Positions 1-13,467 of a DNA stretch of 13,467 nucleotides are shown here, piece after piece. The stretch is from Bacillota bacterium. Its GTDB lineage: Bacteria > Bacillota > Clostridia > Clostridiales > Clostridiaceae. Where the stretch lies: the NCBI GenBank assembly GCA_030705885.1, contig JAUZPN010000085.1:1-13467 (forward strand), in the 5' to 3' direction. Positions within the stretch are counted from its first letter, which is position 1; every line of letters starts with the position of its first letter. The notes below the pieces were generated by a model. It saw only the letters and a list, made by a program, of their open reading frames with translations. It did no database searches and had not been told where the DNA came from. Position numbers and translations under genes: made by a program.

Positions 1-1
1 A

Positions 2-1066
2 ACAGAAGTTCTTGGAATGGGACTTAAAGGTAATGGAACAATTCCAGCAGTATATTCAGAGAGAATTAAGCTTGCTAAGCATGCAGGAATGCAGATTATG
101 GATCTTGTTAATAAAGATATTAAGCCTAGAGATATCATGACAGAAGATGCGTTTAGAAATGCATTGACTATGGATATGGCTCTTGGATGCAGTACAAATA
201 GTATGCTTCATTTACCAGCAGTTGCTCATGAAGCTGGAGTTGAATTGAATATTGATATTGCTAATGAAATAAGCAGCAAGACACCTAATCTTTGTCATCT
301 TGCACCAGCAGGACATACTTATATGGAGGATTTAAATGAAGCTGGCGGAATTTATGCAGTAATGAATGAAATAAACAAATTAGGTTTATTAAAAACAGAT
401 TTAATCACATGTACAGGAAAAACAGTTGCTGAGAATATAAAGGGAGCTTATAATAAAAACCCTGAAGTTATCAGAACAGCTGAAAATCCATATAGCACAA
501 CTGGAGGCATAGCAGTTCTTAAAGGAAATCTTGCTCCAGATTCATGTGTTGTAAAGCGTTCAGCAGTAGCACCAGAAATGTTAAAGCATGAAGGACCTGC
601 TAGAGTATTTGATTGTGAAGAGGATGCACTAAATGCTATTAACACAGGTAAAATTGTTGATGGAGATGTAGTTGTAATAAGATATGAAGGTCCAAAAGGC
701 GGTCCTGGTATGAGAGAAATGCTTAATCCAACTTCTGCTATTATGGGAAGAGGTCTTGGAAGTACTGTAGCACTTATAACAGATGGACGTTTCAGCGGAG
801 CTTCAAGAGGTGCTTCTATAGGCCATGTTTCACCAGAAGCAGCAGTAGGAGGAAATATTGCTTTAGTTCAAGAAGGAGATATAATTCAAATTGACATAAC
901 AGCAAATACAATTAATTTTGTTATAAGCGATGAAGAATTAGAAAGAAGAAGATCTAAATGGAAGCCAAGACAGCCTAAAATTACTACAGGATATCTTGCA
1001 AGATATGCAGCTTTAGTAACTTCAGGTAATAGAGGAGCTATTTTAGAACTTCCAAAGAATAAATAA
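2..1066 (+). CDS. ilvD: Dihydroxy-acid dehydratase, C-terminal ~355 aa (5'-truncated by the window edge)
   Basis: The frame is open from nt 2 to the stop at 1064-1066. The translation contains IlvD/Edd family segments ([54 protein letters not shown]). A terminator hairpin follows. Confidence 0.9.
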
Positions 1067-1082
1067 AAAAATATGAAAAAAG

Positions 1083-1116
1083 AAGCTTTTCCGATGTTTT
1101 GGAAAGCTTCTTTTTA
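1083..1116. terminator. Bidirectional rho-independent terminator shared by convergent ilvD (+) and the WYL operon (-)
   Basis: AGAAGCTTTTCC / GGAAAGCTTCT inverted repeat with an 8-nt loop, flanked by an A-run on the left and a T-run on the right. It is positioned immediately after both stop codons. Confidence 0.55.
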
Positions 1117-2109
1117 TGGTATACTTTTATTTATCATACTTGAACTGAAAAGTTCTTTCTGCCTTATTAACCTTTCTTTAATTTTAATTAGAAAGCTTTC
1201 AGGACCTATTACTTTTATAACTGGACCAAAGGATAATATAGTAATTAGAAGTTCTGTTTCATCATGTTTGTCATAATAAATATAATTTATATATTTATCG
1301 CTGGTTTCATCATATTCTGTACGCTTTTCATAATTTGCAAAGTGCAGCATACATCTTTCAACAGCATTTCTTTCCTTTGATATTTCAATTACAACAGGCT
1401 CACTGCACTTGTTCATTTCTATATACTTTTCAAAGGAAATGCAGCCATCATAAATTTCTTGTGATGGTGATATAGTTGATATTCTTGAAATGTTTATTAT
1501 TGCAGAAGCTGTAATTTTACCATATTTAATTCTAACTGCATATAGTCTGAACTTATCATTTTTGCTGGAGTATTCTAATTTACAGGGTATAAAATTTCCA
1601 GTAATTCTTCCTGATTTTAAGCTTTCGAAAGAAATTGTTATAACCTTTTTGCTTTTTATTGCAGATAATATTTGATGAAAATTATTTATATAAGCTTCAT
1701 CTGAATAATTATCTCCATCACTGAAAGTATCAAAATAATAAAAGTCTTCCATATTAAATAATGGCTCAACATCTTTAAGCTGTTCTTTTAAATATTCAAT
1801 ATCATTGTTCCCTAAAAAGAGTAGTATTCTTTTGTCGGTTAACAATGCTTTTATCCAGGATTTTTCTAATATAGTTAGTGGCATTTTAATGTTACCATTT
1901 ATTTTGGAAAGATATTTATTATCGTGTTTTTCAAACAAATTCCATTCATTATTTATAAACTTTGGCAAAACATAAAAAGCACTTTCAGAGAAAGCACCAT
2001 CTTCAATAATTTTAGACATCATTTCTTCAGTAATTGGATTGTGTGCTTCTTTTAAAATGTTAGAAACAACTGTATAATAGCAACTGTAAATTTCAGAAAA
2101 TAGCTCCAT
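1114..2109 (-). CDS. HTH-WYL-WCX family transcription regulator (PafC-like paralog, 331 aa)
   Basis: It has a WYL-type core (KFRLYAVRIKYGKITASAIINISRISTI, matching the ..rwYLvay..-..FRLdRI.. pattern). The C-terminus has a WCX-like extension (ELLITILSFGPVIKVIGPESFLIKIKERLIRQKEL). The ATG lies 3 bp downstream of the stop of the upstream paralog, so translation is coupled. Confidence 0.6.
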   Translation of the reverse strand: MELFSEIYSCYYTVVSNILKEAHNPITEEMMSKIIEDGAFSESAFYVLPKFINNEWNLFEKHDNKYLSKINGNIKMPLTILEKSWIKALLTDKRILLFLGNNDIEYLKEQLKDVEPLFNMEDFYYFDTFSDGDNYSDEAYINNFHQILSAIKSKKVITISFESLKSGRITGNFIPCKLEYSSKNDKFRLYAVRIKYGKITASAIINISRISTISPSQEIYDGCISFEKYIEMNKCSEPVVIEISKERNAVERCMLHFANYEKRTEYDETSDKYINYIYYDKHDETELLITILSFGPVIKVIGPESFLIKIKERLIRQKELFSSSMINKSIP

Positions 2110-2112
2110 AGT

Positions 2113-3345
2113 TTAATCAACTCCATACATGTTAAACATTCTATTTATATCACGGTATAGCTTTTGTTCTATAGTTTTGTTTGAGCATTCAAATGAAACT
2201 ATTCTGCCAATAAAACTCTTAATCCAAGGAAGAACTTCATTTCCATCGAATACCTCCTTAGCGTATATATATAAATTAGGTTCCAGCCTTTCAACTGTAC
2301 CATTCATACCTTCGAGTTTTAACCTATTTATAATATAAGATTCAAGTTCTTCATCAATGTATAGCTTCATTTTCAATATGCTGCCTCTGGAATTGTTACC
2401 AAATGAAACCCCCCAGCATTTATCTAAATTATTATTTAATCTTGATGTATAGAGATCATAATTTTCACATTTATTAAGTATTTCAACTGATTTAATATAA
2501 TCGAGCCTGTAATTTACAAATCTCTTTCTTGCTTCATTATAAATAGCAATATACCTACGCCCGGTTCTGCTGCTTATAAATATTTTAAGTGGGATGCCTT
2601 CATATTTTAGTATCAATTCAGTTTTAATACTTTGATTGATAAAACTTATTCTTTTCTTTGTTTTTATAGCTTCTAAAATATTATAAAGAATTTTATCCTC
2701 TAAAGTATGTACAATATAATTATGTTTAAAAATAAAAATGCTGTTTTTTTCATTTTCATTAGACATAAGGTAGCTGCCAATAACTCCAAAAGGAGCAGTG
2801 CCCTGGTAATATTTTATGGCATTTAATAAAGCTTCAGAGTTTACTGATATATTTGAAATATATTGTTTTGATAAACTATAATGCAAAGCTTTACCTGTTT
2901 TGCAGGCTGTAAGAATTCCATCCTTTACATATTCATTAGCTTTTATCCTTACAGTTTGTATATCAAAACAAATATCACTTTTTTTACATATATTATTTGT
3001 AATTTCATCAGCTGTAAGACAGGAGCTTGTACTTAATGTATCCAATATATAAAAATGAAGCATTATATCATTGGAGGTAAAGCTTTTTGATCTCCAAGCA
3101 TAGTAAAAAGGGTTTTCACTTATTTTTGAACTGTCAAGGCTTATAAAAACACGCTTGCCTCCCTTAAAGTTTTCCCATTTTATATAATTTCCAAGATAAC
3201 TTTCAATTCTTCTCTTTTCATTATCATAAGTTCGGCAGCTCTTTTTTGTAAAGTCTTTTCTTGTTTTAAAACCATAAATATAAAAATCGCGCATATAATC
3301 TCTTATTTTATCAAAGTTCTTAACTAGTTCTGAAAACTCAGCCAT
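2113..3345 (-). CDS. HTH-WYL-WCX family transcription regulator with N-terminal extension (PafB-like paralog, 410 aa)
   Basis: It has a strong WYL signature (GRRYIAIYNEARKRFVNYRLDYIKSVEIL). A WCX-like C-terminus is present (LPWIKSFIGRIVSFECSNKTIEQKLYRDI). A DeoR/HTH_11-like segment is present (KKSCRTYDNEKRRIESYL; ILDTLSTSSCLTADEITNNI). An SD-like AAGGCGGTG sits 6 nt upstream of the ATG at 3345. Confidence 0.6.
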   Translation of the reverse strand: MAEFSELVKNFDKIRDYMRDFYIYGFKTRKDFTKKSCRTYDNEKRRIESYLGNYIKWENFKGGKRVFISLDSSKISENPFYYAWRSKSFTSNDIMLHFYILDTLSTSSCLTADEITNNICKKSDICFDIQTVRIKANEYVKDGILTACKTGKALHYSLSKQYISNISVNSEALLNAIKYYQGTAPFGVIGSYLMSNENEKNSIFIFKHNYIVHTLEDKILYNILEAIKTKKRISFINQSIKTELILKYEGIPLKIFISSRTGRRYIAIYNEARKRFVNYRLDYIKSVEILNKCENYDLYTSRLNNNLDKCWGVSFGNNSRGSILKMKLYIDEELESYIINRLKLEGMNGTVERLEPNLYIYAKEVFDGNEVLPWIKSFIGRIVSFECSNKTIEQKLYRDINRMFNMYGVD

Positions 3346-3411
3346 ATTTTCACCGCCTTTTTAACTAATTTGAACTAACCATCCATGATGGTGGCAGCAT
3401 AACCACGAATA

Positions 3412-3432
3412 AAAATGGTGACAAGCCATTTT
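3412..3432. promoter_or_regulatory. Candidate dimeric-regulator operator (perfect 7-N7-7 inverted repeat), proximal copy
   Basis: AAAATGGtgacaagCCATTTT lies about 65 bp upstream of the WYL operon start codon. Its centre is about 62 bp (roughly 6 helical turns) from the second copy at 3474-3494. Confidence 0.35.
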
Positions 3433-3473
3433 CTAATTAACCACCCATGTTGGCTGCAGCACAACCACGGATA

Positions 3474-3494
3474 AAAATTGCAGCAAGCTATTTT
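3474..3494. promoter_or_regulatory. Candidate operator, distal copy (imperfect inverted repeat)
   Basis: AAAATTGcagcaagCTATTTT has one arm mismatch and occupies the same position within repeat unit 2. Confidence 0.3.
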
Positions 3495-3720
3495 TTAATT
3501 AAATATTATAAGGGAAGCATAGATTATAGGTATAATTTTAGCAGTTTAGTGCAATAAAAACAATTAGTGAGTTAATTTCGCAACTTTTTTTATATGATAA
3601 AATTATTTGCTTATGGTAATATTTATCCATGGAAGGTGAGAAAAATAATTCCATAATAAAATGTTCTCTTACTATGTTTGATAACAAAGTTTTACTAAAT
3701 TATTAAAATAAGATTTTGTC

Positions 3721-3768
3721 CGATATCATTTATAAATTAAATTGAACTAAATGTGACGAGGAAAGTAT
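3721..3768 (+). repeat. Partial copy (right ~48 bp) of the ~103-bp inverted-repeat element
   Basis: cgatatcatttataaattaaattgaactaaatgtgacgaggaaagtat aligns with the right half of the copies at 5065-5167 and 8502-8604. Confidence 0.55.
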
Positions 3769-3772
3769 GATT
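3743..3772 (+). promoter_or_regulatory. Sigma-A-like promoter for rtcB embedded in the partial element (TTGAAC-N18-TATGAT)
   Basis: -35 TTGAAC is at 3743-3748, followed by an 18-bp spacer and -10 TATGAT at 3767-3772, which is 45 bp upstream of the rtcB ATG. Relative to the full copies (TGGAAC-N19), this copy has a G-to-T change that improves the -35 and a 1-bp shorter spacer. Confidence 0.4.
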
Positions 3773-3816
3773 AAATGTAGCCAAACAAAGTATACTTAAA
3801 GAAAGGAAGTGTCTAA

Positions 3817-5049
3817 ATGTTTGTTATAAACAATGAACAAACTAAAAAACCAATAAAAATATGGCTGGAAAATGAAGAAAGTTTAGAGGATACTTGTCTA
3901 GAACAAGCATATAAATTATCACAGCTGCCATTTATTCATAAATGGGTAGCACTTATGCCTGATACTCATGCTGGAATGGGTATGCCTATAGGCGGAGTAA
4001 TTGCTTGTAAAAATGTTATTATCCCAAATGCAGTAGGAGTAGATATAGGATGTGGTATGTCTTTCATTGGTACAGATATTAAAGTAGATGATATAAAAGG
4101 TATAACTACACCAAATGGAAGTTTGTTTAAAGGAATTATTGGTGATATTTTAAGAAATGTACCTGTTGGCTTTGCTCATCATAAAACAGCAAAACCATGC
4201 GATGCATTAGATAGAGCAAAAGAAGAAATGGATAAATACAAAAGTCAGCCTGAATTAACTGGTCAAATAGAGGATGGATATTTTCAGGTAGGAACTTTAG
4301 GAGGAGGAAATCATTTTATTGAAATACAGGAAGATGAAGAAGGTTGTCTTGGAATAATGCTTCATTCAGGAAGTCGTAATTTTGGTAAACGTATATGTGA
4401 TTATTTCAATAAAGCTGCTAAAGAGCTAAATGAAAAATGGTATTCTAAAGTACCTCCAGAAGATAGATTAGCTTTTCTTCCAGCAGACACAAAGGAAGGA
4501 ATTGACTATATAAACTGGATGAATCTAGCCTTAGATTTTGCAAAAGAGAATAGAGATAGTATGATGGTAGAAATAAAAAATGTTCTAGAAAAATGGATAA
4601 GTAAATATACTAAGATTAAATTTAAATATACTATAGAAGTAAACTGCCACCATAATTATGCTAGTATTGAAAACCATTATGACAGCAATGTATGGGTTCA
4701 CAGAAAAGGGGCAATAAGAGCAAGAGAAGGAGAAATTGGAATAATACCAGGGGCTATGGGGTCTTACAGCTATATTGTTATAGGTAAAGGAAATCAGGAA
4801 AGCTTCTATTCATGTTCTCATGGTGCAGGAAGACGATACTCAAGGAAAGCAGCAATGGAAAACTTTACAGTAGAACAAGTTATGCTGGATTTAAAACAGC
4901 AAAATGTTGTCCTTGGTAAAACATCTAAAAAGGATGTACCTGAGGAAAGCAGATTTGCTTATAAAGATATTGAAGAAGTAATGAAATCTCAAACAGAATT
5001 AGTTACTCCAATTAAAAGACTCAAAACATTGGGAGTGGTTAAGGGATAA
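3817..5049 (+). CDS. rtcB: RtcB family RNA 3'-phosphate (2',3'-cyclic phosphate) to 5'-OH RNA ligase, 410 aa
   Basis: Metal/GTP-site motifs of RtcB are present: DTHAGMGMPIGG, GCGMSF (Cys), GGGNHFIEIQ, HSGSRNFG, NCHHNYA, SHGAGR. Size is bacterial-type (~408 aa). RBS AAAGGAAG lies 8 nt upstream. Confidence 0.92.
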   Translation: MFVINNEQTKKPIKIWLENEESLEDTCLEQAYKLSQLPFIHKWVALMPDTHAGMGMPIGGVIACKNVIIPNAVGVDIGCGMSFIGTDIKVDDIKGITTPNGSLFKGIIGDILRNVPVGFAHHKTAKPCDALDRAKEEMDKYKSQPELTGQIEDGYFQVGTLGGGNHFIEIQEDEEGCLGIMLHSGSRNFGKRICDYFNKAAKELNEKWYSKVPPEDRLAFLPADTKEGIDYINWMNLALDFAKENRDSMMVEIKNVLEKWISKYTKIKFKYTIEVNCHHNYASIENHYDSNVWVHRKGAIRAREGEIGIIPGAMGSYSYIVIGKGNQESFYSCSHGAGRRYSRKAAMENFTVEQVMLDLKQQNVVLGKTSKKDVPEESRFAYKDIEEVMKSQTELVTPIKRLKTLGVVKG

Positions 5050-5064
5050 TATATTTATTATAAG

Positions 5065-5167
5065 TATACTATCCTCGGTCACAAAGTTCCAATAAATTTC
5101 CAAAAGAAGCTTCACCTCGCTATCATTTACAAATTAATTGGAACTAAATGTGTCCGAGGAAAGTATA
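5065..5167 (+). mobile_element. ~103-bp MITE-like element with imperfect 19-bp terminal inverted repeats, copy B
   Basis: TIRs are TATACTATCCTCGGTCACA ... TGTGTCCGAGGAAAGTATA. A nested inner inverted repeat is present (AGTTCCAATAAATT ... AATTAATTGGAACT). It is about 93% identical to the copy at 8502-8604. The right end carries TGGAAC-N19-TATAAA, an outward promoter-like module. Confidence 0.55.
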
Positions 5168-5330
5168 AATAAGATTATTACAGATTTGACAAGTGTCATC
5201 TGTTTAATATAACTGAAATTTTTTATGCTAAGGCTTATGATGCCTTGCGGTGCTTGAGTCTATGACGATAAAGTATACCGAAATTTCAGGTTTTGTTGTG
5301 AATGACGAAGGTTCGATTCCTTTATTGCCA

Positions 5331-5403
5331 TGTGCAATTAGCTCAGAGGTAGAGCATCACCAGATTAAATTGGATTTTGGAGGTTCGAATCCCCCACAAA
5401 GAC
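5331..5403 (+). ncRNA. tRNA-like element: canonical D-arm and T-arm, degenerate anticodon and acceptor regions (tRNA mimic or tRNA-Lys/Asn-derived pseudogene)
   Basis: The D-arm GCTC-AGAGGTA-GAGC is at 5341-5355, preceded by T8-A9. The T-arm GGAGG-TTCGAAT-CCCCC is at 5379-5395 with one stem mismatch. The anticodon-arm position (TCACC-AGATTAA-ATTGG) cannot form a 5-bp stem. The 5' and 3' acceptor strands are not complementary, and there is no encoded CCA. The anticodon-arm 3' half resembles tRNA-Lys(UUU) (TCAATTGG vs TAAATTGG). A further T-arm-like fragment (GAAGG-TTCGATT-CCTTT, 5308-5324) and a GC-rich 5-bp hairpin (AAGGC-ttatgat-GCCTT, 5230-5246) lie upstream. Confidence 0.5.
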
Positions 5404-5418
5404 TTTCCCGTCTTTTTT
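5398..5418 (+). terminator. Small rho-independent terminator closing the tRNA-like transcription unit
   Basis: AAAGAC-tttccc-GTCTTT is followed by TTT. The stem is weak and AT-rich. Confidence 0.35.
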
Positions 5419-5462
5419 AATATTTTAATACCTATGAACGCAGCCTGCTGTGTTTATAACAT

Positions 5463-5482
5463 AACTGCAGCCTGCAGTTTTT
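5463..5482 (+). terminator. Second terminator-like hairpin (AACTGC-agcct-GCAGTT + TTTTT)
   Basis: The hairpin contains two PstI palindromes (CTGCAGCCTGCAG) followed by a T-run. It is preceded by a near-duplicate GCAGCCTGCTG motif at 5441-5452. Confidence 0.3.
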
Positions 5483-5709
5483 AAGATATCACTGTTTGTA
5501 TTTTACTTTCATTTCTTAGGCAGAAATCTTAATTTATACTATGTTTAGTCATGAAATTTCAATAAATTTCAGCTATACATAGTACAATTAGATAACATAA
5601 GGAACCAAAGTAATTTACAACAGCTCAATTTAAACTCCGCTTCAGTTATGTGGTATTAAGATATAGTTCTAAGCTATAAATTAAAGTATCTAAAAAGGGG
5701 TTGTTAAAG

Positions 5710-6810
5710 ATGGATCATATTATAAATGAAAATCAGAGAGGTTATTTGTTTAGAAATGGATGCTTTGTAAAACTATTATCATCAGGAAAATACAACTTTC
5801 CAAGATTTCTTGGATATAGAGTTGAAAGTGCATTGATAAACGATGAAGCTATTTCAGCAAGTGTTAATATAAATGTACTCTTAAAAGATAAATTATTTTC
5901 AAAAAGCATAACTAGTATAATGGTGGTTGATAACAAAATAGCTGTTCACTTTATAAATGGAAGAATAAAAAATATATTGCAGAGCGGAGAGTATTATTTC
6001 TGGAATATTTTTAATAAGCATACTTTTGAAATAATTGATATGTCAAGTACTGAAGTTTCAAAGGAAATAGATAGAACAATTTTTAATTATATTCCTATAA
6101 AGTATTATACAAAAATAATAGTACCTGATGGACAAAAAGCAATATTATATTTTGATGGAAAGCTTAACAAAGAACTTAGCTGTGGCACTTATTTTTACTG
6201 GAATGTTAAAGAACAAGTATCATATCAGCTTGTAGATATGAGGCTTCAGCAACTTGAAATTTCAGGGCAGGAAATATTAACTACAGATAAGGTAAGTCTT
6301 AGAATCAATTTTAACTGCATTTATAGAATAAAGAATGCTGTTAAAATATTATCTGAAATAAGAGATTATAAGGTTCAGATTTACAGTCTTATTCAGCTTG
6401 TTCTTAGAGAATATGTTGGAGGCTTTAAATTTGATGAGCTTTTAGATCAAAAGGAAGAAATTGCAGCATTTGTGCTTACTAAATTGAAAGAAAAACAGGA
6501 TGAATATTTTATAGAATTTACTACTGCAGGTATAAAGGATATTATACTTCCAGGCGAAATTAAAGAAATTATGAATACAGTACTTATTGCAGAAAAGACA
6601 GCACAGGCAAATGTAATAACAAGGCGTGAAGAGGTTGCATCTACTAGAAGCCTTTTAAATACTGCAAAGCTTATGGATGAAAACAAAACTCTATACAAGC
6701 TCAAGGAAATGGAGTATATTCAAAAAATATGTGATAAGGTTGGAAGTATATCATTAGGCGGCGGAGAAAATCTCTTGAACCAGCTTAACGAATTGCTGTG
6801 CCAGAAATAA
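5710..6810 (+). CDS. SPFH/band-7 domain protein (YdjI/COG4260-like) with a triplicated N-terminal beta-repeat
   Basis: The central region resembles the SPFH fold (QEILTTDKVSLRINFNCIYRIKNAVKILSEIRDYKVQIYSLIQLVLREYVGGFKFDELL), followed by a coiled-coil-like tail. Three N-terminal repeats match G-x-Y-x-F/Y-W-N...VE/D (res 29-45, 95-112, 161-178). I chose the ATG at 5710 with GGGG 9 nt upstream. The ORF track begins at TTG 5701. Confidence 0.65.
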   Translation: MDHIINENQRGYLFRNGCFVKLLSSGKYNFPRFLGYRVESALINDEAISASVNINVLLKDKLFSKSITSIMVVDNKIAVHFINGRIKNILQSGEYYFWNIFNKHTFEIIDMSSTEVSKEIDRTIFNYIPIKYYTKIIVPDGQKAILYFDGKLNKELSCGTYFYWNVKEQVSYQLVDMRLQQLEISGQEILTTDKVSLRINFNCIYRIKNAVKILSEIRDYKVQIYSLIQLVLREYVGGFKFDELLDQKEEIAAFVLTKLKEKQDEYFIEFTTAGIKDIILPGEIKEIMNTVLIAEKTAQANVITRREEVASTRSLLNTAKLMDENKTLYKLKEMEYIQKICDKVGSISLGGGENLLNQLNELLCQK

Positions 6811-6862
6811 ACAGGATATCTTAAATATTTTTAATTGTATAAGCTGATTAAAAAATCTCATG

Positions 6863-6891
6863 TTGAAGTAATCACACATAAGTTGTAGAAT
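6863..6891 (+). promoter_or_regulatory. Candidate promoter for the CPBP gene (TTGAAG-N17-TAGAAT)
   Basis: The hexamers were read from the sequence. GTGAGGT RBS lies 7 nt before ATG 6947. Confidence 0.3.
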
Positions 6892-6946
6892 AATTATATA
6901 TAATTCAAATGGTATAAATAAAATTTATTTTAAGTGAGGTTAATAT

Positions 6947-7933
6947 ATGAAACCTGTTTTTCGCTCAAATTTATTTGCATGTATCCTTATTTTTCTCTAT
7001 GTTTTTGCAGGAGGTTTTGTTCTTGTACGCCTTCATATTCCAAATTACATACTTATCGCTCTTGCAGAAGTCCTATTTCTCCTTGTACCTACTATAATAT
7101 ATTTTTATATTACAAAATTGTCTGTGATCAATACATTAAGACTTCATAAGATTAATATTAAGAGTATAGGAGTAGTTATTTTAATTGTAGCATGCTGCTT
7201 TCCTATTGCAACATTTGCATCATTAGTAACACAGCTCTTTTTTACTAATAATACTGCAAAGGTAATGAATTCGTTTATGTCGCTTCCGCTTATTTTACTT
7301 ATATTGATAACTGCAGTAACACCTGCTGTGTGTGAGGAAGTTACTATGCGTGGGGTTGTACTTTCTGGATATAAAAATGTGGATATAAAAAAGGCTGCAA
7401 TAATGAATGGACTTATTTTTGGATTGTTTCATATGAACCCAGACCAGTTTTTATATGCTTTTGCGTTAGGTGTTATTTTTGCATATATTGTTGATATAAC
7501 AAATTCTATTTTTTCCACAATGATTGCCCATTTTACATTTAATGGTTCACAAACTGTAATGGCTTGGCTTGTAATTAAGTTTTCTCCTTTTTTAAATCAA
7601 GGAACAAAAACTAATGCAGAAACTAGTTTTAGTCAATATTCATTACATCTAAAAGTTATTATGCTAAGTTTTTCATTTGCTTTTGCAGCAGGAAGTGTTG
7701 TACTTGTTGTTTTATTGCTTAAATTATTAAAATCAGTTAATAAAGATAAAATAGCAGAAAAATATGGTAATGGTTTTGAAAATAATGAAGACATATCTGA
7801 GAACAATGAAGTAGGATTATTATATAATAATTATAAACCTAAAAAGGAGAGAGTAGTAAATCTGCCTTTTATATTGATAGTACTTTTATATATTGTTTAT
7901 ATTGGATGGCATTTTTCAAAATTTGCAGCATGA
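6947..7933 (+). CDS. CPBP family intramembrane glutamic endopeptidase (CAAX protease/Abi family), 328 aa polytopic membrane protein
   Basis: The three CPBP signature motifs are present: EExxxR (CEEVTMRG), FxxxH (FGLFH) and HxxxN (AHFTFN). Hydrophobic helices run throughout. Confidence 0.8.
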   Translation: MKPVFRSNLFACILIFLYVFAGGFVLVRLHIPNYILIALAEVLFLLVPTIIYFYITKLSVINTLRLHKINIKSIGVVILIVACCFPIATFASLVTQLFFTNNTAKVMNSFMSLPLILLILITAVTPAVCEEVTMRGVVLSGYKNVDIKKAAIMNGLIFGLFHMNPDQFLYAFALGVIFAYIVDITNSIFSTMIAHFTFNGSQTVMAWLVIKFSPFLNQGTKTNAETSFSQYSLHLKVIMLSFSFAFAAGSVVLVVLLLKLLKSVNKDKIAEKYGNGFENNEDISENNEVGLLYNNYKPKKERVVNLPFILIVLLYIVYIGWHFSKFAA

Positions 7934-7975
7934 TTTTAAAATACAGTTGAGAATTGAGAGTGGAGAAACATTAAA

Positions 7976-8020
7976 AAACAAAGTTCAATTTTGGAACTTT
8001 ATGACCTAGCATAGTATAAT
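7976..8020 (+). repeat. Degenerate fourth copy of the element right end (fused inner inverted repeat AGTTCAA-ttt-TGGAACT plus TTGGAA-N18-TATAAT)
   Basis: ttggaactttatgacctagcatagtataataa aligns with copy C ttggaactaaatgtgaccaaggaaagtataataa. The -35/-10 spacing is good and the module points toward ileS. Confidence 0.4.
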
Positions 8021-8057
8021 AAATTTATAGGAATTATTAAGAAACTATATTTAGGTA

Positions 8058-8085
8058 TTGACAATACAAATATTAATATTATAAT
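8058..8085 (+). promoter_or_regulatory. Strong sigma-A consensus promoter upstream of the ileS leader (TTGACA-N16-TATAAT)
   Basis: TTGACA is at 8058-8063 and TATAAT at 8080-8085. With ATAATA at 8081-8086 the spacing is 17. Confidence 0.5.
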
Positions 8086-8194
8086 ATTTGTATGAATGAA
8101 TAAAATAGTATACTTTTCTCGAACACTTTTAATTCCGCTTAATTAGAAAATAGCTTGTCACTGTTTTCATCCGTAGTTGTGATACAATCATCAT

Positions 8195-8350
8195 GAATGG
8201 TTAATTTATAAATGATAACGGAGAGAATCTTCTTTACAGAAGTTTAGCAGAACTTTGTGACTAGAGATAGTATAAATTAAAGCTGTGAGCAGGAAAAGTA
8301 CTAAAAATTGATACTTAAAGAGAGTGGGGTTAGGTGGAAACCCATAGTAA
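8195..8350 (+). promoter_or_regulatory. T-box riboswitch-like leader, Stem I region plus first T-box-like sequence
   Basis: GGAGAGA is followed by AUC (Ile codon, 8227-8229). The segment CUAGAGAUAGUAUAAAUUAAAGCUGUGAGCAGG resembles the conserved distal Stem I platform of T-boxes (cf. glyQS CUAGGAUAGUGAAAGCUAGAGG). UUAGGUGGAAACCC at 8330-8343 resembles the T-box consensus UUAGGGUGGNACC. No terminator follows this copy. Confidence 0.4.
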
Positions 8351-8501
8351 GTTTTTAGGAAAATCACCTGGGAGTGGAAAGCTGAATAGTAAACTCATGT
8401 TAATTGGATATTTTATAATACATTTTTCTTGAATATATTTAATTTATAAATAACAGCATAGAGAAGATTTTTAAAATTAATGAGATTTTGTGTTTAATAG
8501 A

Positions 8502-8604
8502 TATACTATCCTCAGTCACAAAGTTCCAATAAATTTCTAAAAGAAACTTCACATCGCTATCATTTAAAAATTAATTGGAACTAAATGTGACCAAGGAAAG
8601 TATA
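8502..8604 (+). mobile_element. ~103-bp MITE-like inverted-repeat element, copy C, inside the ileS 5' leader
   Basis: It is about 93% identical to copy B, with TIRs TATACTATCCTCAGTCACA ... TGTGACCAAGGAAAGTATA. The right end carries TGGAAC-N19-TATAAT pointing at ileS. Confidence 0.55.
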
Positions 8605-8689
8605 ATAATAGTCCAAATTTAAGAGTTTTAGTAGGTGCATCCGTAATCCTGCGTTAAGGGATAGAGTATGTTAGTGCTTGAAAAAATGC

Positions 8690-8743
8690 TGTTTTAGGTG
8701 GTTTTGTGAAGTTAGCTTCATCCTATTAGGATGGAGCTTTTTT
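8690..8743 (+). terminator. T-box-type antiterminator/terminator attenuator immediately upstream of ileS
   Basis: A second TTAGGTGG (8694-8701) is followed by terminator AGCTTCATCC-tatta-GGATGGAGCT and TTTTT (8714-8743). The T-box-like sequence overlaps the 5' arm of the terminator, as expected for mutually exclusive folds. ileS starts at 8818. Confidence 0.5.
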
Positions 8744-8817
8744 GTGTAATTTAAGCACATTACTTAATATAAAAACAATCAGTAATTGTTTAGTTTAATA
8801 AGAAAGGGGAAAATTAT

Positions 8818-11800
8818 ATGTACAAAAAAGTTGACTCAACAAGAAGTTTTGTTGATATGGAAAAAGAAGTACTAAAGCTATGGCAGGAAAAAGATATAAT
8901 CCAAAAAAACTTTGATTTGAATAAGGATGGAGAATATTTTACATTTTATGATGGACCTCCTACAGCAAATGGAAAGCCTCATATAGGTCATGTTATAACA
9001 AGAGTTATGAAGGATTTAATTCCTAGATACAAGGTTATGAAAGGTTATAAGGTTTTAAGAAAGGCAGGCTGGGATACTCATGGACTTCCAGTAGAATTGG
9101 AAGTTGAAAAGTCTCTTGGAATTTCAGGAAAGCCTGAAATAGAAGAATATGGAGTAGAAGGTTTCATAAAAAAATGTAAAGAAAGTGTATTTACATATTC
9201 AAGTCTTTGGAAGGATATGTCCGAGAAGGTTGGCTTCTGGGTAGACATGGAAAATCCTTATGTAACATATCATAATGATTATATTGAATCAGAATGGTGG
9301 GCTCTTAAAAAAATTTGGGATAAGGGACTTATTTATAAAGGTCATAAAATAGTGCCATATTGTCCAAGATGCGGAACCGCTCTTTCATCTCATGAAGTTG
9401 CTCAAGGCTATAAAGATGTAAAAGAAACTTCAGTATATGTTAAATTTAAAATAGTAAATGAAGATAAATATATATTAGCATGGACAACTACTCCTTGGAC
9501 ACTTCCAAGTAATGTAGCACTTGCTATCAATAAAAAATATGAATATGTTGAAGTAATAAATAATGATGAACATTTGATTCTTGCTAAATCATTATTAAAT
9601 AAATTAGATGGTGAATATGAAATTGTAAGGGAATTCCTTGGTGAAGAATTAGTTGGAACTCAATATGAACAGCTATTTAAGTTTGCAAAACCTGATAAGA
9701 AAGCTTTTTATGTGGTTCATGCAGATTATGTAACACTTACAGATGGTACAGGTGTAGTTCATACTGCTCCTGCCTATGGTGAAGATGATAATCTTACTGG
9801 TAAGAAATATGATTTACCATTAATCAACTTAGTTGATGCTGAAGGTAAATTTGTAGATGAAGTTGAACCTTGGAAAGGTATGTTTGTTAAAACAGCAGAC
9901 CCTAAGGTAATAGAGTTTATGAGAGAAAATGGAATACTTTATAAAGCTGAGAAGTTTACTCACTCTTATCCTTTCTGCTGGAGATGTGATACACCGCTTT
10001 TATACTATCCAAGACAGAGCTGGTTTATAAAAATGTCTTCTTTAAGAGACAAACTCGTAGCTAATAATAATACTGTTAACTGGTATCCTGACAATGTTAG
10101 AACAGGAAGATTTGGTAACTTTATTGAAAATGTTATTGACTGGGGTATAAGCAGAGAAAGATATTGGGGAACTCCAATACCAATTTGGGAATGTGAATGT
10201 GGTCACAGAGAATGTATAGGAAGCATTGAAGAACTAAAGCAAAAAGGAATTAATGTATCTGAAAATATAGAACTTCACAAACCTTATATTGATGAGGTTA
10301 AATTAACCTGTCCTCACTGTGGAAAATTAATGAAGAGAATTTCAGAAGTTATAGATTGCTGGTTTGATTCTGGTTCTATGCCTTTTGCACAGCATCACTA
10401 TCCTTTTGAAAATAAAGAAATTTTTGAGCAGAATTTCCCAGCACAATTTATTTCAGAAGCAGTGGATCAAACAAGAGGATGGTTTTATACATTAATGGCT
10501 ATATCAACAATTTTGTTTGATAAAGCACCTTTTGAGAACTGTGTAGTTTTAGGTCATATTCTTGATAAAAATGGACTTAAGATGTCAAAGCATAAGGGAA
10601 ATGTATTAAGTCCATTTACAGTACTTGAAAATGAAGGTGCTGATGCAACAAGATGGTATTTTTATACTGCAAGTGCACCATGGCTTCCTTCAAGGTTTTA
10701 TGAAGATGCTGTAATAGAAGCTCAAAGGAAATTTATAAGTACATTATGGAATGTATATTCCTTCTATGTGCTTTATGCAGAAATAGATAAATTTGATCCA
10801 ACTAAATATGAAGATTTTGTTTCATCAAATGTAATGGATAAGTGGATAATGTCAAGACTTAATACTCTTGTAAACAAAGTTGATGAAGATCTTAACGGCT
10901 ATAGAATAACTCAGGCTGCACTTTCAATAGAAGATTTTACAGATGAGCTTTCAAACTGGTATGTTAGAAGAAACAGATCAAGATATTGGGTTGAAGAATT
11001 AACAGAGGATAAAATAGGTGCATATGTAACCTTATATAGGGTGATTACTACATTATCCATAGTTTCAGCACCATTTGTTCCATTTATAACAGAAGAAATC
11101 TATCAGAATTTAGTGACAGCTCTGAATAAAAATGCTCCTGAAAGTGTTCATCTGTGCAAATGGCCTGAAGTGAAGGATAATATAATTGATAAAGCTTTAG
11201 AAGCTGAAATGGAAGAAGCTTATAAAATCGTTAAGCTTGGAAGAAGTGCTAGAAATGGTGCTAATATTAAAAACAGGCAGCCTCTTTTAGAAATGCTTCT
11301 AAGTGTAGATACATTACCATCATATTATGGGAATATTATAAAGGATGAACTTAATATTAAAGAAGTAAAATTTGGTGCAGACCTTTCAAAATATGTTAAT
11401 TTTGAAATTAAGCCAAACTTACCTGTGCTTGGTAAAGCTTATGGCAGATTTATTCCTGGCATAAAGAAAGAAATAGCTGCTATGAACCAAATGGAGCTTG
11501 CTTCAAAAATTCAAGCTGGAGAAACTGTTGTAATTAATGTTCAAGGTACTGAAATTGAACTTAACAGTGAAAAGCTTCTTATAACTATGCAGGGACTTGA
11601 AGGCTATGCATTCGCAGGAGAAGGACATATAGGTGTAGTTTTGGATACAACTATAACTCCTGAACTTAAGGAAGAGGGACATCAAAGAGAAATCATAAGC
11701 AAGATTCAAAATATGAGAAAAGAAAAAGGCTTTGAAGTTGCTGATAAGATTAATCTTTATGTAAGTGATAATGAAATGCTTGAAAATGTAGTTAAAAAAT

Positions 11801-11922
11801 TTGAAGACTTTATTAAAAAAGAAACACTTACAGTTGGAGTAACCTATGGCAGTGAAAGACAATATACTGAATGCAGCATTAATGGAGAAAAATTTAATAT
11901 CGATGTAGAAGTAGTTAAGTAA
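8818..11922 (+). CDS. ileS: Isoleucine--tRNA ligase, type 2 (eukaryote-like, 1034 aa, no C-terminal zinc-knuckle)
   Basis: Class I aaRS motifs are present: HIGH ([13 protein letters not shown]) and KMSKS (KMSKHKGN). A CP1 editing domain, tRNA-binding WCISR-like ([14 protein letters not shown]) and the IleRS anticodon-binding region are recognisable. The C-terminus has a single Cys, so there is no CxxC...CxxC. A strong RBS is present: AAGAAAGGGGAAAATTAT-ATG. Confidence 0.95.
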
Positions 11923-11931
11923 AAAACAATT

Positions 11932-11967
11932 GTATCCCTAGAATGCAAGTTCTAGAGATACTTTTTT
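11932..11967 (+). terminator. Rho-independent terminator after ileS
   Basis: GTATCCCTAGAA-tgcaag-TTCTAGAGATAC forms a 12-bp stem with one mismatch, followed by TTTTTT. Confidence 0.65.
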
Positions 11968-12035
11968 GTTAAGAAAGCTGTCAACAATGAAAACATATTA
12001 AAATATGAAGAAATGGAGATGTGGAAGCAAAAAAT

Positions 12036-13070
12036 ATGAGAAAAATATCAATTGAACCATTTGCAAAGCAGTTAATTGATGATATGTATAAAAACTATGA
12101 TTACACTATCGAAGATTTCAGCTTAATTAAAGGAATAAGTGTACCTTGGGGACTTTCTAAAATTCTTCAAAATGGAACAAAAATTAATATACTTTTTTTA
12201 AGTCACGATGATGATATCCTAAATATCAACTCTGACAGCAATATATATGATATTATTGATGTAAAAAAAGAGAAAATTGTTAAAATAATATTGATAGGAG
12301 AAGATATTGATGATAGTGAGGTAATAAGTAAATTAAATTATCTCAGTGATTTTAAGGCAATTGAGAATAATTCAATTATAATAGACTTGATACATAGCAC
12401 AATTCAAATATCAGACAACAGTATCGAGGAAATAGCAAAACAAATAAATAGTATTGTTAGTGTAAACAGCAGGGCCAAGCAGAATAAAATAAATTCTGCT
12501 GCAACATATACACTAATTGGCATTAATATATTTATGTTTATTATTTCAATCATATTAAATGGCGGGAATCCTATAGATATAAATAATTATGTATTAATTA
12601 TGCTTGGAGCAAAATATAATACGGCTATAATACAAGGACAATGGTTTCGTCTATTAACATGTACATTTTTACATGGAGGACTTGTACATATTGCTGCAAA
12701 TATGTATTCCTTATATTCAGTAGGGCCACTAGTTGAATCTTTATATGGAAAATATAAATATATATTTATGTACTTAATAGCAGGTATTGTATCATCATTA
12801 TTTAGTTTTCTATTTAGCACCGGCATATCCATAGGAGCATCTGGCTCTATATTTGGTCTTTTGGGAATTATTTTAGTGTTTGCTTTAAAGAAAAAAAAGA
12901 CACTTGGCAGAAAATTTTTAATGAATGTATCATCAGTAATAGCAGTAAATTTATTAATAGGCTTTAGCCTTCCAGGAATTGACAATTTTGCTCACTTAGG
13001 AGGATTGTTTGCAGGTATATTTTTAGCATTAATAATAAGAACATCAGAGAACACAAACAGGGACGGTTAA
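12036..13070 (+). CDS. Rhomboid family intramembrane serine protease with ~160-aa N-terminal cytoplasmic domain
   Basis: The catalytic Ser motif GASGSIFGLLG and catalytic His motif AHLGGLFAG are present, along with YRLLTCTFLHGG (WR-loop-like) and six hydrophobic helices in the C-terminal half. I preferred ATG 12036 (GGAAG 9 nt upstream) over the GTG at 12021 used by the ORF track. Confidence 0.8.
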   Translation: MRKISIEPFAKQLIDDMYKNYDYTIEDFSLIKGISVPWGLSKILQNGTKINILFLSHDDDILNINSDSNIYDIIDVKKEKIVKIILIGEDIDDSEVISKLNYLSDFKAIENNSIIIDLIHSTIQISDNSIEEIAKQINSIVSVNSRAKQNKINSAATYTLIGINIFMFIISIILNGGNPIDINNYVLIMLGAKYNTAIIQGQWFRLLTCTFLHGGLVHIAANMYSLYSVGPLVESLYGKYKYIFMYLIAGIVSSLFSFLFSTGISIGASGSIFGLLGIILVFALKKKKTLGRKFLMNVSSVIAVNLLIGFSLPGIDNFAHLGGLFAGIFLALIIRTSENTNRDG

Positions 13071-13289
13071 CAACTTATCATCTTTAGCGAGCAGGGTAGG
13101 GTAGGGTAGGTAACAGGGTAACAGGGACGGTTAACAACTTATTAGCTTTAGCGAGTAAGATGTTAACCGTCCCTAATTTCATGCAAATGATGACTATTCA
13201 TATTTGCCAAAGAAATGATAACCGTCCCTGATACTGATACTGATACTGATATAGCCATTCTCAATTGTCAAAAAAATGATAACCGTCCC
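13058..13289. repeat. Cluster of five GGGACGGTTA(A/T)C motifs (2 forward, 3 reverse) plus a 34-bp direct repeat, a 14-bp perfect hairpin, a G-run array and (GATACT)4
   Basis: Forward copies are at 13060 and 13124, within the 34-bp direct repeats CAGGGACGGTTAACAACTTATYAKCTTTAGCGAG. Reverse copies are at 13162, 13217 and 13277. AGGGACGGTTAACA-24nt-TGTTAACCGTCCCT has perfect 14-bp arms (13123-13174). GGGTAGGGTAGGGTAGGTAACAGGGTAACAGGG is at 13093-13127. GATACT x4 is at 13230-13253. Confidence 0.7.
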
Positions 13290-13291
13290 CA

Positions 13292-13467
13292 CTAGTTGCT
13301 CATTCTCTTTTGTTTTATAATAACTAGTGTGATCATAAGTATTGCTGCTGCAAAGGCGATCATTATAAGCATGTTGTTAAATATAGGTAGAAGGTTTTCG
13401 GTATTGAAGTTAGTTAAATTTCCTATAGTGTTGTTTGATTTTACAAACCAGTATGTTGGTGTAAAAC
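13292..13467 (-). CDS. C-terminal fragment of an unidentified minus-strand ORF (hydrophobic helix then KQKRMSN), running off the window
   Basis: The reverse frame is open from the window edge to the TAG at 13294-13292, with translation ...NNMLIMIAFAAAILMITLVIIKQKRMSN*. It is too short to identify. Confidence 0.25.
   Translation of the reverse strand, partial: FTPTYWFVKSNNTIGNLTNFNTENLLPIFNNMLIMIAFAAAILMITLVIIKQKRMSN

Follow-up and report, generated by a model that had tools for sequence, protein, structure and literature searches.

The closest described relative of the locus considered here is the RNA-repair system predicted by Burroughs and Aravind (NAR 2016), which, as summarised in bioRxiv 10.1101/312249, brings together RtcB, a Band-7 protein and a tRNA-like noncoding RNA. 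The same summary places YrlA occasionally beside Band-7. In Salmonella, rsr, encoding Ro60, is co-encoded with two Y RNAs, YrlA and YrlB (bioRxiv 10.1101/312249), and the pairing of ROT/TROVE proteins with a tRNA-like partner is described in the literature as an RNA-repair platform. On the regulatory side, Aravind-lab papers, in passages citing Burroughs and Aravind 2016, attribute to WYL factors the sensing of cyclic-ended RNA and the control of RNA-repair pathways.

Positions 1114–6810 of the window (the whole stretch of clostridial DNA analysed, 13,467 nucleotides) are one conserved RNA-repair module of Clostridia. A minus-strand pair of WYL regulator genes, P2 and P1, lies divergent from rtcB, which is followed on the plus strand by RNA1, RNA2 and a gene for a soluble SPFH/Band-7 protein (Table 1). 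The module is a variant of a system already known in kind, that of RtcB, Band-7 and a tRNA-like RNA. The WYL pair, its promoter box and the second RNA appear to be undescribed so far; literature searches found no description of the permuted RNA with its 5' domain, of RNA2, or of the WYL pair with the promoter box. The preliminary description of this DNA knew of no characterised example of the arrangement, which appears to hold for these parts and not for the core predicted in 2016; it also ended the module at 5418, missing RNA2 and the Band-7 gene.

Table 1. Features of the module, in window coordinates
Feature	Position	Strand	Basis
P1, 331-aa HTH-WYL-WCX regulator, second gene of the pair	1114–2109	-	Fold match and family
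P2, 410-aa regulator, first gene of the pair	2113–3345	-	Pfam WYL and fold match
Two 62-nt direct repeats, lineage-specific	3373–3434 / 3435–3496		79% identity
Asymmetric 21-bp box TTCGCAACTTTTTTTATATGA, overlapping the -35 region; putative operator of the WYL pair	3577–3597	+	Conservation
TG-extended -10 (TGGTAATAT), rtcB operon promoter	3614–3622	+	Fixed spacing to box
Diverged copy of ~105-nt palindromic repeat, within rtcB 5' UTR	3668–3774
rtcB RNA ligase	3817–5049	+	Pfam PF01139, E 9e-114
Second copy of palindromic repeat, upstream of RNA1; holds TTGGAAC...TATAAA promoter-like sequence	5065–5170
Small 5' hairpin ahead of RNA1, TTGACA in loop	5180–5203	+	Read from sequence
RNA1 5' domain, three-helix junction; conserved strands YAUGC / UGCGGUGC / GUAUNCCGR	5212–5290	+	CM R1, covariation
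RNA1 permuted tRNA-like module	5299–5363	+	Rfam YrlA, CM R2, covariation
Second T arm (5379–5395), terminal hairpin AAAGAC-UUUCCC-GUCUUU, U tract	5379–5418	+	Read from sequence
RNA2, rod-like structured RNA	5421–5663	+	Covariation, CM R3
Soluble SPFH/Band-7 protein	5710–6810	+	Pfam Band_7, E 4.3e-28

A neighbourhood census showed the arrangement to be conserved. P1 directly follows P2 in 77 of 77 loci. Sixty-one loci had 4.5 kb or more of upstream sequence, and in 58 of them the WYL pair adjoins rtcB, a Band-7 gene or a gene for the RNA-binding protein DUF2828, alone or combined: rtcB with Band-7 (29 loci), rtcB only (11), DUF2828 only (8), Band-7 only (7) and rtcB with DUF2828 (3). The remaining three loci have none of these. 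In C. acetobutylicum the pair shares an operon with rtcB2-prfH, and Band7-rtcB lies alongside. The conserved targets are all RNA-related (rtcB, rtcB2-prfH, and Band-7 or DUF2828 with tRNA-like RNAs); the WYL-pair loci hold no conserved DNA-repair gene, and viral contigs yielded no relatives. In the 11 rtcB-only loci the ligase gene stands without any module RNA or scaffold gene, which indicates that the RNP is dispensable for the regulator–ligase pair.

These features are probably explained together by a P2/P1 heterodimer on the box, an rtcB–RNA1–RNA2–band7 operon triggered by RNA damage, and a Band-7 RNP. P2 and P1 would form a PafB/PafC-like heterodimer on the asymmetric 21-bp box, with WYL domains taking up a single-stranded nucleic-acid damage signal. 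[quoted passage not shown] Ligand binding would turn the promoter on, as in DriD or PafBC class II activation, and the pair would restrain its own divergent transcription. A single transcript would carry rtcB, RNA1, RNA2 and band7, with the RNAs processed out. RtcB would reseal cleaved RNAs, and Band-7 with RNA1 and RNA2 would make up an RNP scaffold that parallels the one of Ro60, YrlA and YrlB, in which the tRNA-shaped module may serve to draw either tRNA-handling factors or damaged tRNA-like substrates to the ligase. Within this scheme we infer the heterodimer, its hold on the box and its ligand.

The Band-7 gene likely starts at ATG 5710 (the ORF tool places a TTG start at 5701), and its translation has no hydrophobic N-terminal stretch by eye. 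A Band-7 homolog adjoins the RNAs in 36 of 61 loci. RNA2, about 190–250 nt long across loci, ends ~45 nt before the Band-7 start in the window. It has no match in Rfam, and covariation marks its structure: 31 of 34 pairs are compensatory in RNAalifold, and it is 89.9% paired versus 35–45% for slid controls. With CM R3 the window scores 62.6 bits and 39 loci match, every one with Band-7. RNA2 could conceivably be a cis-regulatory leader (riboswitch-like or protein-binding) for Band-7 translation and no trans-acting part of an RNP, a reading that we rate as less likely than not. RNA2 is always placed directly ahead of Band-7, no locus has it without Band-7, and its closing helix is 27–45 nt from the Band-7 start in most loci examined. 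The Shine-Dalgarno, however, is outside the conserved helices, and the rod shape with conserved internal loops (GGAUACCG and CCCGCA) recalls protein-binding RNAs such as Y RNAs; neither point is decisive. The Salmonella precedent, two Y RNAs co-encoded with rsr, likewise argues for RNA2 as a component of the RNP.

The reading of P2 and P1 as tandem HTH-WYL-WCX genes was upheld by fold comparison. In Foldseek searches, the AF2 model of P1 (pLDDT 81) matched DriD (8tp8, E 3.8e-10, TM 0.52) and that of P2 matched DriD (8tpk, E 1.4e-9) and PafBC (9fnd, E 3.2e-9). PafBC was also matched by P1, and BrxR and CapW by both; the matches span the full length, and the activators DriD and PafBC rank top for both proteins. 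P2 has an N-terminal extension followed by a wHTH (residues ~91–158), WYL (219–292) and WCX (~320–407). Its WYL domain passes the Pfam cut-off (23.4 bits against 21.8, E 5.8e-5); P1, for which a Pfam hit had also been expected, has none. P1 has 885 homologs, many labelled WYL by NCBI, and P2 has 1681, with relatives in 502 GTDB species genomes; between the two families the WYL regions can be aligned. The models support placing both proteins, only 3 nt apart as genes, in the PafBC/DriD class, at a sequence identity of just 8–16% in the alignments and with a P2 model of moderate confidence (pLDDT 64, residues 1–90 unresolved). Pfam found neither RtcR nor a sigma-54 activator domain nor rtcA among the eight main window ORFs scanned, so that it is reasonable to suppose that the WYL pair stands in for RtcR as regulator of rtcB.

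We infer from sequence conservation that the 21-bp box (consensus TTCGCAA(A)CTTTTTTAAATGA) is the operator bound by the pair. One copy per locus, with no more than four mismatches, occurs in 54 of the 61 loci with enough upstream sequence, in every case oriented toward the target gene. Where rtcB or DUF2828 stands apart from P2 (L003, L067, L075 and L071), the box keeps with them. The -10 hexamer begins exactly 19 nt past the box in 68 of 75 scored cases and carries the TG extension in 48 of 78 promoters; that of the rtcB operon is of sigma-A type. The hexamer at the -35 position is a poor one, ATGAnn. The box includes the -35 element, and promoter geometry alone could give rise to the fixed spacing; a site overlapping -35 suits a repressor equally well. 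The phased repeats first noticed in this control region are present as the 62-nt pair, but the related divergent spacers that were inspected, mostly 100–220 nt long, lack them. They were rejected as a conserved control element, the 21-bp box being conserved instead.

It is rather unlikely that the pair is a BrxR/CapW-type repressor that sits on the box and blocks RNA polymerase until a ligand releases it. BrxR and CapW match the fold strongly and come from systems whose regulator is also locally and divergently encoded; the TG-extended -10 next to a box that overlaps -35 could fire without an activator; and in short spacers (111 nt in L020, with the box 13 nt from the P2 start) the bound protein would also block P2 transcription. 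Still, the top fold matches of both proteins are activators, and the poor -35 hexamer suggests activator dependence. The site is also asymmetric and uniformly target-facing, as in PafBC-dependent promoters, whereas homodimeric repressors usually act on palindromes.

As to the signal, PafBC binds ssDNA. The structurally characterised WYL regulators all bind ssDNA, not RNA (DriD and CapW according to PDB titles). Such structures, together with the induction of the Salmonella rtc operon in the SOS response via prophage genes (according to PMC9879122), favour a pair that senses ssDNA or DNA damage as PafBC and DriD do, the operon being an arm of a DNA-damage or phage-attack response. We regard this as unlikely: every conserved target is RNA-related, a conserved DNA-repair gene is lacking from the loci, and the Aravind-lab reviews predict WYL factors that sense RNA with cyclic ends.

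RNA1 is a circularly permuted YrlA-like tRNA mimic with a covarying three-helix 5' domain. The tRNA-like module runs from an anticodon-stem strand through a 5-nt variable loop, T arm (5307–5323), closed acceptor-like hairpin (5324–5338), UA and D arm (5341–5355) to the complementary strand. The proposed likeness to Y RNAs is borne out by the Rfam YrlA match (42.2 bits, E 5.8e-8, under the curated cut-off of 69), and CM R2 scores 63.6 bits. All four helices covary across ~58 copies, with 95.5% paired versus 38–49% in slid controls and 309 double-change cells. For the 5' domain, CM R1 gives 65.3 bits (E 1e-16); 15 of 18 pairs are compensatory, and 93.9% of cells pair versus 35–48% in slid controls. 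In place of the small hairpin at 5180–5203, relatives have a short GC-GNRA-GC hairpin and an AUAUA box, and they have RAC-CUNNNAA-GUY at the position of the terminal hairpin.

The tRNA-like module is found in 34 of 36 Band-7 loci and 6 of 11 DUF2828 loci, in fixed position and strand relative to these genes, and in none of the 14 loci that lack both, 11 of which have rtcB. The 5' domain is present in 30 of 36 Band-7 loci and 0 of 25 others. This co-occurrence suggests that RNA1 partners the scaffold protein rather than rtcB, to which the preliminary description had held it to be dedicated.

Co-transcription of RNA1 with rtcB is more likely than a separate gene, judging by its placement in relatives, where it begins 10–40 nt past the rtcB stop with no second box. 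In Band-7-only loci the box promoter lies directly ahead of RNA1, which in L008 begins ~12–20 nt past the -10. The promoter module and terminator once thought to bound the RNA would make it a separate ~240-nt gene whose RNA serves rtcB and the WYL pair specifically, whether as decoy, substrate or ligand, and this is unlikely. Two promoter-like sequences do precede it, TTGGAAC-N19-TATAAA (5131–5165) and TTGACA-N16-TATAAC (5187–5214), and a hairpin with a U6 tract (5398–5418) follows. The first, however, belongs to the dispersed palindromic repeat, a copy of which precedes ileS (8502–8606, ~90% identical to the 5065–5170 copy) and a partial copy of which lies at ~5535–5600, in the apical part of RNA2. 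A start from the second, whose TTGACA is in a hairpin loop and is not listed in the promoter/terminator scan, would truncate the 5' domain within its covarying closing helix. The scan also found no terminator in 3300–5750; the supposed one is a weak 6-bp hairpin at the RNA1 3' end, where relatives have a sequence-conserved hairpin. Finally, no rtcB-only locus has the RNA, and Band-7-only loci do have it. The window does have an extra repeat-derived promoter-like sequence before RNA1 and a weak hairpin with a U tract after it, and transcription here may accordingly differ from that in relatives.

That the tRNA-like segment is just an ordinary tRNA gene, or a decaying one, without its own function is extremely improbable: the T- and D-loop sequences are canonical and parts of the RNA pass the Rfam tRNA threshold in some relatives (40.3 bits in L020), but ARAGORN finds no tRNA in the window, the partial Rfam tRNA match (5338–5396) reaches 24 bits against a cut-off of 29, and the permuted arms, closed acceptor hairpin, covarying helices and fixed placement all speak against it.

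The RtcB–Band-7–"b7a-tRNA" system, as its summary presents it, resembles the module in having RtcB beside a Band-7 protein with a tRNA-like noncoding RNA in between. There, Band-7 and Ro/TROVE-type proteins can replace each other as partners of tRNA-like RNAs, which is seen here as Band-7 loci on one side and DUF2828 loci on the other. The "b7a-tRNA" is summarised as "strongly resembling an authentic tRNA", whereas RNA1 is permuted and YrlA-like. Going by that summary, the covarying 5' domain, the second structured RNA and the WYL pair with a defined promoter box go beyond that system.

Salmonella rsr-yrlBA-rtcBA is like the module in what it groups: an RNA ligase, a scaffold protein that binds RNA, and a pair of structured RNAs, of which one mimics tRNA and has a closed acceptor stem. 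Each has a dedicated, divergent regulator that senses a ligand or is predicted to, the CARF/sigma-54 activator RtcR in Salmonella and the WYL pair here, where the promoter is of sigma-A type. Salmonella has Ro60/TROVE, rtcA and RtcR, none of which is among the window ORFs scanned; the scaffold here is SPFH/Band-7 instead of Ro60, and RNA1, well under the YrlA cut-off, is without the terminal 5'/3' stem that binds Ro60.

The regulators resemble PafBC and DriD in their HTH-WYL-WCX layout over the full length, PafB/PafC in being two different chains encoded side by side, and PafBC in the asymmetric promoter element in the -35 region beside a normal -10. They differ in their low identity and in the extra ~90-residue N-terminal region of P2. 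PafBC is a global DNA-damage regulator, whereas P2/P1 would be a local regulator of an RNA-repair operon. BrxR and CapW share the fold and the placement of a regulator beside the system it controls, but they are single-gene homodimers on palindromic sites that control anti-phage systems; here there are two distinct chains, the site is asymmetric and RNA-repair genes are the cargo.

The rtcB gene of the window belongs to a module that pairs two WYL-type regulators (P1 and P2) with RNA-repair genes in many Clostridia. The gene order, taken from a mechanical ORF listing and Pfam, is given in the table with the other features. Among the eight main ORFs, Pfam finds no RtcR, sigma-54 activator domain, rtcA, or TROVE. 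ARAGORN finds no tRNA genes in the window, and Rfam gives no match there at curated thresholds.

Features of the window and their coordinates
Feature	Position	Strand	Remarks
ilvD 3' end	17-1066	+	ORF listing/Pfam
P1	1114-2109	-	predicted HTH-WYL-WCX regulator gene
P2	2113-3345	-	predicted HTH-WYL-WCX regulator gene
62-nt tandem repeat	3373-3496		two copies
21-bp box	3577-3597		putative regulator site
-10 element	3614-3622		TGGTAATAT
Palindromic repeat, diverged	3668-3774		rtcB 5' UTR
rtcB	3817-5049	+	PF01139, E 9e-114
Gene-free stretch			650 nt between rtcB and the Band-7 gene
Palindromic repeat	5065-5170		between rtcB and RNA1
RNA1 5' domain	5212-5290		three-helix junction
RNA1, YrlA (RF02553) match	5277-5384		relaxed thresholds
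RNA1, partial tRNA match	5338-5396		relaxed thresholds
RNA1, second T arm	5379-5395		after the tRNA-like module
RNA1, terminal hairpin and U tract	5398-5418		hairpin 5398-5415
RNA2	5421-5663		closing strands UUAAUACC (5425-5432) and GGUAUUAA (5652-5659)
Palindromic repeat	5535-~5600		RNA2 apical part
SPFH/Band-7 gene	5701-6810		ORF; likely ATG 5710; PF01145, E 4.3e-28
ileS T-box leader, two pieces	8276-8385, 8565-8728		67 and 20 bits
Palindromic repeat	8502-8606		ileS leader
Rce1-like protease, ileS, rhomboid			after the Band-7 gene; ileS at 8818; ORF listing/Pfam

Scanning a single genome for each GTDB species turned up 502 genomes that encode a P2 relative. Eighty loci were retrieved, three more were added by exact-protein look-ups (related loci carry handles of the form L001), and neighbors were assigned by tblastn with the window proteins. 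The linkage of a WYL pair to rtcB proposed in the preliminary description recurs in these relatives. P1 comes directly after P2 in all 77 loci with enough sequence (the gap is 3 nt in the window). In a census of the 61 loci whose sequence extends 4.5 kb or more upstream of P2, the divergent neighbors are rtcB and Band-7 (29 loci), rtcB alone (11), a DUF2828/DUF7788 gene alone (8), Band-7 alone (7), rtcB and DUF2828 (3), or none of the three (3). The DUF2828/DUF7788 protein, a neighbor in 11 of the 61 loci, matches PHROG 850 ("RNA-binding protein", E 1e-127) and has no match among PDB sequences. Together with the absence of P2 relatives from viral contigs, this census marks the WYL pair as a chromosomal partner dedicated to RNA-repair genes across Clostridia, chiefly the families Clostridiaceae, Lachnospiraceae, and Oscillospiraceae. 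The same absence leaves a phage origin of the pair without support.

Some loci depart from the common layout. In C. acetobutylicum (L003 5287-9222), P2 and P1 form the distal part of an rtcB2-prfH-P2-P1 operon that adjoins a divergent rtcB-RNA-Band-7 unit. The conserved 21-bp promoter box described below stays with the divergent unit, and the operon arrangement ties the WYL pair to the ribosome-rescue RtcB2-PrfH module. Two further loci show signs of rtcB decay or remodeling: in L004 (~6650-6860) only the first ~70 rtcB codons are left between the box promoter and RNA1, and L005 (4881-6524) holds a 547-aa ORF with an RtcB-like start that then diverges and has no Pfam match.

Sequence-only searches with the two regulators are weak, so fold prediction was needed to settle their architecture. 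P2 residues 219-289 score 23.4 bits with the Pfam WYL domain (PF13280; cut-off 21.8), and P1 has no match in Pfam or NCBIfam; the WYL signal expected from Pfam for both proteins is therefore found in one. Neither has a significant PDB match by phmmer. Profiles of the two families (1681 homologs of P2, 885 of P1) give marginal BrxR and PafBC matches only, with the P1 profile matching BrxR 7qfz over 145-232 and PafBC 6sj9 at 274-318. Some P1 homologs carry PF13280, and many members of both families are named "WYL domain-containing" by NCBI.

AlphaFold (AF2) models built on the family alignments (pLDDT 64 for P2 and 81 for P1) give an identical top list in Foldseek against PDB, namely DriD, PafBC, BrxR, and CapW. 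The matches have E values of 1.4e-9 to 1e-7 for P2; for P1, the match reaches E 3.8e-10 with a TM of 0.52 over 338 columns. In the models and the full-length Foldseek alignments, a winged HTH is present in each protein (P2 91-158, P1 ~28-68), aligning with those of DriD and PafBC. Confidently modeled C-terminal alpha/beta domains (P2 320-407, P1 239-328) form the WCX regions, which lie inside the alignments to the DriD C-domain and PafBC. P2 has an extra N-terminal region of ~90 residues that is poorly modeled. With the same top list for both, P1 and P2 are predicted by their folds to be HTH-WYL-WCX proteins, as the preliminary description had named them. The two families are only distantly related, and just the WYL barrel aligns between them (BLASTP E 0.02, hhalign profile comparison E 0.003). 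Basic residues of the barrel are conserved. In the family alignments, G262, R263, and R264 of P2 are invariant and Y265 is nearly so; in P1, F187 and R188 are invariant and K186 is nearly so.

The control region is defined by a conserved 21-bp box, TTCGCAA(A)CTTTTTTAAATGA, found within four mismatches in 54 of the 61 loci. It occurs once per locus, except in three loci with a tandem second copy, and is always oriented toward the target gene. Where rtcB or DUF2828 lies far from P2, the box goes with rtcB or DUF2828 (L003, L067, L075, L071). In 68 of 75 scored cases, a TAnnnT -10 hexamer begins exactly 19 nt past the box; a TG extension is present in 48 of 78. With the -10 at this fixed distance, the -35 position therefore falls on the 3' end of the box, where the hexamer is poor (ATGAnn). 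The box was also considered as an ECF-sigma or sigma-54 element, a reading dropped because the fixed spacing leads to this TAnnnT, often TG-extended, -10; the rtcB operon promoter is of the sigma-A type. The box is not palindromic. PafB and PafC use an asymmetric promoter element, and we infer that the box is the putative binding site of a P2/P1 heterodimer. Activation by the WYL pair is rated only modestly above repression, since the box data are also compatible with occlusion of the -35 position.

In the three loci with tandem boxes, the second copy is degenerate and lies exactly 41 nt upstream of the first (L045 6831-6892, L059 6903-6964, L070 1891-1952), an arrangement suggesting that two regulator dimers may bind cooperatively.

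The phased repeats noted earlier in this control region are indeed present, as a 62-nt unit occurring twice at 79% identity, but they are not a conserved control element. The divergent spacers of the relatives inspected are mostly 100-220 nt and lack them, and as lineage-specific sequences the repeats are ruled out as an operator. They lie just upstream of the P2 start, have an internal CCATC-ATG-GATGG-like symmetry, and may be the P2 promoter region or another repeat element.

In relatives, RNA1, the tRNA-mimicking RNA, starts 10-40 nt past the rtcB stop, after a small GNRA-type hairpin and an AUAUA box, and no second 21-bp box is present. In Band-7-only loci, the box promoter lies directly upstream of RNA1 (e.g., L008). 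The simplest reading is that rtcB, RNA1, RNA2, and band7 would form one transcription unit with RNA processing. The alternative put forward in the preliminary description, a separate RNA unit with its own promoter and terminator, is less likely. The promoter-like module before RNA1 is the end of one copy of a dispersed palindromic repeat. The TTGACA that follows it sits inside a hairpin loop, and a transcript from there would be missing the covarying helix that closes the 5' domain. A consensus scan for terminators found none in the region.

The window is atypical because a palindromic repeat of ~105 nt, with ~30-nt terminal inverted repeats, has inserted at several sites. The terminal inverted repeats are TATACTaTCCTCGGTCACAaAGTTCCAAT ... 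ATTGGAACTaaATGTGnCCGAGGAaAGTATA, and there are four copies in 13 kb, all confined to non-coding leaders or to variable portions of structured RNAs. The element looks like a MITE/REP-type repeat whose end resembles a -10. Since it is dispersed and also found before ileS, it is ruled out as an operator. The T-box leader of ileS is sub-threshold in Rfam and is matched in two pieces, with the repeat lying between the pieces or overlapping them; apparently the insertion is tolerated by the leader or has split it.

At relaxed Rfam thresholds, RNA1 of the window matches YrlA with an E of 5.8e-8, at 42.2 bits against a curated threshold of 69, and a partial tRNA match reaches 24 bits against a cut-off of 29. 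The RNA regions of 10 relatives give nothing but partial tRNA matches at curated thresholds, with no YrlA at gathering score. Read from the sequence, the module begins with the strand GUGA and a 5-nt "variable loop", followed by a T arm (GAAGG-UUCGAUU-CCUUU), a closed acceptor-like hairpin (AUUGC-CAUGU-GCAAU), UA, a D arm (GCUC-AGAGGUA-GAGC), A, and the complementary strand UCAC. This order is the circularly permuted tRNA topology described in the YrlA crystal-structure paper (bioRxiv 10.1101/312249).

A rule-based search found the module in 38 loci, and a covariance model (R2) built from 34 copies gives 58 matches at E <= 1.4e-5, all on the sense strand and adjoining Band-7 or DUF2828. In the R2 alignment (71 copies, 16 modeled pairs), 95.5% of cells are paired versus 38-49% in controls with the partners slid by 1-3 columns. 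The alignment holds 309 double-change cells, and each of the four helices shows compensatory changes, the closed acceptor hairpin and the anticodon-like stem among them. The 5' domain of RNA1 is a three-helix junction with the near-invariant single strands YAUGC, UGCGGUGC, and GUAUNCCGR, and 15 of its 18 pairs show compensatory changes in RNAalifold. Its model (R1) covers 39 copies, with 93.9% of cells paired versus 35-48% in slid controls. A canonical tRNA identity is ruled out by the ARAGORN result, the tRNA score, and the loop-closed acceptor. The initial view of RNA1 as tRNA-like and not an ordinary tRNA is thus sustained, with covarying, permuted arms and a score below the tRNA cut-off.

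Some relatives (L020 5200-5450, L022, L018, L049, and L012, minus strand) have chains of two to four tRNA-like units. Because a closed acceptor-like hairpin connects each unit's T arm with the D arm of its successor, two readings of the chains are open, as acceptor-less tRNAs or as permuted YrlA-like modules, and Rfam alternates between YrlA-like and tRNA. RNA parts in L020, L049, and L018 pass the Rfam tRNA threshold; L020 5291-5353 scores 40.3 bits. A tRNA-scoring unit of the L020 type may be what was named "b7a-tRNA".

In ~18 Band-7 loci, RNA1 ends in an anticodon-stem-loop look-alike with a 4-5-bp stem and the 7-nt loop CU-NNN-AA (nine loci in a strict search, ~18-21 in a looser one). The loci include L001 (~5205-5221, minus strand), L003, L007, L008, L011, L013, L014, L017, L028, L051, L055, and others, and the loop triplets are GUC (8), UCC (3), GCU (2), and CUC/UUC (4). 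The hairpin of the window is non-canonical, with a 6-nt loop (UUUCCC). Such terminal hairpins could be mimics of anticodon-nuclease targets. Beside DUF2828, ARAGORN finds tight, canonical-looking tRNA arrays in L071 (3148-3454) and L076 (4597-4756), both on the minus strand. They are of the type Gln-Met-Phe-His with spacers of 1-9 nt, and the 3' acceptor strand of one tRNA could pair with the 5' acceptor strand of its neighbor by complementarity.

RNA2, the second structured RNA, is a long rod whose conserved internal strands include GGAUACCG and CCCGCA. Across 15 sequences, RNAalifold detects compensatory change at 31 of 34 pairs. The model R3, with 39 copies (loci L003-L082), has 89.9% of cells paired versus 35-45% in slid controls and 433 double-change cells. 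RNA2 has no match in Rfam 15, occurs in Band-7 loci only, and in most loci stops 27-45 nt short of the Band-7 start. Its role could be that of a partner RNA like YrlB or of a leader acting in cis.

The distribution of the RNAs identifies their partner. The tRNA-like module is present in 34 of 36 Band-7 loci, 6 of 11 DUF2828 loci, and none of the 14 loci with neither gene, 11 of which have rtcB. The tRNA mimic therefore goes with the putative scaffold protein (Band-7 or DUF2828) as its partner, and the earlier idea of an RNA dedicated to rtcB does not hold. The 5' domain of RNA1 is found in 30 of the 36 Band-7 loci and in none of the 11 or the 14 others; both this domain and RNA2 are thus Band-7-specific. 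The RNA of L033, a DUF2828 locus, scores 42.1 bits with YrlA and has a simple closing 5'/3' stem.

A speculative and improbable reading of the whole is that Band-7, RNA1, and RNA2 might constitute a new, Ro-independent "Y-like" class of bacterial RNP with the tRNA mimic as a sentinel substrate. Anticodon-nuclease cleavage would give a 2',3'-cyclic-phosphate RNA end that the WYL heterodimer would read to turn rtcB on. This proposal draws on the anticodon-stem-loop look-alikes with GUC, UUC/CUC, UCC, and GCU triplets in many relatives and, if true, would describe a self-contained circuit for RNA-damage sensing and repair with a dedicated decoy.

To our knowledge, work on the substrates of bacterial RtcB, its inducing signal, and the role of Y-like tRNA mimics has been confined almost entirely to the RtcR/Ro60 system of proteobacteria. 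The clostridial module represents a second, independent solution, and it offers candidate new RNA families outside Rfam 15. It is found in at least about 500 Clostridia species, including the tractable C. acetobutylicum and C. pasteurianum, and combines a sigma-A promoter, a sharp 21-bp box, a putative two-chain WYL sensor, two well-supported structured RNAs, and a putative Band-7 scaffold. With these defined parts and hosts, the reading of RNA damage by WYL proteins, Band-7 as an RNA-binding scaffold equivalent to Ro60, and the contribution of the tRNA mimic can be tested directly.

The kind of system is on record as a prediction. [quoted passage not shown] Passages in later Aravind-lab papers citing Burroughs and Aravind (2016) present ROT/TROVE with a tRNA-like partner as an RNA-repair platform and WYL factors as sensing RNA with cyclic ends and regulating RNA-repair pathways. 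RtcB, Band-7, and the tRNA-like RNA likewise occur together in the window, and all three do so in 29 of the 61 loci. The preliminary description held the arrangement to be uncharacterized, which is too broad for this trio. It may hold for the rest: in the full-text literature apart from Burroughs and Aravind (2016) itself, neither a two-gene WYL pair with rtcB and Band-7 nor the 21-bp box, the RNA1 5' domain, or RNA2 was found described. The finding is real and richer than first outlined.

Like YrlA, RNA1 of the window has a permuted T arm, a closed acceptor-like hairpin, a D arm, and an anticodon-stem-like closing helix. Unlike YrlA, it scores under the family's gathering threshold, and, in place of a terminal 5'/3' stem, its module has a self-contained 5' domain on one side and a second T arm on the other. 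In YrlA, that stem is the Ro60-binding module. The neighbor also differs, being Band-7, with no rsr (Ro60/TROVE) among the scanned ORFs. In contrast to RtcR-controlled rtcBA, the window lacks RtcR (the CARF-AAA+ sigma-54 activator) and RtcA, and its promoter is of the sigma-A type. As with PafBC, two different chains of predicted HTH-WYL-WCX architecture are encoded adjacently, in the window and in relatives, and the set of Ro60, YrlA, and YrlB is mirrored by Band-7 and its RNAs. In this module, a PafBC-like WYL pair would stand in for RtcR and Band-7 for Ro60, and the RNA domains are new.

Follow-up and report, generated by a model that had tools for sequence, protein, structure and literature searches.

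Tandem wHTH-WYL-WCX proteins of Clostridia as probable subunits of a PafBC-like regulator of a divergent RNA-repair operon

Two adjacent genes of a Clostridiaceae contig (JAUZPN010000085.1), termed ORF A and ORF B, probably encode the subunits of one PafBC-like WYL transcription factor, which would control the RNA-repair operon transcribed divergently from them and probably activate it. The likely function of the pair is read from the divergent rtcB operon and from a conserved operator placed between the two transcription units. All coordinates refer to the window, i.e. the whole stretch of 13,467 nucleotides that was analysed. The gene pair and its predicted domains are arranged as follows:

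3345..2113, minus strand: ORF A, 410 aa, wHTH-WYL-WCX plus a family-specific basic N-terminal domain
nt 3052-3345 (aa 1-98): N-terminal domain of ORF A, basic and family-specific
aa ~99-165 of ORF A: wHTH with the conserved recognition helix Q130-V-R133-x-K135-x-x-E138-Y139
nt 2470-2697 (aa ~217-292): WYL domain of ORF A
nt 2116-2388 (aa ~320-410): WCX domain of ORF A
2107..2124, minus strand: A/B junction with GGAG (2124-2121), TAA (2115-2113), ACT and ATG (2109-2107)
2109..1114, minus strand: ORF B, 331 aa, acidic wHTH-like domain, helical linker, WYL and WCX
nt 1894-2109 (aa 1-72): acidic wHTH-like domain of ORF B
aa ~76-153 of ORF B: helical linker
nt 1462-1650 (aa ~154-216): WYL domain of ORF B
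nt 1117-1404 (aa ~236-331): WCX domain of ORF B
1075..1110, minus strand: terminator-like hairpin GAAGCTTTCC-N8-GGAAAAGCTTC followed by a T run, read from the sequence

Since searches recovered 1681 homologues of A and 885 of B, both can be regarded as real genes rather than chance open reading frames. The initial annotation had described them as a coupled pair with 3 bp between stop and start, and TAA-ACT-ATG is indeed found at the junction, both frames being the same; together with the GGAG 11 nt upstream of B's ATG this layout is consistent with translational coupling. The hairpin, which was not flagged by an automated terminator scan, lies directly 3' of the B stop and closes the A-B operon, with ilvD convergent on its other side.

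The wHTH-WYL-WCX transcription factors, class A of Muller et al. (2019), served as the reference family, and the predicted structures place in both proteins a wHTH, a WYL domain following a helical linker, and a WCX domain. AlphaFold monomer models (pLDDT averaging 74.5 in A and 88.7 in B) align at full length in Foldseek with DriD, PafBC, CapW and BrxR over ~300-358 columns, with best E values of 3.7e-10 for A and 1.2e-09 for B and a probability of 1.00 for the top matches. These top matches are DriD and PafBC, followed by CapW/BrxR at E ~1e-6 to 1e-7, and Foldseek also matched 7TZV and 9CU3, structures of the C-terminal domain of DriD. The wHTH of A is modelled as helices 91-106, 112-123 and 129-142 with a hairpin at 145-158 (pLDDT >80), and B residues 2-68 as three helices and a hairpin (pLDDT 84-94). 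The strings quoted earlier as WYL cores fall on the WYL beta-strand blocks of the models (A 231-292, B 157-215), and the PADLOC WYL model PDLC01652 matches A at 213-382 (E 2.4e-9) and B at 136-314 (E 9e-10); Pfam WYL (PF13280) matches A residues 219-289 at E 5.8e-5, barely over its curated cut-off, and does not match B. The proposed WCX-like tails were likewise recovered as alternating beta/alpha elements of high pLDDT (A 322-407, B 239-327), the WCX of DriD and of PafBC falls within the full-length alignments, and Pfam WCX (PF25583) gave a faint match on an A-B fusion protein (P0252).

The neighbours of the pair in the window are ilvD and rtcB, the latter being the likely first regulated gene of an operon with three components:

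3817..5049, plus strand: rtcB, RtcB RNA ligase, divergent from A (RtcB profile E 9e-114)
5277..5396, plus strand: tRNA-like / YrlA-like non-coding RNA between rtcB and the SPFH gene (covariance-model matches)
5701..6810, plus strand: SPFH/Band-7 gene, third component of the repair operon (Band_7 E 4e-28)

Neither this divergent operon nor the conserved element described below had been noticed in the initial annotation. At 5277..5396 a YrlA-like match of 42 bits (gathering score 69) and a partial tRNA match were obtained, and the homologous RNA in a related locus (L015) exceeds the Rfam tRNA threshold; MFE folding of the tRNA-like RNA was not significant, and its assignment comes from covariance-model matches only. 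It probably corresponds to the 'Band-7-associated tRNA' that Burroughs and Aravind (2016) predicted, as quoted in bioRxiv 10.1101/312249, within an RNA-repair system of RtcB, Band-7 and b7a-tRNA, and the same three components stand together in the divergent operon of the window. Among related loci the first divergent gene encodes RtcB in 49 of 81, DUF2828/vWA in 13 and SPFH in 7, so that, where the flank was long enough (77 loci), the neighbour is of the RNA-repair type in 69. For DUF2828, a possible Ro60/TROVE relative, a sequence search of the PDB gave no match. Six A-B loci (L038, L048, L049, L054, L055 and L064) have unrelated neighbours and no operator.

The putative operator and the two predicted promoters lie in the intergenic region:

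3577..3598 (3598..3577), minus strand: 22-bp non-palindromic element ATCATATAAAAAAAGTTGCGAA, putative A/B operator, single copy in the window
3594..3622, plus strand: predicted rtcB-operon promoter, from conservation, with -35 ATGATA (3594-3599, within the operator), 17-bp spacer and extended -10 TGGTAATAT (3614-3622)
3535..3563, minus strand: predicted A-B promoter with -35 TTGTTT (3563-3558), 17-bp spacer and extended -10 TGCTAAAAT (3543-3535)

The consensus of the element, ATCATnTAAAAAA(A)GTTGCGAA, is near-invariant across families, and in 71 distinct sites many columns are 100% conserved whereas the flanks are not. Its orientation relative to A is constant and its spacing to the repair-side extended -10 (TGnTAnnAT) is fixed in the 71 sites, so placed that it covers ~-30 to -52 of the repair promoter, over a weak -35; the distance to the A ATG varies from 13 to 915 nt. 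A counterpart of the A-B promoter, TGnTAAAAT, is present in related Clostridiaceae loci. When metagenomes were scanned with the operator pattern, 120 exact matches were found, 62 of them with A immediately rightward; where A, RtcB, SPFH and DUF2828 were all missing from the vicinity, most matches had no -10 at the fixed distance either and look like chance occurrences, so that no further regulon member can be claimed. Some operator copies stand beside rtcB, SPFH or DUF2828 although A is absent from the surrounding 1.6-8 kb (e.g. L095, L111, L121). Co-occurrence suggests that A/B bind the element, but another factor could do so instead. A sigma-54 promoter reading of the element was ruled out, as there is no GG at -24.

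The two proteins differ in charge. The HTH of B has a net charge of ~-3 (pI 5.4) and no basic recognition helix, the N-terminal domain of A carries +5.6 (pI 9.4), and the WYL domains of A and B each carry ~+7 (pI ~10). The HTH fold is thus present in B, but DNA binding by it is doubtful, as the domain is acidic; in PafC an acidic HTH contacts sigma domain 4 while DNA is read by PafB (PMC8635444). In the proposed mechanism the wHTH of A would read the asymmetric 22-bp element, possibly assisted by the basic N-terminal domain, at its fixed distance from the extended -10, and the acidic HTH-like domain of B, unlikely to sit on DNA, would probably touch RNA polymerase or sigma as PafC does. Both strongly basic WYL domains would sense damage-derived single-stranded nucleic acid, upon which the ligand-bound complex would recruit RNA polymerase and RNA repair would be switched on.

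Activation rather than repression is what we infer here, and the opposite sign deserves consideration, although we judge it unlikely: the same two-subunit factor on the same operator could act as a repressor, with the ligand releasing the complex from the -35 region and de-repressing the rtcB operon. The -35 position is covered by the element, and since the extended -10 of the repair promoter (TGnTAnnAT) is able to work without a good -35, an operator over the -35 suits a repressor equally well, as in CapW and BrxR, which are structural matches, too, at the E values given above; CapW is a repressor released by ssDNA (PMC11662680). However, the element lies mostly upstream of the -35, reaching ~-52, and leaves the -10 and the start site uncovered. 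It is also asymmetric, whereas the operators of CapW and BrxR are palindromic and bound by homodimers. Moreover, the structures matched best, DriD and PafBC, are those of activators, and the acidic HTH of B resembles the sigma-contacting HTH of PafC (PMC8635444).

That A and B act together as one factor is suggested by their genomic association. In Clostridia genomes A is followed directly by B in 79 of 80 related loci, with A stop and B start within 5 nt or overlapping in 49 of the 80, and at least seven divergent representative clusters contain natural A-B fusions (728-855 aa), one of which retains both the rtcB/Band-7 context and the operator. The distances of A and B co-vary past the contribution of RtcB (partial r 0.65, against 0.42 and 0.29), which is suggestive at most. 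Defined by its N-terminal domain, the A family comprises 676 clusters at 50% identity and ranges over Clostridiaceae, Lachnospiraceae, Oscillospiraceae and related groups, many gut bacteria among them; C. acetobutylicum (NL50_09280/09275) and C. pasteurianum are carriers of the pair. Synteny and fusions suggest physical contact between A and B, most likely as an A:B heterodimer via the WCX domains. It is improbable that A and B are instead independent homodimeric WYL regulators which share an operon and have separate targets or ligands. Characterised WYL transcription factors other than PafBC are all homodimeric (PMC11804915), A and B are very dissimilar, and the gap between them widens to 36-210 nt in 13 loci and to a 3-kb insertion in one. 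Nevertheless, independent partners are difficult to reconcile with seven divergent fusions and a near-obligate co-occurrence, with one asymmetric operator per locus instead of two palindromes, or with an HTH in B that is acidic and devoid of a basic recognition helix.

As to its relatives, the pair resembles PafBC (6SJ9, 7P5X, 9FND) in several respects: tandem genes specify two distinct HTH-WYL-WCX proteins, the full-length folds match, natural fusions are known in some species (Arthrobacter PafBC), the DNA motif is non-palindromic, one HTH is acidic and unsuited to DNA, and both WYL domains are basic (PMC8635444, PMC11804915, PMC6789036). The initial annotation's description of a PafB/PafC-like pair in a low-GC, Clostridium-like genome is thus supported in fold, pairing, fusions, acidic HTH and non-palindromic element, but the pair is no PafBC orthologue. 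Sequence similarity between PafBC and A/B is marginal at best; PafB and PafC are close sequence homologues (PMC6789036), whereas paralogy between A and B can hardly be recognised, and A carries an extra conserved N-terminal domain. The claimed paralogy of A and B stands in a remote sense only, with BLASTP at E 0.02 across 44 aa and the WYL region alone aligned by profile-profile comparison (hhalign, E 0.0015, probability 16%). Furthermore, PafBC belongs to the Pup-proteasome locus of Actinobacteria, and A/B to rtcB, a tRNA-like RNA and Band-7 or DUF2828 in Clostridia (Bacillota); and the hybrid promoters of PafBC have a -26 element, tGTCgg-N10-tA-N3-T (PMC8635444), in contrast to an element over the -35 here.

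A true PafBC orthologue with an SOS-independent DNA-damage regulon in Clostridia, to which the rtcB linkage would be incidental, is accordingly very improbable. Architecture and gene order are those of PafB-PafC, and recA is the divergent neighbour in one related locus, L064. Salmonella rtcBA is also induced during DNA damage. However, L064 has no operator, and neither sequence orthology nor linkage to pafA nor the -26 element was found: when PDB chains of PafBC were compared with the A/B profiles, matches stayed marginal at E 0.07-2, the lowest value of 0.068 coming from the WYL domain alone and all others being no better than 0.8, pafA, Pup and proteasome genes were absent nearby, the element is unlike the PafBC motif (PMC8635444), and the divergent neighbour is of the RNA-repair type in 69 of 77 loci, as counted above.

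DriD of Caulobacter crescentus (8TP8, 9PFQ) binds a palindromic site. Among the structural matches of A and of B alike it ranks first or close to first, and its activator site likewise overlaps a poor -35 and keeps a constant distance to the -10 (PMC13004042); it differs in being a homodimer (PMC13004042), and also in its ligand, ssDNA, and its regulon, the DNA-damage response. CapW/BrxR (7TB5, 9C5G, 7QFZ, 7T8K) share the wHTH-WYL-WCX fold and the position of their genes beside the controlled operon, but are homodimeric repressors of CBASS or BREX defence, not of RNA repair (PMC11662680). RtcR of Proteobacteria is, by analogy, likely the functional counterpart of A/B, as a dedicated divergent regulator of an RtcB operon with a nucleic-acid-sensing domain (PMC4012209, PMC7790460), although it comes from an unrelated family (CARF + AAA+ + HTH) and is a sigma-54-dependent activator of rtcBA, whereas the promoter here looks like an extended -10 of the housekeeping sigma and the predicted sensor is WYL.

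The extra N-terminal segment of A, put at ~90 aa in the earlier reading, is real, amounts to ~95-98 aa and is the best-conserved part of the protein. Sequence and profile searches found no relatives of it in the PDB or Pfam, nor is it similar to the N-terminus of B; it is confined to the A family, and as it is modelled with low confidence (pLDDT 32-60), any role assigned to it is a guess. That this segment is poorly modelled and of no recognisable family, and that WYL domains are also found in fusions with helicases and nucleases (PMC6789036; a Cas3c match via PADLOC), might recall the two-component effector offered earlier as an alternative, yet an enzymatic or toxic function of A + B can practically be dismissed, since Pfam, NCBIfam and PADLOC detected no catalytic family in either protein, every confidently modelled segment is wHTH, linker, WYL or WCX, the full-length models of A and B can both be superposed on proteins that are purely transcription factors, and the segment itself, small and basic, never occurs apart from the wHTH.

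The nucleic-acid ligands characterised so far of WYL transcription factors are all ssDNA, and ssRNA did not activate PafBC (PMC11804915). Searches of the PDB with single WYL sequences gave nothing useful, but WYL-only profiles gave weak yet interpretable alignments to PafB and BrxR, in which GRRY and RLDYI of A correspond to GRWY and RLSRI of PafB, and NxxRI of B to VLTRI of BrxR. In the reference family the ligand, ssDNA or another nucleic acid, is held in the WYL groove by conserved basic residues. As candidates for such a role, basic residues of the A WYL domain are invariant at G262-R263-R264 and R280, and in B R188 (115/116) and R209 (112/116) are near-invariant and K186 (105/116) is mostly retained. 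Of the equivalents of PafB R211/R214, A retains the first (R280, with Y/H at 283) and B the second (R209, with N206). The exchange of W for R in GRRY and the splitting of the R211/R214 pair across the subunits could, as far as the alignments go, reflect an RNA ligand. We tentatively suggest, as a proposition somewhat speculative in itself, that A/B are the Firmicute functional counterpart of RtcR, in which WYL would sense damaged RNA (tRNA halves or cleaved ssRNA) instead of ssDNA and a PafBC-like sigma contact would switch on the RtcB module.

According to a 2025 paper (PMC11804915), no heterodimeric WYL proteins have been reported apart from PafBC and its orthologues. If the two-subunit reading is true, A/B would be a second, independently diverged two-subunit WYL family, Clostridia-wide and tied to RNA instead of DNA repair, and the missing regulator of RtcB repair in bacteria that have a WYL pair in place of RtcR; if the RNA-sensing proposition is also true, they would be the first WYL transcription factor to sense damaged RNA. 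A literature search that covered works other than Burroughs and Aravind (2016) found none linking WYL regulators to rtcB in Firmicutes. The system offers an unusually clean, testable cis-element and promoter geometry and makes two questions testable: first, which signal calls for RNA repair outside Proteobacteria; second, whether the WYL domain of a transcription factor can read RNA damage.

Finally, one further feature was seen in the predicted 5' leader of ORF A:

3373..3496, minus strand: 62-nt repeat in two tandem copies that share 79% identity

A structured RNA formed by the repeat is not supported (no Rfam family, fold z-score -0.52), and an exact-pattern scan of metagenomes gave nothing; among the other loci it occurs in a 96%-identical relative only and is thus lineage-specific, outside the conserved system.

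The reading best supported for the two paired minus-strand genes, here A and B, is that of a two-subunit WYL transcription factor, which would control a divergent RNA-repair promoter via an asymmetric element. Both reading frames had been reported in the initial annotation as a coupled HTH-WYL-WCX pair of PafB/PafC type with an extra N-terminal segment in A, and they were recovered with the following surroundings:

3345..2113, minus strand: ORF A, 410 aa
2109..1114, minus strand: ORF B, 331 aa
3598..3577: cis-element (putative operator), single copy in the window, 0 mismatches
3594-3599 and 3614-3622: predicted rtcB promoter, ATGATA and TGGTAATAT
3817..5049: rtcB, divergent from A
5277-5396, plus strand: tRNA-like / YrlA-like RNA (Rfam), between rtcB and the SPFH gene
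5701..6810: SPFH/Band-7 gene, after rtcB and a 650-nt gap

The A/B junction reads TAA-ACT-ATG, with GGAG 11 nt upstream of the B start, and a hairpin with a T run lies directly 3' of the B stop, facing the end of the convergent ilvD. Pfam detected a WYL domain in A only, with a score barely over the cut-off; the PADLOC WYL model matched both proteins (E about 1e-9). A and B are barely recognisable as relatives (BLASTP E 0.02), and in profile-profile comparison the WYL region alone aligned (E 0.0015, probability 16%). AlphaFold2 models, built from alignments of 102 (A) and 116 (B) homologues with mean pLDDT of 74.5 and 88.7, predict a wHTH, a helical linker, a WYL barrel and a WCX domain in A and B alike, and in Foldseek both matched DriD, PafBC, CapW, BrxR and WYL1 over their full length (best E 3.7e-10 for A, 1.2e-09 for B). 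The pair is thus a member of the wHTH-WYL-WCX class, as had been proposed, and the additional segment of A, about 95 aa long, was likewise confirmed.

Detectable homologues, 1681 for A and 885 for B, were mostly found on shared contigs. Among 80 genome loci compared (Clostridiaceae, Lachnospiraceae, Oscillospiraceae, Defluviitaleaceae and other Clostridia) B lay downstream of A in 79, the contig of the remaining locus stopping before the position of B. Over the 80 loci with both genes, window included, the A stop and B start were separated by -5 to +5 nt in 49, by 6-35 nt in 17, by 36-210 nt in 13 and by a 3-kb insertion in one, the Coprococcus-like locus L072 (about 3 kb, 7263-10252). When the N-terminal 98 aa of A were searched against 1.84 billion representative proteins, 676 clusters were obtained, and in nearly all of the matches listed no more than about 65 residues preceded the domain. 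Among the best 150 of these 676 clusters, seven were proteins of 728-855 aa, which BLASTP revealed to be A-B fusions, their two halves corresponding to A residues 1-408 and B residues 1-320, in that order. Such single chains (proteins P0252, P0253, P0261, P0264, P0289, P0344 and P0347, and locus L082 4097-6487) have linkers of up to about 90 aa or no linker at all, and the P0261 gene, present on two contigs, is divergent from rtcB and Band_7 with a matching upstream element. Pairwise distances of A and B co-varied more strongly (partial r 0.65) than those of each with RtcB (0.42 and 0.29), which is only suggestive.

The rtcB-A intergenic regions have one block in common and are otherwise variable. 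From 71 distinct sites, anchored on GCGA, the consensus ATCATtTaAAAAA(a/g)(G/t)TTGCGAa was derived, in which many columns are 100% conserved; it is non-palindromic, with constant orientation relative to A, and lies 13 to 915 nt from the A ATG. At a fixed distance on the repair-gene side follows ATnnTAcCA, which on the opposite strand reads TGgTAnnAT, an extended -10. Given a 17-bp spacer, the predicted -35 of the repair promoter is ATGAT(A/T), within the element, and TTCGCAAC plus a T-tract occupy about -36 to -52. In the window, a match arose in only 3 of 200 shuffles. Three loci have a second copy 41 nt away; the Lachnospiraceae-type locus L076 has three copies (1464, 3788 and 5787, plus strand), one of them 34 nt upstream of a 583-aa ORF (3822-5573) without Pfam match, a possible extra regulon member. 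Scanning metagenome contigs with the exact pattern yielded 120 matches. In 62, A lies to the right at a distance of up to 1.3 kb, and in most of the remaining matches rtcB, SPFH or DUF2828 lies to the left. No A, RtcB, SPFH or DUF2828 gene was nearby in about 29 of the 120; almost all of these also lacked the fixed-distance -10, and they are best read as chance. On this distribution, the element is specific to the A-B / RNA-repair cassette.

The first divergent gene beside A, scored across 81 loci, was RtcB in 49, DUF2828 + DUF7788 (vWA-like) in 13, with RtcB next in five, SPFH in seven, unrelated in six, a one-off uncharacterised ORF in two (L002, L076) and undeterminable in four with too short a flank. 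In the window, rtcB, the tRNA-like RNA and Band-7 constitute the RtcB / Band-7 / 'b7a-tRNA' system of the 2016 prediction by Burroughs and Aravind (quoted in bioRxiv 10.1101/312249), the RNA probably being its b7a-tRNA. The RNA matched Rfam YrlA with 42 bits (E 2e-7), under the gathering score of 69, and partially tRNA, likewise under the gathering score; ARAGORN made no call on it. It displays two T-arm-like GGUUCGA(A/U)UCC motifs and a D-arm-like UAGCUCAGAGGUAGAGC; homologous stretches occur in at least 10 other loci, and the copy in locus L015 exceeds the Rfam tRNA threshold. The DUF2828 + DUF7788 partner (left of A in L019, L028, L032, L034, L035, L041, L042, L044, L061, L065, L072, L075 and L078) has about 500 aa, occurs on its own or with RtcB after it, and has the same operator and -10 upstream. 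It may be a Ro60-like RNA-quality-control module; no PDB sequence match supported that identity. The divergent gene of Clostridium muellerianum (L002, 3881-5524, minus strand) is an ORF of 547 aa; its first ~25 residues resemble the RtcB N-terminus, its remainder has no Pfam or RtcB match, and it may be a remnant or replaced gene. The six A-B loci with unrelated neighbours lack the operator (L064, L038, L048, L049, L054, L055); recA is the neighbour in L064 (4606-5700, minus strand), L038 and L049 have kinase or LRR / zinc-ribbon genes there, and the six loci may form a sub-branch with a different target.

The two subunits are asymmetric. Mean net charge is +5.6 (mean pI 9.4) in the N-terminal domain of A (1-98), about neutral (6.2) in its wHTH (99-165), -2.8 (5.4; charge of the window protein -5) in the HTH-like domain of B (1-72) and about +7 (about 10) in either WYL domain. 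The recognition helix of the A wHTH, QxVRxKxxEY, is invariant; the third helix of the B domain has no conserved basic residue. In PafBC, DNA is read by the PafB HTH, and the PafC HTH, whose helix 3 is acidic, contacts sigma domain 4 (PMC8635444); by analogy, a similar division of labour would fit A and B. The N-terminal domain of A had no relative in Pfam or PDB and no likeness to the B N-terminus; a role as a further DNA-contacting module is conjectural. Weak, register-consistent alignments relate GRRY...RLDYI of A to GRWY...RLSRI of PafB and NxxRI of B to VLTRI of BrxR. Of the key PafB arginines R211 and R214 (PMC11804915), A retains only the first (R280 in 102/102 sequences; 283 is Y or H) and B only the second (R209 in 112/116; N206 in 115/116).

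Among WYL proteins, heterodimers have so far been reported only for PafBC and its orthologues (PMC11804915), and in Arthrobacter PafBC occurs as a naturally fused protein (6SJ9). The likeness to PafB/PafC initially suggested would hold for the way of working; A/B nevertheless stands outside the PafBC orthologous group, as neither sequence orthology nor proteasome linkage nor the -26 promoter element was found for the pair. In the literature searched, outside Burroughs and Aravind (2016), no WYL regulator of rtcB and no second heteromeric WYL family was found described.

The A/B factor would bind the asymmetric element and control the divergent promoter, probably by activation. Activation is favoured since the site, like that of DriD (PMC13004042), keeps a constant spacing to the -10 and covers part of a weak -35, since the B HTH resembles that of PafC, and since the closest structural matches, DriD and PafBC, are activators. 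The main rival is repression by covering the -35, in the manner of CapW/BrxR, in favour of which the extended -10 promoter is possibly functional without an activator.

As to the ligand, WYL1 is an ssRNA binder. The characterised nucleic-acid ligands of WYL transcription factors are all ssDNA, PafBC is not activated by ssRNA (PMC11804915), and one WYL factor binds c-di-GMP (PMC11880434). Because of the regulated genes, an RNA-damage signal would be the most interesting candidate for A/B; drawn from the analogy with RtcR (PMC7790460), it is a tentative and rather doubtful proposal.

In the predicted 5' leader of A a 62-nt unit occurs in two tandem copies, 79% identical (3373-3496, minus strand). 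A 96%-identical relative, L081, has three (1770-1844, 2069-2143 and 2131-2205), one on the rtcB side. The unit was found in no other locus, had no Rfam family or significant fold, and gave 0 matches in an exact-pattern metagenome scan; it may represent a small mobile or repeat element confined to this lineage. A 25-nt inverted repeat (3339-3363 and 3843-3867, 80% complementary) places the start codon/RBS region of A opposite rtcB codons ~10-17 and probably arose by chance, the sequence being AT-rich.

Follow-up and report, generated by a model that had tools for sequence, protein, structure and literature searches.

The dispersed repeat found around rtcB, the Y-RNA-like gene and ileS is very probably a non-coding MITE that was recently mobile in this gene cluster and that once inserted into the T-box leader of ileS. 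It is a Correia/RUP-like element, a previously undescribed family of a well-known kind. The window (the whole 13.5-kb stretch of DNA analyzed, 13,467 nt) holds four full or near-full copies, three full ones on the forward strand and one reversed, plus two to three remnants. Copies A (5065 to 5167) and B (8502 to 8604), which the original prediction had given as full copies with about 93% identity, do have an identity of 93.2% across 103 nt (E = 1.6e-39). For the 28-nt left end there are three matches with three or fewer mismatches, against 0.00 expected, and five with nine or fewer, against 0.11 expected in shuffles. The similarity is thus far above AT-rich chance and is more than low-complexity sequence.

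The element proper is 99 bp long, with imperfect terminal inverted repeats (5'-TACTATCCTCGGTCACAAAGTTCCAA...) of about 28 to 35 nt. It spans 5067 to 5165 in copy A (TACTATCC...GGAAAGTA) and 8504 to 8602 in copy B, both on the forward strand. A 19-bp imperfect terminal repeat with a nested inner repeat had been described earlier; the inverted repeat is real, but it is longer, and the whole element forms a hairpin of about 45 bp. The predicted folding energy is -40.4 kcal/mol for A (z = -10.5) and -31.9 kcal/mol for B (z = -9.4), and the hairpin is very stable on both strands (z about -10). The element has no coding capacity: the sole frame open in A is interrupted by stop codons in B, and the peptide from that frame had no match among 1.8e9 proteins. 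At 99 bp and non-coding, it is within the size of a MITE (under about 300 bp), and it has the terminal inverted repeats, the target-site duplication and the insertion polymorphism between related genomes that define such elements. Looking for target-site duplications had been proposed, and TA/TA flanks were found at A, B and a reversed copy, D. A 3-nt ATA duplication would fit B but not A. The TA duplication is only 2 nt long, and TA is frequent in the surrounding DNA.

Copy A begins 15 nt past the rtcB stop codon and ends 19 nt ahead of the Y-RNA gene's own TTGACA -35. The segment at 3721 to 3768, previously taken for a partial right end, is the right half of a full-length but decayed forward copy, C (3668 to 3771; about 75% identity, nhmmer E = 8e-23). 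The right repeat of C carries a 1-nt deletion and its hairpin is gone (fold z = +0.6); the copy sits downstream of the conserved native promoter block of rtcB and ahead of that gene's ribosome-binding site. A second supposed right end, 7976 to 8020, proved to be a reversed remnant, E, consisting of a solo terminal repeat (7991 to 8018) and a short inner fragment. This repeat matches the left end of A in reverse orientation with three mismatches (89% over 28 nt). Therefore, the copies are not all in the same orientation. The family is real, but the count of two full and two partial members had missed three others. Copy D (8109 to 8274, reverse strand) comprises a left part (8201 to 8274) and a right repeat (8109 to 8138) separated by a 62-nt internal insert (8139 to 8200), and sits downstream of the probable native promoter of the ileS leader, ahead of T-box stem I. 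Remnant F (5535 to 5570, forward strand) is a probable but marginal solo left end, 78% identical to positions 1 to 36 of A (E = 1e-3). A possible remnant of the element's central part lies on the reverse strand in the T-box leader linker (8438 to 8472; 76% over 34 nt), with a similarity that is statistically insignificant (nhmmer E = 0.5).

Comparison with relatives strengthened the reading as a dispersed inverted-repeat element. Three insertion sites (B, H and G) are polymorphic among close relatives. Copy B is missing in the close relatives L005 and L004, whose CAAX proteins are 95% and 89% identical to that of the window. The gap is exactly 101 nt (99 + 2) in otherwise near-identical sequence, and the empty site reads ...AATAGA-TA-ATAATAG. 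At site H, upstream of the CAAX gene, the window is empty (TATAAT, 6899 to 6904, forward strand) and both relatives are filled. Their contigs, from short-read assemblies, both break off inside copy H, as expected for a multi-copy repeat. Site G falls in the interval that separates ileS from the rhomboid gene; the window is empty there (11994 to 11999, forward strand), and L004 is filled (L004:5013-5112). The relatives therefore contribute two sites beyond those of the window, for about nine insertion sites in total over three short contigs. Copy D and remnant E are kept in both L004 and L005. In three more distant Clostridiaceae (L016, L017 and L014), which share the WYL/rtcB/Y RNA/slipin module, copies A and C and a second repeat of 62-nt units are all missing; A is missing in L016 and L014 despite the same rtcB-Y RNA-slipin module.

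This distribution bears on an alternative that had been offered from the start, in which the conserved ends are binding sites through which one regulator would act jointly on rtcB, the Y-RNA-like gene and ileS. A candidate regulator would be a WYL-domain protein, whose gene lies divergent to rtcB, and repeats are near all three units. However, a shared operator is contradicted by copies that come and go among close relatives, as B does, and by the absence of A and C where the same WYL, rtcB and Y RNA module is present. It is contradicted, too, by the conserved block upstream of rtcB (3578 to 3622), which is unrelated to the repeat. Nor do operators show TA duplications or ends that are solo or decayed. 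We consider this explanation extremely improbable.

For the movement of the MITE, we suggest a cut-and-paste mechanism, in which a transposase whose gene lies elsewhere in the genome would insert the element into TA dinucleotides of AT-rich intergenic DNA, duplicating the TA. The TA duplication suggests a transposase of the IS630/Tc1-mariner type, like the one proposed to move RUP. Plasmids, phages, viral contigs and JGI metagenomes gave nothing or only chance matches when searched for copies outside the lineage, and a cognate transposase or full-length IS with the same termini was not found. The whole-element palindrome might also recall another class of palindromic element, such as REP/RAYT or a palindrome-associated derivative of IS200/IS605 mobilized by a Y1 transposase. 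Such elements are not known to make a target duplication; they insert beside a particular tetra- or pentanucleotide, and their hairpins are short and sub-terminal. The TA duplication at A, B and D, and in the empty and filled pair at B, makes this class highly unlikely.

The right end of the element had been described as an outward promoter module placed before forward-strand units, with every copy ending in TTGGAAC-N17-19 and a TATAAT-like hexamer. The motif, TTG(G/A)AAC ... TATA(AT/AA), is present at every well-preserved element end, but the spacing did not hold up. The right ends of A and B read TTGGAA-20-TATAAA/TATAAT, outside the 16 to 18 nt of a sigma70-type promoter, and were not called by the promoter scan. 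A spacer of 18 nt occurs only in C, E and the left ends. The scan called the right end of C (TTGAAC-18-TATGAT, 9/12), E (TTGGAA-18-TATAAT, 10/12) and the left end of A (9/12); the left ends of B and D have the 18-nt spacing too, yet were not called. Promoter-like sites in the region are not above chance (40, versus 33.9 ± 6.4 in shuffles). Because the outward motif is the terminal inverted repeat, each end carries it and the two point in opposite directions, including antisense into rtcB and into stem I. Half of the "-10" is supplied by the TA duplication plus the AT-rich flank. Furthermore, the genes from rtcB through rhomboid are all on the forward strand, so any intergenic insertion precedes a forward-strand unit.

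Judging from the sequence, each of the three units keeps a promoter-like site of its own beyond the element, and these sites are at least partly conserved in relatives. Upstream of rtcB, the native block (3578 to 3622, forward strand) contains TCGCAACTTTTTTTATATGATAA followed by an extended -10-like TGGTAATAT, and is near-invariant in L016, L017 and L014. The promoter-like site of the Y-RNA-like gene (5186 to 5213) has a -10 core that is conserved in relatives. The probable native promoter of the ileS leader (8058 to 8085, forward strand; TTGACA-16-TATAAT, 12/12 to consensus) is 100% conserved in L004 and L005, whereas neighboring repeat copies vary.

These observations make it unlikely that the element is a promoter-delivery cassette whose right end was recruited or selected as a functional sigma70-type promoter for rtcB, the Y-RNA-like gene and ileS. 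The idea draws on the motif at every preserved end, on the scores of C and E, on the left end of D, which adjoins stem I within 2 nt, and on precedents among MITEs, the Correia "Black promoter" included (PMC2649163, PMC10969869); C, E and the left end of D could be genuine promoters. However, young copies A and B have a poor spacing, native promoter-like sites conserved in relatives lie outside the element, and copies come and go between close relatives with the genes unaffected. A transcript initiated in B would lack stem I and the specifier and, starting upstream of the terminator (8714 to 8738), should terminate there. Promoter function of the ends is therefore a weak reading of the sequence. 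The promoter-like ends are probably, for the most part, a by-product of the terminal repeat (TTGGAAC ... GTA), the TA duplication and an A/T-rich flank, a situation known from the Correia "Black promoter". Either end may yield weak, fortuitous outward transcription, but the element ends are probably not what drives rtcB, the Y-RNA-like gene and ileS.

The leader of ileS has the parts of a T-box leader (RF00230). Stem I (8276 to 8385, forward strand; 67 bits, E = 2e-13) carries the specifier codon AUC (Ile) at 8364 to 8366, which matches the gene. The T-box sequence/antiterminator and intrinsic terminator follow at 8696 to 8744 on the same strand, with AGGUGGUUUUGUGA at 8696 to 8709 and the terminator at 8714 to 8738 plus a T run. 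Whether B is included or removed, the whole-model RF00230 score stays under the gathering score of 93, which we attribute to interruption of the leader. Copy B, said earlier to stand in front of the leader, is inside it, between stem I and the antiterminator/terminator.

With copy C in the rtcB 5' UTR and D and B in the ileS leader, these copies, when transcribed, would form self-contained hairpins that the leader may tolerate. The placement of C, D and B within transcribed leaders, together with the hairpin z of about -10 on both strands and the finding that Neisseria MITE hairpins are RNase III substrates (PMC2649163, PMC2229807), could be taken to mean that selection maintains the fold of the ~100-nt hairpin, either as a small RNA gene or as a cis-acting RNA element that, for example, confers stability or is cut by RNase III. 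However, on the transcribed forward strand, two of the stem-arm substitutions that separate A from B are uncompensated C.A mismatches (folding energy -40.4 versus -31.9 kcal/mol), and the fold is wholly lost in C. There is no Rfam match over the element, and TA duplications and presence/absence polymorphism are unexpected for a selected RNA. Therefore, a selected RNA family is very unlikely; an RNA-level side effect of the MITE is possible. We also see little likelihood that the MITE lands by preference in 5' leaders and at the TA within -10-like boxes, rebuilds a -35/-10 pair at its ends, and actively rewires the transcription of rtcB, the Y-RNA-like gene and ileS as a set of tRNA-related units, with B altering T-box riboswitch behavior. 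If it did, the effect of B could be RNase III cleavage that parts stem I from the antiterminator, or a transcript without stem I.

MITEs with TA termini and a target duplication, whose RNA forms a hairpin and whose ends hold sigma70-like promoters, are well established in the literature (PMC2229807, PMC2649163, PMC10969869). Like Correia CREE/NEMIS elements of Neisseria, which are about 100 to 155 bp, the present MITE has long terminal inverted repeats (beginning TATA... in CREE/NEMIS), a TA target site, insertion polymorphism between strains, a hairpin RNA from the whole element, and an end that contains a -35 and a partial -10 completed by flanking DNA (PMC2649163, PMC2229807). CREE/NEMIS size variants differ by an internal block of about 50 bp (PMC2649163, PMC2229807), comparable to the 62-nt insert of copy D. 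The element differs in that, judged by the core motifs that PMC2649163 quotes for CREE, no overlap is apparent. Its host, an uncultured Clostridium-like Bacillota lineage, belongs to a different phylum, no IHF site is expected, and the putative promoter is poorly spaced (20 nt) in young copies A and B. RUP of pneumococcus, also a Firmicute MITE, is similar in length (about 107 bp), TA target sites, non-coding nature, intergenic position, and insertion near or into other repeats (PMC2229807, PMC3049150). RUP was proposed to be mobilized by IS630-Spn1 on the basis of terminal-repeat similarity, whereas no parent IS is identifiable here. The contiguously paired part of the RUP terminal repeat is 9 bp (PMC2229807), versus imperfect repeats of about 30 nt in our element. 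MITEAba12, BrickBuilt, QMITE1 and SonMITE_1 likewise carry promoter-like sequences upstream of genes (PMC10969869), but in unrelated organisms, and no T-box leader insertion was reported in the literature compared.

The copies document an apparently recently active MITE family in this lineage and explain why its assemblies fragment at these points. The filled and empty B sites provide a natural pair with which to ask if a 100-nt hairpin that separates stem I from the antiterminator is tolerated by a T-box riboswitch. The repeat should not be taken for a regulon signature joining rtcB, the Y-RNA-like gene and ileS.

The second repeat occurs as two tandem 62-nt units on the forward strand (3378 to 3502), and its third unit is the insert inside copy D. 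The tandem units sit within a 167-nt block (3364 to 3530) that is missing from L016 and possibly represents a "long variant" of the element in decayed form.

The repeat family in the window is larger and less uniform than the original prediction described. Two full copies had been proposed, A (5065 to 5167) and B (8502 to 8604), and they are 93.2% identical over 103 nt (E 1.6e-39). The similarity goes beyond AT-rich chance: the 28-nt left end gave three matches at ≤3 mismatches, with 0.00 expected, and five at ≤9 mismatches, with 0.11 in shuffles. The inverted-repeat structure was also borne out. The element is a long, near-perfect palindrome, with fold energies of −40.4 kcal/mol for A (z −10.5) and −31.9 kcal/mol for B (z −9.4). 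The stretch from 3721 to 3768, read earlier as a partial copy, is actually the right half of C, a full-length but decayed copy (3668 to 3771; ~75% identical; nhmmer E 8e-23) that has lost the fold (z +0.6). Copy D (8109 to 8274) is reversed and is interrupted internally by a 62-nt insert (8139 to 8200). A solo end at 7991 to 8018 matches the left repeat in reverse. Because of D and this solo end, the copies do not all share a single orientation, as had been claimed. By sequence, 5535 to 5570 is a probable solo left end, and 8438 to 8472 is a possible remnant of the element.

We located close relatives of the window through the CAAX protease, in contigs L005 (95% protein identity; Logan SRR28060961) and L004 (89%; SRR32608976). 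In the alignment of the CAAX-ileS intergenic region, L005 and L004 each show a gap of exactly 101 nt in place of copy B, between flanking sequences that are nearly the same as in the window. Unoccupied, the site is ...AATAGA-TA-ATAATAG; with the element in place it is ...AATAGA-TA-[TACTATCC...GGAAAGTA]-TA-ATAATAG. The comparison of filled and empty sites thus revealed the target-site duplication: B is a 99-bp insertion plus a duplicated TA. TA/TA flanks are present at A, B, and D. An additional copy, H, lies directly upstream of the CAAX gene in L004 and L005, and the corresponding window site, at the junction of TATA and TAAT, is empty. Another, G, lies between ileS and the rhomboid gene in L004 and is missing from the window. 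The two relatives are independent short-read Logan contigs, and both stop 44 nt into copy H (L004:1-44 and L005:1-44), as expected for a multicopy repeat. This suggests the repeat as the cause of fragmented assemblies in this lineage.

No RtcB or slipin relative exceeded 75% identity, and A and C were therefore compared with distant relatives only. Two such Clostridiaceae contigs, L016 and L017, contain a whole module, with genes for a hypothetical and a WYL protein divergent from rtcB, the Y RNA, and slipin; contigs L014 and L015 contain rtcB, the Y RNA, and slipin. All of these lack A, C, and the 62-nt units, and their remaining noncoding sequence is alignable. We rejected a composite transposon, in which C-rtcB-A would be one mobile unit, because other Clostridiaceae conserve rtcB-Y RNA-slipin, together with the divergent WYL gene, as a native module.

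The element is a miniature noncoding transposon (MITE). Each MITE feature that we tested was found: the element is small, has no coding capacity and long terminal inverted repeats, generates a TA duplication, and accounts for three filled/empty polymorphisms among close relatives. The open frame that runs through copy A was searched as a peptide and gave 0 matches. The dispersed inverted-repeat element of the original prediction is a real repeat family, correctly spotted though partly misdescribed. We suggest that a transposase encoded elsewhere would move it in trans by a cut-and-paste route. The TA duplication points to an IS630/Tc1-mariner-type enzyme, the type put forward for the RUP element of pneumococcus (PMC2229807). 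A cognate transposase was not identified, and no copies outside the lineage were found in plasmids, phages, viral contigs, or JGI metagenomes. BLASTN of the whole element and of the terminal repeat against plasmids and phages gave nothing or 18-nt chance matches only. A 21-mer core pattern had seven matches in the JGI metagenomes, all by chance and with no similarity outside the pattern, and pattern scans of viral contigs gave 0 matches and four chance matches. In the genome collection, a degenerate left-end pattern had at least three matches, and the three listed were by chance. The element resembles Correia (CREE/NEMIS) and RUP elements in its ~100-bp size, TA termini and target, hairpin RNA, promoter-like ends, internal-block size variants, and clustered insertions (PMC2229807, PMC2649163, PMC10969869). 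However, its lineage is different, and membership by sequence was not apparent as far as could be judged.

The presence or absence of copies among close relatives also bears on the alternative that the repeat is an operator at which a shared regulator controls rtcB, the Y-RNA-like gene, and ileS. That reading fails on this variation, and the conserved block upstream of rtcB is unrelated to the repeat. A function of the RNA structure is an unlikely primary explanation: the stem substitutions from A to B include two uncompensated C.A mismatches on the transcribed strand, and C lacks the fold. RNA-level side effects of the MITE are possible by analogy, such as the RNase III cleavage shown for Correia elements (PMC2649163).

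The TTGGAAC...TATA motif, proposed as an outward promoter, is the terminal repeat itself; the motif is therefore at both ends and points outward both ways. The duplicated TA and the A/T-rich flank supply the final bases of the "−10." These ends match the Correia "Black promoter" pattern, in which the element gives a −35 and a partial −10 that is completed at some insertion sites (PMC2649163). In the young copies A and B, the spacer from TTGGAA to TATAAT/TATAAA is 20 nt, and a consensus scan calls neither. It does call the right end of C (TTGAAC-18-TATGAT, 9/12), the solo end E at 7976 to 8020 (TTGGAA-18-TATAAT, 10/12), and the left end of A on the minus strand (9/12). There were 40 promoter-like matches in the region versus 33.9 ± 6.4 in shuffles, which is no excess. 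The spacer of C is indeed shorter, as predicted, but selection for promoter function explains it no better than neutral decay, because it reflects a 1-nt deletion in a copy decayed throughout. An outward promoter is not supported as the element's role, given the 20-nt spacer, the lack of scan excess, and promoter-like sites outside the element; it would at best be a fortuitous side effect of some copies. A sigma54 reading of TTGGAAC was rejected by eye, as there is no GC dinucleotide at −12.

Each proposed target keeps a putative promoter-like site of its own outside the element. For rtcB, a block at 3578 to 3622, TCGCAACTTTTTTTATATGATAA-N14-TGGTAATAT, hardly varies among L016, L017, and L014, and copy C is downstream of it, probably in the rtcB 5′ untranslated region. 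The TCGCAACTTTTTTTATATGATAA block is a candidate operator/promoter for the WYL protein. The upstream TCGCAACTTTTTTTATATGATAA...TGGTAnTAT is near-invariant across lineages with RtcB ~70% identical. The Y-RNA-like gene has TTGACA-16-TATAAC (5186 to 5213) downstream of A, with a conserved ATATAAC core. For ileS, a perfect TTGACA-16-TATAAT (8058 to 8085) is 100% conserved in L004 and L005 and would lie ~17 nt upstream of the T-box stem I with D removed. A 30-nt AT-rich palindrome (87%; 8064 to 8093) overlaps this site, and 8020 to 8105 is identical across L004 and L005 while the neighboring sequence varies.

In the ileS T-box leader, stem I spans 8276 to 8385 (67 bits, E 2e-13), with the specifier AUC at 8364 to 8366, and the T-box sequence/antiterminator and terminator are at 8696 to 8744. 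The Rfam T-box model scored below the gathering score in all three genomes. Copy D lies between the ileS promoter and stem I, and B follows stem I and a probable stem II and precedes the antiterminator. A transcript from the right end of B would lack the specifier and meet the terminator (8714 to 8738), so it could not usefully drive ileS. This recent MITE insertion inside a T-box leader is mildly unusual, and it comes with natural empty-site controls. The interval from stem I to the antiterminator (8386 to 8695) is unusually long, still ~210 nt when copy B is taken out.

The 62-nt unit, bounded by (T)AATTAA, occurs as a tandem pair (3378 to 3440 and 3441 to 3502) and in reverse inside D. The pair sits within a 167-nt block (3364 to 3530) that L016 lacks. 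The MITE may have a "long variant," with this unit as its internal module. As a structured RNA it was rejected, since its fold was not significant. Each unit has TTGTCA-17-TATGCT/TGTGAT directed at whichever feature adjoins it, the WYL gene or T-box stem I.

The window spans the full length (13,467 bp) of one contig from a metagenome-assembled "Bacillota bacterium," and the nearest homologues of its proteins come from Clostridium species. Its plus-strand genes are ilvD (17 to 1066), rtcB (3817 to 5049), SPFH/slipin (5701 to 6810), the CAAX protease (6947 to 7933), ileS (8818 to 11922), and rhomboid (12021 to 13070); the hypothetical protein (1114 to 2109) and the WYL-domain protein (2113 to 3345) are on the minus strand. 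An exact-protein look-up of the window RtcB and CAAX proteins matched no record, and Rfam at gathering thresholds reported 0 families across the whole window. The Y-RNA-like RNA, with tRNA-like arms, lies between rtcB and the slipin gene. It scored 42 bits with Rfam YrlA, below the gathering score, and ARAGORN found no tRNA. The conserved Clostridiaceae module, with the hypothetical (~330 aa) and WYL-domain (~410 aa) genes divergent from rtcB, the Y-RNA-like RNA, and slipin/SPFH, spans 1114 to 6810 in the window and L016:3627-8752, and is also in L017, L014, and L015. Its Y-RNA-like RNA carries two tRNA-like T arms, and the window has no Ro60/Rsr gene. On the 3′ side of the Y-RNA-like gene, conservation of a noncoding stretch (5420 to 5530) extends to L016 and L014, and this stretch could represent another small RNA; inside it is a 27-nt tandem repeat, GCAGCCTGC..., at 5440 to 5493. 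Downstream of the rhomboid gene, GGGACGGTTAAC / GATAACCGTCCC occurs five times in both orientations (13056 to 13290), one part of the cluster being a 25-nt palindrome at 13123 to 13174. These copies alternate with the microsatellites (GGGTAG)n at ~13094 to 13112 and (GATACT)n at ~13231 to 13252.

Follow-up and report, generated by a model that had tools for sequence, protein, structure and literature searches.

The window, the whole 13,467-nucleotide stretch of DNA that was analyzed, carries the RNA 3′-phosphate ligase gene rtcB (positions 3817–5049; Pfam RtcB, E 9e-114), a non-coding RNA and an SPFH/band-7 ("slipin family") gene (5710–6810; Pfam Band_7, E 4e-28), in this order and all on the + strand. 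The RNA is flanked directly by the two genes. An exact look-up of the window RtcB protein returned no record. The SPFH gene, a partner that the original prediction had overlooked, encodes a soluble product. Its highest 19-residue Kyte–Doolittle average is 0.99, which is below what a transmembrane segment needs. The AF2 model of the protein has beta-repeats at the N terminus, together with an SPFH domain and a long helix.

A divergent pair of genes lies on the − strand (1114–3345). It consists of a WYL-domain protein (2113–3345; Pfam WYL, E 5.8e-5) and a 331-residue partner (1114–2109), and both genes are kept beside rtcB/SPFH in around 30 loci. Sequence searches of Pfam, NCBIfam and PDB gave no match for the partner. 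Comparison with the WYL domain by hhalign (probability 42%, E 2.7e-4) indicates that it probably carries a WYL-like domain, and it has a weak PDB match to the transcriptional regulator-like chain 7p5x_AY, which we take to be PafBC. The two proteins are likely the regulator pair of the cassette. The other cassette neighbors across related loci all belong to RNA repair or ribosome rescue: RlaP, a CCA-adding-type nucleotidyltransferase, and PrfH together with a second RtcB. A Pfam scan of the window ORFs showed no integrase or mobile-element genes flanking the RNA site. Repeated hairpin elements are present around the locus at 5065–5167 and 5534–5587. We found no paper on a WYL–rtcB–tRNA-like–SPFH cassette or on its expression.

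The tRNA-like core of the RNA (5298–5360, + strand) has a circularly permuted fold, which is supported by an Rfam YrlA match, by covariance model R1 and by covariation. It is closed by a stem between GUGA (5298–5301) and UCAC (5357–5360). Inside this stem the chain forms a variable-loop analogue (AUGAC, 5302–5306), the T-arm T1 (GAAGG-UUCGAUU-CCUUU, 5307–5323), and a closed acceptor-like hairpin between T1 and the D-arm (AUUGC-CAUGU-GCAAU, 5324–5338). These are followed by U8 and A9 (5339–5340), the D-arm (GCUC-AGAGGUA-GAGC, 5341–5355) and a single A (5356).

Every motif quoted in the original prediction (D-arm, both T-arms, GC-rich hairpin and 3′ hairpin) is found where it was placed, but the motifs are assembled differently. 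The element had been centered on the downstream T-arm, T2, with T1 regarded as an orphan. Covariation supports the T1 register: T1 is the T-arm of the conserved permuted fold, together with the next hairpin and the D-arm. The acceptor-equivalent strand complements the sequence after T1 at 4–7 of 7 positions, and the sequence after T2 at only 1–5 of 7. The flanks had been described as unable to form a 7-bp acceptor stem; a closed equivalent exists at 5324–5338. The segment after the D-arm, described as unable to pair, forms the UCAC/GUGA closing stem and a 4-bp hairpin at 5360–5373. The AUUGCCA that follows T1 had been taken, with the supposed orphan arm, as a sign of an attachment site. Its CCA is part of the stem and loop of the acceptor-like hairpin and is conserved in no orthologue.

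Eleven nucleotides (U8, A14, G15, G18, G19, A21, C48, U54, U55, C56 and A58) are invariant in the 19 aligned sequences, and the partners of the tRNA tertiary contacts (U8–A14, G18/G19 with the T-loop, U54–A58 and G15–C48) are all conserved. With every core nucleotide of the tRNA elbow invariant, the RNA should, judging from its sequence, expose an elbow shaped like that of tRNA together with an acceptor/T minihelix. Lacking both an anticodon loop and a free CCA end, it cannot be charged or decoded.

ARAGORN, and Rfam at its gathering thresholds, gave no match in the window. The Rfam YrlA model (RF02553) spans 5277–5384 end to end with 42.2 bits (E 5.9e-8), against a gathering score of 69 bits. 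A covariance model built from six orthologues, with the window left out, matches 5298–5425 with 82.8 bits (E 2.4e-16); the next match in the window has an E of 0.76. Model R1 matches 19 sequences, namely the window and 18 related loci. In the alignment of these 19 (A3), 97.2% of the cells are paired, 14 of 19 pairs show double changes, and the covariation score is 0.655 compared with 0.17 for shuffles. None of 500 shuffles reached this score. In a further alignment (A8), 96% of the cells are paired and double changes are seen in 24 of 29 pairs. Control alignments in which the 3′ partner of each pair was moved by 1–3 columns scored ≤0.22, and a separate MAFFT/RNAalifold run concurs, with compensatory changes in all four core helices.

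Besides the window, 24 loci contain the core with scores of 56–87 bits. They come from Clostridiaceae, Lachnospiraceae (Enterocloster, Otoolea and Jutongia), C. acetobutylicum and C. sediminicola. A metagenome scan with RtcB added five loci, all of them near-duplicates of the Enterocloster type. By these sequence comparisons, the core is a permuted tRNA mimic under strong structural selection in Clostridia, with no Ro protein nearby.

Downstream of the core, a small 4-bp hairpin (CCAG-AUUAAA-UUGG, 5360–5373, + strand) varies in length between lineages and is probably the remnant of an anticodon arm. Its UGG is kept in every locus with an intact T2 T-loop and is missing in two loci in which the T-loop has decayed (L282 and L285). 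The second T-arm, T2, follows on the same strand (U-GGAGG-UUCGAAU-CCCCC-A, 5378–5396; arm proper 5379–5395). Its stem is paired across lineages. The stems diverge in sequence from lineage to lineage and yet pair (GAGGG/CCCUC, GUGGG/CCCAC, GAAGG/CCUUC, UGCGG/CCGCG, GAUGG/CCAUC), and in alignment A8 the T2 helix (helix 5) is 95% paired with double changes in 4 of 5 pairs. Perfect D- and T-arms had been claimed for the window. The D-arm is indeed present, but the middle pair of T2 is an A·C mismatch, a kind of unpaired T2 cell that no orthologue shares. T2 is missing from the Enterocloster/Otoolea group, and the spacing from the D-arm to T2 differs widely across lineages.

T2 is followed in the window by a 3′ hairpin with a U-run (AAAGAC-UUUCCC-GUCUUU, 5398–5418, + strand), which aligns to positions 105–119 of covariance model R2. 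It is homologous to a family hairpin of the form AGAC-CUNNNAA-GUCU, the loop of which resembles an anticodon loop. This hairpin stands 3′ of T2 in Clostridium-type loci and 5′ of T2 in Lachnospiraceae-type loci. In the window it looks like a terminator, with a 6-bp stem containing only two G–C pairs and then U5; a consensus terminator scan did not call it. The U-run is present only in the window, in C. acetobutylicum (L282) and partly in L287, and is absent from L281, L285 and L288. The window copy of the RNA is slightly eroded: it has the T2 mismatch, a loop of 6 nucleotides instead of the 7 seen in relatives, a distal motif that has degenerated, and inserted repeats.

The core is preceded by a 5′ domain (5213–5289, + strand) that folds into a three-way junction of helices P0, P1 and P2, as indicated by single-sequence folds, RNAalifold and nhmmer. 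The closing helix P0 pairs CUGAAAUUUU (5213–5222) with GAAAUUUCAG (5280–5289). P1 is a hairpin at 5227–5248; its AAGGC/GCCUU stem (5230–5246) is the GC-rich 5-bp upstream hairpin that had already been noticed. P2 (5249–5279) consists of a GUGCU/AGUAU helix, which includes G·U, U–A and G·U pairs, and an apical hairpin. RNAalifold finds compensatory changes in both P1 and P2 and sets the register of P2 given here. Single-sequence minimum free energy folding recovers the junction in most of 13 orthologues, and the P0 sequences of these are unrelated. MAFFT cannot align P0 and P1 across lineages; the support for P0 comes from single-sequence folds and inspection. An nhmmer model of the 5′ domain built without the window matches it at 5221–5284 (E 1.9e-7), and the GUGCC/GGUAU helix of the junction is invariant in the family.

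The outer stem of the Rfam YrlA alignment (ACCGAAA with UUUUGG) was dropped in favor of P0, which covaries in every lineage. A −10-like TATAAC box (5208–5213) overlaps the P0 strand. The corresponding promoter candidate, TTGACA-16-TATAAC, was rejected because its implied start site would remove the covarying P0 strand. In a promoter/terminator scan of the window the counts were at chance level, and neither this candidate nor the 3′ hairpin was called.

A 3′ domain (5437–5672, + strand) is defined by pair counts in alignment A10, by nhmmer and by inverted repeat I7. Its closing helix pairs ACAUAACU (5459–5466) with AGUUAUGU (5644–5651). The domain contains a degenerate copy of the family motif AAGGAUACCG at 5483–5494 and is interrupted by the inserted hairpin at 5534–5587. 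Twelve of the 25 pairs predicted in A10 show compensatory changes, and so do 37 of the 59 pairs of the Lachnospiraceae version (A11). Models of the 3′ domain built without the window match it by nhmmer at 5599–5672 (E 1.8e-7) and at 5437–5513 (E 0.0017). The GGAUACC of the family 3′ domain is unpaired. Conserved non-coding sequence reaches to about 60 nucleotides from the SPFH start codon. The tRNA-like part sits in a larger conserved RNA that has no Rfam family. On the + strand the structured RNA begins near 5213 and continues at least as far as 5421, probably to around 5651; that it is transcribed we infer. The fold energy of the whole region is unremarkable (z = −0.8), and thermodynamics alone would therefore not have flagged the RNA.

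The association with neighboring genes is unequal. Of the 14 loci in the first set that have SPFH, 13 contain the core, whereas rtcB loci lacking SPFH never do. It lies upstream of SPFH on the same strand wherever rtcB sits, with the order rtcB–RNA–SPFH or RNA–SPFH–RtcB in around 25 loci. This position is kept where the gene order is SPFH–RtcB–RlaP (L283 and L284) and also in L287, where rtcB is missing. In one locus (L014) the core is lost, yet the 5′ domain and T2 are retained. Two loci (L289 and L290) have SPFH and no tRNA-like core. The RNA tracks the SPFH gene more tightly than it tracks rtcB.

We favor, with fair though not high confidence, the reading that this is a structured non-coding RNA with a circularly permuted tRNA body that acts as a tRNA mimic in an RtcB RNA-repair cassette. 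In such a fold the chain would enter through one strand of a helix resembling the anticodon stem, make the variable-loop analogue and T1, and pass directly into the loop-closed hairpin that replaces the acceptor stem. It would then continue through U8–A9 and the D-arm and leave by the other strand of the closing helix. We infer that the RNA is probably a tRNA-mimic cofactor of the RtcB–SPFH module. The tRNA-like module would engage proteins that recognize the shape of tRNA: RtcB, for instance, or enzymes of tRNA modification or end repair, or toxins that cleave tRNA. The flanking domains (the 5′ junction with its GUGCC/GGUAU helix and the 3′ domain with its unpaired GGAUACC) may tether the RNA to a cassette protein, most likely an SPFH oligomer, in the way that Y RNA serves Ro60. 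Binding of the RNA to SPFH or RtcB is proposed purely by this analogy. As to origin, two tandem tRNAs that lost their outer ends would yield the succession of T1, acceptor hairpin, D-arm, remnant of an anticodon arm and T2. Such a pair would explain why there are two T-arms and one D-arm.

The most serious alternative, which we consider unlikely but by no means negligible, is that the entire conserved stretch from about 5213 to about 5651 serves as a cis-acting 5′ leader of the SPFH mRNA. In that case the tRNA-like module would be a sensor domain, and its reader could be, for example, RtcB, a protein that binds tRNA, or a nuclease. SPFH expression would be set by alternative pairings; one candidate is CGGUG, which could pair with the local GUAUACCG or the distal GGAUACCG. 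The invariable position of the RNA directly upstream of SPFH would suit a leader, as would covarying structure that runs on to about 60 nucleotides before the start codon and the two near-duplicate motifs that could compete for a single partner. In Lachnospiraceae loci no terminator-like hairpin with a U-run follows T2, and a GGAUACCG-type motif persists in the SPFH loci that lack a core (L290 has it exactly; L289 has GGAGAUACCG). However, we found neither a helix that sequesters the ribosome-binding site nor a regulated terminator, and by eye the alternative pairing fails in the Otoolea group. The hairpin and U-run right after T2 in the window, C. acetobutylicum and L287 would end a separate RNA of about 200 nucleotides. 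The closest known relatives, the YrlA RNAs, are stable and trans-acting and are excised from operon transcripts (PMC4201824).

The anatomy of YrlA and its tRNA-like tertiary contacts have been described (Chen et al. 2014, PMC4201824), and YrlA is linked to rtcB in Salmonella and other bacteria (PMC4201824). Y RNAs of this family bind Rsr and carry modifications made by TruB and DusA. The window RNA shares with it the order T-arm, closed acceptor-like stem and D-arm, enclosed by a helix at the position of the anticodon stem. It also shares the conserved nucleotides of the tRNA tertiary contacts and the linkage to rtcB, and some members have a 7-bp acceptor-like stem, as in M. smegmatis YrlA. 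The window RNA could be a true Y RNA whose Ro60/Rsr partner is encoded at another place in the genome. YrlA is its best Rfam match and aligns over its full length. We regard this reading as very improbable. The score of 42.2 bits is well short of the 69-bit threshold, L281 reaches 25.3 bits over the core only, and none of 13 orthologous loci passes. The Rsr-binding motif of YrlA, GNCGAAN0-1G, is located close to the 5′ end, within the stem that the two termini of the RNA make (PMC4201824). The window does contain a similar aCCGAAAu (5277–5284), but this lies within the 3′ strand of P0 rather than at the 5′ end of the RNA, and it is not kept in the family (orthologues have CCGUGAU, AUCAUAA, GCCGUAC and ACCGGGC). 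The ends of the window RNA form no Ro-binding stem; a 5′ three-way junction takes its place. The family also adds a second T-arm, a hairpin with an anticodon-like loop and a 3′ domain of 200–300 nucleotides. No TROVE/Ro gene was found among the ORFs of the 13.5-kb contig or the annotated neighbors of L281–L290, nor in ten large flanking ORFs (of eleven candidates) scanned in L002–L019, that is, in none of around 30 related loci. The original proposal of a YrlA-type mimic holds for the architecture, through the full-length alignment and the covarying conserved order, but membership of the Y RNA family is not supported.

The other reading offered originally was a decayed tRNA at an attachment site, that is, inert debris of one or two tRNA genes left by an integrative element. 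Such debris could account for two T-arms with one D-arm and no complete cloverleaf, for the resemblance of AUUGCCA to a tRNA 3′ end, and for the repeated hairpin elements that flank the locus. Descent from tandem tRNAs is indeed plausible; even so, the RNA as it stands today is selected for its structure. The same non-canonical arrangement recurs in 25 loci from several clostridial families, and all of its helices show compensatory changes. Orthologues lack an intact tRNA at this position (ARAGORN finds none in L001–L019), and the neighbors are housekeeping and repair genes with no integrase. The chance that the locus is mere debris appears vanishingly small. A functional tRNA with missed boundaries is just as implausible: the Rfam tRNA score from the D-arm to T2 exceeds the 29-bit threshold in L013 (32.1 bits), but it is 28.7 in L281 and 24 in the window, where the match is partial (model positions 7–64), ARAGORN finds no gene in the window or the orthologous spacers, the sequence after T2 cannot make an acceptor stem, a 5-bp/7-nucleotide anticodon arm is missing from the right register, and the spacing from D-arm to T2 is highly variable between lineages.

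The tRNA-mimic reading has a counterpart in the literature. According to the account in Wang et al. 2018 (bioRxiv 10.1101/312249), b7a-tRNA is a tRNA-like non-coding RNA beside RtcB and Band-7, predicted computationally in 2016 by Burroughs & Aravind (NAR 44:8525) and, as that account has it, without experimental validation. The same preprint states that YrlA is occasionally found beside Band-7 and that tRNA-like RNAs have been proposed as ligation cofactors. The original prediction had missed that the literature, as seen in this preprint, already names a band-7-associated tRNA-like RNA and YrlA beside band-7. Going by this secondary description, the window RNA fits the b7a-tRNA class. It is likewise a predicted tRNA-like RNA beside RtcB and Band-7/SPFH genes, and its stretch from the D-arm to T2 looks like a tRNA without an acceptor stem. 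Compared with b7a-tRNA as described there, it differs in that covariation backs a permuted register that uses T1, whereas the normal register forms no acceptor stem. Either the published b7a-tRNA is this RNA with its D-arm and T2 read together, or it is a distinct cloverleaf-like molecule of other taxa. By the preprint's description, the window RNA belongs to a class predicted in 2016 and is not a new kind of RNA.

Ro60–Y RNA particles (the D. radiodurans Rsr–Yrn1–PNPase complex and the metazoan Ro RNPs) offer a further comparison. We propose that the window system would share their modular logic, with a part that binds a scaffold and a tRNA-like part that recruits or mimics clients, as well as their context of stress and RNA repair. 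The candidate scaffold in the window is the SPFH protein rather than a TROVE ring, and its binding is suggested by analogy. tmRNA and viral tRNA-like structures also use a T-arm and elbow mimic outside decoding, but their acceptor end is free and aminoacylated, whereas the equivalent in the window RNA is closed by a loop.

In the eukaryotic vault, the major vault protein, whose shoulder domain is SPFH-like, is accompanied by vault RNA and the TROVE protein TEP1. The vault thus combines a cage protein of the SPFH type with a small structured RNA, as the window would, judging from the gene and the model. Among PDB families, only the major vault protein matches the window SPFH model across about 400 columns (E 1e-10 to 1e-8); stomatin, HflK/C and prohibitin align over about 230–260. 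The TM-scores are around 0.43 and the identity is 10–12%, which makes this a resemblance and not a classification. We offer a speculative and rather doubtful picture of a 450–600-nucleotide RNA of four domains (5′ junction; permuted tRNA body; T2 and AGAC hairpin; 3′ domain). Together with SPFH it might form a vault-like particle that presents damaged tRNAs to RtcB or baits anticodon nucleases; or the RNA might switch SPFH in cis to report the repair status.

Orthologues of the RNA occur in cultivable, genetically tractable hosts (C. acetobutylicum, C. sediminicola, Enterocloster and Otoolea muris), and the role of a tRNA mimic in RNA-repair cassettes is therefore directly testable. The alignments could seed a new RNA family, which would prevent such loci from being annotated as tRNA pseudogenes. 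A scan of viral contigs for the pattern of a T-loop followed by a D-arm was swamped by tandem phage tRNAs; among its matches were some genuine phage YrlA-like RNAs.

The window is a complete contig of 13,467 nt from a metagenome-assembled Bacillota genome. In order along it lie an ilvD fragment, ORFs for a 331-aa protein and a WYL-domain protein (both on the minus strand), rtcB (3817-5049, plus strand), a gap of 660 nt, the SPFH/band-7 gene (5710-6810, plus strand), and then a CAAX protease gene, the IleRS gene and a rhomboid gene. All of the tRNA-arm strings quoted in the original prediction were located in the gap. ARAGORN found no tRNA gene in the window, and no Rfam family matched it at gathering scores. 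At permissive thresholds, the top Rfam match was YrlA, a tRNA-like bacterial Y RNA, which aligned end to end at 5277-5384 (42.2 bits, E 5.9e-8; threshold 69). The Rfam tRNA model matched partially at 5338-5396 (24 bits; threshold 29).

The element is real; its first interpretation as a tRNA mimic pointed in the right direction, although it assigned the parts wrongly. The upstream T-arm (T1, 5307-5323), previously taken for an orphan, is made the functional T-arm by the YrlA alignment. The T-arm previously regarded as central (T2, 5379-5395) is an additional downstream one with an A.C mismatch, and the supposed CCA end after T1 belongs to the stem and loop of a hairpin. The core starts with the 5′ strand of a closing stem, GUGA (5298-5301), followed by AUGAC as the variable-loop analogue and by T1. 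Next come the hairpin AUUGC-CAUGU-GCAAU (5324-5338), an acceptor stem whose end is closed by a loop, then U8 and A9, the D-arm (5341-5355), a single A, and UCAC (5357-5360), which pairs with GUGA. This order (5298-5360) is a circular permutation of the tRNA body, a layout described for YrlA (PMC4201824). An origin in a tandem tRNA pair is plausible, since trimming such a pair would leave the order T1, acceptor hairpin, D-arm, anticodon-arm remnant and T2.

A search of 185,579 species genomes for RtcB relatives gave 80 loci, the closest 69% identical. Using patterns and a covariance model (R1), we found the permuted core 110-310 nt 3′ of rtcB at loci L001-L007, L011, L013, L015 and L017-L019 (65-87 bits), and also in five metagenome loci. 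Seeding with the SPFH protein extended the set to C. acetobutylicum, to C. sediminicola and to further contigs of Clostridium type (60-64 bits). A second model (R2), built from six of these loci with the window left out, matched the window at 5298-5425 (82.8 bits, E 2.4e-16), with no further credible match in it.

MAFFT/RNAalifold showed compensatory changes in the closing stem, the T1 stem and the D stem. With 19 sequences aligned to the model, 97.2% of the cells are paired and both sides have changed in 14 of the 19 pairs. The covariation score is 0.655, compared with 0.17 for shuffles (0/500 reached it) and at most 0.22 for controls in which the 3′ partner of every pair was slid by 1-3 columns. 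A longer model (13 sequences) is 96% paired, with double changes in 24/29 pairs, including four of the five in T2. Every nucleotide from which the tRNA elbow and core are built is invariant, and the acceptor-equivalent strand has as its partner the sequence after T1, not that after T2. With the structure under selection and no intact tRNA in the spacer of any orthologue, both a remnant of an att-site tRNA, as had been proposed from the T-arm with its apparent CCA end, and a pseudogene are excluded.

By tblastn, the conserved cassette comprises the 331-aa and WYL proteins, divergent from rtcB, the RNA and SPFH. The core is present in 13 of the 14 SPFH-positive loci of this set; the remaining one, L014, has lost it and retains the 5′ domain and T2. 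No rtcB locus lacking SPFH has the core. Five variant forms of the cassette occur among L281-L284 and L287. L283 and L284, in which the order is SPFH-RtcB-RlaP and the SPFH proteins are longer (496-638 aa), carry RNA-like sequence upstream of SPFH, and C. sediminicola (L287) retains the WYL pair, the RNA and SPFH with rtcB missing. These placements show that the RNA tracks the SPFH gene. Further neighbors are RlaP and a CCA-adding-type nucleotidyltransferase in L281, where rtcB is called solely as a 63-aa fragment, and PrfH with a second RtcB in C. acetobutylicum (L282). In L002 (1565-3373) and L004 (1851-3248), a minus-strand gene lies immediately downstream of the 331-aa homologue; it encodes a member of the tRNA (uracil-5)-methyltransferase family, whose enzymes modify T-loops.

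The core is part of a larger RNA. Upstream of it, a 5′ domain (window 5213-5289) forms a three-way junction. Its closing helix P0 pairs in every lineage, with sequences unrelated between lineages: CUGAAAUUUU/GAAAUUUCAG in the window, AUUAUUAUCAC/GUGAUAAUAAU in L001 and CUUACUAUUUC/GAAAUAGUAAG in L281. P1 is the GC-rich hairpin noted in the original prediction, and P2 contains a nearly invariant GUGCC/GGUAU helix. A conserved box, AAGCUUUUAUAUAA, adjoins the P0 5′ strand in L001, L281, L282, L285 and L288, and reads GUUUAAUAUAAC in the window (5203-5213). By its sequence it looks like a −10 element; this role is doubtful because a downstream start site would delete the covarying P0 strand, and the box could instead be a candidate processing site.

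A family hairpin, AGAC-CUNNNAA-GUCU, was compared in the window (5400-5413), L281, L282, L285, L287, L288, L007, L014 and L017. Its 4-bp stem is invariant, and its anticodon-loop-like loop has a variable middle triplet (GUU, GCU, UCC, GUC, UAU). Its position is after T2 in Clostridium-type loci and before T2 in those of Lachnospiraceae type. The window version, AGAC-UUUCCC-GUCU with a U-run, is what had been described as a small terminator. In L282 and L285 the T2 T-loop has decayed (AAUUAAAA and UUAAU), and a single-stranded UGG between core and T2, present in all other T2-bearing loci, is missing too. This joint loss, in a small sample of two loci, may hint at a second, D-loop-like partner of T2.

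A conserved, covarying 3′ domain of 200-300 nt (window 5437-5672, L281 4742-5006, L007 2805-3225) extends to about 60 nt 5′ of the SPFH start codon. Clostridium-type loci have 25 predicted pairs in it, 12 of them compensatory, and the closing helix in the window is 5459-5466/5644-5651. In Lachnospiraceae-type loci the pairs number 59, of which 37 are compensatory, and there is an unpaired GGAUACC(G), a near-duplicate of the P2 strand GGUAUACC. Models made without the window match both its 5′ and 3′ domains, for which no Rfam family was found in the window or the orthologues. The window copy is somewhat eroded: T2 has its mismatch, one loop is short, the distal motif is degenerate, and there are two inserted hairpin repeats and a 27-nt tandem duplication (5440-5493, 78% identity) that spans the degenerate family motif CCUU...AAGGAUACCG.

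The RNA shares the architecture of YrlA, and the permuted order seen in the Rfam alignment upholds that part of the proposed YrlA mimicry. Three features by which the Y RNA family is defined do not hold, namely the Rsr motif, the rsr neighbor and the Rfam score; no TROVE/Ro gene is present in the window or any locus examined. As Wang et al. [quoted passage not shown] Going by that account, the window locus is an instance of this predicted system, and RNA of this kind is already predicted and experimentally untried in the literature it covers. The b7a-tRNA is matched by this secondary description only, and would be either the same RNA in the D-arm/T2 register (24-32 bits on the tRNA model) or a different RNA. 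What merits further work is the larger multi-domain RNA, together with the cultivable hosts.

The data show an RNA element, tRNA-shaped, conserved and covarying, that is linked to an SPFH gene in RtcB repair cassettes. The main rival explanation for it, that the whole region is a cis-acting leader of SPFH, we consider rather unlikely. We lean, with moderate confidence, towards a mechanism in which the RNA would be co-transcribed with rtcB and SPFH and would engage tRNA-recognizing proteins through a tRNA-like module that would itself not be decodable, while its other domains would tether it to an SPFH oligomer, by analogy with Y RNA and Ro.

The SPFH protein (5710-6810) has no transmembrane segment or membrane anchor. 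In its predicted structure (pLDDT 84), beta-repeats at the N terminus are followed by an SPFH domain and a helix of 60 residues. The SPFH part is matched by stomatin and HflK/C; the sole PDB family that aligns over the full length (~400 columns) is major vault protein. An hhalign comparison (probability 42%, E 2.7e-4) indicates that the 331-aa protein probably bears a WYL-like domain. For the WYL protein there is a weak match to 7p5x_AY, a transcriptional regulator-like chain that we take to be PafBC, so the two proteins may reasonably be guessed to form a regulator pair of PafBC type. Between the WYL gene and rtcB, the region of divergent promoters holds two 62-nt tandem repeats (3373-3496, 79% identity) that may be candidate operator sites of this pair.

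A near-perfect hairpin of ~103 nt (5065-5167) lies immediately 3′ of the stop codon of rtcB. The left arm of this hairpin (5065-5100) has a second copy at 5535-5570 (78% identity), within a 54-nt hairpin (5534-5587) that breaks up the conserved 3′ domain. Both hairpins look like REP/MITE-type insertions. Permuted tRNA-like elements of YrlA type were also seen in phage contigs (L148, L154/L157, L088, L136, L095, L114, L121, L159 and L086; R1 50-66 bits), where they are intermixed with tandem phage tRNA genes (R1 30-58 bits).

Follow-up and report, generated by a model that had tools for sequence, protein, structure and literature searches.

A T-box is described as a molecular ruler: its modules must dock on one tRNA, and its decision is made while transcription proceeds. 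In the canonical class-I T-boxes (Rfam RF00230) of ileS and other aminoacyl-tRNA synthetase genes of Firmicutes, the modules that stand before the synthetase gene are Stem I, Stem II, the IIA/B pseudoknot, Stem III, and the antiterminator/terminator. Tandem T-boxes, such as those of B. subtilis thrZ and some trp operons, are composed of two or three complete units in series. A structured insertion inside a T-box is known from the glyS leader of staphylococci, in which stem Sa, 42 nt in length and located in the terminator/antiterminator domain, occurs in all staphylococci and contributes to function (PMC9177973). With regard to mobile repeats, the only link to T-boxes made in a review is to "potential T-box motifs in BOX elements", and a repeat within a working T-box is not described there (PMC10969869). 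Our search of the literature brought up no T-box into which a mobile repeat had been inserted, which does not in itself prove that none exists.

The window analyzed here, a 13,467-nt contig of a metagenome-assembled genome (MAG) of a Bacillota bacterium, carries an ileS gene whose leader is unusually long, as the original prediction had noticed: it extends over about 725 nt, from a predicted start at about 8092–8094, downstream of the promoter at 8058–8085, to the ATG at 8818. We interpret this leader as one isoleucine-specific class-I T-box whose parts have been spread apart by repeat insertions, and we put the probability of this reading at roughly 75%. Only the spacing of the modules is unusual; the regulator is otherwise a known one, placed before its usual gene. 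Its features are as follows.

8058–8085, plus strand: native ileS promoter, with −35 TTGACA (8058–8063), a 16-nt spacer and −10 TATAAT (8080–8085), a 12/12 match to the consensus.
8096–8275, plus strand: upstream insert of ~180 nt between promoter and Stem I, recognized by BLAST/repeat matches to repeats X and Y.
8276–8376, plus strand: T-box Stem I (K-turn region, specifier loop, AG bulge and distal loop), RF00230 positions 1–104.
8376–8386, plus strand: Stem II 5' strand and the GAA half of the S-turn/terminal-loop motif, GGAAAGCUGAA, which aligns with GGnnGCUGAA of all relatives.
8387–8628, plus strand: nested insert of 242 nt in the Stem II terminal loop, where nine relatives and L082 show a gap.
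8502–8605, plus strand: copy C of repeat X, with arms TATACTATCCTCAGTCACAAAGTTCCAAT and ATTGGAACTAAATGTGACCAAGGAAAGTATA, 97/104 (93%) identical to copy B.
8629–8642, plus strand: AGUA half of the S-turn motif and Stem II 3' strand, UAGUAGGUGCAUCC, which aligns with UAGUAAGCnnnnCC of the relatives.
8642–8662, plus strand: Stem IIA/B pseudoknot region with the F-box GCGUUA (8651–8656); CGUAAUCCUGCGUUAAGGGAU is almost identical in all relatives.
8671–8692, plus strand: approximate, predicted Stem III, assigned by homology because the GUGCUUGAA block aligns with the relatives' Stem III.
8696–8724, plus strand: antiterminator, composed of AGG, the bulge UGGUUUU (8699–8705), the helix GUGAAG/CUUCAU and CCU, defined by pairing in 26 leaders.
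8714–8743, plus strand: intrinsic terminator found by the terminator scan, with an 11-bp stem (8714–8738) and a U-run (8739–8743).
8818–11,922, plus strand: ileS, encoding a 1034-aa isoleucyl-tRNA synthetase of the long form (Pfam tRNA-synt_1, Anticodon_1 and C-terminal DUF5915).

The homologs of the ileS product carry the name isoleucine--tRNA ligase, and an exact look-up of the window's IleS protein matched no record. A scan of genome contigs gave best matches of 78–82% identity, and the close relatives came from a protein search. Two of the relatives are L081, which is 98% related to the window, and L082, whose IleS is 85% identical. At the Rfam gathering score, which is 93 bits for the T-box, the window, L081, and L082 all gave zero matches. 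A search with a permissive E-value matched RF00230 to Stem I alone (67.1 bits, E = 3.1e-14) and, weakly, to the 3' half at 8600–8728 (16.7–20.3 bits); the match is divided in this way because the model is unable to bridge the insert. The leader of L082, though compact and aligned end to end with the T-box model, reaches only 75 bits, and the shortfall of the window is therefore due partly to divergence of the lineage and partly to the insert. Each of nine other relatives has one complete T-box of 208–281 nt, scoring 96–116 bits.

Stem I contains the elements by which a T-box recognizes its tRNA. The specifier AUC (8363–8365), followed by the purine A8366, is an isoleucine codon that matches the downstream ileS and is shared with all relatives; the AG bulge is AGAGA (8319–8323), and the distal loop is GUUAGGUGGAAA (8329–8340), with GGUGGAA. 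The K-turn region, the AUC plus purine, the AG bulge, the distal loop, the GAA/AGUA motif, the F-box, the UGGN bulge, and the terminator overlapping the antiterminator are all shared with canonical T-boxes. What departs from them is the 242 nt of mobile repeat in a Stem II loop that has 3–20 nt in typical relatives, the repeats, about 180 nt in all, that part the promoter from Stem I, and the score below the gathering threshold. According to a MAFFT alignment, the window is colinear with the nine relatives, module by module, save for the block between GCUGAA (8381–8386) and UAGUA (8629–8633), the two motifs that are separated by the insert. The distance from specifier to T-box sequence is 328 nt in the window against a median of 114 nt. 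An ARAGORN search found no tRNA within the window. A leader peptide was considered and rejected, as the open reading frames in the leader are only short ones of no apparent significance.

This inventory bears on the possibility, raised by the original prediction, of tandem T-boxes, that is, two complete tRNA-sensing units in series. Such an arrangement would agree with the unusual leader length and with the presence of two GGUGG-containing motifs (8330–8343 and 8694–8701), features that known tandem T-boxes also have. The first of the two, UUAGGUGGAAACCC, which had been taken for a T-box-like sequence, is however the distal loop of Stem I, within RF00230 positions 1–104, and the strings GGAGAGAAUC and CUAGAGAUAGUA at 8195–8275, which had been thought to resemble Stem I, lie within an inverted repeat copy, D, that is absent from L082. 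The second, UUAGGUGG at 8694–8701, is confirmed as a T-box sequence, and it precedes a clean terminator (8714–8738 plus the U-run). The Rfam search and the terminator scan found Stem I, the specifier, the F-box, the antiterminator, and the plus-strand terminator once each, and the leader is colinear with the single T-boxes of the nine relatives; it therefore has one unit only, and the tandem reading is almost certainly wrong.

The TTGACAAT...TATAAT motif of the promoter is also found 3–55 nt upstream of Stem I in the nine relatives and in L082. In the antiterminator, all eight tested pairs form in the window, and across 26 leaders 98% of the antiterminator cells are paired as compared with 38–57% in slid controls. 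The window has the sole U-A at a position where 23 relatives have C-G, and the compensatory changes in the window/L081 lineage comprise this C-G to U-A and an A-U to G-C. The terminator is 93% paired across the 26 leaders, with double changes at six pairs, and it overlaps the 3' strand of the antiterminator at 8714–8724.

The sequences that spread these modules apart belong mainly to a family that we call X, a non-coding, palindromic repeat of ~104 nt with inverted arms of ~29 nt, present in several intergenic copies. Within the 13.5 kb of the window, the family comprises copies A, B, and C, the decayed copies D and E, and fragments; those outside the leader are as follows.

3670–3771, plus strand: copy A of X, degenerate (about 77%), upstream of rtcB, found by repeat comparison.
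5065–5168, plus strand: copy B of X, just downstream of rtcB and the nearest relative of C, found by repeat comparison.
7991–8018, minus strand: inverted X-arm fragment upstream of the ileS promoter, 86–89% identical to the X left arm.

The upstream insert consists of D, a degenerate inverted X-family copy at 8106–8151 and 8201–8274, and of a second small repeat, Y, which breaks it at 8139–8214. Identity of D to the X copies is 77–83% (78% between 8201–8274 and C), and Y in the leader is 76–81% identical to the Y copies at 3373–3502. The insert in the Stem II loop is layered: an outer helix (about 8391–8409 with 8611–8628, including AAACUC/GAGUUU) surrounds an old, decayed, inverted X-like copy, E, at about 8418–8501, and the young copy C. 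E is 65–68% identical to reverse-complemented X, with an alignment score of 46–53 against 31.8 ± 4.7 for shuffles. The 242 nt as a whole fold with their ends paired (MFE −52.5 kcal/mol, z = −3.1). The leader of L081 is likewise long and contains D, Y, and E; its insert at the Stem II loop is 139 nt and lacks C, in whose place stand 8 nt (GTGGTAGT). That of L082 is compact and free of the inserts, including D and Y. The original prediction had offered, as one of two options, that a single T-box was split by one element, copy C, located between the parts of the leader. Copy C is real, and the split, in the Stem II loop, is largely supported, but the element is only the inner part of a nested insert; L081 has 139 nt there without it.

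The comparison of the window with L081 indicates that X is mobile, because copies are present or absent in both directions (C is absent from L081, and an X copy at L081 5017–5104 is missing from the window) and because the divergence between B and C, 7 of 104 sites, is below the neutral distance between the two genomes. No clean target-site duplication was found at the insertion site of C, where the 8 nt of L081 were replaced rather than duplicated; in the window, the 242-nt insert as a whole stands between what may be a TAGTA duplication, of which the left copy reads TAACA in L081. The sole transposase candidate is a 307-aa Y1 transposase of L081, a below-cutoff match to the model of REP-associated tyrosine transposases (51.8 bits, cutoff 80), for which no link to X was seen. 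X resembles MITEs, REPINs, BOX, RUP, SPRITE (S. pneumoniae), and Correia elements in 5' UTRs (PMC10969869); it is like MITEs and REPINs in its short length, inverted arms, dispersed copies, insertion polymorphism, and stable RNA hairpin, but differs from them in having neither a clean target-site duplication nor an identified transposase. No member of the family was found outside this MAG lineage: X is absent from the ileS loci of 80 relatives, and of the 42 loci that a degenerate X-arm pattern matched in a metagenome scan, none resembles X any further, so that all are chance matches.

It could be supposed that copy C is an artefact of repeat-induced mis-joining in the assembly, since X is repeated, the MAG contig is only 13.5 kb long, and there is no second assembly on record with exactly this allele. 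C is, however, bordered on either side by leader sequence that is unique and colinear with L081, an independent assembly, it differs from B at 7 positions and hence is not a collapsed duplicate, and the rest of the long leader (D, Y, and E) is independently confirmed by L081. We therefore consider an artefact a remote prospect.

Divergence between the window and L081 distinguishes the T-box from what has been inserted into it. With the 4-fold-site rate of 0.119 as the neutral reference, D and Y (22/180 differences) and the left part of the Stem II insert, that is E (15/112), have diverged at the neutral rate. By contrast, the promoter shows 0/38 differences, and Stem I together with the Stem II 5' strand (8276–8386) shows 4/111, which is below the 4-fold-site rate (P = 0.002); the two differences at 8306 and 8313 preserve their Stem I pairs as G·U, and 8376–8386 itself is identical in L081. 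For functional segments versus inserts, Fisher's test gives P = 4e-7. The Stem II 3' strand (8629–8642) is identical in L081 and near-identical in L082. The 3' half of the T-box shows 0/117 differences, but it lies inside a 382-nt low-divergence tract (8606–8987) that starts exactly at the right junction of C and runs 170 nt into ileS without synonymous changes. As the tract extends into synonymous sites of ileS, this identity cannot be counted as selection, and our earlier reading of it as purifying selection on the 3' half has been withdrawn; the tract may represent recombination.

The same conservation argues against the idea, put forward in the original prediction, that a promoter at the right end of C drives an attenuator-only transcript, thereby bypassing Stem I and rewiring the control of ileS. 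The right end of C does have TATAAT (8601–8606) with TTGGAA upstream (8575–8580), and the X-arm fragment at about 7991–8020 does make TTGGAA-18-TATAAT, a 10/12 match. In C, however, 20 nt lie between the two hexamers, the −10 is not of the extended type, and the promoter scan did not call the site. Moreover, a transcript from there would have no specifier and would terminate at 8714–8743 by default, so that it could not drive ileS, and conservation is seen in the upstream promoter and Stem I but not in the drifting sequence around them. This bypass is thus very improbable. We also rejected a promoter just ahead of Stem I, in the right end of D, as its −35 matches at 1 of 6 positions by inspection and its start site would truncate Stem I.

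A more serious question is whether the T-box, single by descent, has been impaired by C, which would pair with D, trap Stem I, and block Stem II, so that tRNA-dependent antitermination would be weakened or lost and the C allele would be mildly deleterious or a segregating polymorphism. In favor of this, D and C are predicted to cofold at −92.2 kcal/mol, ~27 kcal/mol more stable than the two apart (−32.5 and −32.7 kcal/mol), and the MFE structure of the full leader (−158.9 kcal/mol, z = −5.4) includes the D:C duplex, a long-range helix of ~100 bp predicted at equilibrium that encloses Stem I and excludes closure of Stem II. The probability of this closure falls from 0.10–0.29 with C deleted to 0.00 with C. 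C is, furthermore, missing from the 98%-related L081, and constraint after its insertion is not separable from earlier constraint. Against this, C, being palindromic almost throughout, should fold on itself upon transcription (its own hairpin is worth −32.7 kcal/mol), and with only about 140 nt from C to the termination decision, strand exchange with D may be too slow. Even at equilibrium, the Stem I core retains a pairing probability of 0.73. Stem II is also weak where C is absent: its lower helix, which has a low predicted pairing probability in the window, is non-canonical in this lineage and poorly paired even in the compact L082. For the main reading, this weakness and the lack of a gathering-level match are points against. 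Finally, ileS is normally essential, and a dead switch with an intact terminator would starve the cell of IleRS unless read-through were high. On balance, impairment by C seems unlikely to us.

A single T-box with spread parts would operate in the following way. Transcription would begin at the sigma-70-type promoter (8058–8085), and in Stem I (8276–8376) the AUC specifier would read the anticodon of tRNA-Ile while the AG bulge and the distal loop would stack on the tRNA elbow. The 3' NCCA of uncharged tRNA-Ile would then pair with UGGU of the T-box bulge (8699–8702) and stabilize the antiterminator (8696–8724) over the terminator (8714–8743), allowing RNA polymerase to read into ileS. Repeat X colonized this leader at least three times, with D before Stem I and E, and then C, nested in the Stem II loop. 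Because the inserts are self-complementary and the Stem II loop is variable and points outward, each insert there would be expected to pair with itself, to lengthen Stem II outward, and to leave the tRNA-binding surfaces intact. The conservation of the promoter and Stem I amid drifting inserts, together with the maintenance of platform pairing by compensatory changes, suggests that the switch probably still works, although its response to tRNA-Ile is inferred, all the more so for the leader into which C has recently been inserted.

The site of the nested insert has been used more than once. The ileS leader of Clostridium paridis (L023) has an insert of ~230 nt at this very position of the Stem II loop; its two T-box halves are intact, and its Rfam match is divided in the same manner (Stem I 70 bits, 3' half 25 bits). 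That insert contains a 28-nt tandem repeat and is unrelated to the insert of the window, which makes at least two independent events at this site in Clostridium ileS leaders and indicates that the site is permissive. Taken together with the constraint on promoter and Stem I around the inserts of the window, the C. paridis insert suggests that the Stem II loop can accommodate such additions both structurally and kinetically. As a tolerated, lineage-specific, structured insertion inside a T-box, the insert of the window is comparable to stem Sa of staphylococcal glyS (PMC9177973), but the ileS inserts are larger (139–242 nt), occupy the loop of Stem II, originate from a mobile repeat, drift neutrally, and vary between 98%-related genomes.

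Annotation by covariance models at curated thresholds misses such leaders entirely, and repeat-invaded riboswitches are therefore probably under-counted. A bolder proposal, which we offer tentatively and regard as doubtful, is that T-boxes in general have an "expansion site" in the Stem II loop, where hundreds of nucleotides of foreign RNA that folds on itself are tolerated, and that the D:C duplex may add a layer of control. If so, the duplex could, for example, separate Stem I from the expression platform in its action, either as a clamp that forms slowly or as a substrate of RNase III, and the C-plus allele of the window and the C-minus allele of L081 would constitute a natural experiment in the rewiring of a riboswitch by a mobile element. 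With the two alleles at hand, the influence of longer transcription and of rival long-range pairing on a switch that acts co-transcriptionally could be compared directly.

The ileS leader of the window is a single T-box whose two halves are parted at the Stem II terminal loop by inserted repeats, the youngest of which is copy C of X, a palindromic repeat of about 104 nt. The window is a contig of 13,467 nt (G+C, 30.5%) from an NCBI metagenome-assembled genome, and IleS similarity places the source organism among Clostridium sensu stricto. The T-box leader lies in the 885 nt that separate the CAAX protease gene from ileS.

Genes of the window (positions, strand, product).
17-1066, +, ilvD (partial)
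1114-2109, -, gene, product unassigned
2113-3345, -, WYL-domain protein
3817-5049, +, rtcB
5701-6810, +, SPFH protein
6947-7933, +, CAAX protease
8818-11922, +, ileS, 1034 aa
12021-13070, +, rhomboid protease

Two stretches elsewhere in the window are recorded in passing. Positions 5277-5396, directly 3' of rtcB and of X copy B, match the Y-RNA-like family YrlA (RF02553) below threshold (42.2 bits versus gathering 69, E = 5.7e-8) and overlap a tRNA-like stretch (RF00005, 24 bits), where ARAGORN called no tRNA. The divergent WYL-domain gene lies 5' of rtcB, and the stretch may represent a diverged gene for a Y-RNA-like transcript at rtcB, with no obvious Ro gene within the window. Directly 3' of the rhomboid gene, 13056-13289 is a cluster of short repeated, palindromic units (AACAGGGACGGTTAAC...), in which direct repeats occupy 13056-13091 and 13120-13155, 13123-13174 contains an inverted pair of 25 nt, and three copies end in ATGATAACCGTCCC.

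Rfam at its gathering threshold gave no match in the window, but with permissive settings RF00230, the T-box model proposed for the leader in the original prediction, matched 8276-8385 (67.1 bits, E = 3e-14). The alignment covers Stem I alone, with model positions 1-104 placed on 8276-8376, and skips the remainder of the model. The 3' part of the model gave a second, weak match at 8600-8728 (16.7-20.3 bits).

Modules of the ileS leader (positions, strand, feature, basis).
8058-8085, +, perfect sigma-70-type promoter TTGACA-16-TATAAT, promoter scan
8319-8323, +, AG bulge AGAGA, RF00230 Stem I alignment
8330-8343, +, Stem I distal loop UUAGGUGGAAACCC, RF00230 Stem I alignment
8363-8365, +, specifier AUC, then the usual purine, RF00230 Stem I alignment
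8376-8386, +, Stem II 5' strand and GAA, GGAAAGCUGAA, multiple alignment with relatives
8629-8642, +, UAGUA and Stem II 3' strand, multiple alignment with relatives
8651-8656, +, F-box GCGUUA, in the IIA/B region, multiple alignment with relatives
8714-8738, +, intrinsic terminator followed by a U-run, the sole + strand one in the CAAX protease-ileS gap

Stem III, the T-box sequence and the terminator are also colinear with those of relatives, and the leader has every T-box family sequence and structure feature tested apart from a score at the curated level and a convincing helix for Stem II. The clean terminator predicted at the 3' end is real, and two earlier assignments change: the "first T-box-like" UUAGGUGGAAACCC is the Stem I distal loop, and the supposed Stem I features at 8195-8275 sit in D (8201-8274), a degenerate inverted copy of the repeat of C.

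For comparison, 80 ileS loci were collected and the nine closest were tested for a T-box. Each of the nine has one complete T-box (208-281 nt, 96-116 bits), which stops 46-208 nt short of the start codon and is preceded, 3-55 nt 5' of Stem I, by a promoter (TTGACAAT...TATAAT). The window leader is colinear with them through every module, with a single interruption between GAA and UAGUA, where 242 nt replace the 3-20 nt of typical relatives; the distance from specifier to T-box is 328 nt versus a median of 114 nt (range, 83-178; n = 42 relatives). Tandem T-boxes, the other architecture originally considered, are therefore excluded. The locus of Clostridium polynesiense also contains a CRISPR array 5' of ileS (L004, 2-1623; about 24 repeats, Rfam CRISPR-DR2) and a second T-box (11267-11494), neither of them related to the finding in the window.

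Protein search led to two loci far closer to the window, L082 (IleS 85% identical) and L081 (98% identical). The L082 leader is compact: its promoter stands about 35 nt 5' of Stem I, and GAA and AGUA are 20 nt apart. It aligns along the full T-box model (75 bits), falling short of the gathering score through divergence, in this lineage, of the lower Stem II helix and of the T-box sequence. L081 shares the block between promoter and Stem I (window 8096-8275) and has a 139-nt Stem II loop insert without copy C; the site occupied by C plus a few bases in the window is 8 nt, GTGGTAGT, in L081. The older part of the insert comprises an outer helix (about 8391-8409 with 8611-8628) and E, which aligns nearly full-length to reverse-complemented X at 65-68% identity (score 46-53; shuffles 31.8 +/- 4.7). 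The block 5' of Stem I is the inverted X-like copy D (8106-8151 and 8201-8274), broken up by a different repeat of about 65 nt, Y (8139-8214), inverted and nested in D. Y (ends TTAATT) also occurs as two overlapping tandem copies at 3373-3502 in the WYL-rtcB intergenic region.

Copy C (8502-8605), the element predicted to lie between the T-box parts, is 97/104 identical to copy B (5065-5168), and its 7/104 differences fall below the neutral divergence of the window from L081 (43/361 four-fold sites = 0.119), which suggests that C arose after the two genomes split. An X copy at L081 5017-5104, between ileS and the rhomboid gene, is absent in the window (104-column gap); judged from these sequences, X is mobile on the window-L081 timescale. 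X was found neither in the other 80 ileS loci nor in JGI metagenomes. A further X-family copy lies at the contig start of L081 (1-46), 5' of the CAAX protease gene. The same locus encodes a 307-aa Y1 (PF01797) transposase (12023-12946) with a weak match to REP-associated tyrosine transposases (51.8 bits, cutoff 80), a candidate mobilizer of palindromic repeats.

Differences between the window and L081 (segment, differences, comparison with the neutral rate).
8058-8095, promoter, 0/38, P = 0.008
8096-8275, D+Y insert, 22/180, neutral
8276-8386, Stem I and Stem II 5' strand, 4/111, P = 0.002
8387-8501, left part of Stem II insert, 15/112, neutral

Of the four differences in Stem I, those at 8306 and 8313 lie in helices, where G.U preserves the pairs. 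Such islands, conserved on a scale of 100 nt amid inserts that drift, point to a promoter and a Stem I under purifying selection, seen here in genomes already bearing D, Y and E. Since, to our knowledge, Stem I has no use without a downstream expression platform, its conservation argues that the split T-box works. The identity of the T-box 3' half (0/117 differences) was set aside as a sign of selection because it belongs to a longer low-divergence tract entering ileS (8606-8987, 382 nt, only two differences), which covers 170 nt of the gene with 0 synonymous changes where about 5 are expected. The tract starts at the exact right junction of copy C and may be a recombination tract that stopped at the insertion heterology. 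The 3' half is supported independently by pairing in 26 Clostridium ileS leaders, in which 98% of antiterminator and 93% of terminator cells were paired (slid controls, 34-60%). The window/L081 lineage has the sole U-A where 23 others have C-G, and G-C where most others have A-U, both of them compensatory changes, with the two helices preserved.

The insertion site is the loop annotated by Rfam as the Stem II hairpin loop, which in relatives varies in length and at times contains a small helix. When the insert was folded with its Stem II flanks (8376-8642), its ends paired and C folded into a long hairpin of its own (MFE -52.5 kcal/mol, z = -3.1; C alone, -32.7 kcal/mol); no U-run follows this hairpin, and the terminator scan called none within the insert. 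The Stem II S-turn reportedly contacts the specifier-anticodon duplex (cited in PMC9177973), and we infer that an extension outward from the loop need not disturb this contact. The main rival to a working switch is that C, the youngest insertion, may weaken it by pairing with D, its mutually inverted copy. A D:C duplex of about 100 bp is predicted at equilibrium (cofold -92.2 versus -65.2 kcal/mol for two separate folds), appears in the full-leader MFE and, in a nested model, excludes Stem II closure (probability 0.00 versus 0.10-0.29 with C deleted); however, the local hairpin of C is expected to form first during transcription, and the Stem I core keeps a pairing probability of 0.73 despite the duplex.

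The original prediction also held that an outward promoter of the element might bypass Stem I. The right end of C has TTGGAA (8575-8580) and TATAAT (8601-8606) with 20 nt between them, and the promoter scan called no promoter there. A transcript begun at this point would have no Stem I and would run into the intact terminator, and so would be unable to drive ileS; the idea is unsupported. The conserved upstream promoter and Stem I instead argue for a transcription start at about 8092. Other X arms can resemble promoters in some contexts: the right end of copy A (3724-3771) contains TTGAAC-18-TATGAT about 50 nt 5' of the rtcB start codon, and TTGGAA-18-TATAAT at 7991-8020 is another promoter-like arm.

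Only one other leader, that of Clostridium paridis (L023, 5354-5604), is an outlier in geometry. Its order is Stem I (70 bits), GGAGGCUGAA, a stretch of about 230 nt, UAGUAAGCUUUUCC and the remaining T-box (25 bits); this independent insert occupies the Stem II terminal loop, holds a 28-nt tandem repeat in about 2.9 copies and is unrelated in sequence to that of the window, from which it follows that the loop has taken up large inserts on at least two occasions. Known lineage-specific structured insertions in T-boxes include stem Sa (42 nt) of staphylococcal glyS (PMC9177973), and palindromic repeats of small size are a familiar feature of bacterial 5' UTRs (PMC10969869); our literature search found no published account in which a mobile repeat lies nested within a T-box. 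Both the regulator and the way it works are ordinary here, and what is notable is how the leader is built, that it is polymorphic and that standard annotation does not see it.
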